Source: Eubacteriales bacterium (GTDB lineage Bacteria > Bacillota > Clostridia > Oscillospirales > CAG-272). Taken from it: a stretch of DNA of 57,488 bases. A program made the position numbers and the translations under genes. The stretch is taken from positions 1 to 57,488 of the forward strand of contig JAZSGX010000005.1 in the NCBI GenBank assembly GCA_045532975.1, in the 5' to 3' direction. Below the pieces are notes generated by a model. The model was not told the DNA's origin. It searched no databases and saw nothing but the letters and a program-made list of their open reading frames with translations. Positions 1 to 57,488 of the stretch are shown here, one piece after another. The stretch's first letter is position 1; each line of letters starts with the position of its first letter.

Positions 1-1164
1 AGCCTCAAGAATATCTATTTCTCTCAAGGTCACACCAAGCTCATGGCACAGCGCCGTCGCATTAGATTTTGTGCGTGCGGTTGTACCGAAGCAGGGCATT
101 GTAATTGCAATTATATTTTTTCTGTCCCAGCCAAGCAAATCCGCCGCTTTAGCCATCACTATCAAAGCAAGAGTGGAATCAAGTCCGCCCGAAATACCCA
201 CGACCATGGCTTTGGAATAGGTGCTTTCAAGTCTTCTTGCAAGAGCGTGGGCTTGAATATTTAAAATCAGCTCACATCTTTTATCCATTTGCTCTTTGTT
301 ATCTATCATAAACGGGAAGCGAGGATTTCTCGGCGCTTCTTCGTCCTTTTGAGGCTCTTGAGAATCAACCGAATATATATCAATTTCGCACACAGGGTCC
401 GACGCTTCACTGTCAAACACCTTTTTTTTCGCCAATACTATTCCGTTTTGACAAATCACGCTATGCGCTGTGAAAAGGCCGTCTGTTGTGCTCTCTCCTT
501 CGCTCGCGTTGCAGGAGGCAAACACACAGGTCTTTCGATAGCTTAGCTCCTTTGCCAAATTCACGCGATTCTTTTCCATTGTAACAGTAACAAGCTCGGC
601 TGTGGGGTTCAATATAGCATCCGCTCCCTTTTCCAAAAGAGCATCAACTCTGTCGCGAGCGTTTCCAATAACTACTCCGAAGGTGCCACCCTTTGCATTG
701 AACACCAAATCTGTGCCAAATTCAATCTGTGTAGAAAACGCCTCAATAGTACTGCTTTCCGTTTTGGTAACGCCAAATACTCTGTTTTCTCCGAATGGGG
801 ACTTTTGCGGGAGTGCCGATTTTGGCACAATGCCCATTATTTTACCGTCACTTATAACAGCCACCGAGTTGTAGAGAGTTCCTCTGTAATAAAACGGAAA
901 TCCCACCGTAGCCATAACCTGCATACCGCTGCTTGCCTTGGCAAGAAACGCAATTTCTCTTTGACAAATGGATACTATTGACGGATTTCCGAGCATATCG
1001 CGCAAGGAATATCCGCACAGACAAAGCTCAGGCAAAAGCAGCACACTTACCCCCTCTGCCTCGGCTTTTTCAATTTCGTTTGCTATAAGCTTACTGTTAA
1101 AAACAACATCTCCCAGTTTTATTTTTGGGGAGGCGCATTTAATTTTCAGTTCAAAAATGCCCAT
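1..1164 (-). CDS. nadE: Two-domain (glutamine-dependent type) NAD+ synthetase, 5' part; runs off the window edge
   Basis: Not in the ORF track. Segments translated by hand from ATG at 1164 (SD AAGGAG): MGIFELKIKCASPKIKLGDV...PELCLCGY...GIVPK (nitrilase-like domain), GESTTD, and the PP-loop VVGISGGLDSTLAL near 165-205. Divergent from pncB. Confidence 0.88.
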   Translation of the reverse strand, partial: MGIFELKIKCASPKIKLGDVVFNSKLIANEIEKAEAEGVSVLLLPELCLCGYSLRDMLGNPSIVSICQREIAFLAKASSGMQVMATVGFPFYYRGTLYNSVAVISDGKIMGIVPKSALPQKSPFGENRVFGVTKTESSTIEAFSTQIEFGTDLVFNAKGGTFGVVIGNARDRVDALLEKGADAILNPTAELVTVTMEKNRVNLAKELSYRKTCVFASCNASEGESTTDGLFTAHSVICQNGIVLAKKKVFDSEASDPVCEIDIYSVDSQEPQKDEEAPRNPRFPFMIDNKEQMDKRCELILNIQAHALARRLESTYSKAMVVGISGGLDSTLALIVMAKAADLLGWDRKNIIAITMPCFGTTARTKSNATALCHELGVTLREIDILEA

Positions 1165-1264
1165 TTTTATCTCCTTAAATTTTCAAAAAGACTTGAAATT
1201 GTTGCTCATTTATTATATTATATATTCACAAGCATAAAAATTCAAGGGAAAAGGAGAATTTTTT

Positions 1265-2713
1265 ATGAATATCAGCGACAGGCATTTAACAATGCTTTGC
1301 GATTTTTATGAGCTTACCATGGCTCGTGGCTATTTTCATTCCGACATTAAGAGCAAAATCGCATATTTTGACGTGTTTTTCAGAAAAGTTCCTGACGGGG
1401 GCGGATATGCCATTGCTGCCGGGCTTGAGCAAATTATTGAATATATCAAATCCATAAGGTTTGAAAAGGACGACATTGAATATCTTCGCTCCAAGAAAAT
1501 TTTCGACGAGGAATTTTTAGCCTATCTTGAAGGATTCCGCTTTACAGGTGATATTTGGGCTGTTCCCGAGGGTACGGTTATCTTTCCTAACGAGCCTATT
1601 ATGACTGTGCGCGCACCCGCTATGGAAGCGCAGTTCATAGAAACCTTTATTTTGCTCATCTTTAACCACCAATGCTTAGTGGCGACAAAGGCTTCAAGAA
1701 TAGTTCGCGCTTCACAGGGACGGGCAGTTTCGGAGTTTGGCTCACGCAGGGCTCACGGACCGGACGCTGCAATTTACGGTGCCCGTGCCGCATACATCGG
1801 TGGCTGTAACTCTACAGCCTGCGCTCTTTCCGATATTATGTTCGGTGTTCCCGCAGGTGGCACAATGGCGCACTCCTGGGTGCAGATGTTTGACACCGAA
1901 TACGAAGCGTTCAAGGCCTACTGTCAACTCTATCCAAACAATCCAACCCTTTTGGTTGATACCTATAATGTGCTTGAAAGCGGAATCCCAAACGCTGTCA
2001 AGGTATTCAAAGAGGTGTTGACCGAGGAGCAAAGGCAGAATTGCGCGGTAAGGCTCGACTCGGGTGACATTACCTACTTAACTAAGAAAATTAGAAAAAT
2101 TTTAGATAACGCAGGACTTACCAAGTGTAGAATTACCGTTTCCAACTCCCTTGACGAGTACATCATCCGCGACATTTTGATGCAGGGTGCCTGCGTTGAT
2201 GCCTTTGGAGTTGGCGAGCGCATGATAACCTCTAAGAGTGAACCCGTTTTCGGTTGCGTTTACAAGCTGAGCGCGGTGGAAAACGAGGACGGCAAAATCA
2301 TTCCTAAAATAAAAATCAGCGAAAACATTATAAAAATCACCAACCCGGACTTCAAGAAGCTTTACCGCTTCTATTCCAAGGATACAGGCAAGGCAGAGGC
2401 AGACCTTTTGACAATGCACGACGAGGTTATAGACCCGACCGAGCCATACGAGCTTTTTGACCCCGCCCACGTTTGGAAGAGAAAGGTTATGGAAAATTAC
2501 GAGCTTCGCGAAATGCTCGTACCTATTTTCAAAAACGGAGAGTGCGTTTATAAGTCCCCTTCCGTTACGGAAATCCGTGAAAACTGCAAGCGCGAGCTTG
2601 GTACAATGTGGGACGAGGTTTTAAGATTTGAAAACCCACACAACTATTATGTAGACCTTAGCCAAAAGCTTTGGGACGAAAAGCACAGCCTACTCAAAAA
2701 AAGACACAAATAG
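1265..2713 (+). CDS. pncB: Nicotinate phosphoribosyltransferase
   Basis: Motifs DFYELTM, EFGSRRAHG, GTMAHSW, LVDTY, RLDSGD; SD AAGGAG. Confidence 0.95.
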   Translation: MNISDRHLTMLCDFYELTMARGYFHSDIKSKIAYFDVFFRKVPDGGGYAIAAGLEQIIEYIKSIRFEKDDIEYLRSKKIFDEEFLAYLEGFRFTGDIWAVPEGTVIFPNEPIMTVRAPAMEAQFIETFILLIFNHQCLVATKASRIVRASQGRAVSEFGSRRAHGPDAAIYGARAAYIGGCNSTACALSDIMFGVPAGGTMAHSWVQMFDTEYEAFKAYCQLYPNNPTLLVDTYNVLESGIPNAVKVFKEVLTEEQRQNCAVRLDSGDITYLTKKIRKILDNAGLTKCRITVSNSLDEYIIRDILMQGACVDAFGVGERMITSKSEPVFGCVYKLSAVENEDGKIIPKIKISENIIKITNPDFKKLYRFYSKDTGKAEADLLTMHDEVIDPTEPYELFDPAHVWKRKVMENYELREMLVPIFKNGECVYKSPSVTEIRENCKRELGTMWDEVLRFENPHNYYVDLSQKLWDEKHSLLKKRHK

Positions 2714-2751
2714 TAATTTGCGCGCCCAAACGGGCATAGAAAGAAGATATT

Positions 2752-3549
2752 TTGAAAAATTTAAAGATTCTTGCGCTGGGTGACGTTGTCGGTCCCCGCA
2801 GCGTTGAATACCTAAAGAAAAGCTTATGGAAATACCGCAAAAATAACGGTATTGATTTTGTGGTAGCAAACGGAGAAAACGCAAGCGAGCCAAACGGTAT
2901 TGACAAGGAAACCGCAAGGGCTTTGTTTGATAGCGGCGTTGACGTTATTACCACAGGCAATCACATTTGGCGAAAATCGGGAGTTTTCGGTTTTCTTGAC
3001 GATTGCGACGAAATATTGCGCCCCTTAAACTTTCCAAGCACCAATCCCGGTCACGGCGAGGTTATTGCCACGGTTAACGGATATCGTGTGCTTGTGATGA
3101 ACGTTTTGGGTCAAGCGTATATGGACACTCCTTGCGACCCCTTTGAGGCAGTGGAAAAATGCCTTGATAGAAACAAAGGCGGATACGATTTTGCCATCCT
3201 TGACATACACGCGGAGGCAACGGGTGAAAAAAAAGCGATTGCTTATGATTTCTCCGACCGAGTGTCGATTGTTTTCGGTACGCACACTCACGTCCAAACA
3301 AACGATGCGCAAATATTAGAGGGAAAATGCGGTTATATAACCGACCTCGGTATGTGTGGAGATAGCGATAGCATTTTAGGTGTAAAGAAGGAAGCGGTCA
3401 TCCACAAATTAAAGACAAAAATGCTCTCTCGATTTGATTTTGCAACAGACGGCGAAATTGAATGTAACGGTGCAATTTTTGAAATCAGTACAAACAGCTG
3501 GCAGTGTGTAAGCTGTCAAGCAATAAAATTTACAGGAGATATATTATGA
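2752..3549 (+). CDS. ymdB: YmdB-family metallophosphoesterase (TIGR00282-like)
   Basis: GDVVG, NGEN, TTGNH, RPLN, DIHAEATGEK, GTHTHVQT, TDLGMCG; TTG start. Confidence 0.9.
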   Translation: MKNLKILALGDVVGPRSVEYLKKSLWKYRKNNGIDFVVANGENASEPNGIDKETARALFDSGVDVITTGNHIWRKSGVFGFLDDCDEILRPLNFPSTNPGHGEVIATVNGYRVLVMNVLGQAYMDTPCDPFEAVEKCLDRNKGGYDFAILDIHAEATGEKKAIAYDFSDRVSIVFGTHTHVQTNDAQILEGKCGYITDLGMCGDSDSILGVKKEAVIHKLKTKMLSRFDFATDGEIECNGAIFEISTNSWQCVSCQAIKFTGDIL

Positions 3550-4826
3550 AAACAAGCGAGCTTTTAAGCTACATCAAAGCAGGTAAATTAAACACAAAAT
3601 TGGCTGACATTTACGGTGAAGAAAACGTATCTACACAGGTTGAAAGATATACGGAAGCAGTTTCCGACTTTTTATCCCTCTACGGTGAGCGTGAGGTAAC
3701 ACTTTTCTCCGTTCCCGGTAGAAGTGAAATTTCCGGCAACCACACCGACCACAACCACGGCAAGGTGCTTGCAGGCTCTATCAATCTTGACATTATCGCT
3801 GTTGCTACAAAAACCAACGACGGTGTTATTACAATCAAAAGCAAGGGCTTCCCAGAGGACGTAATTGACACAAATTCATACACATCCCCCAATGAAAAGG
3901 ACTTTTTCACCTCAGGCGCGCTTATTGCAGGCATGGCAAAGGCGTTTGTAAATGCAGGCTATGAAAAGGGCGGCTACCTTGCGTACACAACATCAAACGT
4001 ATTCAAAGGCTCCGGCCTTTCCTCTTCCGCTGCCTTTGAGGTTATGGTTGGTAACATTCTCAACTATTTCTATAACGACGGCAAGGTGGAAAACACCGAA
4101 ATTGCCAAAATGGCTCAATATTCCGAAAACGTATTTTTCGGTAAGCCTTGCGGACTTATGGACCAGATGGCTTGTGCTGTTGGTGGATTTGTTTACATTG
4201 ATTTCAAGGACACGAAGAACCCCATTATTGAAAAAATCCCCTTTGACCTAAGCGCTCAGGGTTATGCACTTTGCATTGTAAATACAGGCGGCAACCACGC
4301 AGACTTGAACGAGGACTATGCATCCGTTCCTGCAGAAATGAAAAGTGTTGCTAAGCTTTTCGGTGCAGAATATTTAAGACAAATTTCAAAAAAGCGTGTG
4401 CTTGATAACGTTAGCGCAATCCGTGAAGCAGTTGGAGACAGAGCCATTTTGCGTTCAATCCACTTCTTTAACGAAAATGAGCGTGTTACGAAGCAGGCTC
4501 GCGCCCTAAAGAACGGTAACGTTTCAAATTTCTTTAGATACACAAAGGAGTCAGGTCGCTCCAGCTTTATGTACCTCCAAAACGTATTTACCACAAAGAA
4601 CGTACAGGAGCAGGGCCTTTCCTTGGCTCTTGCAATTACCGACTCTGTTATGAGTGGCAAGGGTGGCGCATTCCGTGTTCACGGTGGTGGCTTTGCAGGT
4701 ACAATCCAAGCGTTCGTACCGTTTGCTATGGTTGAAAAATACCGTGCAGCAATTGACAGCGCTTTCGGCAAGGGTGCTTGCCACGTTTTGAGAATCCGTC
4801 CATACGGCGCAATTAAGGTGCTTTAA
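3546..4826 (+). CDS. galK: Galactokinase (GHMP kinase)
   Basis: GRSEISGNHTDH, GSGLSSSA, CGLMDQ, GGGFAG; start moved to ATG 3546 behind SD GGAG. Confidence 0.85.
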   Translation: MKTSELLSYIKAGKLNTKLADIYGEENVSTQVERYTEAVSDFLSLYGEREVTLFSVPGRSEISGNHTDHNHGKVLAGSINLDIIAVATKTNDGVITIKSKGFPEDVIDTNSYTSPNEKDFFTSGALIAGMAKAFVNAGYEKGGYLAYTTSNVFKGSGLSSSAAFEVMVGNILNYFYNDGKVENTEIAKMAQYSENVFFGKPCGLMDQMACAVGGFVYIDFKDTKNPIIEKIPFDLSAQGYALCIVNTGGNHADLNEDYASVPAEMKSVAKLFGAEYLRQISKKRVLDNVSAIREAVGDRAILRSIHFFNENERVTKQARALKNGNVSNFFRYTKESGRSSFMYLQNVFTTKNVQEQGLSLALAITDSVMSGKGGAFRVHGGGFAGTIQAFVPFAMVEKYRAAIDSAFGKGACHVLRIRPYGAIKVL

Positions 4827-5650
4827 TGATAAGCGCTTACACGCTTTTTTCCGGCTCACGCGGAAACTCTCTGTATATAAAAAGTAGCAAGACAGAAATT
4901 CTTATCGATGCAGGAAAATCCTGCGGAGCAATAGAAAAATCATTGTCGTACTTGGGAACAAGCTTGAAAAATATATCGGCAATTTTCATAACTCACGAGC
5001 ACGCCGACCACACAGGCGGGCTAGAAATTATATCAAAAAAATACCAAATTCCCGTTTATATGACTGCGCCCTCCTATGACAACCATGTACGCATAGGCTC
5101 TTACTTAAAACGGTTTGCTAAGCGTATGGACGTAGAATTTTCCGTGACCGTTGGCGCTATTTCTGTTTCATCATTCCCAATTCCCCACGATAGCGCGCAA
5201 AACGTAGGCTACATAATATCGGACGGAGAGGACATTTTTGGCATTGCCACTGACATTGGACATTTAACAGAAGCTGTTGGAGAACATCTTTGCTCCTGCA
5301 AGCGAGTTATTGTCGAGTCCAATCACGATGTGAAAATGGTAAAGAACGGGCCTTATCCTCAGCACTTAAAAAATCGCATTTTGTCCCAAAACGGTCACCT
5401 GTCAAATGACAAATGTGCTGAGCTTTGTGCGTATCTTTGCGACCACGGGGTTGAGGAAATTACCCTTGCCCACCTGAGCCAAGAAAACAATTTACCGAAA
5501 TTAGCTTACGAAACAGTAAAAAATCAGCTTTGCGCCTGTGGATTTGAAAGCATCCCGTTGAAAATTGCCTTTGCGGACATTACCGTTTGCGCAACTGACG
5601 GTAATTCGTACCCATATCCAATCAACGAAATAGCAAGGAGCGAAAAATGA
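4826..5650 (+). CDS. MBL-fold metallo-hydrolase (YycJ/WalJ-like)
   Basis: SGSRGN, IDAG, THEHADH, PHD, ATDIG, ESNHD, GHLSN, AHLS. Confidence 0.88.
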   Translation: MISAYTLFSGSRGNSLYIKSSKTEILIDAGKSCGAIEKSLSYLGTSLKNISAIFITHEHADHTGGLEIISKKYQIPVYMTAPSYDNHVRIGSYLKRFAKRMDVEFSVTVGAISVSSFPIPHDSAQNVGYIISDGEDIFGIATDIGHLTEAVGEHLCSCKRVIVESNHDVKMVKNGPYPQHLKNRILSQNGHLSNDKCAELCAYLCDHGVEEITLAHLSQENNLPKLAYETVKNQLCACGFESIPLKIAFADITVCATDGNSYPYPINEIARSEK

Positions 5651-6375
5651 CAGATTTCCAAAAGAAGCTTTTATCCGTTGCCAATCAAAATAAGGCAACC
5701 AAGAATTTAATAAGTGAAGAAAACGCAGCCTTGCTTGAAAAGTTAACCTCACATATGCTGGAGGTTAACAAAAGCCTCAACCTGACCGCCATCAAGGACG
5801 AGAACGGTGTTATTTTAAAGCACCTTGTGGATTCAAGTGCATGCGTGCCTTACATTCCCGAAAGCGCCCGTCTTTGCGACATTGGCTGTGGCGGTGGCTT
5901 TCCCACCCTTGTTATCGGTGCTTTGAGGGAGGACGTGTCGATTTTAGGCGTTGACAGTGTAACAAAAAAGGTAAACTATGTGTCCGATACCGCTTCGCTT
6001 TTAGGGCTAAATAACGTTTGTGTATCCAACGCTCGCGCCGAGGAAATGGGACAAAATAATGCTTACCGCGAAAGCTTCGACGTGGTCACTGCCCGTGCGG
6101 TTGGACGTTTAAATCTGATTTGCGAGCTTGGCTTACCTCTCGTTAAGGTAGGCGGTTGCTTTTTGGCAATGAAGTCCCTTTCAACCAACGAGGAATTACA
6201 GGAAGCCAAAAAAGCCATTTCCCTTTTAGGCGGCAGCGTCGAAACAGTTAAGGAATACAGCTTGACCGATGGTCAAGAGGCTCTTGAGCGCACTATTGTA
6301 GTGATAAGAAAGGTAAAAAGCACACCACCCCAATACCCACGAAACAACTCACAAATTGCTAAAAAACCACTTTAA
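5647..6375 (+). CDS. rsmG: 16S rRNA (guanine-527-N7) methyltransferase
   Basis: NLTAI, KHLVDS, DIGCGGGFP, RAEE, TARAV, terminal YPR...KKPL. Confidence 0.93.
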   Translation: MTDFQKKLLSVANQNKATKNLISEENAALLEKLTSHMLEVNKSLNLTAIKDENGVILKHLVDSSACVPYIPESARLCDIGCGGGFPTLVIGALREDVSILGVDSVTKKVNYVSDTASLLGLNNVCVSNARAEEMGQNNAYRESFDVVTARAVGRLNLICELGLPLVKVGGCFLAMKSLSTNEELQEAKKAISLLGGSVETVKEYSLTDGQEALERTIVVIRKVKSTPPQYPRNNSQIAKKPL

Positions 6376-6518
6376 TTTGCAAATCGGGAGCACTCTCCCG
6401 ATTTTGCGTTATAGAAATTTGCCAAACTTAACAACTTATTCACAATTATATGGTAAAATAGTGTATATTTTATCGCTTTAAAGCGTTAAAGTCTTAACCA
6501 AACGAAAGGAGCCAAGCT

Positions 6519-7889
6519 ATGGCAACCGTAAAAAAAGAATTAACTAAATTGACTCCTCAGCTCATGTCATATGTAGAGAAATGCTCTATGAATACGACTA
6601 TCGACCCGGAATTATACACAAAATTCAACGTAAAAAGAGGCTTGCGCGACGTTGACGGTAAGGGTGTTGTGGCAGGTCTTACCGAAATTTCCGAAATCAA
6701 CGCGTTTTTAAACTGCGGTGAAAGTAAAATTCCTTGTGAGGGTGAGCTTTACTACCGCGGCGTAAACATACAAGAGCTTGTTGACGGATTTTTAGCTGAC
6801 GACCGCTTCGGCTTTGAGGAAACAATCTATCTTCTTCTGTTCGGCTCATTGCCAAACAAGGAGGAGCTTAGAGATTTTGATGCGCTTTTGAAAAAATACA
6901 GAAGCTTACCTAAAAATTTCGTTCGCGACGTGCTTATGAAGGCAAGCGGCAAGGATATGATGAATATTTTGGCGCGTAGTGTGTTGACTCTTTACGCTTA
7001 TGACGACAAAGCAGACGACACGTCTATCGCAAACGTGCTTCGTCAATCATTACAGCTTATTTCCGAGCTTCCATTACTTGCAGTTTACGCATACAAGAGT
7101 TATGAATATTACGGTAAGAAAAAGAGCTTAATTATTCACCATCCAAAGAGTGATTTGTCTATTGCGGAAAATATACTTTATATGCTCCGTGACGATGGAA
7201 AATATACACCACTCGAGGCAAAAATTCTTGATATTGCTCTTGTTTTACACGCAGAGCACGGTGGCGGCAACAACTCCACCTTTACAACACACGTTGTTAC
7301 GTCCTCGGGTACAGACACATACTCCGTAATTGCCGCATCCTTAGGCTCGCTCAAGGGTCCCCGTCACGGTGGTGCCAACGCAAAGGTTGTGGAAATGATT
7401 GACGATATTAAGAAAAACGTCAAGGATTACACAGACGAAGAGGAAATCAAAAATTATCTTGCAAAAATCCTTAATAAGGAAGCCTTTGACGGCAAGGGAC
7501 TTATATACGGTATGGGCCACGCTGTTTATTCACTTTCCGACCCCCGTGCTGTTGTTTTCCGTGGCTTTGTTGAAAAGCTATCTAAGGAAAAGGGTCGCAC
7601 AAAGGATTATCTCCTTTGCGCTAACATTGAAAAGTTAGCCCCTGAGCTGATTGCCAACCAAAGAAAGATTTACAAGGGAGTTAGCGCTAACGTTGACTTT
7701 TACAGTGGCTTTATTTACAATATGCTTGGCTTACCAAGAGAATTGTTCACACCTATTTTTGCAATTTCCCGTATTGCAGGCTGGAGCGCCCACCGTATGG
7801 AAGAGCTTTTGCTCAATGGAAAGATCATCCGTCCAGCATACCAAAACATCTCCCCAAGAGCAAAATACGTACCTCTTGAGGAGAGATAA
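6519..7889 (+). CDS. gltA: Citrate synthase
   Basis: LYYRG, HAEHGGGNNST, GPRHGGAN, GMGHAVY..SDPR, NVDFY, IRP. Confidence 0.93.
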   Translation: MATVKKELTKLTPQLMSYVEKCSMNTTIDPELYTKFNVKRGLRDVDGKGVVAGLTEISEINAFLNCGESKIPCEGELYYRGVNIQELVDGFLADDRFGFEETIYLLLFGSLPNKEELRDFDALLKKYRSLPKNFVRDVLMKASGKDMMNILARSVLTLYAYDDKADDTSIANVLRQSLQLISELPLLAVYAYKSYEYYGKKKSLIIHHPKSDLSIAENILYMLRDDGKYTPLEAKILDIALVLHAEHGGGNNSTFTTHVVTSSGTDTYSVIAASLGSLKGPRHGGANAKVVEMIDDIKKNVKDYTDEEEIKNYLAKILNKEAFDGKGLIYGMGHAVYSLSDPRAVVFRGFVEKLSKEKGRTKDYLLCANIEKLAPELIANQRKIYKGVSANVDFYSGFIYNMLGLPRELFTPIFAISRIAGWSAHRMEELLLNGKIIRPAYQNISPRAKYVPLEER

Positions 7890-7899
7890 CAAGATAATT

Positions 7900-7931
7900 T
7901 TTCCGCCACTGCTTTGCCGTGGCGGATTTTA
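7900..7931 (+). terminator. Probable intrinsic terminator after citrate synthase
   Basis: TCCGCCAC...GTGGCGGA hairpin followed by TTTT. Confidence 0.7.
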
Positions 7932-8017
7932 TTATATAAATTTTATAAAAACGCTTGATTATTTGTACAAATTGTGCTAAAATTTATCTGTAGAGAAATC
8001 TCTTTTAGGAGGAATTT

Positions 8018-9325
8018 ATGAAATTACGCAAAATTTTACTTGTATTTTCTCTCGTTGCTCTTATGTCCTTGCTTTTCGTATTTACAGTTAACGCTGAGCT
8101 TGAGCCAACAAGAGTAAATATGGCATTTTTCGAGTCCATTGAGGTAACTGAGGATAACGAAAGAAAGGATATAATTCACAAGTTGTTCGATGGTAGTATT
8201 GACTGCTCCGGTATTAGCGAGGATGGTATTAAAGACATTGAAAAGCAAAGCGCTTGGATGGGCGGAATCGGTGACTATATTTTGTTCACCTTCCCTGAAG
8301 AGGTTATTGTAACCAACATGGTGTTCTACCTAACAGGAAACTGGACTTGGGCAAACGTTGAGTTTTTTGATGCAAAGGGTGAAAGCGTTCATCTTGTACA
8401 GGGTGACTCATACGACCACAGAATAGTTGCTAACTCTAGTCCATACGGCGAAGACGGTGGTGGAGACCCCCATGTAGTATTCCAAAAGGGTGACCTTGAT
8501 AGGACAAACGCTCCTATGGAAACCTTGAAGGTTAAGCAAATTAAAATCACAGTTGACTCCTTGAAGTGGAGCCGTCACTCTACATACACAATTTCAGAGA
8601 TTGACATTACAGTTTTGCACGAGCATGCGTTTACAACCGAGGGTGATTACATCAAATATCCTACCTGTGCATATGACGGCTTGGTAGAGAGCATTTGTAT
8701 GTGTGGCAAAACGGGTGAAAAGCCTGTTAGCGCCAGTGGTTTGCACCGTAGCTTCGAGCGTATCGTGTTCAGAAACGGTTTTACAGAGCCAGGCTACAAA
8801 ACAATGGTTTGCCTGACCTGCGATACTCAAGACCAGCTTGACTATGAGGGCAGAATTGATATTGGACCGTTGTTCTCTACACTTGGATACTCTGTGCGCG
8901 AGGACGGTAAGAGCGGTATCCAATTAGGCATTGCTCCCAACTTTGACAATATAGATTTTTACAACTCTATTTCTCCTGTTCCGCTTCAATACGGTACGAT
9001 CTCCGGTTCTATAAATGTTTTGGAGGAAGGTGTAACAAACCCATTGGAGATTGACGAAGATAGCAATGTTGCTATCGTTTCCGACAAGCTAATCATCAAA
9101 GATTATACAAACCTTAATTATAGTATCATTTCCTGCAAAATCGCAGGCTTTAGCAGTGCTTTCCACAATACAGAGCTTTTCTTGTCCGCTTACGTTTACG
9201 ATGGCTTTAGCATTTACTATCTTGGAAGCGAAACAAGCAAGGACGCCTTAACTGTTTCTTATAACGGCTTGCTCGGTATAGAGCCTCCGCCCGCCGACGT
9301 TGAAGCTGACATACCGAAGGAATAA
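8018..9325 (+). CDS. Secreted hypothetical protein: discoidin/galactose-binding-like N domain, Cys-pair repeat, conserved C-terminal domain
   Basis: Signal peptide MKLRK...TVNA; LFDG...F.FPEE pattern; PTC..DG....C.CG; GYSVREDG block shared with the next gene; SD AGGAGG. Confidence 0.8.
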   Translation: MKLRKILLVFSLVALMSLLFVFTVNAELEPTRVNMAFFESIEVTEDNERKDIIHKLFDGSIDCSGISEDGIKDIEKQSAWMGGIGDYILFTFPEEVIVTNMVFYLTGNWTWANVEFFDAKGESVHLVQGDSYDHRIVANSSPYGEDGGGDPHVVFQKGDLDRTNAPMETLKVKQIKITVDSLKWSRHSTYTISEIDITVLHEHAFTTEGDYIKYPTCAYDGLVESICMCGKTGEKPVSASGLHRSFERIVFRNGFTEPGYKTMVCLTCDTQDQLDYEGRIDIGPLFSTLGYSVREDGKSGIQLGIAPNFDNIDFYNSISPVPLQYGTISGSINVLEEGVTNPLEIDEDSNVAIVSDKLIIKDYTNLNYSIISCKIAGFSSAFHNTELFLSAYVYDGFSIYYLGSETSKDALTVSYNGLLGIEPPPADVEADIPKE

Positions 9326-9336
9326 CAAACATATCA

Positions 9337-9365
9337 AAGGGACCGAAAATCGGTTCCTTTGTTTT
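9337..9365 (+). terminator. Intrinsic terminator
   Basis: AAAGGGACCGA-AAA-TCGGTTCCTTT then GTTTT. Confidence 0.7.
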
Positions 9366-9545
9366 ATATGTACTTTTTGCGCAAAAAACATGCCTGTCAG
9401 CACCCATTTTCAAAGGCTTTTTTGTACAAAACAACAAAGTTACTTTTTTGGCTAAATTTCAAAAGCTAAATCCCTTGCTATTTTTTATATTATATGGTAG
9501 AATTTATTTGTAAAAATTTGCTTACTTTTCAAAGGAGAAAAAACA

Positions 9546-11636
9546 ATGAAAAAGCTTTCTTTATTATTTGTATTCGTTGTATTAGCAGTGGCAATTTTCG
9601 CAATTACCGCCTTTGCCGCTCAGTCTAATATAGCTAATCAAGCTGAGGTTTCAACAACAACCGGTTGTTGGGTATCCAAGAACTACATTTCCGCTTTAAT
9701 TGACGGCAACCGTGAAAAAGGCACCGCTTCTTCTTATAGCGATAAAGCCGTTAGCTACACTCTTACCTACAACCAAGACGTTTTTATTGAACAATTGGTT
9801 ATTGTTGTAAACGGAAAAGGAAGAACCTATGACGACGGAAAAGGCGGCGGTATTTTTGAAGAGGTTACAAATTACAATTTCCCGTTAACTATTAAACTGA
9901 CAAACTCTGCCGGCGATGTTGTTTATGAACAAGCTCACCAAACCGGGGACAAAACAGAAATAGCTATTACTCCAAATGCTAGCGTTTGCGAAATCACATT
10001 AACCATTACATGTAATTGGAATAGCAACTGCAACATTTGGGAGGTTGAGGCATTCGGTCACGTTTGTAGCTATACCGAGTTGGTTGAAGAAACTCCCGCT
10101 CCAACATGTATGGACACAGGATTGAAGATTTTGGGCTGCTCCGAATGTGACAGCACAAAGAAAGAAATCATTCCTGCAATTGGCTCACACACTTGGGACG
10201 AAGGCGTTATCACCACCGACCCAACTGAAGCCACCGAGGGTGTTAAGACCTATACCTGTACAGTTTGTAAGTCCACAAAAACTGAAAGAGTACAGCCAAT
10301 CGGACATAATTGGGACGAAGGTACTGTTGTTGCGCCAAGCTGTACAGAGGGCGGCTATACAATATACAAATGCACAGACGAGGGCTGTGATAAATCATAT
10401 ACAATTGCTCCAACCGATGCTTTAGGACACGATTACGAAAGTGTTATAACAGTTGCTCCTACTCTAACAAAAGAGGGAGAAAAGCTTTTGACCTGTAAGA
10501 GAGAAGGCTGCGGTCACTCTAAGACAGAGGTTGTGCCGGTAGCCACTATGTCTGACAGCTCATTCATTATAGGTCTTGATAACATAGTTTCATTTAAGGA
10601 AGTAATTGAGGGTCCTGCCCACGAAAACCGCAATTGGCAGCATCTTTTCGACGGAAACAACGCAAACACCTCAAGCTCACAAAGCAATCCTGCCGGATGG
10701 TTTGGAAAGCCGGGAAGCACTCTTTCCTTAGTTTTTGATGAAGAATATTATATTTTGAGCGCCACCTTCTACGCTTGGTCCAATTACGCTTCATTTACAA
10801 TAGATTTCATTGGTGCAGACGGCAGCACAGTCGCAACACACTCAGGTAGAGGATACCAAGACACTAATATTGCCCCACACGCAATAGACGTTTGCGTTGA
10901 CAAATACGTTAAATCAATTAAGATAACTATAAATGATGCAAAATACGACTACGGTAACGGTCTTGCCTTCCAAGAATTAATTTTCACAGCTCACAAGCAT
11001 TTGGCTGAGGGCGAAAACGCAAAATACGACGAGGTTGTCGGCTGCGTTGACAACGGTAGTTATAAAAAATTCTGCTACGTTTGTGAAAAGGAGGTTTTGG
11101 TTGAAACAAAGCCATCAGGCATCCACGACCTTTCAACAGATATCACCTTCCCTAAGGGATTTGATATGAACGGTAGTGTTAGCTCAACCTGCTCAAGATG
11201 TGATTACAGTGAAAAGCAACGTCTAAAGCCAATCTTCTACTCCTACGGTTACTCTGTAAGAGAAGACGGTGGCGCTATTACCCACAGAATTGAAATTGAC
11301 CTTGAGGCTTTGGCAGCTTACGAAAGCTATGCAAAAGCACCGCTTGTATTTGGTACAGTTGCAGCAGCAACTCCTAACTTTGAGGGTGCGCCTATCGAAG
11401 TTGTAGACGGTACAGTTGTTGGAACAAGCAGCCGCGTATCCGTTAAGACTTTAAGCGGATTAGGTTATGTTTCCATAGAGAACAGAATCGCTAACATACC
11501 TGAATTTGCATACGATACAGAGGTTGTGCTTTGCCCATTCATCTACGACGGAAAGAGCATTTCCTACATTAACGCAAACAAAGACTCCGGCGCAGAATTT
11601 GAAACAGTAACCTATAACAACCTTTTGCAGAATTAA
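9546..11636 (+). CDS. Secreted hypothetical protein: two discoidin-like domains, His/Cys 'PTC..G....C..C' repeats, conserved C-terminal domain
   Basis: Signal peptide ending AFA; LIDGN and LFDGN domains; four repeats such as HTWDEG...PT....GVKTYTCTVC; GYSVREDG and YDG..I.Y shared with 8018..9325. Confidence 0.82.
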   Translation: MKKLSLLFVFVVLAVAIFAITAFAAQSNIANQAEVSTTTGCWVSKNYISALIDGNREKGTASSYSDKAVSYTLTYNQDVFIEQLVIVVNGKGRTYDDGKGGGIFEEVTNYNFPLTIKLTNSAGDVVYEQAHQTGDKTEIAITPNASVCEITLTITCNWNSNCNIWEVEAFGHVCSYTELVEETPAPTCMDTGLKILGCSECDSTKKEIIPAIGSHTWDEGVITTDPTEATEGVKTYTCTVCKSTKTERVQPIGHNWDEGTVVAPSCTEGGYTIYKCTDEGCDKSYTIAPTDALGHDYESVITVAPTLTKEGEKLLTCKREGCGHSKTEVVPVATMSDSSFIIGLDNIVSFKEVIEGPAHENRNWQHLFDGNNANTSSSQSNPAGWFGKPGSTLSLVFDEEYYILSATFYAWSNYASFTIDFIGADGSTVATHSGRGYQDTNIAPHAIDVCVDKYVKSIKITINDAKYDYGNGLAFQELIFTAHKHLAEGENAKYDEVVGCVDNGSYKKFCYVCEKEVLVETKPSGIHDLSTDITFPKGFDMNGSVSSTCSRCDYSEKQRLKPIFYSYGYSVREDGGAITHRIEIDLEALAAYESYAKAPLVFGTVAAATPNFEGAPIEVVDGTVVGTSSRVSVKTLSGLGYVSIENRIANIPEFAYDTEVVLCPFIYDGKSISYINANKDSGAEFETVTYNNLLQN

Positions 11637-11646
11637 ATTCACATTA

Positions 11647-11676
11647 AAATGGCGGCTTCTTTCAGTCGCCATTTTC
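11647..11676 (+). terminator. Intrinsic terminator
   Basis: AAAATGGCGGCT...AGTCGCCATTTT. Confidence 0.65.
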
Positions 11677-11715
11677 CTTTTGAAAATAAAAATATAATTT
11701 TTTTCAAATTTGCTA

Positions 11716-11744
11716 TTGACAAACTAATCTTTATGTGTTAAAAT
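11716..11744 (+). promoter_or_regulatory. SigmaA promoter of the tRNA pair
   Basis: TTGACA (11716-21), 17 bp spacer, TG-N-TAAAAT (11739-44), about 20 nt before tRNA-Thr. Confidence 0.8.
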
Positions 11745-11765
11745 ATCACCGTTGCAAGATAATAT

Positions 11766-11840
11766 GCTGGCGTGGCTCAATGGCAGAGCAGCTGATTTGT
11801 AATCAGCAGGTTGATGGTTCGACTCCGTTCGCCAGCTCCA
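11766..11840 (+). tRNA. tRNA-Thr(TGT)
   Basis: Cloverleaf: acceptor GCTGGCG/CGCCAGC, anticodon arm GCTGA-TTTGTAA-TCAGC, GGTTCGACTCC, encoded CCA. Confidence 0.97.
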
Positions 11841-11854
11841 ATCTTGCAACATAT

Positions 11855-11939
11855 GGGGGATTTCCCGAGCGGCCAAAGGGGGCAGACTGTAAATCTGTTG
11901 TCACTGACTTCGGTGGTCCGAATCCACCATCCCCCACCA
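11855..11939 (+). tRNA. tRNA-Tyr(GTA)
   Basis: GGGGGAT/ATCCCCC acceptor, CAGA-CTGTAAA-TCTG anticodon arm, long variable arm, GGTCCGAATCC T arm, encoded CCA. Confidence 0.96.
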
Positions 11940-12537
11940 CGAAACAGGCATCCGTAAGGATGCCTTTTTTTGTTTCGTGGTGGGGGATGGTCTTCGGACC
12001 ATTTCCTTGCCCTTTCTGGGCAAGGATGTGGTTCGTTCTTTTTGCCTAAGCCGTTGTCAGCTCGCTAGCATAAGGCGTGGCAAAAAGTTCACGCAGTGAA
12101 AATCCACCCTCGATACTGTTCGCTCATAAGATTAAGGGAGAACTTTTGTTTGTTTCGAAACAGGCATCCGTAAGGATGCCTTTTTTGTTTCGTGGTGGGG
12201 GATGGTCTTTGGACTATTTCCTTGCCCTTTTGGGCAAGGATGTGGTTCGCTCTTTTGCTTTGCGCCCGAATCAGCTCGCTAGTGAAGGGTGGGAGCAAAT
12301 GCCTCGCAACGCGAGAATCCACCCTCGACACTGTTCGCACTTGCTTTCTTGGGAGACACCAATCGGATGCCTTTTTTGTTTCGTGGTGGGGGATGGTCTT
12401 TGGACCATTTCCTTGCCCTTTTGGGCAAGGATGTGGTTCGCTCTTTTGCTTTGCGCCCGAATCAGCTCGCTAGTGAAGGGCGGAAGCAAAAGCCTCGCAA
12501 CGCGAGAATCCACCCTTGACATTGTTCGCACTTGCTT
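11940..12537. repeat. Three tandem structured repeats (periods 216 and 191 bp), each with an inverted copy of the tRNA-Tyr 3' end
   Basis: GGATGCC-Tn-GTTTCGTGGTGGGGGATGGTC recurs at 11958, 12174 and 12365. Units share the TCCTTGCCC...GGGCAAGGA hairpin, TCAGCTCGCTAG and AATCCACCCT. Confidence 0.95.
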
Positions 12538-12553
12538 GTGGACACATTTTTCA

Positions 12554-12582
12554 GCGGGGCGTCGAGGACGTCGCCCCCTACA
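12554..12582 (-). repeat. REP-like palindrome (GTAG class)
   Basis: Minus strand TGTAGGGGGCGACGTCCTCGACGCCCCGC: GTAG tetranucleotide followed by a GC-rich imperfect hairpin. Confidence 0.75.
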
Positions 12583-12593
12583 AGATTTCTTGG

Positions 12594-12640
12594 ACTCCTT
12601 CCGTCACCCTACGGGTGCCACCTCCCTCGAGGATGGAGGC
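12594..12640. repeat. Dispersed double-hairpin repeat, copy 1
   Basis: ACTCCTTCCGTCACCCTACGGGTGCCACCTCCCTCGAGGATGGAGGC; near-identical copy at 45996-46043. Confidence 0.85.
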
Positions 12641-12674
12641 ATTTTGCGTTTTGCTCCGCCCATACATATTTTCG

Positions 12675-12707
12675 CAAAAAAGAGAGCGTGAAAACGCTCT
12701 CTTTTTT
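12675..12707. terminator. Bidirectional-type terminator downstream of the mntR-like gene
   Basis: AAAAAAGAGAGCGT-GAAA-ACGCTCTCTTTTTT. Confidence 0.8.
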
Positions 12708-12713
12708 CTCTTA

Positions 12714-13088
12714 TTATTTTTCTTCGCTACGCTTTAGATATTCCTTTAGCTTATCAAAGCTTTCGTGACTTATGCAATGCTCTATTTTGCAGCTATCCTC
12801 ATAAGCGGTTTCCTCACTAACTCCCAAGGACATAAGCACCTTAGCAATCACCAAGTGTCTTTCATAAACAGACTGTGCAATCTTTAAGCCCTTTTCCGTC
12901 AAATCAAGAAATCCGTTTTCGTCAACGGTGATATAGCCCTCCTCACGGAAGTTTTTCATAGCTACGCTAACGCTGGGCTTAGAAACGCCCAAATCGTTTG
13001 CCACGTCAATACTACGCACGTTGCCCTTTGATTTTTTCAATGACAATATAGCTTCAAGATAGTTTTCAGCAGACTCCTTGATAATCAT
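12714..13088 (-). CDS. mntR: DtxR/MntR-family metal-dependent repressor
   Basis: ESAENYLEAI, VRSIDVA..LGVSKPSVS HTH, YERH, DSCKIEH.IS. Confidence 0.88.
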   Translation of the reverse strand: MIIKESAENYLEAILSLKKSKGNVRSIDVANDLGVSKPSVSVAMKNFREEGYITVDENGFLDLTEKGLKIAQSVYERHLVIAKVLMSLGVSEETAYEDSCKIEHCISHESFDKLKEYLKRSEEK

Positions 13089-13147
13089 TTCCTCACCTCA
13101 CAGAATTTCTTTTATATATTCTACCACAAAAGATGTGCTTTGTCAAA

Positions 13148-15571
13148 TTATTTTACCGTATAGCCCTCTTTTGCTATAATTTCCTTAACTAACGCAATAT
13201 CGCACTCACCAAATACGGTAACATTGTTTTTCTTATGATTTGGGATTGCCTCGGTAACACCCTCTATGGCTTCAACCGCCTTTTTCACCCTTGCCTCACA
13301 GTGTGGGCACATCATACCCTCCACACCGACTATTACACCAACCTTATTTTTCTTTCCAAACATTTCTTTTTTCTCCTTATCTAATTTAATCAAATTAAGT
13401 CTTAAAGCATTCGTTACAACGCAGAAGCTAGACAAGCTCATAGCGAGCGCGCCAAACATAGGATTCAATTCCCATCCCCACAGGGCGATAAATGCGCCTG
13501 CCGCCAATGGAATACCTATTATATTGTAAATAAATGCCCAAAACAGATTTTCATATATGTTTTTAAGGGTTGCGCGGCTTAACTTAATCGCCTCGCTAAC
13601 TCCCTTTAAGCTTCCCTTTACGAGAACAACGTCTGCTGAGTCAATAGCTATTTTTGTGCCTTGACCAATGGCAATTCCCACGTCGGCTCTTGTTAAGGCA
13701 GGAGCGTCATTTATTCCGTCGCCAACCATTGCAACCCCACCCTCTTTTTTGAGCTGACCTATAATTTTTTCCTTATCCATTGGCATAACATCAGAAAACA
13801 CAGTATCAACACCAACTAACGTGCCAATAGCCTCTGCACTATTTTTGTTATCTCCCGTGAGCATTGCCACCCTTATTCCCATGGACTTAAGATGTAAAAT
13901 CGCCTCTTTACTATCCTCTTTTACACGGTCACGTACAGCTATTATGCCAAGAAGCTTATTTTCCATAGCAAAATACAAGGGTGTTTTGCCTTGTTTTGAA
14001 AGCTTGTCAAATTGCTCCTTGTCAACGCCATCCACAACAGAGGAAATATGCTTATAGCTGCCGCCTGTTATTCTCTTTCCGTCTATCACGCAAGAAACGC
14101 CGCTGCCAGACAGCACCTCAAAGCCGTTGTTTGCCAAAAGGTCAATACCCATTTCCTCCGCCTTTTTAACAATGGCGCGGCCTAAGGGATGCTCACTCTT
14201 CTTTTCCAAGGAATATGCGTATTCCATAAGGCTTTTTTCGTCAATGCCCATGGGAATTACATCCGTCACCTGTGGCTCTCCCGCCGTTATAGTACCCGTT
14301 TTATCAAGAACAACGATTTTTACCTTGCCCAAATTTTCAAGGGCGGTTGCGTTTTTAAAAAGAACCCCTCGACGCGCCCCCACACCGTTGCCAACCATAA
14401 TAGCAACAGGTGTTGCAAGTCCCAAAGCACAAGGACAGCTTATAACAAGGACAGAAATTCCCCTTGCCAAGGCATAGCCAAAGCTTGCCCCTGTTAGCAT
14501 CCATATAATAAATGTAATTACAGCGATTCCCATAACGACAGGCACAAACACTCCGCTTACCCTGTCTGCGACTCTTGCAATGGGCGCTTTAGAGGAGGCA
14601 GCATCACTCACCGCCCTTATAATTTCACTTAAAACCGTACCCTCGCTATCGGTTAAAGCCTCGCATCTTATATAACCTGAGCTTGAGGTTGTTCCTGCAT
14701 AAACCCTGTCCCCCACAGCTTTATCAAGAGGTACGCTCTCCCCTGTCAATGCTGACTCGTTAACAGAGCATTCGCCTTCTGTTATAATTGCATCTACAGG
14801 AATACCTCCGCCTGCCTTTACAACAAATATATCTCCTTTTTTTAGCTCCGTAGCTGAAATCTCCTGCTCCTCGCCGTTTATAATCACAATAGCGGTGCGT
14901 GGAGCAAGTGCCATTAGCTCCTTTAAGGCGTTTGTTGTCTTTCCCTTTGAGTAGGATTCAAGAGACTTGCCAAACGTAATAAGCACAAGTATCATAGCCG
15001 CAGACTCGAAATATAAATCGTGCAATAAATGGTATCCCTGTGTCATTAAAATGAGACAAACAATGCTATATAGATATGAAACGCCTGAGCCAAGTGCAAC
15101 TAAGGTGTCCATATTAGGCGCGCCCTTAACCACTCCCTTAATGCCGCTTATGAAGAATTTGCGGTTGATTATAAGCACAATACCGCTCAAAGTCATCTGC
15201 AAAACTCCAACTGCAACAGGCGAGCTTTCCAAAAACGAGGGCAACGGAAACCCCCACATTGTGTAACCCATGGAAACGTACATCAAAAGCAAAAGGATTA
15301 CAATTGATGACACAAGTCTTTTTATAAGAGCTTTTATTTCACGGTTTTCCTCGTTGTTAACAGGCTGCTTGTCCCCTTTTAGTGTGGCGCCATATCCGGC
15401 ATCAGTAACCGCCTTGATTATATCTGCACTTAGGGCAGTGCCTGACACCGACATCGAGTTGGTAAGCAGGCTGACCGCACAGCTCTCAACCCCTTCAACT
15501 CCCTTTACTGCCCTTTCCACTCTTGAGGCGCAAGCGGCACAGCTCATACCTGTTATATTATATTTTTCCAT
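13148..15571 (-). CDS. copA: Copper-translocating P1B-type ATPase with N- and C-terminal HMA domains
   Basis: GMSCAAC, TGES, CPCALG, DKTGT, SEHPL, GDGINDAP, YN, MSLSS, C-terminal GMMCPHC; start moved to ATG 15571. Confidence 0.93.
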   Translation of the reverse strand: MEKYNITGMSCAACASRVERAVKGVEGVESCAVSLLTNSMSVSGTALSADIIKAVTDAGYGATLKGDKQPVNNEENREIKALIKRLVSSIVILLLLMYVSMGYTMWGFPLPSFLESSPVAVGVLQMTLSGIVLIINRKFFISGIKGVVKGAPNMDTLVALGSGVSYLYSIVCLILMTQGYHLLHDLYFESAAMILVLITFGKSLESYSKGKTTNALKELMALAPRTAIVIINGEEQEISATELKKGDIFVVKAGGGIPVDAIITEGECSVNESALTGESVPLDKAVGDRVYAGTTSSSGYIRCEALTDSEGTVLSEIIRAVSDAASSKAPIARVADRVSGVFVPVVMGIAVITFIIWMLTGASFGYALARGISVLVISCPCALGLATPVAIMVGNGVGARRGVLFKNATALENLGKVKIVVLDKTGTITAGEPQVTDVIPMGIDEKSLMEYAYSLEKKSEHPLGRAIVKKAEEMGIDLLANNGFEVLSGSGVSCVIDGKRITGGSYKHISSVVDGVDKEQFDKLSKQGKTPLYFAMENKLLGIIAVRDRVKEDSKEAILHLKSMGIRVAMLTGDNKNSAEAIGTLVGVDTVFSDVMPMDKEKIIGQLKKEGGVAMVGDGINDAPALTRADVGIAIGQGTKIAIDSADVVLVKGSLKGVSEAIKLSRATLKNIYENLFWAFIYNIIGIPLAAGAFIALWGWELNPMFGALAMSLSSFCVVTNALRLNLIKLDKEKKEMFGKKNKVGVIVGVEGMMCPHCEARVKKAVEAIEGVTEAIPNHKKNNVTVFGECDIALVKEIIAKEGYTVK

Positions 15572-15692
15572 AGCACCGCCCCCTTTGTCATTAGAACATT
15601 TTATAAATCCTTCATTATAAATTATATCATCTACCTTATTTTTGTCAATCAATTTTTTCAAAAATATTTTTAACAAAATTTCATAAAATATA

Positions 15693-15751
15693 TTGACAAA
15701 CGTTGGAAGTTATGCTAAACTAACTGCGTAATTCGGTTAGTTCAGACTAAC
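15693..15751 (+). promoter_or_regulatory. feoAB promoter with DtxR/MntR-like operator palindromes
   Basis: TTGACA 15693-98, 17 bp, TG-N-TAAACT 15716-21; palindrome GTTAG-ttcaga-CTAAC at 15736-15751; degenerate AGTTAtgctaaacTAACT overlapping the -10. Confidence 0.65.
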
Positions 15752-15769
15752 TGCTGAGAGGAGATGCTT

Positions 15770-15991
15770 ATGAAAACCTTAAAGGATGTTCGTGTTGGTG
15801 AAAAAGCAATCATTTCAAGGATAGATGGCGAGGGTGCCATCCGCCGCCGCATAATGGATATGGGGATAACAAGAGGGACTGAAATTGTTGTTAAAAAGGT
15901 TGCCCCATTAGGCGACCCTCTTGAGCTGACTATCCGCGGTTATCAGCTTTCCATAAGAAAAACCGATGCTCAAAAAATCTTGGTTGAATAA
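15770..15991 (+). CDS. feoA: Ferrous iron transport protein A
   Basis: RRRIMDMG...G..I...KVAPLGDP.E...RGY.LSIRK; start could be 15764 or 15770. Confidence 0.93.
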   Translation: MKTLKDVRVGEKAIISRIDGEGAIRRRIMDMGITRGTEIVVKKVAPLGDPLELTIRGYQLSIRKTDAQKILVE

Positions 15992-16021
15992 GACGAATAT
16001 ATTTTTTGTACACAAGTTAGT

Positions 16022-16214
16022 TTAGCCACTACCAACCCAAATTGAACCCGTCTATAACACATAATAGATTGCCCGCAAATTTTGAGCGAACAAATAAGGA
16101 CATAGACAAATTAAAAAATTGCAGGCGATTAAAAAATCGGCAAGATTTTTTAGTGCAGTATATGGCTTTATTTGTCGCTCAAAATCGAATTCGACTTGGG
16201 TTGGCAGTGGCTAA
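16022..16214. repeat. Nested inverted repeat (fold-back) in the feoA-feoB spacer
   Basis: TTAGCCACTACCAACCCAAATTGAA pairs with TTCGACTTGGGTTGGCAGTGGCTAA; inner TTTTGAGCGAACAAATAA pairs with TTATTTGTCGCTCAAAA. Confidence 0.85.
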
Positions 16215-16226
16215 CAGGAGGTCATA

Positions 16227-18335
16227 ATGTCTATAAAAATTGCGCTCGTTGGCAATCCCAACAGCGGAAAAACTACTCTTTTTAACGCTTTGACGGGCAT
16301 GAACCAATACGTTGGCAACTGGCCCGGCGTTACGGTTGAGAAAAAAGAAGGAAAAATTAAATCAAACAAGGATGTTATTTTGACGGATTTGCCCGGCATT
16401 TACTCCTTGTCCCCCTACACTCCTGAGGAAATAATTGCAAGAAACTATATCACTGAGGAAAAGCCAAATGCAATTATAAACGTAATTGACGGTACCAACT
16501 TAGAAAGAAATTTGTACCTAACCACTCAGCTCCTTGAGTTTGGTATTCCCGTGGTTGTTGCTGTTAATATGATGGATATTGTCAGAAAAAAGGGAGATAA
16601 AATAAACCTTCAAGCACTGTCGAGAGAGCTTGGCTGTCCTATGGTTGAGGTCTCCGCCCTTAAAAATAGTGGCATTACCGAGGTTAGTGAGCTTGCTATT
16701 TCCATTGCGGAAAAAGAGGGTGCTACAAGCAAAATTTTCTCAAACGAGGTTGAGAATGCAATTGAGCAAATTGGTGAAATTGCTAATTTAACGCCCACCT
16801 TTAAGCGTTGGCACGCAATAAAGCTCCTCGAAAGAGATAAAAGCGTGGCAAACGCCTTAAATATCGATAGCGTTACCCTTGGCAAAATCGACGAAATCGT
16901 CAAAGCCTTGGAAATTAAGCTTGACGACACCTGCGAGGGCTTTGTTACCGACCAACGCTACGTTTACATAACAGGAATTACTAAAAAGCACTACCAAAGA
17001 AACGATAAGCCAAGCGTTACCGAAAAGATTGACAATATTGTTACCCACAGGATTTTCGCCTTGCCAATATTTGTCCTTATTATGTTTAGTGTTTATGCTA
17101 TTTCTATCGGTACTGTGGGCGCTTTGGTAACGGATTTTATGAACGACACCCTCTTTGGCGAGTGGATTATACCAAGCGTTACAGAAGGCTTGACCGCCAT
17201 TGATATGGCACCCTGGCTCGTTAGCTTAATTGCCGACGGTATTCTCGGCGGTGTTGGTGCTGTCCTTGGCTTCGTTCCACAAATGATAATACTCTTTTTG
17301 CTCCTTTCTCTCTTGGAGGATTGTGGCTATATGTCACGCGTTGCCTTTATTATGGACCGTCTTTTCAGAGGTCTTGGTCTTTCGGGCAAATCCTTCATCC
17401 CTATGCTCGTTGCCTCAGGCTGCGGTGTGCCCGGTATTATGGCAAGCCGCACAATCGACCAGGAGCGCGACAGACGTATGACAATAATAACAACCTGCTT
17501 TATCCCCTGTGGCGCAAAAATGCCTATTGTAGGTCTTATTGCAGGCGCGCTGTTTGATGATAGCGCATGGATTGCAACCGCCGCTTACTTTATCGGCATT
17601 GTGGCTGTTGTTGTTTCGGGAATTATGCTGAAAAAGCTAAAGATATTCAAGGGTGAGCCTTCCCCATTCGTTATGGAGCTTCCCCCTTACCACTTGCCCC
17701 TTGCAACTAATATTTTGAGAACCACATGGGAGCGTGGCTGGAGCTTTATAAAGCGTGCAGGCTCTGTTATTTTGATAGCCTCCGTTCTTATTTGGGTGCT
17801 GAACAGCCTTTCCTTTGAGTGTGGCTACATCACAGAGGGTGAAACAGGCAAGTCAATCCTTGAGAACATAGGCTCTGCTTTTGCTTGGATTTTTGCTCCT
17901 CTTGGCTTTGGAAAATGGGAAGCAACTGTTGCCACCATTCTCGGTCTTGTGGCAAAAGAGGAGGTTGTTGGTGTTTTCGGCACTCTTTCCTCAATGTCCG
18001 AGCTTGCAAGCGCATACGCTATCTTTGAGGGCAGTATGCTTGCTGCATTTAGTTTTATGATGTTTAACCTTTTATGTGCTCCTTGCTTTGCCGCAATGGG
18101 TGCAATCAGACGTGAAATGAACAACGGCAAATGGACAGCCTTTGCTATCGGCTATATGACTGCCTTTGCATACTCCGTTTGCTTAATTACATATCAGTTA
18201 GGTATGCTATTCACAGGTAACGGCAACGTAGTCGGCTCGATTTTTGCATTTATTCTCTTAGGCGTGTTTGCATACTTCCTTTTTAGAAAAGAGGATTTTT
18301 CCATAATTGATTTGTTCAAGAAAAAATCAAAATAA
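16227..18335 (+). CDS. feoB: Ferrous iron transporter B
   Basis: GNPNSGKT, GNWPGVTVE, DLPG.YSL, NMMD, multiple TM segments, PCGAK, FVMELPPY. Confidence 0.96.
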   Translation: MSIKIALVGNPNSGKTTLFNALTGMNQYVGNWPGVTVEKKEGKIKSNKDVILTDLPGIYSLSPYTPEEIIARNYITEEKPNAIINVIDGTNLERNLYLTTQLLEFGIPVVVAVNMMDIVRKKGDKINLQALSRELGCPMVEVSALKNSGITEVSELAISIAEKEGATSKIFSNEVENAIEQIGEIANLTPTFKRWHAIKLLERDKSVANALNIDSVTLGKIDEIVKALEIKLDDTCEGFVTDQRYVYITGITKKHYQRNDKPSVTEKIDNIVTHRIFALPIFVLIMFSVYAISIGTVGALVTDFMNDTLFGEWIIPSVTEGLTAIDMAPWLVSLIADGILGGVGAVLGFVPQMIILFLLLSLLEDCGYMSRVAFIMDRLFRGLGLSGKSFIPMLVASGCGVPGIMASRTIDQERDRRMTIITTCFIPCGAKMPIVGLIAGALFDDSAWIATAAYFIGIVAVVVSGIMLKKLKIFKGEPSPFVMELPPYHLPLATNILRTTWERGWSFIKRAGSVILIASVLIWVLNSLSFECGYITEGETGKSILENIGSAFAWIFAPLGFGKWEATVATILGLVAKEEVVGVFGTLSSMSELASAYAIFEGSMLAAFSFMMFNLLCAPCFAAMGAIRREMNNGKWTAFAIGYMTAFAYSVCLITYQLGMLFTGNGNVVGSIFAFILLGVFAYFLFRKEDFSIIDLFKKKSK

Positions 18336-18347
18336 GGGGGATTTACT

Positions 18348-18518
18348 ATGATACCCACTATAATCGGCGCATCAATTCTTGCCCTAATAGTTGGCGGAAT
18401 TGTTGCAAAAATGATAATTAATAAGAAAAACGGTAAGGGCGGCTGCTCCTGTGGTTGTGGCGGTTGTGCCAACAAAGAATTTTGCCACCCTAAAAAGCCA
18501 ACCAATAGCGACAACTAA
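18348..18518 (+). CDS. FeoB-associated Cys-rich small membrane protein (56 aa)
   Basis: Below the track cutoff. Manual translation MIPTIIGASILALIVGGIVAKMIINKKNGKGGCSCGCGGCANKEFCHPKKPTNSDN*; SD AAGGGGG. Confidence 0.88.
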   Translation: MIPTIIGASILALIVGGIVAKMIINKKNGKGGCSCGCGGCANKEFCHPKKPTNSDN

Positions 18519-18520
18519 TT

Positions 18521-18558
18521 AAACTCCCCTCTGCTCTTTTTGGCAGAGGGGAGTTTTT
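18521..18558 (+). terminator. feo operon terminator
   Basis: AAACTCCCCTCTGC...GCAGAGGGGAGTTTTT. Confidence 0.85.
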
Positions 18559-18574
18559 ACGCACAGTCAAACCA

Positions 18575-18786
18575 TCGAGGGACGTAGGCGTGTGGAGAAG
18601 GCACGAGTGCGTACACGTAGGCGTACTTTGTACGGTAGAGTAGCAATCGTGGCTAAGAGGCGACATTAAAAACAGGGAATTTGCAAAAATGCAAATTCCC
18701 TATCTTATTCTTTTTTGCCAAAAGTTGTTATGCTACGCAAAGCAATCAGCGTCGCCTCTGTTCTACACTTGCATACGCACCCTCGA
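18575..18786 (-). repeat. Fold-back element enclosing the terminator of the EF-G paralog
   Basis: Outer IR TCGAGGG.../...CCCTCGA; inner AGAGGCGAC/GTCGCCTCT; central AGGGAATTTGCA/TGCAAATTCCCT; side branch CGTACAAAGTACGCCT on the minus strand. Confidence 0.75.
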
Positions 18787-18787
18787 C

Positions 18788-20833
18788 TTACTTTCTTTCG
18801 TTCTTTGGCACCTTAGTCGCAAGCTGAGCAGGTACCTCCTCGTATCTTACAAAGTGGAATGTAAAGTCGCCACGACCCTGTGTCATTGCGCGAAGTGCGA
18901 TAACGTAGTCAACCATTTCAGACTTTGGAACCTCTGCTTCAACAATAGTGTACTTAGGACGCTTTGGATTTGGTTCCATACCCATTACTCTGCCGCGACG
19001 CTTGTTCAAGTCACCCATAACGTCACCAACCATATGCTCAGGCACGCTAACCTTCAAAACACCAACAGGCTCAAGGAGTACAGGATTTGCATTAACAAGC
19101 TCCTTATAAGCCAAACGAGCCGCAAGCACAAAGGAAATTTCGTTAGAGTCAACATCGTGATATGAGCCGCCTGTCAAGTCAGCCGCCAAATTAACCATTG
19201 GATAGCCGAGAAGCACGCCCTCCTTCATAGCTTCCTTAAGACCCTTTTCAACTGCTGGGTAGTAACCCTTTGGCACTTCACCGCCAACAACGCTTTGAGT
19301 AAAGGTCAAGCCCTCTTCCTCACCGTGTGAGAATGTAATCTTAACGTGACCGTACTGACCTGCACCACCGGACTGCTTTTTGTGCTTTCCTTCGGTTTCC
19401 AAGCGTTTCTTAATTGTTTCTCTGTACGCAATCTTTGGTGTTTCAAGCTTTACGTTAACACCGTATCTGTTCTTTAGCTTGCATACAACTGTGTCAAGGT
19501 GAACGTCACCGATACCCTTCAAAAGAAGCTCGCCTGTTTCAACAAAGTTTTCGTACTTAACGGTCTTATCCTCATCAAGAATCTTTGCAATAGAGGTGGC
19601 AACCTTGTCCTCATCCTTACCATCGGTCTTAATTGCCATTGTCATATTAGCCTCAGGGAATTCAATCTTCTTATATTCCATATCGGAGGTTTCGCAAAGA
19701 GTATCGTTTGTATTTGTATTAGCAAGCTTGGAGATAACGCCGATGTCACCACAAGCAAGGCTGTCAATTTCTGTCTGCTTCTTACCGCAGATTGTGAAAA
19801 TCTTGGAGAACTTTTCAACCTGACCTGTTGTTGTGTTCTTAAGCATCATATCCTTCTTTAATTCACCGTTCATAACCTTGAAGAAGGAAACACGGCCAAC
19901 AAATGGGTCAGCAATAGTCTTAAATACCATCAAGCGGCACTCACCCTCACGCTCAATAGCAACGTCATTACCGTTTACGTCCTTTTCAACCTTCTTTGCA
20001 GTATGTCTTGGGAAGGACTCCGCAATAGCGGTCAAGATTGAGTAAATACCTCTCATATTTTCGGATGAGCCGCACCATACAGGAACGATAGCGCCTGAAA
20101 TCATACCCTCGTGGAGTGCCAGCGCACATTCCTCTTGAGTAAATCTCTCACCTGCGAAGAACTTTTCAAGCATTTCCTCATTGGTTTGTGCAACGGCTTC
20201 CATAAATACCTCACCGTACTTCTCCGCAACAGCGCGACGGGATGGGGTCATATCCTCCTCCTGTCTTTCACCGTTAGGAAGATAACGGAAGCATTTCATT
20301 GTCATTAGGTCAATCATCATAGTACCTGTCGCTTCCTTAACAGGAATAAATACAGGACAAAGAGCGTTTCCAAACTCGTCACGGAGCTGGTTAAATACGC
20401 TGTCAAAATCAGCATCAGGGTCGTCGCACTTGTTAACAAAGAAGGCTCTTGGAATACCCGCCTCCAAAGCATTGTACCAAGCAATCTCCGCGCCAACCTC
20501 TAAGCCTGCCTTTGCATCAATATTAATAAGAGCCGCATCAGCCACACGAAGTGCACTTGCAACCTCACCCGCAAAGCCCAAAAAGCCCGGGCAGTCAAGA
20601 AGATTAATCTTAACGCCGTTCCACTCAAGATTTACAACGGATAAGCCTATTGAAATACCTCTTTTTATTTCCTCGCTGTCATAGTCGGAAACAGTATTAC
20701 CGTCGCAAATTCTACCAAGGCGGTCAGTTGCCTTTGCCTTGAAGAGCATTGACTCGATAGTAGCGGTCTTACCGCTGCCGCTGTGTCCGATAATGCACAC
20801 GTTTCTTACATTGTTAGTGATAAATTTTGCCAT
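18788..20833 (-). CDS. Elongation factor G paralog (EF-G2/FusA2-like)
   Basis: RNVCIIGHSGSGKT, RGISI, DCPG, NKCD, DPFVG, YRETI, HKKQSGGAGQYGHV, GSYHDVDS, LLEP, MTQGRG. Confidence 0.92.
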   Translation of the reverse strand: MAKFITNNVRNVCIIGHSGSGKTATIESMLFKAKATDRLGRICDGNTVSDYDSEEIKRGISIGLSVVNLEWNGVKINLLDCPGFLGFAGEVASALRVADAALINIDAKAGLEVGAEIAWYNALEAGIPRAFFVNKCDDPDADFDSVFNQLRDEFGNALCPVFIPVKEATGTMMIDLMTMKCFRYLPNGERQEEDMTPSRRAVAEKYGEVFMEAVAQTNEEMLEKFFAGERFTQEECALALHEGMISGAIVPVWCGSSENMRGIYSILTAIAESFPRHTAKKVEKDVNGNDVAIEREGECRLMVFKTIADPFVGRVSFFKVMNGELKKDMMLKNTTTGQVEKFSKIFTICGKKQTEIDSLACGDIGVISKLANTNTNDTLCETSDMEYKKIEFPEANMTMAIKTDGKDEDKVATSIAKILDEDKTVKYENFVETGELLLKGIGDVHLDTVVCKLKNRYGVNVKLETPKIAYRETIKKRLETEGKHKKQSGGAGQYGHVKITFSHGEEEGLTFTQSVVGGEVPKGYYPAVEKGLKEAMKEGVLLGYPMVNLAADLTGGSYHDVDSNEISFVLAARLAYKELVNANPVLLEPVGVLKVSVPEHMVGDVMGDLNKRRGRVMGMEPNPKRPKYTIVEAEVPKSEMVDYVIALRAMTQGRGDFTFHFVRYEEVPAQLATKVPKNERK

Positions 20834-21039
20834 GGGTTTTGTCCTCGCTTCTTATATATTTCTTCCATTATATGAAAGTTAATGTTCGATAAAATTATTG
20901 TATCACACAATGTATATACATTTCAATAGTTTTTGTGCAATTTGTTTAGTTTTTTGTCAATTTTATAATATTTTTGTGCAATTTGACGAAGCGAGTGCGT
21001 TGAAACAGGCGGAGCGTGTGCTCCGCCTGTTCGCTTGGC

Positions 21040-22050
21040 TTACTTGGAATACGGTTCTATTGAGAATGACAAAAGCCAATCGTTAGTAAGGTCTTCTTCA
21101 AGCCCTTTTAAGCCAACATATAACCTTACGAAATAGTATTTATCGCCTTCAATGCAAAACAATTCCACGTTTGCAGGAATATCTGCATTATCTGAAAAGT
21201 AGTTTTTCTGCACGTATATTGTCTTTTCTTCTGTTTTCAATTCATATTGAAGCGTTGCAAGAGTGTCACGTTTTGAATAAAAATACTTCCCCACAATGTC
21301 AGTGCCATCAATAACCTTGGAAACTACGTCTTTATAAGAAGCGTTATAAGAAGCGTTTACATAACTACGCTCATATATCTCATTAAATGTTTCTTTGTCA
21401 TATACATCAAGATGTCCCACACTGTCGCCACTTTCGGTTTCCATAGAAAACGAGTAGTGCTTTCCATACCACACAAAGTGGCTTGTTAGAATACCATCTG
21501 GTATCGCAGGGTAATATAGGTTTTTCAAATCACATATTTCAAAACCTACTTCGCTCTTTGAAAACGCATTAACTAAGATTTTCTTGTTATACGCGCTTAT
21601 ATTTCCATTTAATATTTCATCCAAAAAAATTTCAATGCTTGAAAAACTCAAGCACCCAATTCCTGTATTTCCTTCGTATACGGATGCGTCATAAAAAACC
21701 ATATAGCATTTATCAAGCTCATAATTGTACATTATTTCATAATCACGCTCGTCCGTTGGTACTGCTGGCGCAGTGTCTTCCTCATTAGGTGGCGGATAAT
21801 AGCTGGTTGGTGGGTCGGGCTGTTCGGATGTTATTACACTATCCTCGCTTGATAAAGCATCTTCTCCTGAATGTGTACTGTCAACAGTGCTCTCGTTATT
21901 AATATCACTTTTATTTTCTGCTTCGCTATTGCAGTCAATCGTTGGATTTTTGCTTACATCACTGTCTGAAAAATCAGAGCAACTGCAAACCATCACGGTT
22001 AATGATAATATAATTATCACTAAAATCAAATATTTTAATATGTTTTTCAT
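21040..22050 (-). CDS. Hypothetical lipoprotein with Ser/Asp-rich linker
   Basis: Signal peptide with lipobox-like VCSC; low-complexity linker followed by a globular region. Confidence 0.75.
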   Translation of the reverse strand: MKNILKYLILVIIILSLTVMVCSCSDFSDSDVSKNPTIDCNSEAENKSDINNESTVDSTHSGEDALSSEDSVITSEQPDPPTSYYPPPNEEDTAPAVPTDERDYEIMYNYELDKCYMVFYDASVYEGNTGIGCLSFSSIEIFLDEILNGNISAYNKKILVNAFSKSEVGFEICDLKNLYYPAIPDGILTSHFVWYGKHYSFSMETESGDSVGHLDVYDKETFNEIYERSYVNASYNASYKDVVSKVIDGTDIVGKYFYSKRDTLATLQYELKTEEKTIYVQKNYFSDNADIPANVELFCIEGDKYYFVRLYVGLKGLEEDLTNDWLLSFSIEPYSK

Positions 22051-22053
22051 CTT

Positions 22054-22353
22054 TTACTCCTCGTTATTATTCGCAATGTTTCCTTGTATAACTATGTTAG
22101 AGGTCAATCCTTCCATATATTCTTCGCAGGAAGTACAAAACCCCATTGCTTCATTTGTTACGTCCAACACACTAGAATAGTAACCGTAAGCGGTATATTG
22201 GTCGAATTTTCCCATAACGCAAAACGTTCCGTTTTGGTCGTGTCCTTCGTTATTATACACATCATCCATTCCAAAGCAATGCGCCTCGTATGAGCCGTTT
22301 GATAACCTAAAATGCTTTACGTTTTCTTCACGTAAGGAAGATATTTCTTCCAC
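22054..22353 (-). CDS. Hypothetical protein or gene remnant
   Basis: 99-aa ORF with GTG start and no well-placed SD, ending 4 nt before the lipoprotein start. Confidence 0.45.
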   Translation of the reverse strand: MEEISSLREENVKHFRLSNGSYEAHCFGMDDVYNNEGHDQNGTFCVMGKFDQYTAYGYYSSVLDVTNEAMGFCTSCEEYMEGLTSNIVIQGNIANNNEE

Positions 22354-22530
22354 GTTACCGATTAGTTTATCGCTACAAATTCTATTGTTTTTCTCCTTTT
22401 GTTAATTGTGAGTTCAAAAAGCTAATATTTGATTTAAAACGTGCCATTGAATGTACCTCCCTTTCTCTCTATATAATTAAAGAGTGAAATTTACTTCTAT
22501 TTCCTTCAATTTTTTTGAAAAAATTTTAAA

Positions 22531-22673
22531 ATAATAAAAAGCACATAAGCCAAGTGTGTCCCGACTTATGCGCAAATTGCAAGTTATTATATTTTCTCGG
22601 CAACAGCTTTTTAGTTTGGGTTGTCGGGATTTCTTCTTTATTTCAGTATAGCATAGCTTTATTCTTTTGTCAA
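22531..22673 (-). promoter_or_regulatory. SigmaA promoter followed by a ~100-nt leader ending in an intrinsic terminator (candidate attenuator or sRNA)
   Basis: Minus strand TTGACA (22673-68), 17 bp, TG-N-TATACT (22650-45); hairpin GCGCATAAGTC...GGCTTATGTGC then TTTTTATT. Confidence 0.6.
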
Positions 22674-22741
22674 GGCTACAAGGTATTGAAATAAAATAGC
22701 TTTTGTGCTATACTAATAAAAACTCGCAAAGGAGTATTTTT

Positions 22742-23401
22742 ATGATAACCTACAACGATATTAAACATAATGAGGCTATTAGCACTTATATAAGGAAGGC
22801 GGACGAGAGCTTAACCTCACTTGGCTACACGGAGCATAGCTTTGCTCACGTTGGCTTGGTGGCAAACCGCGCCGAGTATATTCTTTCCTCTCTTGGCTAC
22901 GGTGAGCACGATTTGGAGCTTGTTAAAGTTGCCGCCCATTTGCACGATATTGGCAACATTGTAAACCGCCGCGAGCATTCCCAAAGCGGTGCAGTTATGG
23001 CTTTCCGTATTCTTGATAAGCTGGAAATGGACCCTTGCGATATTGCAACCATTGTTTCTGCCATCGGCAATCACGACGAGGGCACGGGAGAAGCGGTAAA
23101 CCCTATTGCCGCTGCCCTTATTATTGCGGACAAAAGCGACGTGCGCCGCACAAGGGTAAGAAACCAAGATTTTTCAACCTTTGACATACACGACAGGGTA
23201 AATTATTCCGTAATAGAAACCGACCTTATTATAAATAAGGAAGATAAGGCAATTACACTATCCTTAACAATAGACACAAAAATAAGCCCTGTGATGGACT
23301 ACTTTGAAATTTTCCTTAACCGTATGCTGATGTGCAAGAAAGCGGCAAAAGCATTAGGGCTTGAATTTAAGCTTGTTATAAACAATCAAGCCATTATGTA
23401 A
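22742..23401 (+). CDS. HD-domain metal-dependent phosphohydrolase
   Basis: TEHS.AHV, HLHDIGN, GNHDE, IADKSD; start moved to ATG 22742 (SD AAGGAG). Confidence 0.88.
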   Translation: MITYNDIKHNEAISTYIRKADESLTSLGYTEHSFAHVGLVANRAEYILSSLGYGEHDLELVKVAAHLHDIGNIVNRREHSQSGAVMAFRILDKLEMDPCDIATIVSAIGNHDEGTGEAVNPIAAALIIADKSDVRRTRVRNQDFSTFDIHDRVNYSVIETDLIINKEDKAITLSLTIDTKISPVMDYFEIFLNRMLMCKKAAKALGLEFKLVINNQAIM

Positions 23402-23408
23402 TAGGAAC

Positions 23409-23445
23409 AAAAAATGCACTCGAAATCCGAGTGCATTTTTTATTT
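23409..23445. terminator. Bidirectional terminator between convergent genes
   Basis: AAAAAATGCACTCG-AAATC-CGAGTGCATTTTTT. Confidence 0.85.
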
Positions 23446-23447
23446 TA

Positions 23448-25613
23448 TTATTTTTTAATCTTGTATTCAACGTGCATTGCGTGACCGCCTGTTAGGACAA
23501 TCATTTCCATTGCAGGAACGGAGAATTCACCTGCGCGCACCTTAAGTGGCTTATCAAGAACGCCACGGGCAAGAACCTTAACGCTCTTAGCCTTCTTGTC
23601 TATGAGCTTCTTGTCCTTCATAGACTGAATTGTAACGTCGTCACCGGCATTATAATTCTTAGAAAGCGTATCAACGTTGATAATAGCCTTCTTGTTGTCC
23701 TTAGCGGTGATATAATCAACACCCTCCTCAAGAACAACCTCGATATGCTTTTCTTCAACAATTTGATGTACTTCCTCAGCGCTTACGCTTTCAACAACAA
23801 GCTCAGGCTCAATTGCGGGAGCTTCAATCACAGGCTCTTCTTCAACAATTGGCTCAGGAATTACCTCAACAATTGGCTCTTCAACAACAGGCTCAGGAAC
23901 AACCTCAACAATTGGTTCCTCAATAACAGGCTCTTCCTTAGGCTTAGAGGACATAACAACTACCGCATCGTCTGCAATGAGTGCCTTAATGAGCTTGCGA
24001 GCAATAAGTGGCTCGTTTGGCTCATATGGGTACTGTGCAACGTAGTCAACAGTCTTTGCCTTTTCGTCCTTTTCAATGCCAAACTTAGCCATTGTGATAT
24101 CAACAAGCTCCTTCGCCTTTCTAAGACCAAGACCGCTCTTAATCTTAACAAGCATTGGAACATCCTCAAATATCTTTGCATCAATTGCCTCGTGGTGATA
24201 CTTGGACTCATCAAACTCATTCGGATCAAGTGCACAGTACAGACAAATCGTCTTACCGCGAAGCTTAACCTTAAAGAGCTGATCTCTACCTCTGTTGTAG
24301 CTATCGAACTTCCAGCTAAATCTGGACTTAACACCCTTATAGGACATAATGTGGTTCTTAAGCTCACTATAGTAATCCTTAACGGTATCGTCACTCTGGA
24401 TAAGGTTAGCTTTAAAGCTACGGCTGTACTTAATGTCAATCTTGTTACCTTCGTTGTCATAGTAGGTAGGAACAAGAACAGGCTCTGCCTCTTGTATAGG
24501 CTCTTCAACAATTGGCTCGGGAACAACCTCGACAACAGGTTCTTCAGCCACAGGCTGTGGAATATATTCCTCGATAACCTCCTCGTAAAGCGGCTTTTCA
24601 ACCTCTTCAACAACAGGTTCCTCAACAACCTCAACCTCAATTTCAGGCTCAATTGCCGGTTCTTCTTCAACCACAGGCTCAGGAATAACCTCGATAACAG
24701 GTTCTTCTTCAACTACAGGCTCTTCAGCAACTGCCTCAACCACAGGCTCTTCGATTTCAGGTGCAACCTCTTCAGCAACTGCCTCAATTGAGTAGAGAGG
24801 AATTGAAAATACAGAATCAATCTCGCCTCTTTCAATAACAACGTCACCGTCGGGAACAACGCTCCAGCCGATAAACTTACTGTCGCTGTTGTATTCCTTG
24901 GGAAGCTGTAGCTTAATGTAATGAGTTTCTCTGTAAACAACTTTGTCAATGCTTGAACGGTTAAAGGTAACCTCAACAATGCTCTGACCGTCAAAGCCCT
25001 CGTTTGAAACAACGATGTCGCTATCGTCAAGAACAGATACAGGGTAAAGGTTTATTGTGAAAACATAATTTTCCTGTCCATCCTTGAACAAGATATCTCC
25101 GTCGGGAGCAAAACCCCAGCCAGCAACATCTTCCTTAGGCAAACAAGCGTCAATTCTGAAGCCCTCGCTTGCAACAATCTCATCAGTTTGAGTGTCAACG
25201 TAATTAAACTTAACGAAAACACCCTCGCTATAATCAATCTCCTTAGGAGGCTCTATTTTTGTAACAGGCGCCGGCACATAATCGTAAACAGGAGCCTCCG
25301 CCCACATAGCATAAAGCTTAACGGGCTTAAGCAAAACAATTTTGTGCTTTGTCAACGGGCGCGTGCCCTTTTCATTTTTACTCCATCCAACAAGCTTTTT
25401 GCCTTTTTTGTTGGCACTATGTATCTTTACACGGCTAAGCCAGGAGTGCCTTTCCTTATGAATAACCTCCTTGCCATCCTCGCTGTCGTAATATATCACT
25501 TGGAAACGCAGCACCAAAAGAAGCACCGTAAGCAGTGCAGCTACGCCAAGAACTATACCGCACCAAACCAAGCTAATATTAAAAATGTCGATGCCAGCAA
25601 AATAGTTTGTCAT
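23448..25613 (-). CDS. Membrane-anchored multidomain protein with EEPVVE repeats and a C-terminal ribosomal uL15-like domain
   Basis: N-terminal TM helix; three GW-containing repeats; Glu/Pro/Val linkers; C-terminus IINVDTLS...GDDVTIQSMKDKKLI...VKVLARGVLDKPLKVRAGEFS.PA.E.I...GG matches the uL15 globular-domain pattern. Confidence 0.85.
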   Translation of the reverse strand: MTNYFAGIDIFNISLVWCGIVLGVAALLTVLLLVLRFQVIYYDSEDGKEVIHKERHSWLSRVKIHSANKKGKKLVGWSKNEKGTRPLTKHKIVLLKPVKLYAMWAEAPVYDYVPAPVTKIEPPKEIDYSEGVFVKFNYVDTQTDEIVASEGFRIDACLPKEDVAGWGFAPDGDILFKDGQENYVFTINLYPVSVLDDSDIVVSNEGFDGQSIVEVTFNRSSIDKVVYRETHYIKLQLPKEYNSDSKFIGWSVVPDGDVVIERGEIDSVFSIPLYSIEAVAEEVAPEIEEPVVEAVAEEPVVEEEPVIEVIPEPVVEEEPAIEPEIEVEVVEEPVVEEVEKPLYEEVIEEYIPQPVAEEPVVEVVPEPIVEEPIQEAEPVLVPTYYDNEGNKIDIKYSRSFKANLIQSDDTVKDYYSELKNHIMSYKGVKSRFSWKFDSYNRGRDQLFKVKLRGKTICLYCALDPNEFDESKYHHEAIDAKIFEDVPMLVKIKSGLGLRKAKELVDITMAKFGIEKDEKAKTVDYVAQYPYEPNEPLIARKLIKALIADDAVVVMSSKPKEEPVIEEPIVEVVPEPVVEEPIVEVIPEPIVEEEPVIEAPAIEPELVVESVSAEEVHQIVEEKHIEVVLEEGVDYITAKDNKKAIINVDTLSKNYNAGDDVTIQSMKDKKLIDKKAKSVKVLARGVLDKPLKVRAGEFSVPAMEMIVLTGGHAMHVEYKIKK

Positions 25614-25873
25614 CCTACTCTATCCGCCTTTCTTACTATATAGTATAAATTTGTAATTTTATTATACAACACTAAAAATTTTTTGTCAATAAATATTTTG
25701 AAAAAAATATCAAAAATCTCACACTCCACCCGTTATTTTTTAAAATATCACTATTTTCGCAACGATTTTTTTGAAAAATTCCGCTGATTTTTTTACTCGC
25801 ATAAAATTTACTATTGATTTTGTCGTAATTCTCCGCTATAATAGTATATGTAAAATTTGAAGGGAGTTTTAAA

Positions 25874-27118
25874 ATGGTTACAGAAATTATTAATAAGTTA
25901 GGAGAATTTGACAGCGAGGTTGCAAGCGCTGTTGAAAGCGAGCTTAAAAGACAAAAGAGAGGTCTTGAATTAATTGCTTCCGAAAACTTGGTTTCCGAGG
26001 CGGTTATGCTTGCAATGGGTACACCATTGACAAACAAATATGCAGAGGGTTACCCTGCAAAGAGATATTACGGCGGATGCGAGTGCGTTGACGTTGTTGA
26101 AAACATTGCTATCGAAAGAGCCTGCAAGCTTTTCGGCGCAAATTATGCAAACGTTCAGCCACATAGCGGCGCTCAGGCAAACACAGCGGTTTACTTTGCG
26201 CTTCTTCAGCCGGGCGACACTGTTCTCGGTATGAGCTTGGCTCACGGCGGTCACTTGACACACGGCTCACCCGTTAACATGTCCGGTTCTTACTTTAATT
26301 TCATTTCCTACGGTGTAGGAGACGATGGCTTTATCGATTACGACGAGCTCGAAAGATTGGCAAGAGAAAATTCACCTAAGCTTATCGTTGCAGGTGCATC
26401 TGCTTATCCAAGAGTTATAGACTTTGAAAGAATTTCCAAGGTTGCAAAGGAAGTTGGCGCATACTTCATGGTAGATATGGCGCATATTGCAGGTCTTGTT
26501 GCTGCAGGATGCCATCCAAGCCCGGTACCTTATGCCGACGTTGTTACAACTACCACACACAAAACACTCCGCGGTCCCCGTGGCGGCCTTATCCTCTCAA
26601 ATGACGAGGAAATTGCCAAGAAGATTAACAAGGCTATCTTCCCAGGCACACAGGGTGGTCCTCTTATGCACACAATAGCATCTAAGGCTGTTTGCTTCGG
26701 CGAGGCGCTCAAGCCGGAATTCAAGGCATACCAGGAGCAAATTGTTAAAAACGCTAAGGTTTTGGCTGACACCCTCTTGGCTGAAGGCTTTAACTTAGTT
26801 TCCGGCGGCACCGATAACCACTTGATGCTTCTCGATCTTCGCCCATTCTCTATCACAGGCAAGGAGCTTGAAAAGCGTCTTGACGAGTGCTACATCACCG
26901 TTAACAAAAACGCAATCCCCAACGACCCCGAAAAGCCATTTGTAACAAGCGGTGTTCGTATCGGTACTCCTGCAGTTACCTCAAGAGGTCTTAAGGAAGA
27001 GGATATGGTTACTCTCGGTAAGCTCATTAAGCTTGTAGCTACCGAATTCGAGACAAAGGCAGATTACATTCGCGCCGAGGTTACAAAAATCTGCGACAAG
27101 TATCCGATTTACGAATAA
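25874..27118 (+). CDS. glyA: Serine hydroxymethyltransferase
   Basis: [45 protein letters not shown]. Confidence 0.98.
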
Positions 27119-27564
27119 TGCGTGGCGAATACTCCACAAAGCAGCGCGATGCAATTCTTTCGTTCCTGCGCGAAAATAACGCGCACGTGTCCGCATCCGA
27201 TATTGTTTTTCACTTGAAGGAAGAGGGCTACAAGGTTAGCACCGCTACCGTTTATCGCACCCTTGAAAAGTTTGAAAAGGAAGGCTTAGTGAAAAAAATG
27301 TTAGTGGGAGACGGTGCAGGCGCTTGCTATCAATTTGCCGATGGCGAGAGCTGCCACGAGCATTTCCACCTTAAATGTATCAAGTGCGGCAAGCTCATTC
27401 ACTTAAGCTGTGAGTTTATGCATGAGATGGAGGAGCATATTTTTAATGACCACGGATTTACTGTCAGCTCAGGAAGAACCGTCATTTACGGCATCTGCTC
27501 AAGTTGTAGCGGTACCCCCGAAAGGTCAGGCTGTAATTGTAGCTGCAAAATAGCAAATAAATGA
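27118..27564 (+). CDS. Fur-family transcriptional repressor
   Basis: TKQR.AIL, H.SA, ATVYRTL, HEHFHLKCIKCG, GICSSC; start overlaps the glyA stop (TAATG). Confidence 0.9.
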   Translation: MRGEYSTKQRDAILSFLRENNAHVSASDIVFHLKEEGYKVSTATVYRTLEKFEKEGLVKKMLVGDGAGACYQFADGESCHEHFHLKCIKCGKLIHLSCEFMHEMEEHIFNDHGFTVSSGRTVIYGICSSCSGTPERSGCNCSCKIANK

Positions 27565-27686
27565 AACTCCCATTGTTTTTTCCAAACATTTCAAAAAAAA
27601 TTAAATTTGCTATTGATTTTTAAAAACATTTGTGTTATAATGCTTTTCGCTTATGATTTTTTTAATTTAAAATACGGAGGAAAATT

Positions 27687-28067
27687 ATGGGAACTCTAAA
27701 TATAGTATTAGCGATTTTATTATTTGTTTCCGCAATCTTTTTGATTATCGCGGTTCTTGTGCAATCCGGCAAGGATAAGGGTACTGGTGTTATTACAGGT
27801 GGCTCTTCTGAAACATATTTTGGAAGAAACAAGAATAAGTCCAAGGAAAAGAAGCTTGCACTTATTACAACTATAGTAGCTATTATCTTTGTTATTCTTG
27901 CAATTCTCGTTTACATTTTGCAAGATCCACCGGAAGAGTACGATCCTGATGATTATGTAAATTCAACTCCAACCTCCAGCTCAACCTCCGATTCAAAGGT
28001 TGACAAGGTTGACGTATCAAGCAGTGCTACTTCTTCTGCAACTAATACAGTTGATTCCAACAAATAA
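27687..28067 (+). CDS. secG: Preprotein translocase subunit SecG with long polar tail
   Basis: Two TM helices, LVQSGK..G..ITGG...FG; upstream of rnr as usual in Firmicutes. Confidence 0.85.
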   Translation: MGTLNIVLAILLFVSAIFLIIAVLVQSGKDKGTGVITGGSSETYFGRNKNKSKEKKLALITTIVAIIFVILAILVYILQDPPEEYDPDDYVNSTPTSSSTSDSKVDKVDVSSSATSSATNTVDSNK

Positions 28068-28082
28068 TTTAAGATTTGCATA

Positions 28083-28120
28083 AAAACCGCCCAAATTTTC
28101 TTTGGGCGGTTTTCTTTTTT
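28083..28120 (+). terminator. Intrinsic terminator after secG
   Basis: AAAACCGCCCAAA...TTTGGGCGGTTTTCTTTTTT. Confidence 0.75.
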
Positions 28121-28176
28121 CAAAAAACATGGTACAATATTATTAGAAGGATACTCTTTACGAAAGGAGTGATTTT

Positions 28177-30492
28177 ATGGAAAAAATTAAAAACGCAATT
28201 CTTGATTTGATTCAAGGGGAAAATTATACACCTTTAAGTCCTAACGAAATGCTAAGCCTTTTTAACGACAACGGGCAAAATTTCGACGACGGGGACTTTT
28301 GGCGCACAGTACAGGAAATGGAGGGGGAGGATTTTTCCGTTGCCTTTACAAGAAAGAACAAAATCGTGTCATCTGACAGTGCTGGACAGTATAAGGGAGT
28401 TTTCTCCGCTTCTTCAAGAGGCGACTTTGGATTTGTTACAACGGAAAAGGGCGAGTTTTTCATCCCCCCTTCTCTCACCTTTTGCGCTTTAAACGGGGAT
28501 ACCGTTGTTTGCAAAAGATTAGACCGTGGCTCCCGTTTCTTCGGCAAGGGAAACGAGGCGGAAATCGTTGCAATTTTGGAAAGAGGTATTAGCGAAATCA
28601 TAGGCACCCTCACCTTATACGCAAACGGCAGTGGTCAGGCAGGGCATATCACCCCCGACAACGAAAGAATACACGCCTCGGTTTTGGTTTCCTCAAAAGC
28701 CTTAAACGGTGCTACCCACGGGGACAAGGTTGTTGGCAAAATAGAAAGCTACCCCAAAGCGGAGCACGACCCAATAAGATGTGAAATTGTCGAGGTTTTA
28801 GGCAAAGCGGATAGCCAAGAGGCAAACTACAAAGCTATTCTGCATTCCAACGGAATAACAACCACCTTTGACGACAAGGTTGTTGACGAGGCTGAAAGCG
28901 TGTCAAACGAGAAAATTATCGACACAGGTCGTACAGATTTTAGAGCCAAAACAGTTTTCACCATCGACTCCCACGAGGCAAAGGACTTAGACGATGCTAT
29001 TTCAATAGAGACAAGCGAGGACTCCTACATCTTGAGCGTTCATATAGCCGACGTTTCTCACTACGTCAGAAAAAATTCCCTGCTTGATAAGGAGGCCTTT
29101 AAGCGCGGCACAAGCGTTTACTTCACCGACAAGGTTGTGCCAATGCTCCCCGTCGCCCTTTCAAACGGAATCTGCTCGCTTAACGAGGGACAGGACAGGC
29201 TTACCCTATCTGCCATTATTACTTTAGACAAAAAAGGAAATATTCTTTCCTGCGAAATTGTAAACTCCATTATTCGTTCCAAAATCAAAGGCATTTATGC
29301 GGAATTAAACGACATTTTGGAAAAGAAAGAGGACAGCGAATTTTACAGTAAATACGCACACGTCCTTGACGATTTTTATAAAATGCACGAGCTTTATTTA
29401 ATATTGAAGGAAAAAAGTGAGCGTCGCGGAGCTATGGAGCTTGAAAGCGAGGAAACAAAGGTCATCCTTAACGAAGCGGGACACCCCGTTGACATTGTCA
29501 AGCGTGAGCGTGGAGAAACCGAGCGTTTGATCGAGCAATTTATGCTTTGCGCTAACGAAGCGGTGGCTACCTATCTTTATAACGCAGGCATCCCCTGTGT
29601 TTACCGTGTACACGACGAGCCCGATATGGAAAAAATCGGCGCCTTTGCTCTTTTTGCGAAAAATTTGGGCATTGACGTTTCTCCCTTGCGTACAAGGAAC
29701 AAAATCACATCCTCTCAGCTTTCCCGTGTCCTTGACAGTGTGCGTGACACGGATAAATTTGCAATAGTATCCTCCATTCTCCTTCGTTCATTAATGAAAG
29801 CAAGATACTCCCACATTCAAAAAGCACATTTTGGTTTGTCAACAGAATACTATTGTCACTTCACCTCTCCTATCAGACGCTACCCGGATTTGAGCGTGCA
29901 TAGAATTATCAAGGCTATGCTAAACGGTGAAATTAACGAAAACACAGTTGGCGAATATGAAAAATTTGCAGAATTATCAGGAATTCTTTCAAGCGAAAAC
30001 GAGGTAAAGGCTGTCCATGCCGAGCGCGACATTGACGAGCTTTACAAGTGTGTCTATATGGCGGACAGGATCGGGGAGGAATACGAGGCGGTTATTTGCT
30101 CCGTTAACTCCTTTGGCTTTTTTGCCAAGACAGAAAATCTATGTCAGGGTCTTGTTCCCATTGAAGGCTTAGGCCACGGATTTTTCTACGACAGAGACAA
30201 TTATACCCTTTCCAGCGGAAAAACCGTTTATCGCTTAGGTCAAAAGGTCAAGGTTAAGGTTGAAAGCGTTGATATTGCAACACGACAGATTAATTTCTAT
30301 TTAATAAAGGAAAAAAGTGAGAAGCAAGGCGAGGAAAAAACAGCTCCTGTACGCAAGGCTTCAGCACCTCGGCAATCAAACGACGGAGGACGTAAAAGTC
30401 ATTCTCATTCCTCCACTGCAAGAAAAAAGCAGCGGAGATTTGAAACCTTTATGTCACTTGCCCAAAAACGCAGCCGTAAAAAACGCAGATAA
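28177..30492 (+). CDS. rnr: Ribonuclease R
   Basis: Cold-shock domains, FTID...AKDLDDA, VHIADV, RGTSVY, IEQFML.ANE, HFTSPIRRYPD, S1 domain, basic tail. Confidence 0.95.
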   Translation: MEKIKNAILDLIQGENYTPLSPNEMLSLFNDNGQNFDDGDFWRTVQEMEGEDFSVAFTRKNKIVSSDSAGQYKGVFSASSRGDFGFVTTEKGEFFIPPSLTFCALNGDTVVCKRLDRGSRFFGKGNEAEIVAILERGISEIIGTLTLYANGSGQAGHITPDNERIHASVLVSSKALNGATHGDKVVGKIESYPKAEHDPIRCEIVEVLGKADSQEANYKAILHSNGITTTFDDKVVDEAESVSNEKIIDTGRTDFRAKTVFTIDSHEAKDLDDAISIETSEDSYILSVHIADVSHYVRKNSLLDKEAFKRGTSVYFTDKVVPMLPVALSNGICSLNEGQDRLTLSAIITLDKKGNILSCEIVNSIIRSKIKGIYAELNDILEKKEDSEFYSKYAHVLDDFYKMHELYLILKEKSERRGAMELESEETKVILNEAGHPVDIVKRERGETERLIEQFMLCANEAVATYLYNAGIPCVYRVHDEPDMEKIGAFALFAKNLGIDVSPLRTRNKITSSQLSRVLDSVRDTDKFAIVSSILLRSLMKARYSHIQKAHFGLSTEYYCHFTSPIRRYPDLSVHRIIKAMLNGEINENTVGEYEKFAELSGILSSENEVKAVHAERDIDELYKCVYMADRIGEEYEAVICSVNSFGFFAKTENLCQGLVPIEGLGHGFFYDRDNYTLSSGKTVYRLGQKVKVKVESVDIATRQINFYLIKEKSEKQGEEKTAPVRKASAPRQSNDGGRKSHSHSSTARKKQRRFETFMSLAQKRSRKKRR

Positions 30493-30539
30493 CAAAAAAT
30501 CCCGCACAAAAGGACACCTTCCTCTTGTGCGGTTTTTTG

Positions 30540-31133
30540 TTATTCGTCCTTAATGTTACCCTTTTTGACGTTTTCGTTGATTAATTCTTCCGTATATTTC
30601 CATATTTCCTCAGAGCCAAGCCTTGATGATTTTTGCCTGCCGACTACTTTGGATTTCGTCACCTTATGCTCGCGCCAATCCGCGCCGCCGTTGGAATTAT
30701 TAAGAAGAAGTGGCTGAAAGTTGTCCATAACCTTGGCAAATCGCGCCTCAGGTGTTTGGCAAGCCTCAAACTCTTCAAACAAAGCATGAAGCTCATCGCA
30801 CTGCTCCTCGGGAAGCATTCCAAAAATCCTGTCAGCCGCCTTTTTTTCTCGTTCACCTTGCGTCTCCAAGCCCTTAATATCGTATGCGTAGGTATCTCCT
30901 GCATCAATTTCTACAATGTCGTGAACAAGCGCCATCATCATAGCTCTTGCGACATCAAATTTCTCGTTGGCATACTCCTTTAAAAGATATATCATAATTG
31001 CCATATGCCAAGCGTGCTCAGCATCATTTTCCCGTCTGCCATGACCTGTAAGGTGAGTTTGACGTAAAACGTTCTTTTCCTTGTCGGCTTCAAGAATGAA
31101 ATTCAACTGTTTTTTAAATCTTTCTTTGTCCAT
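30540..31133 (-). CDS. HD-domain hydrolase (YfbR/HDDC2-like nucleotidase)
   Basis: RENDAEHAWH, LVHDIVEIDAGDT, EFE..TPEARFA..MD. Confidence 0.85.
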   Translation of the reverse strand: MDKERFKKQLNFILEADKEKNVLRQTHLTGHGRRENDAEHAWHMAIMIYLLKEYANEKFDVARAMMMALVHDIVEIDAGDTYAYDIKGLETQGEREKKAADRIFGMLPEEQCDELHALFEEFEACQTPEARFAKVMDNFQPLLLNNSNGGADWREHKVTKSKVVGRQKSSRLGSEEIWKYTEELINENVKKGNIKDE

Positions 31134-31145
31134 ACGTCGTTCCCC

Positions 31146-31658
31146 TTAGTTGCCGGGGGCAATATACCCCTTCTTTTCAAGTGCTGCGCTTATTCGGTCA
31201 AGAATTTCCTCGCTCTCCGCGCGCACCGTATGATAATGATAGCCCCCCGTAATGTGCATCAGCTCAACCGATTTTCCTGTTCTCACACTCTCAATAAACT
31301 GTTCTATTTGAGAGCGAGACGAAATATTCAGCTTTGCCTCCATTTTTCCGTACGCCTTATGCCACACATAAACATCAGCAACCGTACCCCCAAAATCGAC
31401 TATGGTTTGCAGCTCGTCCTCTGTTTGCTCCGTTGTGTGAAATATTTTAAAAACTCTTTCCTTAAGAGGAGACGAATGTATAATGTAACCCGAGTTAGAT
31501 GCAAAAATGTCAATTCCCTGCTCCTTCAAAAGCGAAATATCACGCACGATTATCTGGCGCGATACTCCGTATATTTCAGAAAGCTCGCTGCCCGACACAG
31601 CTCTTTTCTCATTTAAAAGCAAATTGATTATGCTTTTTCTTCTCTCGTCTGCCTTCAT
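31146..31658 (-). CDS. niaR: Niacin-responsive repressor (HTH + 3H domain)
   Basis: SGSELS..YGVSRQIIVRDI HTH; FH, EDEL..IVD.GG, WH..YG, GYHYH; directly downstream of nadC. Confidence 0.9.
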   Translation of the reverse strand: MKADERRKSIINLLLNEKRAVSGSELSEIYGVSRQIIVRDISLLKEQGIDIFASNSGYIIHSSPLKERVFKIFHTTEQTEDELQTIVDFGGTVADVYVWHKAYGKMEAKLNISSRSQIEQFIESVRTGKSVELMHITGGYHYHTVRAESEEILDRISAALEKKGYIAPGN

Positions 31659-31677
31659 TGCTTTAGCCCTTCCGTGC

Positions 31678-32529
31678 TCATATTGCGTGAAGATTTTTTA
31701 ATGAAAGGTCAAGAATTGGCGAGGAATGTGTCAGTGCACCGCTTGAAATGTAATCCACACCAATGCCTACAAGCCTTGCCACGTTCTCTCTTGTTACGTT
31801 TCCACTGCACTCTGTTTCAGCCTTGCCACGACAAAGCTCAACAGCAGCCTTCATATCTTCGACGCTCATATTATCAAGCATAATTATATCAGCCCCCGCC
31901 TCAAGAGCATCCTTCAGCATATCGAGATTCTCAACCTCAATCTCAATTTTGCGAACAAACGGAGCGTATTCCTTCGCCATTTTTACCGCTTCCTTAACTC
32001 CGCCTGCAGCTCCTATATGGTTGTCCTTTAAAAGAATACCGTCACTTAGATTGTATCTATGATTATAGCCGCCGCCAACCTTAACCGAATATTTTTCAAA
32101 AATCCTCATGTTCGGCGTGGTCTTTCTCGTATCAAGGAGCTTAGTTTTTGTTCCCTTAAGTAAATTCGCAATTTCTCTTGTATATGTTGCAATACCGCTC
32201 ATTCTCTGCAAATAGTTTAGCGCCGTTCTCTCTCCCGAAAGAAGCACGCGAATGTCACCGCGCACAAGACCAATACGCTCCCCCTTGTTTACAGTGTCAC
32301 CATCCTTACAATAGAATATAACCTCAGTCTTTTCATCGAGAAGCTCAAATACTCGCTTGAATACCTCAAGACCCGCTATAACTCCGTTTTGCTTGCAGAT
32401 AAGTTCGACCTCTCCCGCTTGATAGCTCGGCATAACGGAATTAGTAGTAATGTCCTCGCTTGTGATATCTTCTCTCAGAGCCTGTAAAATCAACGTGTCA
32501 GCATTCATTTTCATTGTAATGTTATTCAT
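31678..32529 (-). CDS. nadC: Quinolinate phosphoribosyltransferase
   Basis: ERTALN..QRMSGIAT, DTRKTTP, HRYNLSD.ILLKDNH, EIEVE, MLDN, SSGALTHS. Confidence 0.96.
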   Translation of the reverse strand: MNNITMKMNADTLILQALREDITSEDITTNSVMPSYQAGEVELICKQNGVIAGLEVFKRVFELLDEKTEVIFYCKDGDTVNKGERIGLVRGDIRVLLSGERTALNYLQRMSGIATYTREIANLLKGTKTKLLDTRKTTPNMRIFEKYSVKVGGGYNHRYNLSDGILLKDNHIGAAGGVKEAVKMAKEYAPFVRKIEIEVENLDMLKDALEAGADIIMLDNMSVEDMKAAVELCRGKAETECSGNVTRENVARLVGIGVDYISSGALTHSSPILDLSLKNLHAI

Positions 32530-33799
32530 GACTTAATCTCTCCTTTTCGATAGCCGCCAAAACAGCAGCTTTGTATTTTTCTTTATAATCTTTGTACTCG
32601 GCTTCATTAATGGTAATCTCGTTATCACCTGTAATTGCAGAATATCCCTCCATTATATGCTGCGCAGCACGCTTTGCAAACACAAGGCTTTCAAGGAGCG
32701 AGTTGCTTGCAAGTCGGTTTTTACCGTGGACGCCGTTGCAGGCAGTTTCACCCGCCGCATAAAGACGGTCCATAGAGGTCTTGCTATATTGGTCAACGTC
32801 AATGCCGCCCATAAAGTAGTGCTGAGCAGGAACAACGGGAATAGGCTCCTTTGTTGCGTCATATCCCTCTTCAAGACAGCGTTGATAGATGTTCGGAAAA
32901 TGCGCCTTGATTTCCTCCCTTGGAATAGGCTCCATAGAAAGCCAAACGTGCTTGGTGCCCTCCTTCTTCATTTCCGCAAAGATAGCATTAGCAACCACGT
33001 CACGGGGCAGAAGCTCGTTGACAAACCGCTCACCCTTGGAATTGAGCAAAACAGCGCCCTCTCCACGAACAGACTCAGAAATCAAAAATTCACGGTTGCC
33101 TGACTTTTCCGTATAAAGAGTTGTAGGATGAATTTGAATATAATCAATATTTTTTAACCTTATGTTATGTTTAAGCGCAAGAGCAACCGAGTCGCCTGTC
33201 AAATGCTTATAATTTGTTGAATGCTCAAAAACACCGCCTATGCCACCCGTTGCAAGCACGGTATAATCCGCTTGAACAACGGAATAAACACCGTTTTTAT
33301 CGTGTCCTATAATACCGTGACACTCGTTGTCCTTGCAGATAAGGTCAACCATTGTGTAGCTTTCAATAATGGTGATATTTTCTCTATTTCTTGCTGTTTC
33401 CAAAAGATGGGAGGTTATTTCCTTGCCTGTTTCATCCTTATGGAAAAGTATGCGGTTGTTAGTATGGGCGCCTTCTCTTGTGTATACAAACCCCTCTTTG
33501 TTCATTTCAAACCTGACGCCAAAGGACACAAGATCTTCAATAACCTTACGCGAGGAATTAATCATAATCTGAACAGAGTCGGGATTGTTTTCATAGTGTC
33601 CCGCCCTCATTGTATCCTCGTAGAAGGAATCATAATCATTCTCGTCACGAAGGACGCAAATACCGCCCTGGGCAAGATAAGAATCACTCTTGTACGCCTC
33701 GTCCTTCGTTACTATTACTATATTCTTTTCCTTTGGCAAATTCAAGGCGCAATACAAGCCCGCTACACCACTGCCGACTATCAAAATATCTGTTTTCAT
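32522..33799 (-). CDS. nadB: L-aspartate oxidase
   Basis: GSGVAG, SYLAQGGI, EGAH, ATGG.G, QIHPT, SESVRGEG, HYFMGG, GVHGKNRLASNSLLE. Confidence 0.95.
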   Translation of the reverse strand: MKTDILIVGSGVAGLYCALNLPKEKNIVIVTKDEAYKSDSYLAQGGICVLRDENDYDSFYEDTMRAGHYENNPDSVQIMINSSRKVIEDLVSFGVRFEMNKEGFVYTREGAHTNNRILFHKDETGKEITSHLLETARNRENITIIESYTMVDLICKDNECHGIIGHDKNGVYSVVQADYTVLATGGIGGVFEHSTNYKHLTGDSVALALKHNIRLKNIDYIQIHPTTLYTEKSGNREFLISESVRGEGAVLLNSKGERFVNELLPRDVVANAIFAEMKKEGTKHVWLSMEPIPREEIKAHFPNIYQRCLEEGYDATKEPIPVVPAQHYFMGGIDVDQYSKTSMDRLYAAGETACNGVHGKNRLASNSLLESLVFAKRAAQHIMEGYSAITGDNEITINEAEYKDYKEKYKAAVLAAIEKERLSHE

Positions 33800-33813
33800 T
33801 TTATTACCCTTTG

Positions 33814-34713
33814 TTACCTTCCCAATTCCAGCATTTTATCTAAGGGCTTCCACGCGTCAACTAATGCCTCGCTCTTAATAAGCACCTCATTATTTTCCTT
33901 TTCAAGAACAGATAGAATATTGCGAAGTGTGTTAAGCTTCATATCTACACAGCAGGGACGTGGGCTTGGATAGTAAAATTGCTTTTGAGAATTATCGGTT
34001 ATCAGCTTGTAATCAACACCGTCCTCGGTACACACAATAAACTCACAAAGCGGACTGTCTGCCACATAATCTATCAGCTCCGCTGTGCTTCCGATATAAT
34101 CAGCAATTTCAAGAAGCTCAGGCTCGCACTCGGGATGAATTAAAATCGGAGCACTCGGATGATGCCGCTTTTGTTCAAGAAGCTGTTCCTTTGTAATAGA
34201 TGCGTGAATTGGACAATAACCGTCATTAATGATAATGTTTTTTTCGGGAACCTGTGATGCGACGTACCTTCCAAGATTTCTGTCGGGAATAAAGAATATA
34301 TTCTTATTAGGCAATGCCTTGACGATTTTTATAGCGTTGGATGAGGTTACGCAAACGTCACTTTGACGCTTCAGCTCAGCAGTGGAGTTTATGTAGCAAA
34401 CAACCGCTAAGTCCTCATATTTTTCCCGCATTTTTTGAATAAGTCCCGGTGCCACCATATGCGCCATTGGACAGTCTGCTGTGATATCGGGCATCAAAAC
34501 CTTCTTATTGGGATTTAATATTTTTGCGCTTTCTCCCATAAACGATACGCCGCAGAAAACGATAATATCCGCTGTGCTCTTTTTTGCAATCTTTGCAAGA
34601 TAAAAGGAGTCACCTATATAGTCGGCAACCTCCTGTGCCTCAGCAGGTGCATAATAGTGGGCAAGAATTACCGCATTTTTCTCTTTCTTTAACTGTAATA
34701 TTTTTTCCTTCAT
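33814..34713 (-). CDS. nadA: Quinolinate synthase
   Basis: ILAHYY, GDS, FCGV.FMGE, CPMA, YINS, TSSN, PDRNLG, CPIH, HPEC, GST. Confidence 0.96.
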   Translation of the reverse strand: MKEKILQLKKEKNAVILAHYYAPAEAQEVADYIGDSFYLAKIAKKSTADIIVFCGVSFMGESAKILNPNKKVLMPDITADCPMAHMVAPGLIQKMREKYEDLAVVCYINSTAELKRQSDVCVTSSNAIKIVKALPNKNIFFIPDRNLGRYVASQVPEKNIIINDGYCPIHASITKEQLLEQKRHHPSAPILIHPECEPELLEIADYIGSTAELIDYVADSPLCEFIVCTEDGVDYKLITDNSQKQFYYPSPRPCCVDMKLNTLRNILSVLEKENNEVLIKSEALVDAWKPLDKMLELGR

Positions 34714-34756
34714 GTCAACCTTCCCTTACCTGTTGAACGACCTATTATTGCACAGT

Positions 34757-34785
34757 ATTATACACCATTAGTTTCCACCTGTCAA
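34757..34785 (-). promoter_or_regulatory. SigmaA promoter of nadABC-niaR
   Basis: Minus strand TTGACA-GGTGGAAACTAATGGTG (17)-TATAAT. A NiaR operator probably overlaps it but could not be pinned down. Confidence 0.75.
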
Positions 34786-35136
34786 CATTAGCTGTAAATG
34801 TTTTTGTTAACTATTTGTAAACATCCGACTGTTTTGAGAAATTTTACAATTTAGAGTGGACTCTTTTACCAAAGGCTTAAAATCGAATACACGCATTATT
34901 AATCTTACAAGTTAAGAAAGCAGCAGAATAATTTTTGTGAAATTCCTACAATATAATAATAAATAAATGCCATTTTTTTAGAATTTTATAAAAAATTAAC
35001 AAATTATATGAAAAATTTCAAAAAAATATACCATTATTAATTAATATGTGCTATAATTGTCGTGTGCGTCCAGACGCAAGTATGGGTGCATACACAATTA
35101 TTCAGTTTATAATTTTATATGGAGGTACTTTAGAGA

Positions 35137-37773
35137 ATGAGTACAAAGAAGTATGTTTACCTCTTTAAAGAGGGCGACGCAACAATGAGAGAAATTCTCG
35201 GCGGTAAGGGTGCTAACCTTGCTGAAATGACCAAGATTGGTCTTCCTGTTCCACAGGGCTTCACTATTTCTACTGAAGCTTGTACACAGTACTACGAGGA
35301 CGGCAGACAAATCAACGACGAAATCCAGGCACAAATCATGGAATACATCGACAAGATGGAAGCTATCACCGGCAAGAAGTTCGGCGATAAGGAAAATCCA
35401 CTTCTCGTTTCCGTTCGTTCCGGCGCTAGAGCTTCTATGCCAGGTATGATGGACACAATTCTTAACCTTGGTCTTAACGAAGAGGTTGTTAACGTTATGG
35501 CTGAAAAGTCAGGCAACGCTCGTTGGGCTTGGGACTGCTACAGAAGATTTATTCAGATGTACTCCGACGTAGTTATGGAGGTTGGTAAGAAGTACTTTGA
35601 AGAGCTTATCGACAAGATGAAGGAAGAAAAGGGCGTTACTCAGGACGTTGAGCTTAGCGCAGAGGACTTGAAGGAGCTTGCTAACCAGTTCAAGGCTGAA
35701 TACAAGGGTAAGATTGGTTCTGACTTCCCATCCGATCCTAAGGAACAGCTCATGGGTGCAGTTAAGGCCGTATTCCGTTCTTGGGACAACCCACGTGCTA
35801 ACTACTACAGAATGCAGAATGAAATCCCATATTCTTGGGGTACTGCAGTTAACGTACAGGCAATGGCATTCGGTAACATGGGTAACGACTGTGGTACCGG
35901 TGTTGCATTTACTCGTGACCCTGCAACAGGTGAGAAGAAGCTCATGGGTGAGTTCCTTCCAAACGCACAGGGCGAGGACGTAGTTGCTGGTGTACGTACA
36001 CCATACCCAATCGCTCAGATGGCTGAAATGTTCCCAGAAGCATACAAGCAGTTTGTTGAGGTTTGCCAAATTCTTGAAAACCACTACAGAGATATGCAGG
36101 ATATGGAGTTCACTGTTGAACACGGTAAGCTTTATATGCTTCAAACAAGAAACGGTAAGAGAACTGCAAAGGCAGCTCTTAAGATTGCTGTTGACCTTGT
36201 TAATGAGGGTATGATTTCCAAGGAGCAGGCTCTCCTTATGATCGATCCTAAGCAGCTTGACGCTCTTCTCCACCCACAGTTCGACGCTAAGGCACTCAAG
36301 GCTGCTAAGCCTGTTGCTAACGCTCTTCCAGCTTCTCCTGGAGCTGCTTGCGGTAAGGTTGTATTTACTGCTGAAGACGCTGTTGAATGGGGTAAGGCTG
36401 GCGAAAAGGTTGTTCTTGTTCGTCTTGAAACATCTCCAGAAGACATCGAGGGTATGCACTACGCTCAGGGTATCTTGACCGTTCGTGGCGGTATGACATC
36501 TCACGCAGCCGTTGTTGCTCGTGGTATGGGTACTTGCTGTGTATCCGGTTGCGGTGCTATTAAGATGGACGAGGAAAACAAGAGATTCGTTCTTGATGGC
36601 AGAACATATGTTGAGGGTGACTACATCTCTCTTGACGGTTCTACAGGTAACATCTACGGTGAGGCTATTCCTACCGTTCCTGCTTCCGTTGACGGTGAGT
36701 TTGGTATTATCATGGGTTGGGCTGATGAATACAGACAGCTCCAGGTTAGAACAAATGCTGATACACCTAACGACGCTCAGACAGCAAGAAGATTCGGTGC
36801 TGAAGGTATCGGTCTTTGCCGTACAGAGCACATGTTCTTCGAGCCAGACAGAATTTCCGCTATTCGTGAAATGATTTGCTCTGACACTGTTGAAGAAAGA
36901 GAAGCAGCTTTGGCTAAGCTTCTTCCAATGCAGCAGGGCGACTTTGAGAAGCTCTATGAGGCTCTTGAAGGCAACCCAGTTACTATCCGTTTCTTGGATC
37001 CACCTCTCCACGAGTTCGTTCCAACTGCTGAAGAAGACATCGAGCTTCTCGCTCAGACACAGGGCAAGACAGTTGAAGATATTAAGAACATCATCGCTTC
37101 TCTCCATGAGTTCAACCCAATGATGGGTCACCGTGGATGCCGTTTGACTGTTACTTACCCAGAAATCGCTAAGATGCAGACAAGAGCTGTTATCCGTGCA
37201 GCTATCAACGTTAAGAACGCTCATCCAGAATGGAACATCGTTCCTGAAATCATGATTCCATTGGTTGGCGAAATCAAGGAATTCAACTTTGTTAAGAAGA
37301 TTGTTGTTGCAGTTGCTGATGAAGAAATTGCAAACGCTAACTCTGACCTCAAGTATGAAGTTGGTACAATGATGGAAATTCCAAGAGCTTGTATCACTGC
37401 TGACGAAATCGCTAAGGACGCTGAGTTCTTCTGCTTCGGTACAAACGACTTGACACAGATGACATTCGGCTTCAGCCGTGATGACGCTGGTAAGTTCTTG
37501 ACAGCATACTACGAGAGCAAGATTTACGAAAACGATCCATTCGCAAGAATCGACCAAAACGGTGTTGGTAAGCTTATGTCCATGGCTGTTGACATGGGTA
37601 AGGAAGTAAGACCTAACATGCACATTGGTATCTGCGGCGAGCACGGTGGTGACCCAACATCCGTTGAGTTCTGCCACAAGATTGGCTTGAGCTACGTTTC
37701 CTGCTCACCATTCAGAGTGCCGATTGCAAGACTTGCTGCTGCTCAGGCTGCTATTAAGAACCCACGCAAATAA
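35137..37773 (+). CDS. ppdK: Pyruvate, phosphate dikinase
   Basis: GGKGANL, SVRSGA..SMPGMM, GGMTSHAAVVARG, GLCRTEHMF, FGTNDLTQ, GICGEHGG; strongly biased codons. Confidence 0.98.
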   Translation: MSTKKYVYLFKEGDATMREILGGKGANLAEMTKIGLPVPQGFTISTEACTQYYEDGRQINDEIQAQIMEYIDKMEAITGKKFGDKENPLLVSVRSGARASMPGMMDTILNLGLNEEVVNVMAEKSGNARWAWDCYRRFIQMYSDVVMEVGKKYFEELIDKMKEEKGVTQDVELSAEDLKELANQFKAEYKGKIGSDFPSDPKEQLMGAVKAVFRSWDNPRANYYRMQNEIPYSWGTAVNVQAMAFGNMGNDCGTGVAFTRDPATGEKKLMGEFLPNAQGEDVVAGVRTPYPIAQMAEMFPEAYKQFVEVCQILENHYRDMQDMEFTVEHGKLYMLQTRNGKRTAKAALKIAVDLVNEGMISKEQALLMIDPKQLDALLHPQFDAKALKAAKPVANALPASPGAACGKVVFTAEDAVEWGKAGEKVVLVRLETSPEDIEGMHYAQGILTVRGGMTSHAAVVARGMGTCCVSGCGAIKMDEENKRFVLDGRTYVEGDYISLDGSTGNIYGEAIPTVPASVDGEFGIIMGWADEYRQLQVRTNADTPNDAQTARRFGAEGIGLCRTEHMFFEPDRISAIREMICSDTVEEREAALAKLLPMQQGDFEKLYEALEGNPVTIRFLDPPLHEFVPTAEEDIELLAQTQGKTVEDIKNIIASLHEFNPMMGHRGCRLTVTYPEIAKMQTRAVIRAAINVKNAHPEWNIVPEIMIPLVGEIKEFNFVKKIVVAVADEEIANANSDLKYEVGTMMEIPRACITADEIAKDAEFFCFGTNDLTQMTFGFSRDDAGKFLTAYYESKIYENDPFARIDQNGVGKLMSMAVDMGKEVRPNMHIGICGEHGGDPTSVEFCHKIGLSYVSCSPFRVPIARLAAAQAAIKNPRK

Positions 37774-37790
37774 TTGTAGGACTTAATACA

Positions 37791-38141
37791 GAGGCATAAC
37801 CATAATCAAAAAATAGGTTAAATATAAAGGTTGTACTGACAACGGTTGGTACAACCTTTTATTTTTGTCTGCTACTCTTTTAAGGTCGAAAAGCTCTGCT
37901 TTTCCGCTTTTTATTTTAATTTTTTGATTACTACCCCTGTTTTTCGCCTCTCGACGTACGTTTGTACGCCTTTCGGGCGAAAGAACAGGGCTTTCTGCTC
38001 TCTGTATTAAGCCCTAGGGTTTGTTTGTGCGTGAGGCATAACCGAAACCAAAAATCGGATTATAAACAAAGGCTATACTGACAACGGTTAGTATAGCCTT
38101 TTCTTTTCATTTGCTACTTTTTTTAGGTCGAAAAGCTTTGC
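37791..38141 (+). repeat. Two diverged ~110-bp direct repeats (37791-37899, 38033-38141), each with a terminator hairpin; copy 1 lies inside a fold-back
   Basis: GAGGCATAACC...AAAGG(TTG/CTA)TACTGACAACGGTT(G/A)GTA(CAA/TAG)CCTTTT...GGTCGAAAAGCT in both copies. Confidence 0.88.
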
Positions 38142-38149
38142 CCACGCAT

Positions 38150-38925
38150 AATCATAACCACCAGTGCAACTGGTGGTATGCACACCCCTAGAAGGGGATA
38201 ATACAGGCTTAACCTCTCAAGAGGCACTGAAGATCTGGCACCACATTACAATCACTGGCAACCGCTCACGAGCGGTTGTCTTTTTTATGCCTTACTTTCC
38301 TTGCTACCTGTGAACGGGTCTATGTACTCTTTGAGTGTTATTTGATCCAACATACAATCTTCTTGCAACTGATTTCTTATGTATTCCGCTATTACTTTTT
38401 TGTTGCGTCCAACCGTATCAACATAGTATCCTCTGCACCAAAAATGTCTTGAGCCATACTTGTATTTTAGATTCGAATGTCTGTCAAATATCATCAATGT
38501 ACTTTTTCCCTTGAGATATCCCATAAATTGTGCTATACTTATGTGGGGTGGGATACTCACCAGCATGTGTATGTGGTCTGAACACGCTTCTGCTTCGATT
38601 ATTTCCACCTCTTTTTGCTCGCACAATTTTCTTAGTATTTCTCCGATATCTTTCTTTATCTGCCCATATATCTCTTTTCTTCTAAATTTCGGTGCAAATA
38701 CTATATGATATTGACACCTGTATTTTGAATGTGCGTTGCTTCTTATTTCATTCTTTTCCATAAAAATTAATCCTCCTGTATTTTAGTAATGCGGTCGCCA
38801 AACCACTACTAGTATATAGGAGGCTTAATTTTTGTAACCTTCTCTTGGGCTTGCGTAAAGCTCGCCCGAATTTATTGCTGTTCCACGCGTCTTTTTCCCC
38901 TAGTAGAACTAGGGGTTTATTTCCA
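38150..38925 (-). mobile_element. IS200/IS605-family element carrying tnpA only; ends approximate
   Basis: Subterminal hairpins ACCACCAG-TGCAA-CTGGTGGT (~38157-38178) and CCCCTAG-TAGAA-CTAGGGG (~38897-38915) flank a Y1 transposase; no tnpB or TIRs; inserted between two terminators. Confidence 0.85.
38285..38761 (-). CDS. tnpA: IS200/IS605 Y1 HUH transposase
   Basis: YHIVFAPKFRR, DHIHML (HUH), YLKGKS, FWCRGYYV.TVG, catalytic EYIRNQ. Confidence 0.96.
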   Translation of the reverse strand: MEKNEIRSNAHSKYRCQYHIVFAPKFRRKEIYGQIKKDIGEILRKLCEQKEVEIIEAEACSDHIHMLVSIPPHISIAQFMGYLKGKSTLMIFDRHSNLKYKYGSRHFWCRGYYVDTVGRNKKVIAEYIRNQLQEDCMLDQITLKEYIDPFTGSKESKA

Positions 38926-38944
38926 CGCCTTAAAGGCACCAATA

Positions 38945-38980
38945 AAAAATCAGGACTCAAAATTTTGAGTCCTGATTTTT
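38945..38980. terminator. Terminator of the LRR gene (perfect palindrome)
   Basis: AAAAATCAGGACTCAAAA-TTTTGAGTCCTGATTTTT. Confidence 0.85.
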
Positions 38981-38995
38981 CTCGTATATTCAATA

Positions 38996-41900
38996 CTATT
39001 GTTCTACAATTTGATATGGCGGAATTGTTACCACCGTATTGCCGATATCTTTAAAATATACAATTTGCGGTTGCTCGTTTTCATCATCCACCAGAACAAC
39101 TGCCGCTATTACACCCTTGACGAAATAGAACTCGTACACGCCGTTTCTTGTGACTCCGTTAGTGTCGCCTTGTATTAGCGCATCCTTAAATTCATAAACA
39201 TAACATCCCTTATCGCTGTTAAACGTCATCAAATCGAAGGTATCCTTGTTCATTTCAATTGACAATATGCCTTGGATTGAGTACGGGAAGGGTTGACCTT
39301 GCATACCTATATACGCCCCATTAGCCTCCATAATCGTATAGGAAACGCCGTCAATTCTTTCGGAATAGGTTTCTCTTCCTGCGGTATTTAGGTAAGCAGA
39401 ATTAGGGTTAACCTTATACTCATTTTCATACTTACCATCAAGAGAGGTTGCGTTGGCTGTGAAATTGTTGGTATTACGCATCTCTTCCCATTGTTCCTTC
39501 GTTATCTCGGTGCCAACGATGTCGATTTTTACGTCAACCTTATTCCCCTCGTTTTCGTTTTCAACATCATTGTCAGGCTCGCTGTTGTCGGTATTATCGG
39601 GCTCGCTATTTGCTCCGTTTTGACTTTCATCCACTACAAAATCATCGTCGCTCACAGCGTAGCCCCATGTAATATTAAGGGCTTTTTCGCTAAATGTTTG
39701 ATTCCAATTCTCATCCCAGGATTCACTAGGGGATTCCTGCTCAAACAATATCTCCGCGTTGTATAATCCTTCAAAAGCTCCGGCTCCTATGTGTATTACA
39801 CCCTTCGGGATTATAACAGTCTCTACTTCGCTACTGCTAGAAGAAAACGTACAGCTACTTATATATTTTAGACTGCGTGGCAAAACTATCTTCTTTGGCA
39901 TATCCATGCCCCAAAATCCGGTTACACCAACAGTACCCTCTCTTATGATAATAGTTTCTCTTTCCACGCTTGGCATACTGCCGCCCATAACAAGCTCAGT
40001 ATACAATCCAACCGCCCAGTTGTCAACATAATCAACTCCGTCCTGCTTCTCTACAAGCGCGTCACAATAGTTGAAAGCATTATATTCAATTTCAATAACA
40101 CTGTCAGGTATTGTTAGTGTTGTTAAATTTTTCGCATTTGCAAATGCATACTCATCAATAGTTATTACCCCGTTTGGTATTTCATAAGAAGTTTCGCTTC
40201 GTGCAGGTGCATATTGAATAAGCGTTTTTCCGTCCTTGGAGAAAAGATGTCCGTCTTTAGACTCAAGGCTCTCATTATCAGGATGAACCTCTATTTTTTC
40301 GAGCTTTTCGCATCCTTCAAATGGCGTTGTGCCAACTATTCTTACCGTACTTGGAATATAAAAGCTTTCGAGCTTTGTACAATTTGAAAATGCGCCCGAG
40401 AAAATGCTTTCTACTCCCTCTTCCACAGTAACACTTTCAAGATACCTGCAATTGGCAAAGCTACGGCTTCTAACGGATGTTACCCCAGCGGGTATAACTA
40501 CACTCTTAAGCCAATCGTTGCTGTAAAAAAATCCATTCTCCACATCAATTCTTGCACTATACTGGAATGCTTTTGAGCCTACCTCATACCTATTACCGTT
40601 TATACTTTCAGGAAGTGTCAAGCTACTCTTTTCACCCGCATAGCCAATAAGATAACTATATGAGTAACTTTCGTCTAAAATCTTGAAATAAAATCCATCA
40701 TCCGTCTTAATTACCGTTTTTTTACCTTCAGTCTCGGTATATACGTTTAAATAGTTTCCACTGGTTTTAAAGTTTTCATCATTTGGTATTTGAGTGCTGT
40801 CAATTTTAGAAAGATTATAAACCTCTGAAAATCTTTCGCAATTTGCAAAGGCCTTTTTTCCTATACTCTCAACACCTCTGCCCAAGGTAAGGGTAAATAA
40901 ATTATCGTATCCGTAAAATGCGTAATCTCCTATGGATGTTACGTTATCAGGAATAACAAGGTCGCTTACAAGCTCACCGTCAACATAAAGCCACGCTCCG
41001 TAATACAAAGGGTTTACGTACTCCGAATCAAAGCTGATACCGCACCAAGGACTGATATCACTAAGATATATTCTTCTTATTGCGCTAGCGTTCCATTTGC
41101 TCTGTGATGTGGAAATACCATTAGAATTGTTGCTTCTTGTACTGAAAAAAGTAGCATCTATCGTCTCTACTGTTTCCGGTATAGTTATGTTATTAAAGGT
41201 AATCCCCTTCAACACATCACCATTCAATACGTCACCGTCAAGCAAATAAAGCTCCTTCGTATGAAGCCCAGATACATCAAGACTGTAGTTTTCTTTGGAA
41301 ACAGTCAAGCTCTTAACCACACAATTTGTAAATGCGCCATCATATACGCTAATGCTACCTGACAAAACAATATCGTTGTCATTTTCCAAAATGCACTTTA
41401 CTACCTTTGTCTTGTCCTTAGTATACAAAATTCCCTTATCTACAACATATGCTCCATTACCCTGTCCAACCGTAATGCTACTAACGTTGCTAAGCAAAGC
41501 AACCTCTTCATTTGGAAGCTCAGTTACCTTATCGGGAATGGTCAAGCTACTTATCTCGCTTACGGATTCGAAAAATCTGTTTCGCACCTTGTAGCTTGCA
41601 CCGCAAAAATCGCTCGGCAATACCAAATTATCCTTTTTAGCTCCGCAATAGGTTAAAAGATATACATCCTTGCCCTGATAGAAAACAAAGCCATCATTTG
41701 TTTTGGTTTGCTTGCTTTTCTCGTTCTCGGAGGTGTAAATATTAAATGCGGAGTTTTCTCCCAGCTCAACACCTGACAAATTGTATATTTCCGCAAGAAT
41801 CATACCGGAAAGCTCATTCGCGCCTATCTTTTTTAAGCTCTTAGGTAAAATCAGCTTTGTTATTCCCGTTACGTTAGATAGTGCGCCCTCAGCTATGACC

Positions 41901-42520
41901 TCTGTACCGTTTAGTATTTGAAGCTCGTTTCCCAAACCGTTTTCATAAAGCATTACAAGCTCCTTGCCATCAAAGGAGTAAAGGCTTTTATTAACCGTTT
42001 TGTAGTGCTTACTGCCCTTGTCAACGCTTACAAGAGAAACTCCATTTAAGGTGTCAGGTGTTAAGCCTGTTACGTTTTTTCCTATATAAAGAGCTATGCC
42101 TTCAGTTGGCTGTCCTATACCGAAAGCAGCAAACATATTGTAAAAAGCGTAAGGAGCTATCGTTTCCATATTATCAAGTGTAGTTACGCTCTCAACTGTC
42201 AGCTCGAGGAAATATCCCAAAAAATTAGAGCCTATCTCTTTTACAGGCTTCCCCTCATAAACATTTGGAATTACTACGTGCTTATCCTCGCAGCTGCCTA
42301 AACCTGTGACTATATAATAAGTACCGTCCTCACTAAGCTGAAAATCAAGCCCCTGGCTTTCCTTTTCTGCCGGTGGAATGCCGATATCTTCGTTCTCGCT
42401 TGACTCTGTGCTCACACTACTGCTTTGACCCGTCTCCTCCTCATCGCCACAAGAGGTCAAAGAAATGCACAATACTAACAAAATTGATAAAAGTGCCATC
42501 AAAAGTGTCTTTATTTTCAT
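38996..42520 (-). CDS. BspA/TpLRR-type leucine-rich-repeat lipoprotein
   Basis: Lipobox LTSC; repeats such as LVIPDNVTSIGDYAFYG and IPNGVITIDEYAFANAKNL; start moved to ATG 42520 (SD GAAGGAG). Confidence 0.9.
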   Translation of the reverse strand: MKIKTLLMALLSILLVLCISLTSCGDEEETGQSSSVSTESSENEDIGIPPAEKESQGLDFQLSEDGTYYIVTGLGSCEDKHVVIPNVYEGKPVKEIGSNFLGYFLELTVESVTTLDNMETIAPYAFYNMFAAFGIGQPTEGIALYIGKNVTGLTPDTLNGVSLVSVDKGSKHYKTVNKSLYSFDGKELVMLYENGLGNELQILNGTEVIAEGALSNVTGITKLILPKSLKKIGANELSGMILAEIYNLSGVELGENSAFNIYTSENEKSKQTKTNDGFVFYQGKDVYLLTYCGAKKDNLVLPSDFCGASYKVRNRFFESVSEISSLTIPDKVTELPNEEVALLSNVSSITVGQGNGAYVVDKGILYTKDKTKVVKCILENDNDIVLSGSISVYDGAFTNCVVKSLTVSKENYSLDVSGLHTKELYLLDGDVLNGDVLKGITFNNITIPETVETIDATFFSTRSNNSNGISTSQSKWNASAIRRIYLSDISPWCGISFDSEYVNPLYYGAWLYVDGELVSDLVIPDNVTSIGDYAFYGYDNLFTLTLGRGVESIGKKAFANCERFSEVYNLSKIDSTQIPNDENFKTSGNYLNVYTETEGKKTVIKTDDGFYFKILDESYSYSYLIGYAGEKSSLTLPESINGNRYEVGSKAFQYSARIDVENGFFYSNDWLKSVVIPAGVTSVRSRSFANCRYLESVTVEEGVESIFSGAFSNCTKLESFYIPSTVRIVGTTPFEGCEKLEKIEVHPDNESLESKDGHLFSKDGKTLIQYAPARSETSYEIPNGVITIDEYAFANAKNLTTLTIPDSVIEIEYNAFNYCDALVEKQDGVDYVDNWAVGLYTELVMGGSMPSVERETIIIREGTVGVTGFWGMDMPKKIVLPRSLKYISSCTFSSSSSEVETVIIPKGVIHIGAGAFEGLYNAEILFEQESPSESWDENWNQTFSEKALNITWGYAVSDDDFVVDESQNGANSEPDNTDNSEPDNDVENENEGNKVDVKIDIVGTEITKEQWEEMRNTNNFTANATSLDGKYENEYKVNPNSAYLNTAGRETYSERIDGVSYTIMEANGAYIGMQGQPFPYSIQGILSIEMNKDTFDLMTFNSDKGCYVYEFKDALIQGDTNGVTRNGVYEFYFVKGVIAAVVLVDDENEQPQIVYFKDIGNTVVTIPPYQIVEQ

Positions 42521-42697
42521 ATAATTCTCCTTCATATTCGCTGTCATACTCGTAATATATGCATTTTAATTTTAGCACGCAGATTATTCTTTGTCAATGG
42601 CATCAATCATTATTTTCATCGAACAATACTATTGATTTCTTGCAAGATATATGGTAAAATTTTAATGTAAATCACGTAATTTTAGAGGAGACTTTTT

Positions 42698-43984
42698 ATG
42701 GATATTGCAAGAATACAAAGAGTTAAGCCGCTTATGGACAGGAGATTCGGTATGTTTATACATTGGGGCATTTATGCAGTCCCCGCAAGAGAAAGCAGAA
42801 GCGAATGGATAAGGAATGTTGACGAGGTAACGGTTGAGGACTATCAACCTTATTTTGACAGCTTCAATCCTGTTGACTACGACCCTAAAAAGTGGGCAAA
42901 ATTGGCTAAAGAGGCAGGAATGAAATACGCAGTGCTTACAACAAAGCACCACGACGGCTTTTGCTTGTTTGATAGCCAATATACAGACTACAAGGTTACA
43001 AACACTCCATATGGCAAGGATATAGTTAAGGAATACGTTGAAGCTTTTCGTGCAGAGGGAATTATGGTTGGCTTTTACTATTCTCTACTCGACTGGCATC
43101 ACCCGGATTATCCTGCCTACGGAGATATGCACCATCCAATGCGTAACAATGAAGCCTTTAAGGGTCAAGGTGAGCATTTTGAACGATATGTAGAATATAT
43201 GCACAACCAGGTGCGTGAGCTTTTGACCAACTACGGCAAAATTGATATTATGTGGTTTGACTTCCACTATGAAGAAATGACGGGAGAAAAGTGGGAAGCA
43301 ACCAAGCTTATTAAAATGGCGCGTGAAATCAATCCCGATTTGATTATTGACGACCGTTTGGGTGGTGACGTCAAGGCGGATGATTTGCCTTATTACGTTG
43401 GTGATTTCGGCTCGCCGGAGCAAATGATACCCGCAGGTGGCGTTAAGGATTACCACGGAAACCCAATCCCTTGGGAAACCTGTATGACTCTGAATGACAA
43501 CTGGGGCTACAGCCAGCGTGATATGAACTACAAAAGCGCGAAAAACGTTGTGCGAATGGTTGTTGAATGTACTTCTAAGGGCGGAAACGTTATTTTGAAC
43601 GTAGGTCCCGATGCACGAGGAAATATTCCCAAAAAGAGCATTGAAATTCTTACCGAGGTTGGCGAGTGGATGCGCCTAAACGGTGAAAGTATTTATGGCT
43701 GTGGTATTATGGACTATCCAAAGCCCGAATGGGGTCGTTTGACCAAGGGAAATGGTGCAGTTTATCTCCACGTTATCGACCTAAATCAAGACACCATTGC
43801 TATGCCAAACTTCCCTTACAAGGTAAAAATGGCAACGCGCTTGTCCGATGGCTCAAAGCTTTCTATGGCAGAGCCTTGGAACGTGGGCAGCTATGAGGGG
43901 GAAAATATTGTGTTTGTACATATGCCACCATTCCCACTCGTTGACAACATTGACGAGGTTATTAAATTAGAGATAGAGGAATAA
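42698..43984 (+). CDS. Alpha-L-fucosidase (GH29)
   Basis: FGMFIHWG, AGMKYAVLTTKHHDGF, YYSLLDW, MWFD, WETC.T...WGY, LNVGP. Confidence 0.93.
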   Translation: MDIARIQRVKPLMDRRFGMFIHWGIYAVPARESRSEWIRNVDEVTVEDYQPYFDSFNPVDYDPKKWAKLAKEAGMKYAVLTTKHHDGFCLFDSQYTDYKVTNTPYGKDIVKEYVEAFRAEGIMVGFYYSLLDWHHPDYPAYGDMHHPMRNNEAFKGQGEHFERYVEYMHNQVRELLTNYGKIDIMWFDFHYEEMTGEKWEATKLIKMAREINPDLIIDDRLGGDVKADDLPYYVGDFGSPEQMIPAGGVKDYHGNPIPWETCMTLNDNWGYSQRDMNYKSAKNVVRMVVECTSKGGNVILNVGPDARGNIPKKSIEILTEVGEWMRLNGESIYGCGIMDYPKPEWGRLTKGNGAVYLHVIDLNQDTIAMPNFPYKVKMATRLSDGSKLSMAEPWNVGSYEGENIVFVHMPPFPLVDNIDEVIKLEIEE

Positions 43985-44068
43985 ATTTAAGGAGCAGACC
44001 AAATCTGCTCCTTTTTTGTTGAAATTACCTCTGTTTTGTGATAATATAAAGTAAAGCGAGGTGCGTTT

Positions 44069-44542
44069 ATGATTAAGATAGCCTTTGTCTGTCACGGTAA
44101 TATTTGCAGAAGTCCTATGGCAGAATTCGTGTTTAAGAATATGGTAACTATAAGTGGGTTAGAAAACGCTTGCCACATTGTTTCCCGTGCCACAAGTGAC
44201 GAGGAAATTTGGAGAGGTGTTGGCAACCCCATACACGAGGGTACGGTTGAAATTTTTAACAAGTATAATATTCCATACGATAAAAGCAAGCGTGCTATTC
44301 AGCTAACGCGTGATGACTATGAAAAATTTGACCTTTTTATCGGTATGGATTTTGCAAATGTACGCAATATGCACCGTATTTTTGGCTCTGACCCACAAAA
44401 GAAGGTTAAGCTTTTGCTTGACTATGCAGGGGAGCACCGTGAGGTTGCAGACCCTTGGTACACGGGGAATTTCGAGAAAACCTACTGTGACGTTTTAAAG
44501 GGCTGCCAAAGCATTTTAACTATACTGGGTGGCGCAAAATGA
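44069..44542 (+). CDS. Low-molecular-weight protein tyrosine phosphatase
   Basis: VCHGNICRSPMAE P-loop; DPWY. Confidence 0.93.
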   Translation: MIKIAFVCHGNICRSPMAEFVFKNMVTISGLENACHIVSRATSDEEIWRGVGNPIHEGTVEIFNKYNIPYDKSKRAIQLTRDDYEKFDLFIGMDFANVRNMHRIFGSDPQKKVKLLLDYAGEHREVADPWYTGNFEKTYCDVLKGCQSILTILGGAK

Positions 44543-45222
44543 AATACGGACAAGTTATAAGCGGCAAGTTTATCAGCCGTCCAAACAGATTTATTGCTTA
44601 CGTCGACATAAATGGAGAAATAGAGCTCGTCCATGTGAAAAACACAGGCAGATGCCGTGAATTGTTGACCGAAAACGCCCTTGTTTATTTAAGCGTATCA
44701 GATAACCCCACCCGCAAAACAAAATACGACATTATTGCGGTTGAAAAAATAACCGCTGAAGGTGTTCGCCTAATAAATATGGACTCCCAGGTGGTCAACG
44801 ACGTGGCGCGTGAATATTTAAGTGGGCTTTTCCCAAATGCTGTAATCAGGCGCGAGGTAACCTTTGGCGCTTCCCGCTTTGATTTTTATATCGAGGATGG
44901 AGAAAGGCGTATTTTTTGCGAGGTTAAGGGTGTTACTTTGGAAAACGACGGTGTCGTTTTCTTCCCTGATGCTCCCACCGAACGTGGTGTTAAGCACTTA
45001 AATGAGCTCATTTCCGCTACAAAGCAGGGCTATGAGGCTATGGTTTTGTTTGTCACGCAAATGGAGGGAGTTAAATACCTAACCCCGAACGATAAAACCC
45101 ACAAGGAATTTGGCGACACACTAAGAAAAGCAAGTGCCAACGGAGTTAAAATCATGGCTATTGATTGCATTATTTCCCCAGATACTATCATTCCAAACAA
45201 TACAGTGGAGGTGCGCCTATGA
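44539..45222 (+). CDS. sfsA: Sugar fermentation stimulation protein (DNA/RNA nuclease)
   Basis: RPNRF, HVKNTGR..EL, SRFDF, EVKGVTL, FPDAPTERG.KHL.EL. Confidence 0.93.
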   Translation: MKYGQVISGKFISRPNRFIAYVDINGEIELVHVKNTGRCRELLTENALVYLSVSDNPTRKTKYDIIAVEKITAEGVRLINMDSQVVNDVAREYLSGLFPNAVIRREVTFGASRFDFYIEDGERRIFCEVKGVTLENDGVVFFPDAPTERGVKHLNELISATKQGYEAMVLFVTQMEGVKYLTPNDKTHKEFGDTLRKASANGVKIMAIDCIISPDTIIPNNTVEVRL

Positions 45223-45986
45223 CAATGGTGCTATTAACCGCCTTAGGTGTAGGCGGTGCTACGATTATAGGTGCTATAATCGGCTTTATATTTAAAAATA
45301 TTTCACACAAGTTTAGCGATATTGTTTTGTCCTTTGCCGCAGGTGTTATGCTTTGCGCCGCTATACTTGGTCTTATTGTTCCGTCTTATGAATACGGTGA
45401 AAAGTATGGTGTTGGTTGGGCAATCGTCATTTCAGTTGCGGGCATTTTTGCAGGCGCAGTTGCACTTAACCTGATTGACAAATTGGTACCGCATTTGCAC
45501 AAGCTGGCAGGGGCTGAACCAGAAAAGCACGCAGAAAGTAACCATCTTAGCAAGGTTATGCTTTTCGTTACCGCTATTGCAATCCATAACCTTCCCGAGG
45601 GTATTGCCGCAGGCGTGTCCTTTGGCTCCGGTAACACGACAGAGGCCCTCGTTATTGCGGGCGGTATTGCTCTACAAAACATACCTGAGGGTATGGTTAT
45701 CATCGGTCCTATGCTATCAAGCGGTGTTTCCAAAAAGCGCACCTTTATAATTGCTATGGTAACGGGACTTATCGAGGTTGTCGGCACCCTTATCGGCTAC
45801 TTTGCTGTAACCGTTGCCGAGGCTGTACTTCCTTTTGCTTTAGCCTTTGCAGGTGGCACTATGCTATATGTTATAAGTGACGAAATGATACCGGAAACCC
45901 ACGCCCACGGAGAACAAAGAGGAGCAACTTACGCCCTTTTAGTTGGCTTTTGCATAATGTTCATTTCCGACATTTTATTAAATTAG
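45219..45986 (+). CDS. ZIP-family metal transporter (ZupT/GufA-like)
   Basis: FAAGVML, IHNLPEG, LQNIPEG, AGGTML....EMIPE; start moved to ATG 45219. Confidence 0.92.
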   Translation: MTMVLLTALGVGGATIIGAIIGFIFKNISHKFSDIVLSFAAGVMLCAAILGLIVPSYEYGEKYGVGWAIVISVAGIFAGAVALNLIDKLVPHLHKLAGAEPEKHAESNHLSKVMLFVTAIAIHNLPEGIAAGVSFGSGNTTEALVIAGGIALQNIPEGMVIIGPMLSSGVSKKRTFIIAMVTGLIEVVGTLIGYFAVTVAEAVLPFALAFAGGTMLYVISDEMIPETHAHGEQRGATYALLVGFCIMFISDILLN

Positions 45987-45995
45987 CGTGGGTCT

Positions 45996-46043
45996 ACTCC
46001 TTCCGTCAACCTAAGGGTTGACACCTCCCTCAAAGATGGAGGC
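45996..46043. repeat. Dispersed double-hairpin repeat, copy 2
   Basis: ACTCCTTCCGTCAACCTAAGGGTTGACACCTCCCTCAAAGATGGAGGC; matches 12594-12640. Confidence 0.85.
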
Positions 46044-46049
46044 TATAAT

Positions 46050-46077
46050 AAAAAAGCACCCATTAGGGTGCTTTTTC
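46050..46077. terminator. Bidirectional terminator
   Basis: AAAAAAGCACCC-ATTA-GGGTGCTTTTT. Confidence 0.8.
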
Positions 46078-46080
46078 TTA

Positions 46081-46656
46081 TTATGCTTTTATGGTTGCGA
46101 AATCCTCTTTGTTTTTGTAAAAAACAAACACAGGGTCGCCTTTTGCCTTGTCTAAGTCTTGCTTTTTGAAATACTTTTCCTTTACCAAGAGCTTTAGCTC
46201 CTTGCCCGTTATATCCGTTTTTATCAGATTTTGGAAGGTTGCCTTTACATCCTCTAAGGTATTGGGTGTGCCACCGTCCTTCATAGACAAAAGCCATTTT
46301 CCACCCTCGCTTTTATACTCCGCATAATATGGCAAGACCAAAACCGCATTACCGCTTGTATAATAATAGTAGCCCTCTTCCTGCACCACGATATCAAGGT
46401 TGCGGTTTTTCTTCACATACTTATAGCTTTTATATGCAAAGCTGTGGGTTATGCTCATTGTATATGGTGTCTTTATGTCACGGTAAAACTCCGATTTTTT
46501 ATATATAATCCGCTCTATTGGAGAAGGTAAGATGGTAGTTAGCAAATAAATTGTGCCGAAGACCAAAAGCCCCAAAATTACAAGTGGCAATGTTACTATA
46601 AACAGCAAAAGGGCAAGCAGCCTTTTACCTATATCATTATTATGCTTGTGCTCCAT
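46081..46656 (-). CDS. Hypothetical membrane protein
   Basis: 191-aa ORF with an N-terminal hydrophobic segment, overlapping the upstream gene. Confidence 0.7.
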   Translation of the reverse strand: MEHKHNNDIGKRLLALLLFIVTLPLVILGLLVFGTIYLLTTILPSPIERIIYKKSEFYRDIKTPYTMSITHSFAYKSYKYVKKNRNLDIVVQEEGYYYYTSGNAVLVLPYYAEYKSEGGKWLLSMKDGGTPNTLEDVKATFQNLIKTDITGKELKLLVKEKYFKKQDLDKAKGDPVFVFYKNKEDFATIKA

Positions 46657-47281
46657 TTGTTTGCCTATACCTTTCCTTGAAAATTCTGTTATTTTCCTTT
46701 AATTCCTCAAGGGTGACAGGCATATAACCGTTTATCTCCACCCCTGCATTTAAAATTCTGTCATCATTTGCTAAAAGAGGGAAAAACAAATCCTGTGTGT
46801 CATTATGCAAATGACCGTGAAGCATTAAAAGACGCTTTTCGTGCTTCCACGTTAGTAAGGGATAGTGACATAAAATACACCCTACATCACTATTTGTTGC
46901 TTGCAGCACATCATTTACGCTTTTGAAATACAGGCTCAAGTCCTCACCTGTTTCCTTCAAGCGATAGCTTTTATGGGGGAGAGTGTCTGTTTTTTTAGCC
47001 TTTTCACCTGTATTCACTATGTATTCCTCAAGCCAGCTTGCATCGTGATTTCCTAAAATCAAATGCTTTTTACCCTTTAGGCGAGTAAGAATGTCCTTTA
47101 CGCCCGTGGCTTTGTAAAACATATCACCAAGTATATAAACCTTATCGTTACCCTTAACTTTAGCGTTCCAATTCTCCACCAAAGCCTCGTTCATCTCAGC
47201 AATACTTGAAAAGGGTCTTTTGCATAGCTTTAATATGCTTTCGTGACCGAAATGAGTATCGGCTATATAAAATATACTCAT
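46640..47281 (-). CDS. Calcineurin-like metallophosphoesterase
   Basis: ADTHFGH, LGD, GNHD, CHYP, HGHLH; start moved to ATG 47281. Confidence 0.88.
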   Translation of the reverse strand: MSIFYIADTHFGHESILKLCKRPFSSIAEMNEALVENWNAKVKGNDKVYILGDMFYKATGVKDILTRLKGKKHLILGNHDASWLEEYIVNTGEKAKKTDTLPHKSYRLKETGEDLSLYFKSVNDVLQATNSDVGCILCHYPLLTWKHEKRLLMLHGHLHNDTQDLFFPLLANDDRILNAGVEINGYMPVTLEELKENNRIFKERYRQTNGAQA

Positions 47282-47342
47282 AAAACCCCACCTTTCTTTT
47301 GAAAAAGCGACACGCCCTTTTGGGATGTCGCTATTTTTCAAA

Positions 47343-49682
47343 TTATTTTACATTAACTGTAACCTTGTGTGTCTTACCGTCAGCAAAGGATGGAACGATA
47401 TTGCCGTCAATTGCCGCGCCATCAACTGTCACAGAAACAGAAACGTCCTTATATTTCTTTGAAGGATTGTTGATTTCAATTTCGTAGGTTGCACCGCGGA
47501 ATTCACGCTTCATTGAAGCCTTATCAAATGGAAGATGTGGCTCAATTACAAGTCCCTCGTAGGTTGGACGTGCGCCAACAAGATAGTTTTCCATTGTATT
47601 TGTATACCAAGCAACAGAGCCTGTAATCCAGCTATATTCCATTTGGAATGCGCTGTTCTTATGCTCAGGACCAAAGTAGCAGTTGGAGAACATATATGGG
47701 AGACACTTGTTCTTAATCTCGGCATTGTCGCCGAACACATAGCCCGGAGCAATCTTCTTAAAGAGGTCGTATGCCAAGTCTGCCTTACCGTACTTCAAAA
47801 GGCCGAGAATCATCCAGATGTTTGTATGTGAGTAGATTGTACCGTTTTCGCAAATACCCGGCTCCATTGAGGAAATTCTACCAATGGTTGGGTCGAACTC
47901 CTTAAATGAAGGTGTAAGCAGCATATAACCAACAGGAGTTGCCATGTGCTCATCCATAGCCTTAATAATTGTATTTGCTCTTTCCTCAGAGGCAACACCG
48001 GAAACCAAGCTCCAGCACTGAGATTCCATAAACATCTTAGCGTATTTATTCTCTTTAGAGCCAAGAGGTGAACCGTTGTCTGTATAGCAACGTCTGTACC
48101 AATCTCCATCCCAAGCATTGTCGTTAATTGCCTTTGAAATACTCTCACGGCGTGCAAGATAGTTAGCCTCCTTGTCCTTCAAGCCAAGGAAACGTGCAAG
48201 CTCTGCCATTTCAAGAAGCGCCTGTGCATAAGCGATTGAAAGCCATACGCTCTCGCCCTTACCCTCTTTACCAACGCCTGTCAAGGAGTCATTCCAGTCA
48301 CCGAACTTGATAAGCAAGAGGTCGTGTACACCCTTGTTGGACTCAAGGAAGTCAAGAGCTCTGTCCATATGACCGAATACAGTTGCCTCTCCCTCGTCAC
48401 GGAAAGGAACAACCTCGTTCAAGAACTCAACGTCGCAGGTTTCACGAAGGTATGCGGTTAAAGTAAATTCAAGCCACAATGCAGAGTCGGAATATGCCTT
48501 TGTGTCAACAGGGTTCCAACCGCGAACAGCCATACCGCTTGCGTACTGGTTCTTAATAGCCTCTCTTAAAATTTCCTTTGTTCTTTCGTTCTTGAAGGAA
48601 ACAACGCCAAAGCCGTGTTGAACAATATCACGGTAGCCGTTATAACCCCAACGGCACCAGGTAGCGCCGAAGTTTGTTGCGTGCTTGCCCCAGAAGTTGA
48701 TTAAGCGGTCGAGATGCTCGTCACTTGTGGTGATGTGGTTCTTGGAGTACAAGTCCTTATAATATTTCTTTGTTTCTTCAAAATACTTGTCTTGGTTTGT
48801 AAGATACTTTTCTGTCAAGCCAAGGGAAACATCCTCGCAGTCGCCTGCACCAAGCATCAAATTAATTGTCTGTTCAGCTCCTGCCTCAAGCTCAACATCG
48901 AAACGGAGTGAGCAAATTGTAGCGTTTGCAGAACCGATAGAGTTACGGCTAACGCCCTCTCGTACAACCTGTGGAGATGCGATAGTACCGTACTCGCCAA
49001 CGAACACGTTTTGGCAGCCCTCTGTTGCGCTAATCTTGTAGTCAGCGGACATGAATGCTGTCAAATAGTTGTGTGGAACAATAAATGGGTGCTTGGACAT
49101 ATAGAAGGTATTTCTTCCCTCGTCAAAGCGTGTGCAACGGAACATAGTGTCACCGTAGCTATCAAAGCCCCATTTGAACTTGAACTGAATCTGGCTATAT
49201 GTAAATATGGAATAGGAACGCTTACCCTTACCCTCGTTCTTAATGCCAAGCTTCCAAATTTCAACAGGGTCAGAGCCTGTTGGAACAAAGATACGCATTG
49301 ATGCAAGAGTATCACAGGTCTTGTTTTCAACGTAGGTGTAGCCTAAGCCCTGTACACACTTATAGCTTTGGTATGGGTGGCAAACAGGCTCCCAGTTAAG
49401 GGTCCAGAACTCGCCTGTTTCGTTGTCGCGAATAAATATAAGTCTGTTGTAAAGGTGGTCCTTACCGAAAACGTCGTAGTCACAGATACGACCAACGCCT
49501 GTGTAAAGCTGAATACCCTCTGTGCCGTTGATTTGATAGTCAAAGCAACCGATACCCGTTTGATGTACGTTTGCGTAGCAAGCGTCGTTAAACAAGAAGT
49601 TGTCAAATGGGCGGGGTGTATTTGGAGCTGTAATTACAAACTCATCTCCGCTTTCGTTAAAATAACCGTACTTGTATTCCAT
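47343..49682 (-). CDS. GH94 glycoside phosphorylase (cellobiose phosphorylase-like)
   Basis: YGYF...EFVIT.P.TP.P, GYRD..Q, GDWND, GESVW, ENG..YSH, SW.TG...W. Confidence 0.9.
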   Translation of the reverse strand: MEYKYGYFNESGDEFVITAPNTPRPFDNFLFNDACYANVHQTGIGCFDYQINGTEGIQLYTGVGRICDYDVFGKDHLYNRLIFIRDNETGEFWTLNWEPVCHPYQSYKCVQGLGYTYVENKTCDTLASMRIFVPTGSDPVEIWKLGIKNEGKGKRSYSIFTYSQIQFKFKWGFDSYGDTMFRCTRFDEGRNTFYMSKHPFIVPHNYLTAFMSADYKISATEGCQNVFVGEYGTIASPQVVREGVSRNSIGSANATICSLRFDVELEAGAEQTINLMLGAGDCEDVSLGLTEKYLTNQDKYFEETKKYYKDLYSKNHITTSDEHLDRLINFWGKHATNFGATWCRWGYNGYRDIVQHGFGVVSFKNERTKEILREAIKNQYASGMAVRGWNPVDTKAYSDSALWLEFTLTAYLRETCDVEFLNEVVPFRDEGEATVFGHMDRALDFLESNKGVHDLLLIKFGDWNDSLTGVGKEGKGESVWLSIAYAQALLEMAELARFLGLKDKEANYLARRESISKAINDNAWDGDWYRRCYTDNGSPLGSKENKYAKMFMESQCWSLVSGVASEERANTIIKAMDEHMATPVGYMLLTPSFKEFDPTIGRISSMEPGICENGTIYSHTNIWMILGLLKYGKADLAYDLFKKIAPGYVFGDNAEIKNKCLPYMFSNCYFGPEHKNSAFQMEYSWITGSVAWYTNTMENYLVGARPTYEGLVIEPHLPFDKASMKREFRGATYEIEINNPSKKYKDVSVSVTVDGAAIDGNIVPSFADGKTHKVTVNVK

Positions 49683-49768
49683 ATTTTAAGTCCTCACTTT
49701 TATGTTTTTGAGGGAAAAGCCCCTACTCTTTATTTTATCATAGCTTTTTAAATTCTTCAATAGTATTT

Positions 49769-51517
49769 TTAATCAATATTAACTTCTTCTCCGTTTATAA
49801 GCTTTTGGAAGTTTTCTCTTAAAATTTCGATATGGCTCATTGTAACATTGAAGCTGATTTGCGGCTCCTCATCCCAAATGATAGCGCCACCGTCCATGTG
49901 ACCCTCTTGGGTAACCGCCATTACGTCAACGCTTTTGCCGATTTGATAATAGGTGTATTTGAACACCTTATCGTCATGTCGTCTTGCCACAAGCTCAAAC
50001 ACAATAGCTGAGTCATCCGCCATTAAAGCGTCTATCTCATCCTTTGTCATATTGTTAAACTCGGAAGGAGCCGGCAAACGAATGAGCAGTGTGTAGAAGT
50101 TAACGAATTGGTTAACGGTGTCTATAGTTGGATACTTTGTTCCGTTTGATACCTGAGTGGCAACGGTGCTACCGTTATCGTCCTCGCTGATAGTAAAGCG
50201 CTCATCTACATTGTAGGTGATTTTGCCCGTTGCGTCATCCTTTTTCTGAATTCTTATATCAATCTGATACATACCGGGCTGATCCTCGGTTTTCTTTAAA
50301 TACTCATAGAAAAGCGACGAAATATCAGTGCCCGCCCACTCGAAGATAGCCTCATCATTTCTTCCGAGGAAGGAAAGCGTTCCCTTAGGTACTCTTACAA
50401 GCATAGCGTTATTGTCACCATAAACGTTTGAAAGTGTGTAATAATAACCGTCAATCAAATCGCTGATATACATAGAGTACATATCATCCTGCTTGCTTGA
50501 AAGCTGTGCTGTTATAAAATAGCAAGCATCCTTCTCGCTAAGACCGTACTTATCAAGGGTTTCACTGTCGGGGTTGAGACAAACAACCTTGTCGCCTGCA
50601 AAATAAGTAAACAAAGCACCGAATGCTGTGTTTAACCGAGTTGCGTTAGCTCCCGTCCTTGTGATTTTACCACTGCCCCTACTCTTATAGTAAAGGTCGT
50701 ACATATTGGTGGTACCGTCTATGTTTTGTCCCGCCTTTACAAGCTCCACAAGACTTTCGATATAATCACTCTGCCCCAGTTTCTCTGGATTGGAAAAGCC
50801 TATTTTGAATCTTTCGACCTTGGTCATTGCCACAAGGGCACTTTCGTACTTACCGAAAATAAACGGGCTAAGATAATTCTCAACTCCCACAAGCATACAG
50901 GTTTCTACACCCTCTTGGTGGAAGCGATAAACCGCATTTCTTCCCTTCAAGGCAACAAAATATGTTGTTTCCTGTGTAAAGGTGGGGTTACCTATATAAA
51001 TCGTGTGGTATTTTGTTACTCCGTTTTCAACGTAGCCAACGGTGTAGGATGCCTGGCAGGTATCCTCCGTAACACCGTATTCCTTCATTTTTTCAACTGA
51101 AACATCACGCATAGGCGCGTTTACCTCTGTGTTGGACTGGTAGGAAACAGGCAGGTAAACGTAGGCTATGAGCATTGCGTAAAGGCTTTCGTCATAGTTG
51201 ATAGCCTCGTGCCCCTTTATTCGCATTTCACGTCTGCCCGTTGCGTCGTTATAGTCCATATGGAAGGCAAAGGTTCCGTTTTTGTTCTTAATTTCAAGAT
51301 ATTCAATCTTAGATTTGTCAAGCTGAGGGTACACCGTTATCATAGTATCCATATACAAGCCCTCGCCCTCGATAATTTCGGGTGGCTCAACGCCAGACTC
51401 AGCGTCAGGCTCAGTCAGTGGCATTATAACGAAGAAATAGACGCATATAAGTGCTACCAAAATAGCGGCAAGAACGGAGATTGTTATAATTTTCTTCTTT
51501 TGCTCCGAGCTTCTCAT
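49769..51517 (-). CDS. Membrane-anchored ABC-associated protein (DUF4340-like position)
   Basis: N-terminal TM; EYGV and KYGL motifs; last gene of the Gld-like ABC operon. Confidence 0.65.
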   Translation of the reverse strand: MRSSEQKKKIITISVLAAILVALICVYFFVIMPLTEPDAESGVEPPEIIEGEGLYMDTMITVYPQLDKSKIEYLEIKNKNGTFAFHMDYNDATGRREMRIKGHEAINYDESLYAMLIAYVYLPVSYQSNTEVNAPMRDVSVEKMKEYGVTEDTCQASYTVGYVENGVTKYHTIYIGNPTFTQETTYFVALKGRNAVYRFHQEGVETCMLVGVENYLSPFIFGKYESALVAMTKVERFKIGFSNPEKLGQSDYIESLVELVKAGQNIDGTTNMYDLYYKSRGSGKITRTGANATRLNTAFGALFTYFAGDKVVCLNPDSETLDKYGLSEKDACYFITAQLSSKQDDMYSMYISDLIDGYYYTLSNVYGDNNAMLVRVPKGTLSFLGRNDEAIFEWAGTDISSLFYEYLKKTEDQPGMYQIDIRIQKKDDATGKITYNVDERFTISEDDNGSTVATQVSNGTKYPTIDTVNQFVNFYTLLIRLPAPSEFNNMTKDEIDALMADDSAIVFELVARRHDDKVFKYTYYQIGKSVDVMAVTQEGHMDGGAIIWDEEPQISFNVTMSHIEILRENFQKLINGEEVNID

Positions 51518-53208
51518 CTATGCTTTCTCCTTACAATAATAACTATGCCTGTACCAATTACCAAAATAGGCAAAATTGTGATTAAACAAACAAACACAGT
51601 GGTTGCTTGGCTTGAGGAAATATCAAGCTGATAGTTGGCAAACTCCTTAAAGTCAAGGTCAACAGGCACGTTTGCAGAGGTTGTCGAGTGGATAAGCGCC
51701 AACAAAATGTCCTCGTTTGCATACATAGAGTTTGACAAATACTCGTCAGATGCGAAATTAATGCTTGGGCAAACCATAAAGTATGACTGCACAGGTTGGT
51801 TGTTGTACATTGTTGTCAAGGCAGTTACGCTAAGCACGTTATATGTGCCCTTTGCTCCGTCAAAATACGCGTTTGTGTCCGTCTGTATAATCGGCTGTGT
51901 TACTCTGTCCGCCAAAACGTCACTTACCGCCTCGTCGCTCATAAACTTCTCATCAATCTTCAAAATACCGCTATCCTTTAGCATAGGCCTTTTCGAGCCA
52001 AAGCCCTGAAGGGCGCTCAAATATACCTCTGCCGCCTTGGTGTTTGGAATTATGCCCTTGAAGTCGTAAAGCTGACCTTGAGTAACCGTATCCTTATGTG
52101 TAACGTAGTCACCGCCAACCATGGTAACTCCTGTTTCCTGCTTTACAAACTTGCTTAAATTGTCAAGGGGGTCGGCAGACTTAGGGTTAGCAAAGCACAT
52201 AAGCGTTCCTCTTTTGGAAACCAGGTAGTCACTAAGCTTGGAAAGCTCGTTTGCACCGTAATCGCTCTTTGGATCGTTTATAATAATTGCTCTTGCATCA
52301 GAGGGAATAGTTCTCTTTTCATTAAACAAGCCCTCATCCTCTTTGGGATTATACCTTGTACCACATTCGCACATAAAATCCGTAAGCTCACCAATTTCCT
52401 TTTTGCCCCAGCTCTCTCCACAGCCCTGTGTTTTGCAAGTAAACTGCATTTCCTCGTCATCTAAGAAAATCTGGCGAACTCTGAAGCCGCAGTCAATAAA
52501 TACGCGTGCAAGCTCAGGCACGTTATAGTTTCCGTCAACGCTGGAATAAGGAACGTTTTCACCGTGTCCCCAAACGAAATAAACCGTTGGAGCCTTATCA
52601 TATGACAGGCTTGTAATAGCGGTTGCAAAGGTACGCTCTCCGCTATAACCGTGAAGCTGATTTGAACCGTCGGGATTTGTCGTAAAGGTATAGAAGCTTG
52701 TTGCGTGATAGGTTCTGTACATTGTACCGTAGTTTCCGTTTGCATCGCGACGGGCAATAATAACAGATGCCTCACTCGGCTTTAGCTGACCTGCCGCCTG
52801 GCTGAACTGGTCAATAAACGCGTGGTCCTTAATTGGGTCCTTGTAAAGCACCGTTACGTTATCAAGGCGGTCCGCGATTTGGGTTGCGGTTGAGTGTATG
52901 TACGCCATAGCACTGCCTGTGCCCGTTGCGGCATCGGTATAGTTACCCTCTGCCTCATCCTTATCGCAGCAAAAAATGATATCAATGGGCGCGTCATTGC
53001 TCACCTCGTCCAAAAGAGCAATAAGCTCGTCAGACACGGAATATAGCTCCTCCTCGGTCATATCAAGATACCAACCGAAGGTGCTGCCAAGAATAGACAC
53101 AATGGAATTTATTGTAATAATTATTGCAACAACGATAGCAACAAATATAAGGTTTAGTGTGCTATGCTTTAATTTTCTTGATTGTGTAAGGGATTTTAAG
53201 TTTTTCAT
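51514..53208 (-). CDS. GldG-like ABC transporter auxiliary component
   Basis: N- and C-terminal TMs, DMTEEELYSVS, VYFVWGHGE, PKSDY..E, terminal G......RR. Confidence 0.78.
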   Translation of the reverse strand: MKNLKSLTQSRKLKHSTLNLIFVAIVVAIIITINSIVSILGSTFGWYLDMTEEELYSVSDELIALLDEVSNDAPIDIIFCCDKDEAEGNYTDAATGTGSAMAYIHSTATQIADRLDNVTVLYKDPIKDHAFIDQFSQAAGQLKPSEASVIIARRDANGNYGTMYRTYHATSFYTFTTNPDGSNQLHGYSGERTFATAITSLSYDKAPTVYFVWGHGENVPYSSVDGNYNVPELARVFIDCGFRVRQIFLDDEEMQFTCKTQGCGESWGKKEIGELTDFMCECGTRYNPKEDEGLFNEKRTIPSDARAIIINDPKSDYGANELSKLSDYLVSKRGTLMCFANPKSADPLDNLSKFVKQETGVTMVGGDYVTHKDTVTQGQLYDFKGIIPNTKAAEVYLSALQGFGSKRPMLKDSGILKIDEKFMSDEAVSDVLADRVTQPIIQTDTNAYFDGAKGTYNVLSVTALTTMYNNQPVQSYFMVCPSINFASDEYLSNSMYANEDILLALIHSTTSANVPVDLDFKEFANYQLDISSSQATTVFVCLITILPILVIGTGIVIIVRRKHR

Positions 53209-53222
53209 CCGTTTTTCCTCCC

Positions 53223-53939
53223 TTATCTGTATTTGCGCGACTCAAATACGCGCACCGTCAAAAATACGAACACGCCGGCTACCGAAATATAGTAAATCAA
53301 GGCGCTTATATCAAAAATGCCATATGTAAAGGCTTGGTATCTTGTGTAAATTGAAAGCCAGTCAAGTACAACTCTGATAAAGTACACCTCAATAACCGAG
53401 CTAAACAGACTGATTGCAAACATGCCAAGCAAAATAACGATTGTGATAACTATTGCCGCAAACTGGTTTTCCGTCAACGAGGACACAAAAACACCAATAG
53501 CAATAATGCACATGCCAACAAGCAAAAGAGCGATTATGTTACCGAAAACCAACGCCATATTAAAGCTGGAGCCCTCGGGAATAAATGCGCCTATGGGAAT
53601 CATAAACACAAGAGATAAAGCTAAGAAAATAACAAGCATTGTAAATGAGGACAAAAACTTGCCAAGAACCATTTGTGTAGTTGATACGGGAGCGGTTAAA
53701 AGTAACTGCTCCGTTTTTGTTCTCTTTTCGTCGCTGAACGCCTTCATTGTAAGAATAGGCAAAAATATCATCAGCACAAATATCAAGCCCGCAAAATACA
53801 CTGATGTATCTGAGCTTTCCGAGAAAACCGTGGAGATGGAGAAAATCGCTGCTGAAATAACGAGGGCGCAAGCTAAAAATATGTAACCGATAGAGGTTGT
53901 AAAATAGCTTCGCATTTCTCGCTTGTAAATAGCTAACAT
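53223..53939 (-). CDS. GldF-like ABC-2 permease
   Basis: IYKREMRSYF, P.LTM..F.DEK...T.QLLLTAPV, LGKF, SSLTENQ; about six TMs. Confidence 0.88.
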   Translation of the reverse strand: MLAIYKREMRSYFTTSIGYIFLACALVISAAIFSISTVFSESSDTSVYFAGLIFVLMIFLPILTMKAFSDEKRTKTEQLLLTAPVSTTQMVLGKFLSSFTMLVIFLALSLVFMIPIGAFIPEGSSFNMALVFGNIIALLLVGMCIIAIGVFVSSLTENQFAAIVITIVILLGMFAISLFSSVIEVYFIRVVLDWLSIYTRYQAFTYGIFDISALIYYISVAGVFVFLTVRVFESRKYR

Positions 53940-54889
53940 TATCTTTTCTCCTTTCCTTCTGCGCCTTGAACGAGCTTAACGAATACGTCCTCAAGCTCTG
54001 CCTCAACGTTTTCCATACCCATCATAGGCCAGCCGTGCTTTGCCAAGGCGTTGAATATAATTTTTCTTACGTCAATAGACGGGTTGGTTTCCAAAAGATA
54101 GCTGTAGGTATCACCCTCACGGATACCGTCGCTATCGACTCTTAAGATACCTTGAAGGTCTCTTAGCATATTAAGCACCTCACGGTTAGGACCAGCAACC
54201 TTAATTTTAATTTTTGCGCTTTGTCCCACAACGCGGGTTAAATCCGCTGTCTTTTCGTCGGCAATTATCTTACCGTCATTTATAATAATAACTCTGTCGC
54301 AAATTGACTGTACCTCAGGCAAAATGTGGGTTGACAAAATAACCGTGTGCTTTTTGCCAAGGCTACGGATTAGGTTTCTTACCTCGATAATTTGCACAGG
54401 GTCAAGCCCAACCGTGGGCTCGTCAAAAATAATGAACTTAGGGTTGCCGATTATTGCTTGGGCAATACCCACTCTTTGGCGGTAACCCTTTGAAAGGTTT
54501 TTGATAAGACGGTTTTTAACGTCGGCAATCTTTACCTTTTCCATTACCTCTTTTAAATGCTCGCGCTTATTAAAGTCACAGCCCTTCAGCTCGAAAACAA
54601 AGGAAAGGTACTCGTAAACGGTCATATCTATGTAAAGTGGCGGTTGCTCAGGCAAAAAACCTATCTGCTTTTTTACTGCCAATGGCTCGTTGAAAATGTC
54701 CTTGCCCCCAACAGTTACCGTACCGCTTGTGGCAGAAAGATAGCCTGTAATTATATTCATAGTAGTGGATTTGCCCGCACCGTTAGGACCAAGGAAGCCA
54801 ACAACCTCCCCCTCCTTAATGGTAAAGGAAATATCATCCACCGCATTTTTACTACCGTAGTTTTTAACAAGGTTTTTAATTTCTACCAT
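53939..54889 (-). CDS. GldA-like ABC transporter ATP-binding protein
   Basis: GPNGAGKST, LSKGYRQR, FDEPT.GLDP, STH; start moved to ATG 54889. Confidence 0.93.
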   Translation of the reverse strand: MVEIKNLVKNYGSKNAVDDISFTIKEGEVVGFLGPNGAGKSTTMNIITGYLSATSGTVTVGGKDIFNEPLAVKKQIGFLPEQPPLYIDMTVYEYLSFVFELKGCDFNKREHLKEVMEKVKIADVKNRLIKNLSKGYRQRVGIAQAIIGNPKFIIFDEPTVGLDPVQIIEVRNLIRSLGKKHTVILSTHILPEVQSICDRVIIINDGKIIADEKTADLTRVVGQSAKIKIKVAGPNREVLNMLRDLQGILRVDSDGIREGDTYSYLLETNPSIDVRKIIFNALAKHGWPMMGMENVEAELEDVFVKLVQGAEGKEKR

Positions 54890-54955
54890 TGTATAACTCC
54901 TTTTTCGCACGTCAACACAATTTTGTATTTGTATCGCGAGCATATTATTCTTACC

Positions 54956-54978
54956 GTAGGGGAGGGTCTGCCCTCCCG
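54956..54978 (+). repeat. REP-like palindrome (GTAG class)
   Basis: GTAG-GGGAGGG-TCTG-CCCTCCC-G. Confidence 0.7.
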
Positions 54979-55170
54979 CGCTTTTGTATTTATTTCACGC
55001 GCATATTATTACAAAATAAAGTATACCATACAAAAAGCCATATTTCAACACAAAATTTTTGGAAAAGATATTTTTCATCTGTCCCTCACAGGAAAAACAC
55101 CGCTAATTGTCTTGATATTAAAAGTAAAATATGGTAAATTATAACTAAGAACAGACAAAGGAGATACATT

Positions 55171-57168
55171 ATGTCAAAATCTTATTGGATATGGCACCCA
55201 GGTGCTTTTGAATTATATCACAGTATGCTACTCCACAACAGGCGAACAAGCGCGCATACGGGACAAAGCGGAAGGAAAAGCGCTTACTACCCACCTATGT
55301 GGCGCGTTGACGGTCCTTGCCACAATGGGGAGCTGACTAAAACTGCCACCATAAACAGCGACGAGGTTATAGAGTTTTTGGCAAACACCCCCGATGCGTC
55401 AATTTCCGTCGATGGCAAAAAATACCCCGTTGGCTCAAAAATTACTCTTACCAAGGGTAAGCATACCGTTATACTAATGGGCTACAAGGGGGAGTCTTTC
55501 CCTGCATTTTACATAAAGGGTAACGTGTTTAACACAGACAGAACGTGGCTCACCTACAACGAAAACAATCAGCCGCGCCGCCACGCAGGATGGAGCGAGC
55601 TATACACTGACCCTGCCGATAACGTGGAAATTTTCAAGTTCAAATACGAAAGAATGTCCCCTGTGTCTGTAAAAAATGTGAATGGCGGTATTCTTTACGA
55701 TTTCGGCAAGGAATGTTTTGGAAAGGTTATAATTGAAAACGCGTCAAGAGGTGAATACTTTTTGAGCTTGGGAGAGAGCTACGAGGAAGCTACCGACTAT
55801 AATTTTTGCGAGTTGTGTATAAACGCAAGCATAAAGGACGGGAATTACACATCCGCACCTATGGCATTAAGATACATTTTCGTGCCAAATTCAGACACTC
55901 CCCTTGATATTTCTCTCGATTTTGAATATTTACCTTTTGATACGAAAGCGTCCTTTGAGTGTGACAACGAGCTTATCAACCGCTTGTGGAAAACCTGCGA
56001 ATACACAATGCTTTTAAACTCCCGTGAGGGCTTTTTCGACGGAATTAAGCGTGACCGCTGGGTGTGGAGCGGAGATGCTTATCAAAGCTATTTTGTCAAC
56101 TATTACCTTGCCTTTGACAAGGAAATTGTAAAGCGTACAATCCGTATACTCCGTGGGGCTGAGCCTACATACAAGCACATAAACACTATTTCCGACTACA
56201 CCTTCTATTGGCTGTGTAGTATTTGGGATTACTATTTCTACACAGGGGACAAGGAGTTTGTTTGCGACGTTTACCCTGATATGATGGAAATTCTGTCCTT
56301 TGTGGAAGGAAGATTAACTCCTGACGGAATGTTTGACCGTAAACCAGACGACTGGGTGTTTATGGATTGGTCCACCTTTGACCCCGCAGGTCCTATGTGT
56401 GCAGAGCAAATGGTGCTTTGCAAGGCTTACCAAAGCATTTCCAGGTGCGCAAAATTAGTGGGAGACAACGACACCGCGTCTCGCACAGAAAAGCATGCAA
56501 GCTACATTAATGAGCAAATCAACACTCTATACTGGTGCGAGGAAAAGGGCGCGTTTGTTGACGATTATAAGTCAGGCAGGCAAAACGTAACCCGCCACGC
56601 AAATATTTTTGCTATTCTCTTTGATTTGACAACAGAAAAGCGCAAGGAAAGCATTGTGAAGAACGTTATTTACAACAAGGAAATAACACCTATAACCACA
56701 CCGTATTTTGAATTTTACGAGCTTGACGCTATGTGCCACATAGGAGATTTTGAGTATATGACAAATATGCTGAATAGCTATTGGGGCGGTATGCTCCGCT
56801 TGGGCGCAACCACCATTTGGGAGGAGTTCGACCCTACAAAGAGCGGTATTGAGCATTACGAAATGTACGGTGGCAAATACGAAAAGAGCCTTTGCCATGC
56901 TTGGGGTGCGTCCCCTATTTATCTCCTTGGTAAATACGCCTTGGGCGTTTACCCAACAGATGTTGGCTATTCAAAATTTGAGGTTAAGCCGAATTTAATG
57001 TGCTTCAAGCATTTTTGTGGCACTGTGCCAACGCCAGATGGCACCGTAACCGTTAAAATGGACAAAAATCAAGTATCTGTTTTCTCAGAGATTGAGGGCG
57101 GCACGCTTATTTTGGGAGAGAAAAAAATCCTCATCCCTAAGGGAGAGGATTTAACAATCACAATATAA
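55171..57168 (+). CDS. Alpha-L-rhamnosidase family (GH78) glycoside hydrolase
   Basis: YDFGKE.FG, DGIKRDRWVWSGD, GATTIWE, SLCHAWG. Confidence 0.88.
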   Translation: MSKSYWIWHPGAFELYHSMLLHNRRTSAHTGQSGRKSAYYPPMWRVDGPCHNGELTKTATINSDEVIEFLANTPDASISVDGKKYPVGSKITLTKGKHTVILMGYKGESFPAFYIKGNVFNTDRTWLTYNENNQPRRHAGWSELYTDPADNVEIFKFKYERMSPVSVKNVNGGILYDFGKECFGKVIIENASRGEYFLSLGESYEEATDYNFCELCINASIKDGNYTSAPMALRYIFVPNSDTPLDISLDFEYLPFDTKASFECDNELINRLWKTCEYTMLLNSREGFFDGIKRDRWVWSGDAYQSYFVNYYLAFDKEIVKRTIRILRGAEPTYKHINTISDYTFYWLCSIWDYYFYTGDKEFVCDVYPDMMEILSFVEGRLTPDGMFDRKPDDWVFMDWSTFDPAGPMCAEQMVLCKAYQSISRCAKLVGDNDTASRTEKHASYINEQINTLYWCEEKGAFVDDYKSGRQNVTRHANIFAILFDLTTEKRKESIVKNVIYNKEITPITTPYFEFYELDAMCHIGDFEYMTNMLNSYWGGMLRLGATTIWEEFDPTKSGIEHYEMYGGKYEKSLCHAWGASPIYLLGKYALGVYPTDVGYSKFEVKPNLMCFKHFCGTVPTPDGTVTVKMDKNQVSVFSEIEGGTLILGEKKILIPKGEDLTITI

Positions 57169-57197
57169 AACAAAGGCTGGAAATCCAGCCTTTTGTT

Positions 57198-57488
57198 TTA
57201 TCTCATTTTCTTTAATTTAAGCGCAACTTTTACCTTTTCAACAATACCCTTTGCATTAAGGTCAAAGTATTCAAGAAGGTCCTTACCTGCGCCGCTCTTA
57301 CCGAACTTGTCAGGCACACCGTGCTTAACAACAGGAACAGGACAAACCTCGGAAAGTGCCTCAGCAACCGCACCGCCAAGACCACCAAAAACGTTGTGCT
57401 CCTCGGTAGTAACGATAGCGCCTGTCTGCTGTGCCTCAGCAAGCAAAAGCGCTGTATCAAGAGGCTTAATTGTATGAATATTGATAAC
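57198..57488 (-). CDS. Transketolase C-terminal subunit, 3' part; starts beyond the window
   Basis: HTIKPLD, EEHN..GGLGGAVAE, GVPDKFGKSG. Confidence 0.88.
   Translation of the reverse strand, partial: VINIHTIKPLDTALLLAEAQQTGAIVTTEEHNVFGGLGGAVAEALSEVCPVPVVKHGVPDKFGKSGAGKDLLEYFDLNAKGIVEKVKVALKLKKMR

Follow-up and report, generated by a model that had tools for sequence, protein, structure and literature searches.

What is the array of structured repeats that lies directly behind a tRNA-Tyr gene in the genome of an Eubacteriales bacterium, and why does each repeat carry an inverted copy of that tRNA's own 3' end? In the window, as we call the whole stretch of 57,488 nucleotides from contig JAZSGX010000005.1 (assembly GCA_045532975.1) that was analysed, the initial annotation had described tRNA-Tyr followed by structured repeats bearing antisense tRNA ends, and each of its statements about the sequence holds at its position. 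The features, in window coordinates, are these:

11716..11744, plus strand: promoter-like site of the tRNA-Thr/tRNA-Tyr operon (TTGACA-17-TAAAAT)
11766..11840, plus strand: tRNA-Thr(tgt) (ARAGORN, Rfam)
11855..11939, plus strand: tRNA-Tyr(gta), the host tRNA (ARAGORN, Rfam); its final 14 nt serve as the sense arm of palindrome P1
11926..11991, plus strand: palindrome P1, made of the tRNA 3' end and trailer (11926-11946), the terminator (11946-11965), a T-run and an antisense copy of the tRNA 3' end (11971-11991)
11940..12155, plus strand: unit 1, the most canonical copy; match to covariance model R1 at 11976-12118 (135.9 bits)
11995..12035, plus strand: long hairpin H2 of unit 1, 17 pairs, 11995-12012 with 12018-12035
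12038..12100, plus strand: conserved core of unit 1; outer stem 12038-12046/12079-12087
12050-12052/12074-12076, plus strand: 3-bp stem of the unit 1 core
12055-12060/12065-12070, plus strand: inner hairpin of the unit 1 core
12088-12092/12096-12100, plus strand: small hairpin H4 of the unit 1 core
12100..12116, plus strand: sense copy in unit 1 of the 3' part of the host T-loop and the 3' strand of the T-stem (AAATCCACC)
12156..12364, plus strand: unit 2; trailer/terminator copy 12162-12181, antisense copy 12186-12206, R1 match 12191-12333 (99.8 bits)
12365..12537, plus strand: unit 3; antisense copy 12377-12397, R1 match 12382-12524 (111.2 bits)

The promoter-like site is the only one on the plus strand upstream of the array, and tRNA-Tyr is followed by a terminator (GGCATCC-GTAA-GGATGCC with a T-run) of which unit 2 holds a second copy and unit 3 the 3' half alone (12364-12379), with a GACACC-type stretch on its 5' side; the three GGATGCC motifs noticed behind the tRNA do start at 11958, 12174 and 12365. 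The segment at 11926-11946, which joins the last 14 nt of tRNA-Tyr to 7 nt of trailer, meets a 21-nt, 100% complement in each unit. These antisense segments had been read as the reverse complement of the acceptor/T-arm end of the tRNA; the complementarity is as described, but it extends past the CCA into the trailer and therefore matches the gene or its primary transcript, not the mature tRNA end alone. Of the genome's 36 tRNA genes, tRNA-Tyr and tRNA-Ser(gct) alone are followed by an inverted match of 21 nt; for the rest such matches reach at most 11 nt, which puts the observation beyond chance. Tandem Repeats Finder reports periods of 215 (11940-12338) and 191 (12174-12537), and units 2 and 3 are 97% identical to one another while unit 1 is about 75-80% identical to both. 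In units 2 and 3 letters of the inner loop that are otherwise conserved have mutated, which marks them as decayed copies.

Unit 1 shows most clearly how the tRNA-derived segments and the hairpins fit together. The pairing of its long hairpin is confirmed, and the base of that hairpin is itself tRNA-like, with antisense T-loop/T-stem (CGGACC) on the 5' side and GTGGTTCG, the sense T-stem 5' strand plus TTCG, on the 3' side. The small hairpin reads TTCAC/GTGAA here and CTCGC/GCGAG in units 2 and 3, exactly as first seen. The sense copy is followed by a degenerate acceptor and pairs with 11977-11990, closing a four-way junction; the sense T-arm copy reported for each unit, AATCCACC, is present in all three, with 9-12 nt of sense tRNA copy per unit. 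Folded together, tRNA-Tyr and unit 1 reach -143.4 kcal/mol (z = -9.4 against shuffles).

The same plan runs through the family, whose units measure only about 145-215 bp and consist of four parts: an inverted copy of the T-arm and acceptor end of the host tRNA; a long, variable hairpin with GGTTCG at its end; a conserved core of about 65 nt with two hairpins, occupying the position of the T-loop; and, in direct orientation, the T-loop, T-stem and acceptor of the host once more. Together, tRNA and unit form a miniature forward-inverted-forward triplication of the segment from T-arm to 3' end, in which the tRNA runs forward, the terminator hairpin makes the first turn, the antisense copy is inverted, the long hairpin makes the second turn, and the final T-arm/acceptor copy runs forward again. 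The core is lodged in the T-loop of that last forward copy, immediately 3' of TTCG. Its left flank reads TTCG or TGCG, the G, T, C and G being invariant in 36 of 36 aligned units, and both hairpins are present.

With a covariance model of the unit (R1), 406 copies were detected; they are spread over 48 of 50 genus genomes at 1-18 per genome, all 23 high-quality ones included, and 13 lie in the window genome, several at contig ends. Weaker relatives of the unit are found in 8 further genera, and the core in 10 of 147 sampled genomes outside the genus. The carriers belong to one uncultured lineage, labelled Oscillospiraceae, of bacteria that inhabit the guts of ruminants and other animals. The initial annotation had allowed that the core might occur only here and lack covariation, which these copies and their strongly covarying stems contradict. 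The impression that the array occurred "only here", or had only 2 relatives, arose because the decayed unit 2 served as the BLAST query and returned, elsewhere in the genome, only matches of 14-37 bases at E >= 0.3; the true range came from searches with unit 1, profiles and the covariance model. A scan for the loop pattern across 401 genomes of the order, with genus members left out, returned the window's own genome only, and a phage collection held no match to the unit. Carriage by phage was considered and set aside, the single match on a viral contig being host flank beyond a prophage tRNA-fragment repeat. We found no description of such elements in the full-text literature, which covers journals other than those behind subscription, and the family thus appears to be undescribed, though a search of that scope falls short of proof.

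Position is as regular as anatomy. In the species-genome collection a tRNA on the same strand lies 78-293 nt upstream at 45 of 76 confirmed loci, and units always take the strand of the tRNA, closely 3' of its terminator, behind at least 12 isoacceptors. It had been proposed to see whether the non-tRNA core follows other tRNAs, and it does (Tyr, Gln twice, Ser three times, Arg twice, Glu twice, Leu, Met). Which of three sub-families of the unit follows tRNA-Gln(ctg) differs between species, and at least five other core families with the same architecture stand behind tRNA-Leu, Met, Cys, Asn and Ser in the window genome.

The arms of these units belong to their hosts. Identity between cores that follow different tRNAs reaches 0.90-0.94, whereas the flanks of each core resemble the neighbouring tRNA alone; in pairwise alignments identity runs from the GTTCG/GTGCG motif to the small hairpin, and the flanks are unrelated. 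The expectation that antisense and sense segments would match each host was borne out among 48 unique tRNA-adjacent units, where the sense segment exceeds the 95th percentile of non-host pairings in 37 and the antisense segment in 24, the antisense copy being degenerate in the other half (24/48). All four tRNA-like segments track the T-stem variant of tRNA-Tyr (CCACC vs CCAGC) across species, and the antisense copy follows the genomic trailer, lacking the CCA where the gene encodes none (loci L022 and L163). Perfect copies of 15-19 nt of tRNA end with CCA occur at L034, L035 and on contigs C111 and C86, and at L034, L035 and C111 such a distal sense copy is a tRNA 3' end with CCA and its own terminator. 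Derivation from the target is not universal outside the core, since in one sub-family the long hairpin is common to different hosts.

Several observations have the look of movement. Elements of another family are nested inside the GGGTTCG of a unit (L055, L127), decayed and truncated copies occur, and array length varies among related metagenome contigs; neither a filled and an empty site within one species nor an excised form was found. With its core behind many tRNAs, host-matched arms and no recombinase alongside, the family is fairly described, as was suggested at first sight, as a tRNA-anchored, non-autonomous repeat family.

We put at about one in two the probability that these units are a non-autonomous insertion element homing to T-arm copies of tRNAs, with arms derived from the target, and give an equal chance to the corresponding view of the tRNA-Tyr array as a small, non-coding insertion element rich in structure, present as a primary copy followed by two tandem duplicates. 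DNA mobility, a copying mechanism and a trans-acting enzyme are what we infer beyond the observations. The mobile part would be the core with part of the long hairpin; it would home to T-arm-like hairpins, and the insertions that survive would be those into spare copies of tRNA 3' ends. The tRNA-matched arms would be copied from the local target, not carried as guides, by fold-back or template-switch synthesis at the terminator hairpin, by gene conversion with the neighbouring tRNA, or by both. In yeast, template switching at short inverted repeats has been described as a source of forward-inverted-forward copies (PMC11790251). Arrays would then grow by tandem duplication, and their copies would decay, as units 2 and 3 have done.

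An insertion element of this kind would depend on an enzyme encoded elsewhere. The earlier remark that the copies lack an integrase proved correct: the 91 ORFs that flank units at 30 loci include no integrase, reverse transcriptase or transposase. No enzyme tracks the family among reverse transcriptases, Y1 transposases, IS110, TnpB, and serine and tyrosine recombinases. Two suggestions made from the sequence fare poorly on this evidence: membership of a REPIN-like system is at odds with a Y1 transposase (Y1_Tnp) in only 23 of 50 genus genomes against 48 of 50 for the element, and SINE-like retrotransposition is unlikely with reverse transcriptase in 9 of 50 genus genomes and no RVT_1 match in the window genome. 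IS110 gave no PF01548 match over the cut-off in the genome and no such ORF beside units; TnpB is missing from the window genome. That genome has two tyrosine (PF00589) and three serine recombinase genes, neither PF00589 gene being on the window contig, and the IS200 copy in the window has end hairpins unrelated to the units. The window genome also carries a separate GC-rich, REP-like family together with RAYT-like genes, whose hairpins are likewise unrelated.

The alternative that survives best, which we hold only as a tentative possibility, is that the unit is a functional structured RNA, read through from the strong tRNA promoter, whose four-way junction would mimic the acceptor/T-stem minihelix of the host; RNase P, RNase Z and the CCA-adding enzyme could free and stabilise the core, and a partner would recognise it by sequence. 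The structural evidence speaks for such an RNA. Across 122 distinct units, 71.0% of cells are paired, compared with 55.4% after shuffling and 44-47% when partners are slid; double-sided changes number 1079 vs 451, and compensation is seen in 47 of 48 pairs. The inner hairpin and the 3-bp stem are 95-99% paired and include whole swaps, for example GCC/GGC to GGC/GCC, and the core sequence, its unpaired letters included, is conserved across about 50 species and in other genera, as is a near-invariant U.G pair (109/122 distinct units). The alignment behind these counts was itself fitted to the model, and the signal would be equal for a DNA palindrome; RNAalifold on a plain MAFFT alignment recovers the inner hairpin only, the full result resting on a structure given by hand and a model-based alignment. 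Pairing in the closing helix, moreover, reaches only 60%, and half of the units have a degenerate antisense arm.

Every unit lies on the tRNA strand, the plus strand folds better than the minus in 32 of 43 units, and G.U outnumbers A.C by 579 vs 394, an excess that becomes modest without the single invariant pair (470 vs 394); the fold bias and the G.U excess slightly favour an RNA, or one functional strand. The reverse reading, in which the minus strand would encode a tRNA-like gene with the tRNA-like 3' end and the terminator at its end, was also considered and rejected, as ARAGORN finds no tRNA there, the minus-strand fold is worse, and the array has no promoter-like site on that strand. 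A sequence scan found no promoter inside the array, and two canonical terminators precede units 1 and 2, an arrangement that counts against an RNA gene. The sequencing runs screened contained at most 0.24 of the sampled words each; contigs of the one RNA run cover the tRNAs and a downstream repeat at 12584-12651 and not the units, a result uninformative on unit expression either way. Rfam 15 (including rtT, T-box, tmRNA, Y RNA-like models and ribozymes), searched over the array region at E up to 10, passes only the two tRNAs, the best other scores belonging to microRNA models, through the long palindrome, and to LOOT, whose 20.1 bits fall short of its threshold of 46.4. Scans of 20 further loci (8 + 6 + 6) at permissive E gave only tRNAs, 5S rRNA and chance microRNA-like matches to palindromes.

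The conservation of the core, and the occurrence of the element in all 23 high-quality genomes, agree with a selected function no less well than with a transposase-less parasite, and the search for a mobilising enzyme that found none also favours an RNA. Against this stand the decay within arrays, where units 2 and 3 lost inner-loop letters, and the nested insertions, truncated copies and several unrelated core families with one architecture, all of which resemble mobile DNA. We also consider, as a rather doubtful variant, a self-tailoring element, in which some ubiquitous enzyme of the host might move the two-hairpin core by acting on a single strand folded to mimic the T-arm/acceptor region, with the inverted and direct arms built from the target, or, equivalently, a set of minihelix mimics for a dozen tRNAs.

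We regard it as improbable that the units are scars or cis-mobilisable mini-derivatives of islands that integrate by a tyrosine integrase in the T-loop/3' end of tRNA genes, so that a unit would be fused island arms, the sense copy the displaced tRNA fragment, and an array the product of tandem accretion. The genome does hold a classical island of this type, 3.3 kb with a 347-aa integrase ORF, at tRNA-Ser(gga) on contig C26, where a 20-nt direct repeat of the tRNA end begins in the T-loop. Mini-elements lie just outside island-type tRNA repeats (L172 among them), and in some units the far end is a perfect tRNA 3' end that has a terminator of its own. Islands are reported to restore the tRNA gene and leave a displaced fragment behind (PMC4383910), and altering an attP core is reported to redirect it to the T-loops of other tRNAs (PMC1762012). 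The ends of the C26 island, however, are direct arm-type repeats with no antisense tRNA copy, long hairpin or core; none of 30 loci has an adjacent integrase, and two integrase-family genes face 13 units in the genome. In the units the T-stem 5' strand and TTCG precede the core instead of lying beside the displaced fragment, which is unlike an attR layout and means that the core splits a T-arm copy. Island scars would, in addition, require identical deletion end-points at hundreds of loci and leave unexplained how one core gains four tRNA-matched segments with each new host.

Less probable still is that the units act in trans as antisense to mature tRNA-Tyr, in the manner of a retroviral primer-binding site, a tRNA sponge or a T-box-like sensor. 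The initial annotation had suggested an RNA array of this kind, and the perfect 14-nt match to the tRNA 3' end including CCA, with a TGG start in all three units, speaks for it. Yet the match extends into the trailer, which is absent from the mature tRNA, lacks the CCA like the gene at L022 and L163, and has degenerated in 24 of 48 units; neither the window genome nor 41 of the 50 genus genomes has a reverse transcriptase, Rfam yields neither a T-box nor another match, and terminators, with no promoter, stand before the units. A neutral duplication peculiar to the tRNA-Tyr locus, which the 97% identity of units 2 and 3 as recent tandem duplicates and the short BLAST matches of unit 2 had seemed to favour, is refuted as a full explanation by the 13 copies in the genome, 406 in the genus, at least 12 tRNA types and covariation, and holds for the step from unit 2 to unit 3 alone.

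Transfer RNA genes are the classic landing sites of large islands, and here they are accompanied by hundreds of tiny, integrase-less, structured elements. If these are mobile, their targeting and copying would be independent of an element-encoded guide or recombinase, and they would account for assembly breaks and for variation in tRNA flanks among gut Clostridia genomes; if they are RNAs, they would be a family of tRNA-end mimics with a conserved core absent from Rfam. The self-tailoring or minihelix reading, if true, would mean a new coupling of a mobile or regulatory module to tRNA genes. About 400 natural variants behind at least 12 tRNA hosts offer a system for studying duplication, inversion and tRNA-matching of tRNA-adjacent sequence.

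Comparison with known systems places the units near several of them. CIMEs are integrase-less, cis-mobilisable derivatives of tRNA-integrated genomic islands. Like such islands and CIMEs, the units lie at a tRNA 3' end, leave the tRNA intact, carry a direct copy from T-loop to 3' end at the far side, and form tandem arrays. The displaced 3' fragment as a direct repeat is thus present, whereas an own or cognate integrase with the same ends is not: no integrase lies within or near the units, and the ends of the examined island differ. Unlike islands and CIMEs, the units add an inverted tRNA-end copy and a long hairpin, their core splits the T-arm copy, and one core stands behind at least 12 tRNAs with arms matched to each. 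The tyrT 178-bp repeats of E. coli, source of rtT RNA, also lie in tandem behind tRNA-Tyr, each with a direct copy of the tRNA 3' end. The units share the tandem position directly behind tRNA-Tyr with them, but add the inverted copy, are dispersed over many tRNAs and belong to a distant phylum; rtT is not among the Rfam hits.

MITEs have fixed terminal inverted repeats in common with an autonomous transposon, plus a target-site duplication. In the units the outer arms vary by host tRNA, the 91 flanking ORFs contain no autonomous partner, and no short target-site duplication was seen at the units. MITEs, REPINs and IS200/IS605-derived palindromes are often intergenic and mobilised in trans; the REPIN/RAYT system pairs inverted REP doublets with a RAYT (Y1) gene in the same genome, and IS200/IS605-type elements, which have sub-terminal hairpins and a cognate TnpA, enter the DNA 3' of a fixed tetra- or pentanucleotide and duplicate no target sequence. 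The units resemble all of these in being small, non-coding, multi-copy and hairpin-rich, and the IS200/IS605-type insertion motif recalls the invariant TTCG left of the core, although the ends of the window IS200 are unrelated. They differ from MITEs and REPINs (PMC3116915) in that unit ends are specific to the host tRNA and the Y1 transposase is missing from 27 of 50 genomes, most of which have the element.

The tRNA primer-binding site of a retroelement or SINE combines complementarity to the mature tRNA 3' end with a reverse transcriptase; the units have trailer-spanning and CCA-less matches, and RVT_1 is absent from the window genome. IS110 with its bridge RNA sets a DEDD recombinase beside a structured RNA whose loops match target and donor; the units have no PF01548 and no adjoining recombinase ORF. 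Integron attC and CTX phage attP are folded single-strand sites of variable sequence and conserved structure used by tyrosine recombinases of the host or acting in trans. By analogy the units may be compared with them as imperfect palindromes with conserved non-canonical positions and the capacity for arrays; they differ in that neither an integron integrase nor a phage context was found at the units, and in arms that mimic a segment of a tRNA gene. In layout the units come close to ODIRA of yeast (PMC11790251), which has the same forward-inverted-forward order and places both junctions at inverted repeats able to form hairpins, a role that falls in the units to the terminator and the long hairpin. 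By the same analogy the units would be a version of tens of bases instead of kilobases, in a bacterium, recurring at hundreds of tRNA loci with a conserved core.

Downstream of tRNA-Tyr(gta), the window carries a tandem array in which the 3' end of the tRNA recurs in inverted orientation, and its features are the following:

11716-11744: promoter-like site, 5' of tRNA-Thr and tRNA-Tyr
11766-11840, + strand: tRNA-Thr(tgt), tRNA gene call
11855-11939, + strand: tRNA-Tyr(gta), the host tRNA, tRNA gene call
11946-11965: canonical terminator hairpin followed by a T-run, separated from the tRNA-Tyr CCA by a 7-nt trailer

The antisense copy at 11971-11991 (21 nt) is 100% complementary to 11926-11946, the last 14 nt of tRNA-Tyr plus the trailer, and the same 21-mer returns at 12186 and at 12377. 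The antisense repeats that the initial annotation described after tRNA-Tyr are thus real, with perfect complementarity over 21 nt in three places; all of its hairpins were also found, including the compensatory stem TTCAC/GTGAA versus CTCGC/GCGAG, as was the sense T-arm copy AATCCACC within the units. By Tandem Repeats Finder the array (11940-12537) has one period of 215 and one of 191; identity is 97% between units 2 and 3 and ~75-80% between unit 1 and these two. Two canonical terminators stand 5' of units 1 and 2, and no promoter-like site was found within the array. Across the genome's 36 tRNA genes, a 21-nt downstream inverted match occurs only at tRNA-Tyr and tRNA-Ser(gct), the others reaching at most 11 nt. 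Directly 3' of the array (12545-12650), a GC-rich REP-like palindrome (12556-12577) is followed by '...CCCCTACAAG'; contig depth in the DNA runs peaks in this region, look-alikes lie 3' of units or tRNA flanks at two inspected loci (L041, L111) and on contig C86, and a RAYT-like Y1 gene on contig C74 holds repeats like the palindrome. Compared with window 9546-13088, the tRNA-Thr/tRNA-Tyr/units block of another species (locus L015, genome G186) is, by eye, flipped between its neighbours, which are a large ORF resembling a surface protein and a gene of the iron-dependent-repressor family.

The tRNA-Tyr repeats belong to a family that extends beyond this locus. Unit 2, which is decayed, returned almost no matches elsewhere by BLAST; unit 1 as query matched 42 of 50 same-genus genomes at several places per genome. 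In the window's own genome a profile of the core, the conserved ~65-nt two-hairpin part, found 12 copies, many of which lie at the ends of contigs. A covariance model (143 positions, 48 pairs) made from 36 units, with the unit 1 fold as its structure, yielded 406 matches in 48 of 50 genus genomes (1-18 per genome, 13 in the window's own), including all 23 high-quality genomes. Outside the genus, weaker matches (at most 51 bits) occur in 10 of 147 sampled genomes of the bacterial family, in 8 other genera; a tRNA is called directly upstream at four of the nine loci inspected there, and a tRNA 3' part is visible at two more. When 185,579 species, each represented by a single genome, were scanned with a pattern, 104 stretches emerged, almost all of them in MAGs labelled Clostridia, Eubacteriales or Oscillospiraceae bacterium and drawn from gut samples of deer, goat, sheep and other animals; four of the 80 stretches fetched lack a profile match, and the three of these in other phyla probably arose by chance. 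The element had no match in the phage collection, and phage carriage via a single viral-contig match was rejected, the matching stretch being host flank.

At the 30 genus loci examined first, a tRNA stands on the same strand ~110-130 nt 5' of the core (Tyr, Gln(ctg), Gln(ttg), Ser(gct), Ser(tga), Arg(cct) or Glu(ctc)), frequently in tandem with two to three units per locus. A same-strand tRNA stands 78-293 nt upstream at 45 of 76 confirmed loci of the species collection (12 isoacceptors), and 31 have no tRNA inside the 400-nt flank; several of 14 tRNA-less loci inspected by eye follow a bare tRNA 3' fragment, sit in arrays or lie at contig ends. Each complete unit reads, 5' to 3':

Part 1: terminator hairpin
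Part 2: antisense copy of host trailer, acceptor 3' strand, T-stem and T-loop
Part 3: long hairpin of variable sequence, its 3' strand ending with the host T-stem 5' strand plus TTCG
Part 4: core of ~65 nt, with outer stem, 3-bp stem, CUYG-capped inner hairpin and small hairpin
Part 5: sense copy of the host T-loop 3' part, T-stem 3' strand and, partly or wholly, the acceptor

Taken with the upstream tRNA, this order makes the locus a forward-inverted-forward triplication of the tRNA from T-arm to 3' end, in which each turn coincides with a hairpin and the third copy holds the core precisely within its T-loop. At three loci (L025:1690-1876, L058:484-655, L022:2-158) the inner-hairpin tip of the core carries a ~20-45-nt extra insertion that itself bears a GGGGTTC motif. 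At two others (L027:526-870, L019:1733-2188) about 0.9-1.3 kb of other DNA, including in L027 a gene for a 23S-rRNA-intervening-sequence-type four-helix-bundle protein, separates tRNA-Tyr from the unit, and these inserts show further insertion rounds at the same tRNA end.

The arms match their hosts. Compared with non-host pairings in 48 unique tRNA-adjacent units, the sense segment scores above the 95th percentile in 37 and the antisense segment in 24. All four tRNA-like segments track the local one of two tRNA-Tyr T-stem variants across species, and the trailer and its complement vary in concert. Where the tRNA gene is CCA-less (L022, L163), the antisense copy tracks the genomic sequence, and the match is therefore to DNA or primary transcript and not to mature tRNA.

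Comparative alignment indicates that the modelled fold of the unit is conserved. The hand-given structure on a plain MAFFT alignment is 68.6% paired, against 59.4% in shuffles and at most 48% with slid partners; with 122 distinct units aligned by the model, pairing holds in 71.0% of cells (shuffles 55.4%, slid partners 32-47%), double-sided changes number 1079 cells versus 451 +/- 17, 47 of 48 pairs show compensation, and pairing reaches 95-99% in the 3-bp stem and the inner hairpin. The second alignment was made to fit the model and its sequences are related; the figures indicate a conserved fold and not a probability. The data discriminate only weakly between the strands: in 32 of 43 units the + strand folds more stably (mean difference 3.9 kcal/mol) and G.U pairs outnumber A.C pairs (579 versus 394), 109 of the G.U pairs coming from a single almost invariant pair, and a DNA palindrome working in single-stranded form would give the same result. 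The main rival explanation, which we consider possible with perhaps a one-in-four chance's worth of conviction, is a structured RNA made by read-through, its closing helix mimicking the acceptor/T minihelix of the host tRNA; the conserved core sequence and the universality of the element in the genus speak for it, whereas the terminators speak against it, as do decaying copies and nested insertions.

Several observations are signs of possible mobility. Identity between cores that follow different tRNAs reaches 0.94 (Glu-ctc/Glu-ttc), with 0.91 for Ser-gct/Arg-acg and 0.90 for both Glu-ctc/Arg-cct and Ser-gct/Gln-ttg, and pairwise alignments confine the identity to the interval between GTTCG/GTGCG and the small hairpin. 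Three different sub-families stand behind tRNA-Gln(ctg) in different species, some last units finish in a perfect copy of the tRNA 3' end, CCA included, plus a terminator of its own, and related metagenome contigs hold a shorter array; the small insertions at the inner-hairpin tip belong with these signs. The window's own genome has at least five other core families that repeat this layout, from a terminator through an antisense T-arm and a structured core to a sense 3' end of the tRNA, and none has an Rfam match:

C86:23640-24160: family behind tRNA-Leu(gag)
C111:5759-6130: family behind tRNA-Met
C13:1756-2050: family behind tRNA-Cys
C37:808-1290: family behind tRNA-Asn
C26:22811-23060: family behind tRNA-Ser(gga)

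The tRNA-Asn element retains a pseudo-tRNA from the anticodon loop on, with its T-loop interrupted, and an element of one of these families sits inserted within the GGGTTCG of a unit. The five loci were inspected as L048-L051 and L159.

The best-supported reading, to which we give a probability of about 0.5, is that the units are a non-autonomous insertion element homing to T-arm-like hairpins; the element is observed nowhere but in spare copies of a tRNA 3' end. Its tRNA-matched arms would derive from the target, and the inverted middle copy would most simply come from a fold-back or a template switch at the hairpin of the terminator, a layout described for ODIRA in yeast (PMC11790251). Gene conversion may hold the arms in step with the tRNA, and tandem duplication would produce arrays whose copies later decay.

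No integrase, transposase or reverse transcriptase was found among 91 flanking ORFs at 30 loci. The window's own genome has two tyrosine-recombinase genes, five Y1 transposase hits and three serine recombinases, with no reverse transcriptase, no IS110 over the cut-off and no TnpB; across the genus, reverse transcriptase occurs in 9 and Y1 transposase in 23 of 50 genomes, versus 48 for the element. An IS200-like Y1 transposase gene in the window (38369-38725, - strand) adjoins two ~240-nt repeats (about 37800-38100), each with a hairpin that resembles a terminator; the decamer in its loop, CCGTTGTCAG (in reverse complement at 37836 and 38078), is also conserved in the core of the tRNA-flank units. 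A RAYT-like Y1 gene (C52:17083-17801, L052) lies divergently beside a tRNA-Arg(acg) with a weak unit, and the same GC-rich hairpin flanks that tRNA on both sides.

That the units are scars of integrative islands fits worse and seems unlikely. In the window's own genome, tRNA-Ser(gga) is the site of a classical 3.3-kb island (C26:19386-22810) that contains an integrase ORF of 347 aa, repeats 20 nt of the tRNA end in direct orientation, beginning in the T-loop, and bears direct arm-type repeats at both ends; its ends carry no antisense copy, long hairpin or core, and a mini-element of another family stands directly beyond its direct repeat. Mini-elements and classical islands have a landing zone in common but differ in make-up. 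An antisense device pairing with the tRNA is a worse fit again and quite improbable, and a purely local duplication scarcely merits consideration.

The unit has no Rfam family match, and we found no description of such elements in the full-text literature open without subscription. It is doubtful that the family is something categorically new. The closest known kinds are tRNA-integrating islands with their integrase-less derivatives, the E. coli tyrT repeats and bacterial MITE/REPIN-type elements; in contrast to all of these, the family combines inverted and direct host-matched arms, a core that splits the T-arm copy, and a dozen tRNA hosts without a cognate enzyme.

Follow-up and report, generated by a model that had tools for sequence, protein, structure and literature searches.

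The gene studied here lies on the reverse strand of the analyzed window (the whole 57,488-nt stretch of DNA) and encodes P0001, a membrane protein that is conserved among uncultured gut Clostridia and whose parts are listed in Table 1; judging from the flanking open reading frames, the neighbors of the gene are glyA, in divergent orientation, and an HD-domain gene, in convergent orientation. Its codon adaptation falls at the 93rd percentile (among 1299 crudely called open reading frames), which suggests an abundant protein. Across 80 compared loci of the family, no neighbors were conserved beyond close kin, no translation genes recurred nearby, and no conserved genes indicative of chromosome biology were seen. 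The same genome (G000) contains a paralogue on contig C75 that has the same synteny as the P0001 locus at 71 to 78% nucleotide identity and is probably a co-binned sister contig. Four bovine-gut metatranscriptome runs (all from one study) contained just 0.06 to 0.11 of the words, and contigs from these runs align along the P0001 gene, mostly at 90 to 99% likeness, a weak indication; zero cover of the intergenic bin 25676 to 25797 in all four runs proves nothing.

Table 1. Features of the P0001 gene and its flanks (positions in the window)
Feature	Positions	Strand	Basis or remark
Whole gene, 721 aa (P0001)	23448..25613	-	Monocistronic
Putative sigma-70-type promoter site, perfect consensus (TTGACA-17-TATAAT)	25661..25689	-	12/12 matches; consensus match only
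Single transmembrane helix, aa ~13-38, predicted N-out/C-in	25500..25577	-	Hydrophobicity; charge asymmetry across relatives
InlB-B-repeat-like (Flg_new-like) unit 1, aa 38-106	25296..25502	-	Repeat homology, profile
B-repeat-like unit 2, aa 133-192	25038..25217	-	Repeat homology
B-repeat-like unit 3, aa 212-276	24786..24980	-	Repeat homology
Acidic Glu/Pro/Val linker 1, aa 277-384	24462..24785	-	Length differs between relatives
Basic domain of predicted double-wing fold (YjbR/YdhG/DUF5655/MotA-CTD-like), aa 385-555	23949..24461	-	P0158 model, alignment, dN/dS
Acidic linker 2, aa 556-606	23796..23948	-	Far shorter in relatives outside the genus
Acidic helix-plus-strand cap, aa 607-640	23694..23795	-	Predicted co-folding with uL15-like core
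uL15-like globular domain lacking the N-terminal arm of uL15, aa 641-721	23451..23693	-	PF00828, model, Foldseek
Terminator-like hairpin between the P0001 gene and the convergent HD gene	23409..23441	.	Listed on + strand; T runs on both sides

Membrane anchor, repeats, and topology

An earlier note on this DNA had described P0001 as a membrane-anchored protein with three GW-containing repeats and long acidic linkers, and each of these elements was recovered. There is one hydrophobic segment, at the N terminus (peak 19-residue windows at aa 13 to 38), which is preceded by no Lys or Arg at all. The three repeats are homologous to one another and resemble the InlB B-repeat, or Listeria-Bacteroides repeat (PF09479, Flg_new): among 23 aligned orthologue regions, 20 have a match to this family at E ≤ 0.1 (best, 2.6e-8), with P0001 itself remaining below the cut-off (E 0.017; 15.7 to 19.1 bits versus 27), and the sole match of the repeat profile among PDB sequences is an InlB B-repeat (2y5p, E 0.28). 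The P0001 units are nevertheless divergent, and they lie on the predicted cytoplasmic side, whereas InlB B-repeats normally are extracellular and form part of an ectodomain. The linkers are strongly acidic, with 38 Asp/Glu versus 1 Lys/Arg in aa 276 to 385 and 19 versus 2 in aa 556 to 615.

Relatives inform the topology. A transmembrane segment is predicted upstream of the tail in 226 of 263 tail-bearing relatives and downstream of it in none, and Lys/Arg residues are more numerous after this segment than before it in 219 of the 226. Giant type I relatives with a signal peptide and an ectodomain fix the side of the C-terminal module. P0001 is accordingly predicted to be N-out/C-in, its C-terminal domains being cytoplasmic, as the earlier note had expected.

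The uL15-like tail and the basic double-wing domain

The last ~80 aa of P0001 resemble bacterial uL15 (RplO; PF00828, TIGR01071) in both sequence and fold. PF00828 matches aa 644 to 712 (E 2.7e-10; 40.9 bits versus a cut-off of 21.5) and also appears at 0.88 in the Atlas comparison; an AlphaFold2 model covering the final 123 aa (pLDDT 88.8) has uL15 chains as its best Foldseek matches (best rmsd, 1.0 to 1.1 Å over ~70 residues), and fold searches with the tail domain returned uL15-family chains from ribosomes. The tail shares 37% identity over 70 columns with the uL15 of the same genome (hhalign probability 98.2). As noted before, the basic Gly-rich N-terminal arm is missing, since TIGR01071 is covered only at profile positions 68 to 142 of 144 (38.1 bits versus 77.95).

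A separate canonical rplO (146 aa) lies on G000:C105, flanked by rpmD and secY in the spc cluster; the P0001 gene lies outside that cluster, adjoining glyA. More broadly, of 40 carrier genomes, 39 contain a second, short-frame PF00828 gene; 30 of these genes were retrieved, and 27 were recognized as canonical. Some genomes have up to four extra PF00828 copies. A quick, unrooted tree of 76 columns splits 98 uL15-like from 28 canonical domains by one branch (SH-aLRT 100). Profile, separate rplO, tree, and model together uphold the earlier proposal of a repurposed, nonribosomal uL15 domain carried by a long acidic tether: P0001 differs from uL15 in being a membrane-anchored protein of 721 aa, armless, additional to the canonical gene, and placed in a clade of its own.

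The tail further differs from uL15 by a new acidic cap and a changed helix-start motif. Asn, Lys, Leu, Gly, and Ala residues that are invariant in canonical uL15 are kept in 99 of 99 tail copies, 96 of which have an added Arg (counts made after the removal of four canonical rows misfiled among the copies). In contrast, the Lys before the FS motif (18 of 24 canonical sequences) has become Asp/Glu in 80 of 99 copies, and the helix-start Ser/Thr (23 of 24 canonical) is Asp/Glu in 70 of 99, so that the motif is altered to acidic or hydrophobic residues; we take these positions to be the uL15 contacts to rRNA phosphates in ribosome structures (a literature search returned no paper confirming this). 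New hydrophobic residues occupy the last uL15 helix, and the median charge is +5 versus −1 for the canonical domain. A precedent for a second uL15-fold copy without the uL15 arm is eL18, which, in the available portion of its source, is a second uL15 globular fold on rRNA with the same CATH fold (PMC11354259); unlike the P0001 tail, eL18 is a ribosomal protein, and the tail resembles bacterial uL15 more than it does eL18 (Z 9.3 versus 5.6) and falls far under the cut-off of the L18e equivalog NF003079 (20.7 bits versus 85).

Between the linkers lies a basic globular domain, whose presence the earlier note had recognized but whose extent it had set too short, at about 24070 to 24430. Its identity, a predicted double-wing fold in the more conserved part of the protein, had been missed there. 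The fold was modeled not on P0001 but on P0158, a homologue with 37% identity to P0122 (which is itself closely related to P0001), and it predicts an alpha/beta double-wing (CyaY-like) fold for aa 385 to 555. The P0158 model matched YjbR (2fki; Z 8.4, rmsd 3.2, 97 aligned; Foldseek probability 1.00, E 0.021), a YdhG-like protein (9t2w; Z 8.1, rmsd 3.4, 105 aligned), and DNA-bound MotA-CTD (5jlt; Z 6.4, rmsd 3.4, 101 aligned), and, in the same fold class, frataxin/CyaY (Z 6.7), Mediator Med17 (Z 6.4), and a type III chaperone (Z 5.1), the latter three at Z values near the level that the tool terms common. In the portions of the sources available, MotA-CTD sits saddle-like astride DNA (PMC6755090), and DNA binding is predicted for YjbR/MmcQ proteins (PMC7641849); among the P0158 fold matches, DNA binding is proven for MotA only, that of YjbR being a prediction.

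The median net charge of the domain is +9 (173 nonredundant copies). Its conserved Lys and Arg residues (K429, 0.79; R431, 0.79; K448, 0.68; R452, 0.80; K454, 0.91; K490, 0.93; K492, 0.76) alternate with core hydrophobic residues along the strands, which amounts to one basic sheet face as judged from alignment and strand alternation rather than from a surface calculation. Between P0001 and its three closest orthologues, dN/dS is 0.03 to 0.08 for this domain and 0.09 to 0.12 for the uL15 part; both are under purifying selection, and the double-wing domain is the most conserved part of P0001.

The likeness to YjbR/MmcQ (PF04237), YdhG/DUF1801, DUF5655, and T4 MotA-CTD resides in the fold and the basic sheet face, together with weak Pfam and Atlas ties of relatives to DUF5655, DUF1801, and YjbR. 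The middle domain of P0001 has no Pfam match to YjbR (PF04237), DUF5655 (PF18899), or DUF1801 (PF08818); YjbR is matched at E ≤ 0.05 in just 2 of 78 relatives, the DUF5655 cut-off is passed only by the five-copy P0184 (through its summed score), and the Atlas gave unnamed clusters at 0.91 to 0.93, with DUF5655/DUF3788 at 0.84 to 0.85 as a lead only. Known members of the YjbR, DUF1801, DUF5655, and MotA groups are either small, soluble proteins or pieces of restriction and transcription factors, whereas the P0001-type domain is longer (~165 aa), membrane tethered, and often tandem (0 to 7 copies per protein in 316 proteins).

Family spread and carrier proteins

The search yielded 671 homologues of P0001, and all carriers seen are metagenome-assembled genomes. 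The P0001 gene was found in 22 of 24 other genomes of its genus; among 34 genus genomes, 30 have the double-wing domain, 25 have the uL15 tail, and in 6 only the domain is present and the tail is missing. The eight tail-less orthologues that were inspected all stop shortly after the double-wing domain, most with a terminator-like hairpin, and the tail is, as far as these gene sequences indicate, dispensable within the genus. None of 400 other genomes drawn from the phylum contained the family at E ≤ 1e-25, so its distribution is patchy.

Membrane proteins that end in the tail module number in the thousands in gut Firmicutes and include giant adhesins; NCBI names these proteins "uL15 family ribosomal protein." Carriers encompass giant Flg_new/MBG/GLUG adhesins, SipW-type peptidases, DUF5305 proteins, a GGDEF-EAL protein, DUF2357 proteins adjoining a TM-McrB-like gene, and P0317, which is encoded within a type IV pilus cluster (perhaps PilM, although it had no match in Pfam or NCBIfam). 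At 54 of 80 genome loci, as in P0001, only a short piece precedes the last transmembrane segment and an ectodomain is absent. Each of the 263 tail-bearing proteins has just one copy of the tail, located no more than 15 aa from the C terminus, and the double-wing and uL15-like domains together comprise about 60 effective sequences. The two domains are shuffled: several genomes matched one of them only (E ≤ 1e-15), and one relative has, before the tail, a DUF1508 pair in place of the double-wing domain (DUF1508/YegP proteins are nucleoid-associated).

The McrC-like DUF2357 proteins contain several double-wing copies and no nuclease match in Pfam. Related loci of the same bacterial family, in which a DUF2357 gene accompanies genes for a TM-McrB-like protein and a SipW-type peptidase, resemble CoCoPALM systems, which combine a transmembrane/coiled-coil McrB with McrC and a signal peptidase in the available part of the description (Bell et al. 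2024, PMC11090510); there, the DUF2357 protein bears the double-wing domain. P0001, in contrast to CoCoPALM/McrBC, has neither an McrB GTPase nor DUF2357, and its neighbors are the HD-domain gene and glyA. A literature search, covering few subscription journals and no supplements, found no paper on the P0001 family, and the exact phrase "uL15 family ribosomal protein" was absent from the literature searched.

MreB was found in none of 34 genomes of the genus, and one of 40 other carriers has a canonical-scoring MreB. A strict anti-correlation with MreB is unsupported: in a 150-genome draw from the family, 80 genomes have MreB at E < 1e-100, and these include 5 of the 17 clear double-wing carriers along with many tail-only genomes (a hand count among kin that are not independent). 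That G000 is a wall-less cell is rejected on the grounds of its Mur ligases and transpeptidases.

A possible membrane-to-nucleic-acid tether

We favor, at a probability of about 0.4, the reading that P0001 is a tether from the membrane to nucleic acid, probably DNA, rather than a dock for ribosomes. The single-pass anchor would hold the basic double-wing domain in the cytoplasm on flexible acidic leashes; this domain would grip nucleic acid, most likely chromosomal DNA and without strong sequence preference, and so tie the nucleoid to the membrane. The uL15-derived tail may act as an accessory basic module making a second contact, to nucleic acid or a partner, and with its acidic cap could probably not replace uL15 on 23S rRNA. 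Tandem double-wing copies in relatives might raise avidity, and fusions to adhesins and to proteins of pilus or fiber loci might connect those surface structures with this one attachment point inside the cell. In favor of a tether stand the predicted fold, shared with DNA-bound MotA-CTD; the conserved basic sheet face; the stronger conservation and wider retention of the double-wing domain compared with the tail; its multiple copies in relatives; the predicted C-in topology; and the replacement of the domain by a DUF1508 pair in one relative and its presence in DUF2357 proteins. Other conceivable ligands of the basic face are RNA, anionic lipid, and the acidic linkers of P0001 itself, and the reading is limited by a predicted fold class that includes protein-binding and iron-binding members, by the weak Pfam ties, and by neighborhoods in which no conserved genes of chromosome biology were seen.

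Several known proteins offer parallels in architecture or proposed role. ZipA, the FtsY A-domain, and HubP/FimV combine a membrane anchor, a flexible charged linker, and a ligand domain; Noc and RacA-DivIVA link membrane and nucleoid, and YqjD/ElaB are membrane ribosome binders. None of these matched P0001 in Pfam or NCBIfam, and their ligand domains differ.

Most carriers are surface-structure proteins, which a clustering or localization tag would fit equally well: the partners of both domains would be a common protein scaffold, acidic linkers, anionic lipid, or, in trans, the other domain, and surface structures (adhesins, SipW-type fibers, pili) would thereby be gathered at one cell site. 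We regard such a tag as a possibility of somewhat lower standing than a tether. In its favor, each of the two domains has been transferred, independently of the other, to the C-terminal ends of numerous envelope proteins of the kinds listed above, some genomes have up to four extra PF00828 copies, the fold class contains protein-binding chaperones, the last uL15 helix has new hydrophobic residues, and the pattern of basic domains and acidic linkers would suit condensates. Yet most loci lack an ectodomain, several genomes have only one of the domains, and G000 limits the module to P0001 and its probable co-binned copy despite 45 Flg_new repeat matches in other proteins; mutual binding is, moreover, disfavored by both domains being basic. 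A complex prediction with two copies of the compact two-domain module (A4, 78 rows) scored 0.01 against a mark of 0.42 and is evidence neither way.

That the tail, perhaps aided by the double-wing domain, binds rRNA or other structured RNA and keeps ribosomes or transcripts at the membrane (e.g., for the export of very large surface proteins) seems unlikely to us, and this ribosome anchoring is the weaker part of the earlier proposal, of which the repurposed, tethered domain stands. The retained fold and invariant residues, a tail more basic than the canonical domain and under purifying selection, the eL18 precedent (PMC11354259, as available), and the codon bias speak for it; the intact uL15 of 39 of 40 carriers means that the rRNA site would be occupied, the arm that anchors uL15 is missing, the helix-start motif has turned acidic or hydrophobic, the tail is lost within the genus, and no translation genes recur nearby. 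Far less probable is a reversed topology, in which the C-terminal part would be an external receptor for extracellular DNA (ComEA-like) or another polyanion. The B-repeats directly following the transmembrane segment and the fusion in a type IV pilus cluster would suit it, but the charge asymmetry and the placement of the module after ectodomain and anchor in the signal-peptide-bearing giants argue otherwise, and G000 (91% complete) has no pilus or competence ATPase above cut-off. A nonfunctional relic or chimeric assembly, to which tail loss in part of the genus and the metagenomic origin of all carriers might point, is already largely refuted by the 671 homologues, retention in the genus, dN/dS far below 1, intact promoter-like and terminator-like sites, and (weakly) the RNA-library contigs.

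A bolder extension of the tether reading, which we consider rather improbable, is an undescribed system, widespread in gut Firmicutes with small genomes, for coupling the nucleoid to the membrane, in which a captured ribosomal-protein domain and a double-wing DNA gripper, bolted onto adhesins and fiber machinery, would organize cells whose MreB is lost or degraded. In practical terms, the label "uL15 family ribosomal protein" may mislead annotation and marker-gene counts, and the double-wing domain, which is better conserved, deserves attention ahead of the uL15 tail. P0001, compact and free of an ectodomain, offers two small soluble domains for direct assay. If the tether reading is true, abundant gut bacteria that are still uncultured would have a new means of linking their chromosome (or RNA) with the membrane and with structures for adhesion.

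Gene and domain layout of P0001

P0001, the protein under study, has a single hydrophobic helix with no Lys or Arg N-terminal to it, in agreement with the membrane helix read by the earlier note; both of its linkers are strongly acidic, and its C terminus is basic. Its uL15-like tail, proposed in the same note, is borne out: the tail scores above the Pfam cut-off for PF00828, the last 102 aa have 42 PDB sequence matches at E ≤ 1 (labeled uL15, L27A, or eL18), and uL15 chains are the best Foldseek matches of an AlphaFold2 model covering the C-terminal 123 aa (98-row alignment; pLDDT 88.8, pTM 0.79). The tail and uL15 have their fold in common, but by membership P0001 is not a uL15: the NCBIfam full-length RplO model is matched in its second half only, far under cut-off, and the genome has, as anticipated, a second PF00828 gene, which is an ordinary rplO of 146 aa within the spc cluster. 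Homology links the three GW repeats to one another; their suggested likeness to InlB B-repeats holds at the family level (20 of 23 match), with P0001 itself scoring under the cut-off, and the sole PDB match of the repeat profile is 2y5p (E 0.28).

The gene has a predicted promoter site with 12/12 consensus matches and a terminator-like hairpin, likewise predicted, and its codon bias lies at the 93rd percentile. Values of dN/dS are well under 1 in every domain: 0.03 to 0.08 (middle domain), 0.09 to 0.12 (uL15 part), and 0.17 to 0.26 (repeats) against the three closest orthologues, and up to 0.26, 0.26, and 0.57, respectively, in more distant pairs, where dS is near saturation. The gene is therefore real and conserved.

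The putative EF-G-like GTPase in the window has a codon adaptation at the 95th percentile; the lipoprotein-like ORF has no family match and is preceded by an ORF of 99 aa resembling a piece of a larger surface-protein gene. A second copy of the P0001 gene in the same genome is cut off at a contig edge; this contig, C75, repeats the glyA–fur–secG–rnr synteny of the window at 71 to 78% nucleotide identity and probably stems from a sister organism whose DNA was co-binned.

Coordinates of P0001, its neighbors, and related loci
Feature	Location	Strand	Length
P0001 ORF	window 23448..25613	-	721 aa
P0001 hydrophobic helix	aa ~13-38		
P0001 middle domain	aa 385-555		
P0001 PF00828 match	aa 644-712		
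EF-G-like GTPase (putative)	window 18788-20833	-	681 aa
Lipoprotein-like ORF (predicted)	window 21040-22353	-	336 aa
Second gene copy (L026)	G000:C75:3-1997		
Synteny with window	C75 3-1997 and 2219-5999		
TM-McrB/SipW/fibre locus	L178:6083-10987		
TM-McrB/SipW/fibre locus	L179:5448-9999		
TM-McrB/SipW/fibre locus	L180:5221-6780		
P0317	L177:4118-5329		404 aa
GGDEF-EAL protein	L175:6015-8972		
DUF1508 protein	L190:6531-8375		

The middle domain, the tail, and their predicted topology

The middle region, described earlier as a basic globular domain, is indeed basic; a Pfam scan of P0001 found no family match there, and its double-wing assignment comes from a model of P0158, a compact two-domain homologue. 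This model (16-row alignment; pLDDT 76.9, pTM 0.51) divides into a uL15 domain (Z 9.3) and a domain resembling YjbR (Z 8.4), a YdhG-like protein (8.1), Pspto_3016 (6.8), frataxin (6.7), Med17 (6.4), and DNA-bound MotA-CTD (6.4). The P0001 domain is thus similar to the double-wing group (YjbR/DUF5655 type) in fold, by the homologue model, and in surface, but passes none of the group's Pfam models. Across 173 copies of <60% identity, the median charge is +9, and conserved Lys/Arg residues occupy strand positions alternating with those of core hydrophobics, so that the basic residues would lie on the open side of the sheet. Frataxin carries an acidic ridge; judged from the alignment, the basic face would better fit a nucleic acid saddle. 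MotA-CTD straddles the major groove of DNA (PMC6755090), DNA binding by YjbR/MmcQ is predicted from similarity to MotA (PMC7641849), and the YjbR-DNA model is called unproven (PMC3424535).

The tail is single and terminal in all 263 tail-bearing proteins. In a quick, unrooted tree of 76 columns, a single long branch (SH-aLRT 100) separates 98 tail copies from 28 canonical domains, the two groups coming from overlapping sets of genomes, and a short-frame PF00828 gene is also present in 39 of 40 carrier genomes. The tail retains the invariant Asn, Lys, Leu, Gly, and Ala, has gained Arg, and is more basic overall; its last helix has gained hydrophobic residues, and a conserved acidic helix and strand N-terminal to it are predicted by AlphaFold2 to fold with it.

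By simple hydropathy rather than a trained predictor, a TM lies upstream in 226 of the 263 proteins, with K/R more numerous after it in 219 of the 226, and none of the 263 has a TM downstream of the module (double-wing domain plus tail); in the giant relatives, the module comes after signal peptide, ectodomain, and anchor. The C terminus is therefore predicted to be cytoplasmic, as the earlier note had expected, and this would put the B-repeats on an unusual side. Other proteins of the genome contain 45 Flg_new matches and are a possible source of these repeats.

Spread and architectures of the family

P0001 has 671 homologues in one size window, and a two-domain profile retrieves 2,268 clusters (50% identity) at E ≤ 1e-30, a count that takes in proteins bearing just one of the two. 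When 185,579 species genomes were scanned with patterns derived from the family itself, 324 loci were confirmed, so that the tightness of the family is partly self-selected; the 80 listed loci fall in Clostridia (Borkfalkia, Gallimonas, Coproplasma, Christensenellaceae, and others), Anaeroplasmataceae, Erysipelotrichaceae, and other Bacilli. The distribution is patchy: none of 400 other genomes drawn from the phylum gave a match at E ≤ 1e-25, and 3 of 201 genomes from the order had a second match to PF00828. Within the bacterial family of the window, matches came from 34 of 150 genomes, in 4 cases via canonical uL15 only.

P0001 combines both domains in one ectodomain-free protein. Outside the genus, the domains are nearly adjacent (gaps of 37 to 91 aa in 78 loci preselected for gaps of <110 aa). 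The N terminus is a bare TM in 54 of the 80 listed loci; at the other extreme are adhesins that start with a signal peptide, reach ~6,300 aa, and contain Flg_new, MBG, or GLUG repeats. No conserved neighbor was found across the 80 loci; in the genus, the gene is divergent from glyA wherever that flank was seen. The double-wing domain occurs without the tail on DUF5305, DUF2357, GGDEF-EAL, and pilus-cluster proteins, whereas the tail without the double-wing domain follows a DUF1508 pair or sits on TM-only proteins in fibre loci of the SipW type.

Several relatives extend this range. In L178, L179, and L180, a fibre-subunit-like gene and the gene of a SipW-type peptidase sit beside a TM-fused McrB-like gene; the latter is followed, in the first two loci, by a DUF2357 protein that carries copies of the double-wing domain and matches no nuclease in Pfam. 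Such TM-McrB/DUF2357/peptidase loci fit CoCoPALM systems as described in PMC11090510, and L178 and L179 suggest what the McrC partner carries. P0317, whose gene lies in a cluster for type IV pili (with pilin, prepilin peptidase, PilC, and PilB), ends in a double-wing domain; its N terminus looks PilM-like by eye, without family matches, and three further genomes have domain-bearing frames of about the same length. The GGDEF-EAL protein, also ending in a double-wing domain, adjoins a GT2 glycosyltransferase cluster, and in the membrane protein of L190 two DUF1508 domains replace the double-wing domain ahead of the tail. TM-less proteins of 205 to 298 aa (P0126, P0131-P0137, P0139, and P0140), with a short basic N terminus, charged helical repeats, and the tail, possibly bind the membrane through an amphipathic helix. 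In many giants (P0176-P0316), two helices precede the module, the first being an anchor, and between them lie a charged linker and then a short hydrophobic segment; the arrangement resembles the fusion of an adhesin gene with the gene of a free-standing tether, and L176 and L182 hold such a pair as unfused neighbors. P0157, a single record joining the N-terminal half of an EngA/Der-like GTPase to the module, is probably a chimeric assembly.

A candidate membrane tether

The plan shared by these proteins would be an anchor in the membrane, an acidic leash, and basic domains of a nucleic acid type, the double-wing domain being the core. We tentatively read P0001 as a tether between the membrane and nucleic acid, most likely chromosomal DNA (probability about 40%). 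That the family serves as a clustering tag is a somewhat weaker candidate, in keeping with the link of its carriers to surface structures. The ribosome or RNA anchor of the earlier note appears unlikely. Its premises of a uL15 fold outside the ribosomal protein and of acidic linkers stand, and the tail retains uL15 residues, but the rRNA site would already be occupied, and at the helix start, whose residues we take to contact 23S rRNA near helix 29, Lys-Phe-Ser-Lys-Ser-Ala has become Asp-Phe-Ser-hydrophobic-Asp-Ala. Moreover, among 34 genomes of the genus, the tail is present in 25 and the double-wing domain in 30 (both in 24, double-wing only in 6, tail only in 1, and neither in 3), and eight tail-less orthologues stop cleanly after the double-wing domain, evidence for the tail being the dispensable part. 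In one study, H29, H31, and H88 shift when uL15, bL33, and bL35 are missing (bioRxiv 10.1101/2022.03.10.483802).

In its boldest form, which is unlikely on present evidence, the tether would be a membrane-nucleoid coupling system in gut Firmicutes with MreB lost or degraded. MreB/Mbl is found in 0 of the 34 genus genomes at E ≤ 1e-28, and the genome of P0001 has wall synthesis genes (Mur ligases and transpeptidases); canonical-scoring MreB (E < 1e-100) occurs in 1 of 40 other carriers versus 80 of 150 genomes in the family draw. About half of these 40 carriers have a divergent MreB copy, and many Christensenellales-type carriers have a divergent MreB-like gene only. MreB absence is only a lead, because exceptions are many and kin are non-independent. 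Some members carry the NCBI name "uL15 family ribosomal protein," and no published description of the family was found in the literature searched; the family is real and uncharacterized, and is best seen as a variant of the membrane-tether kind.
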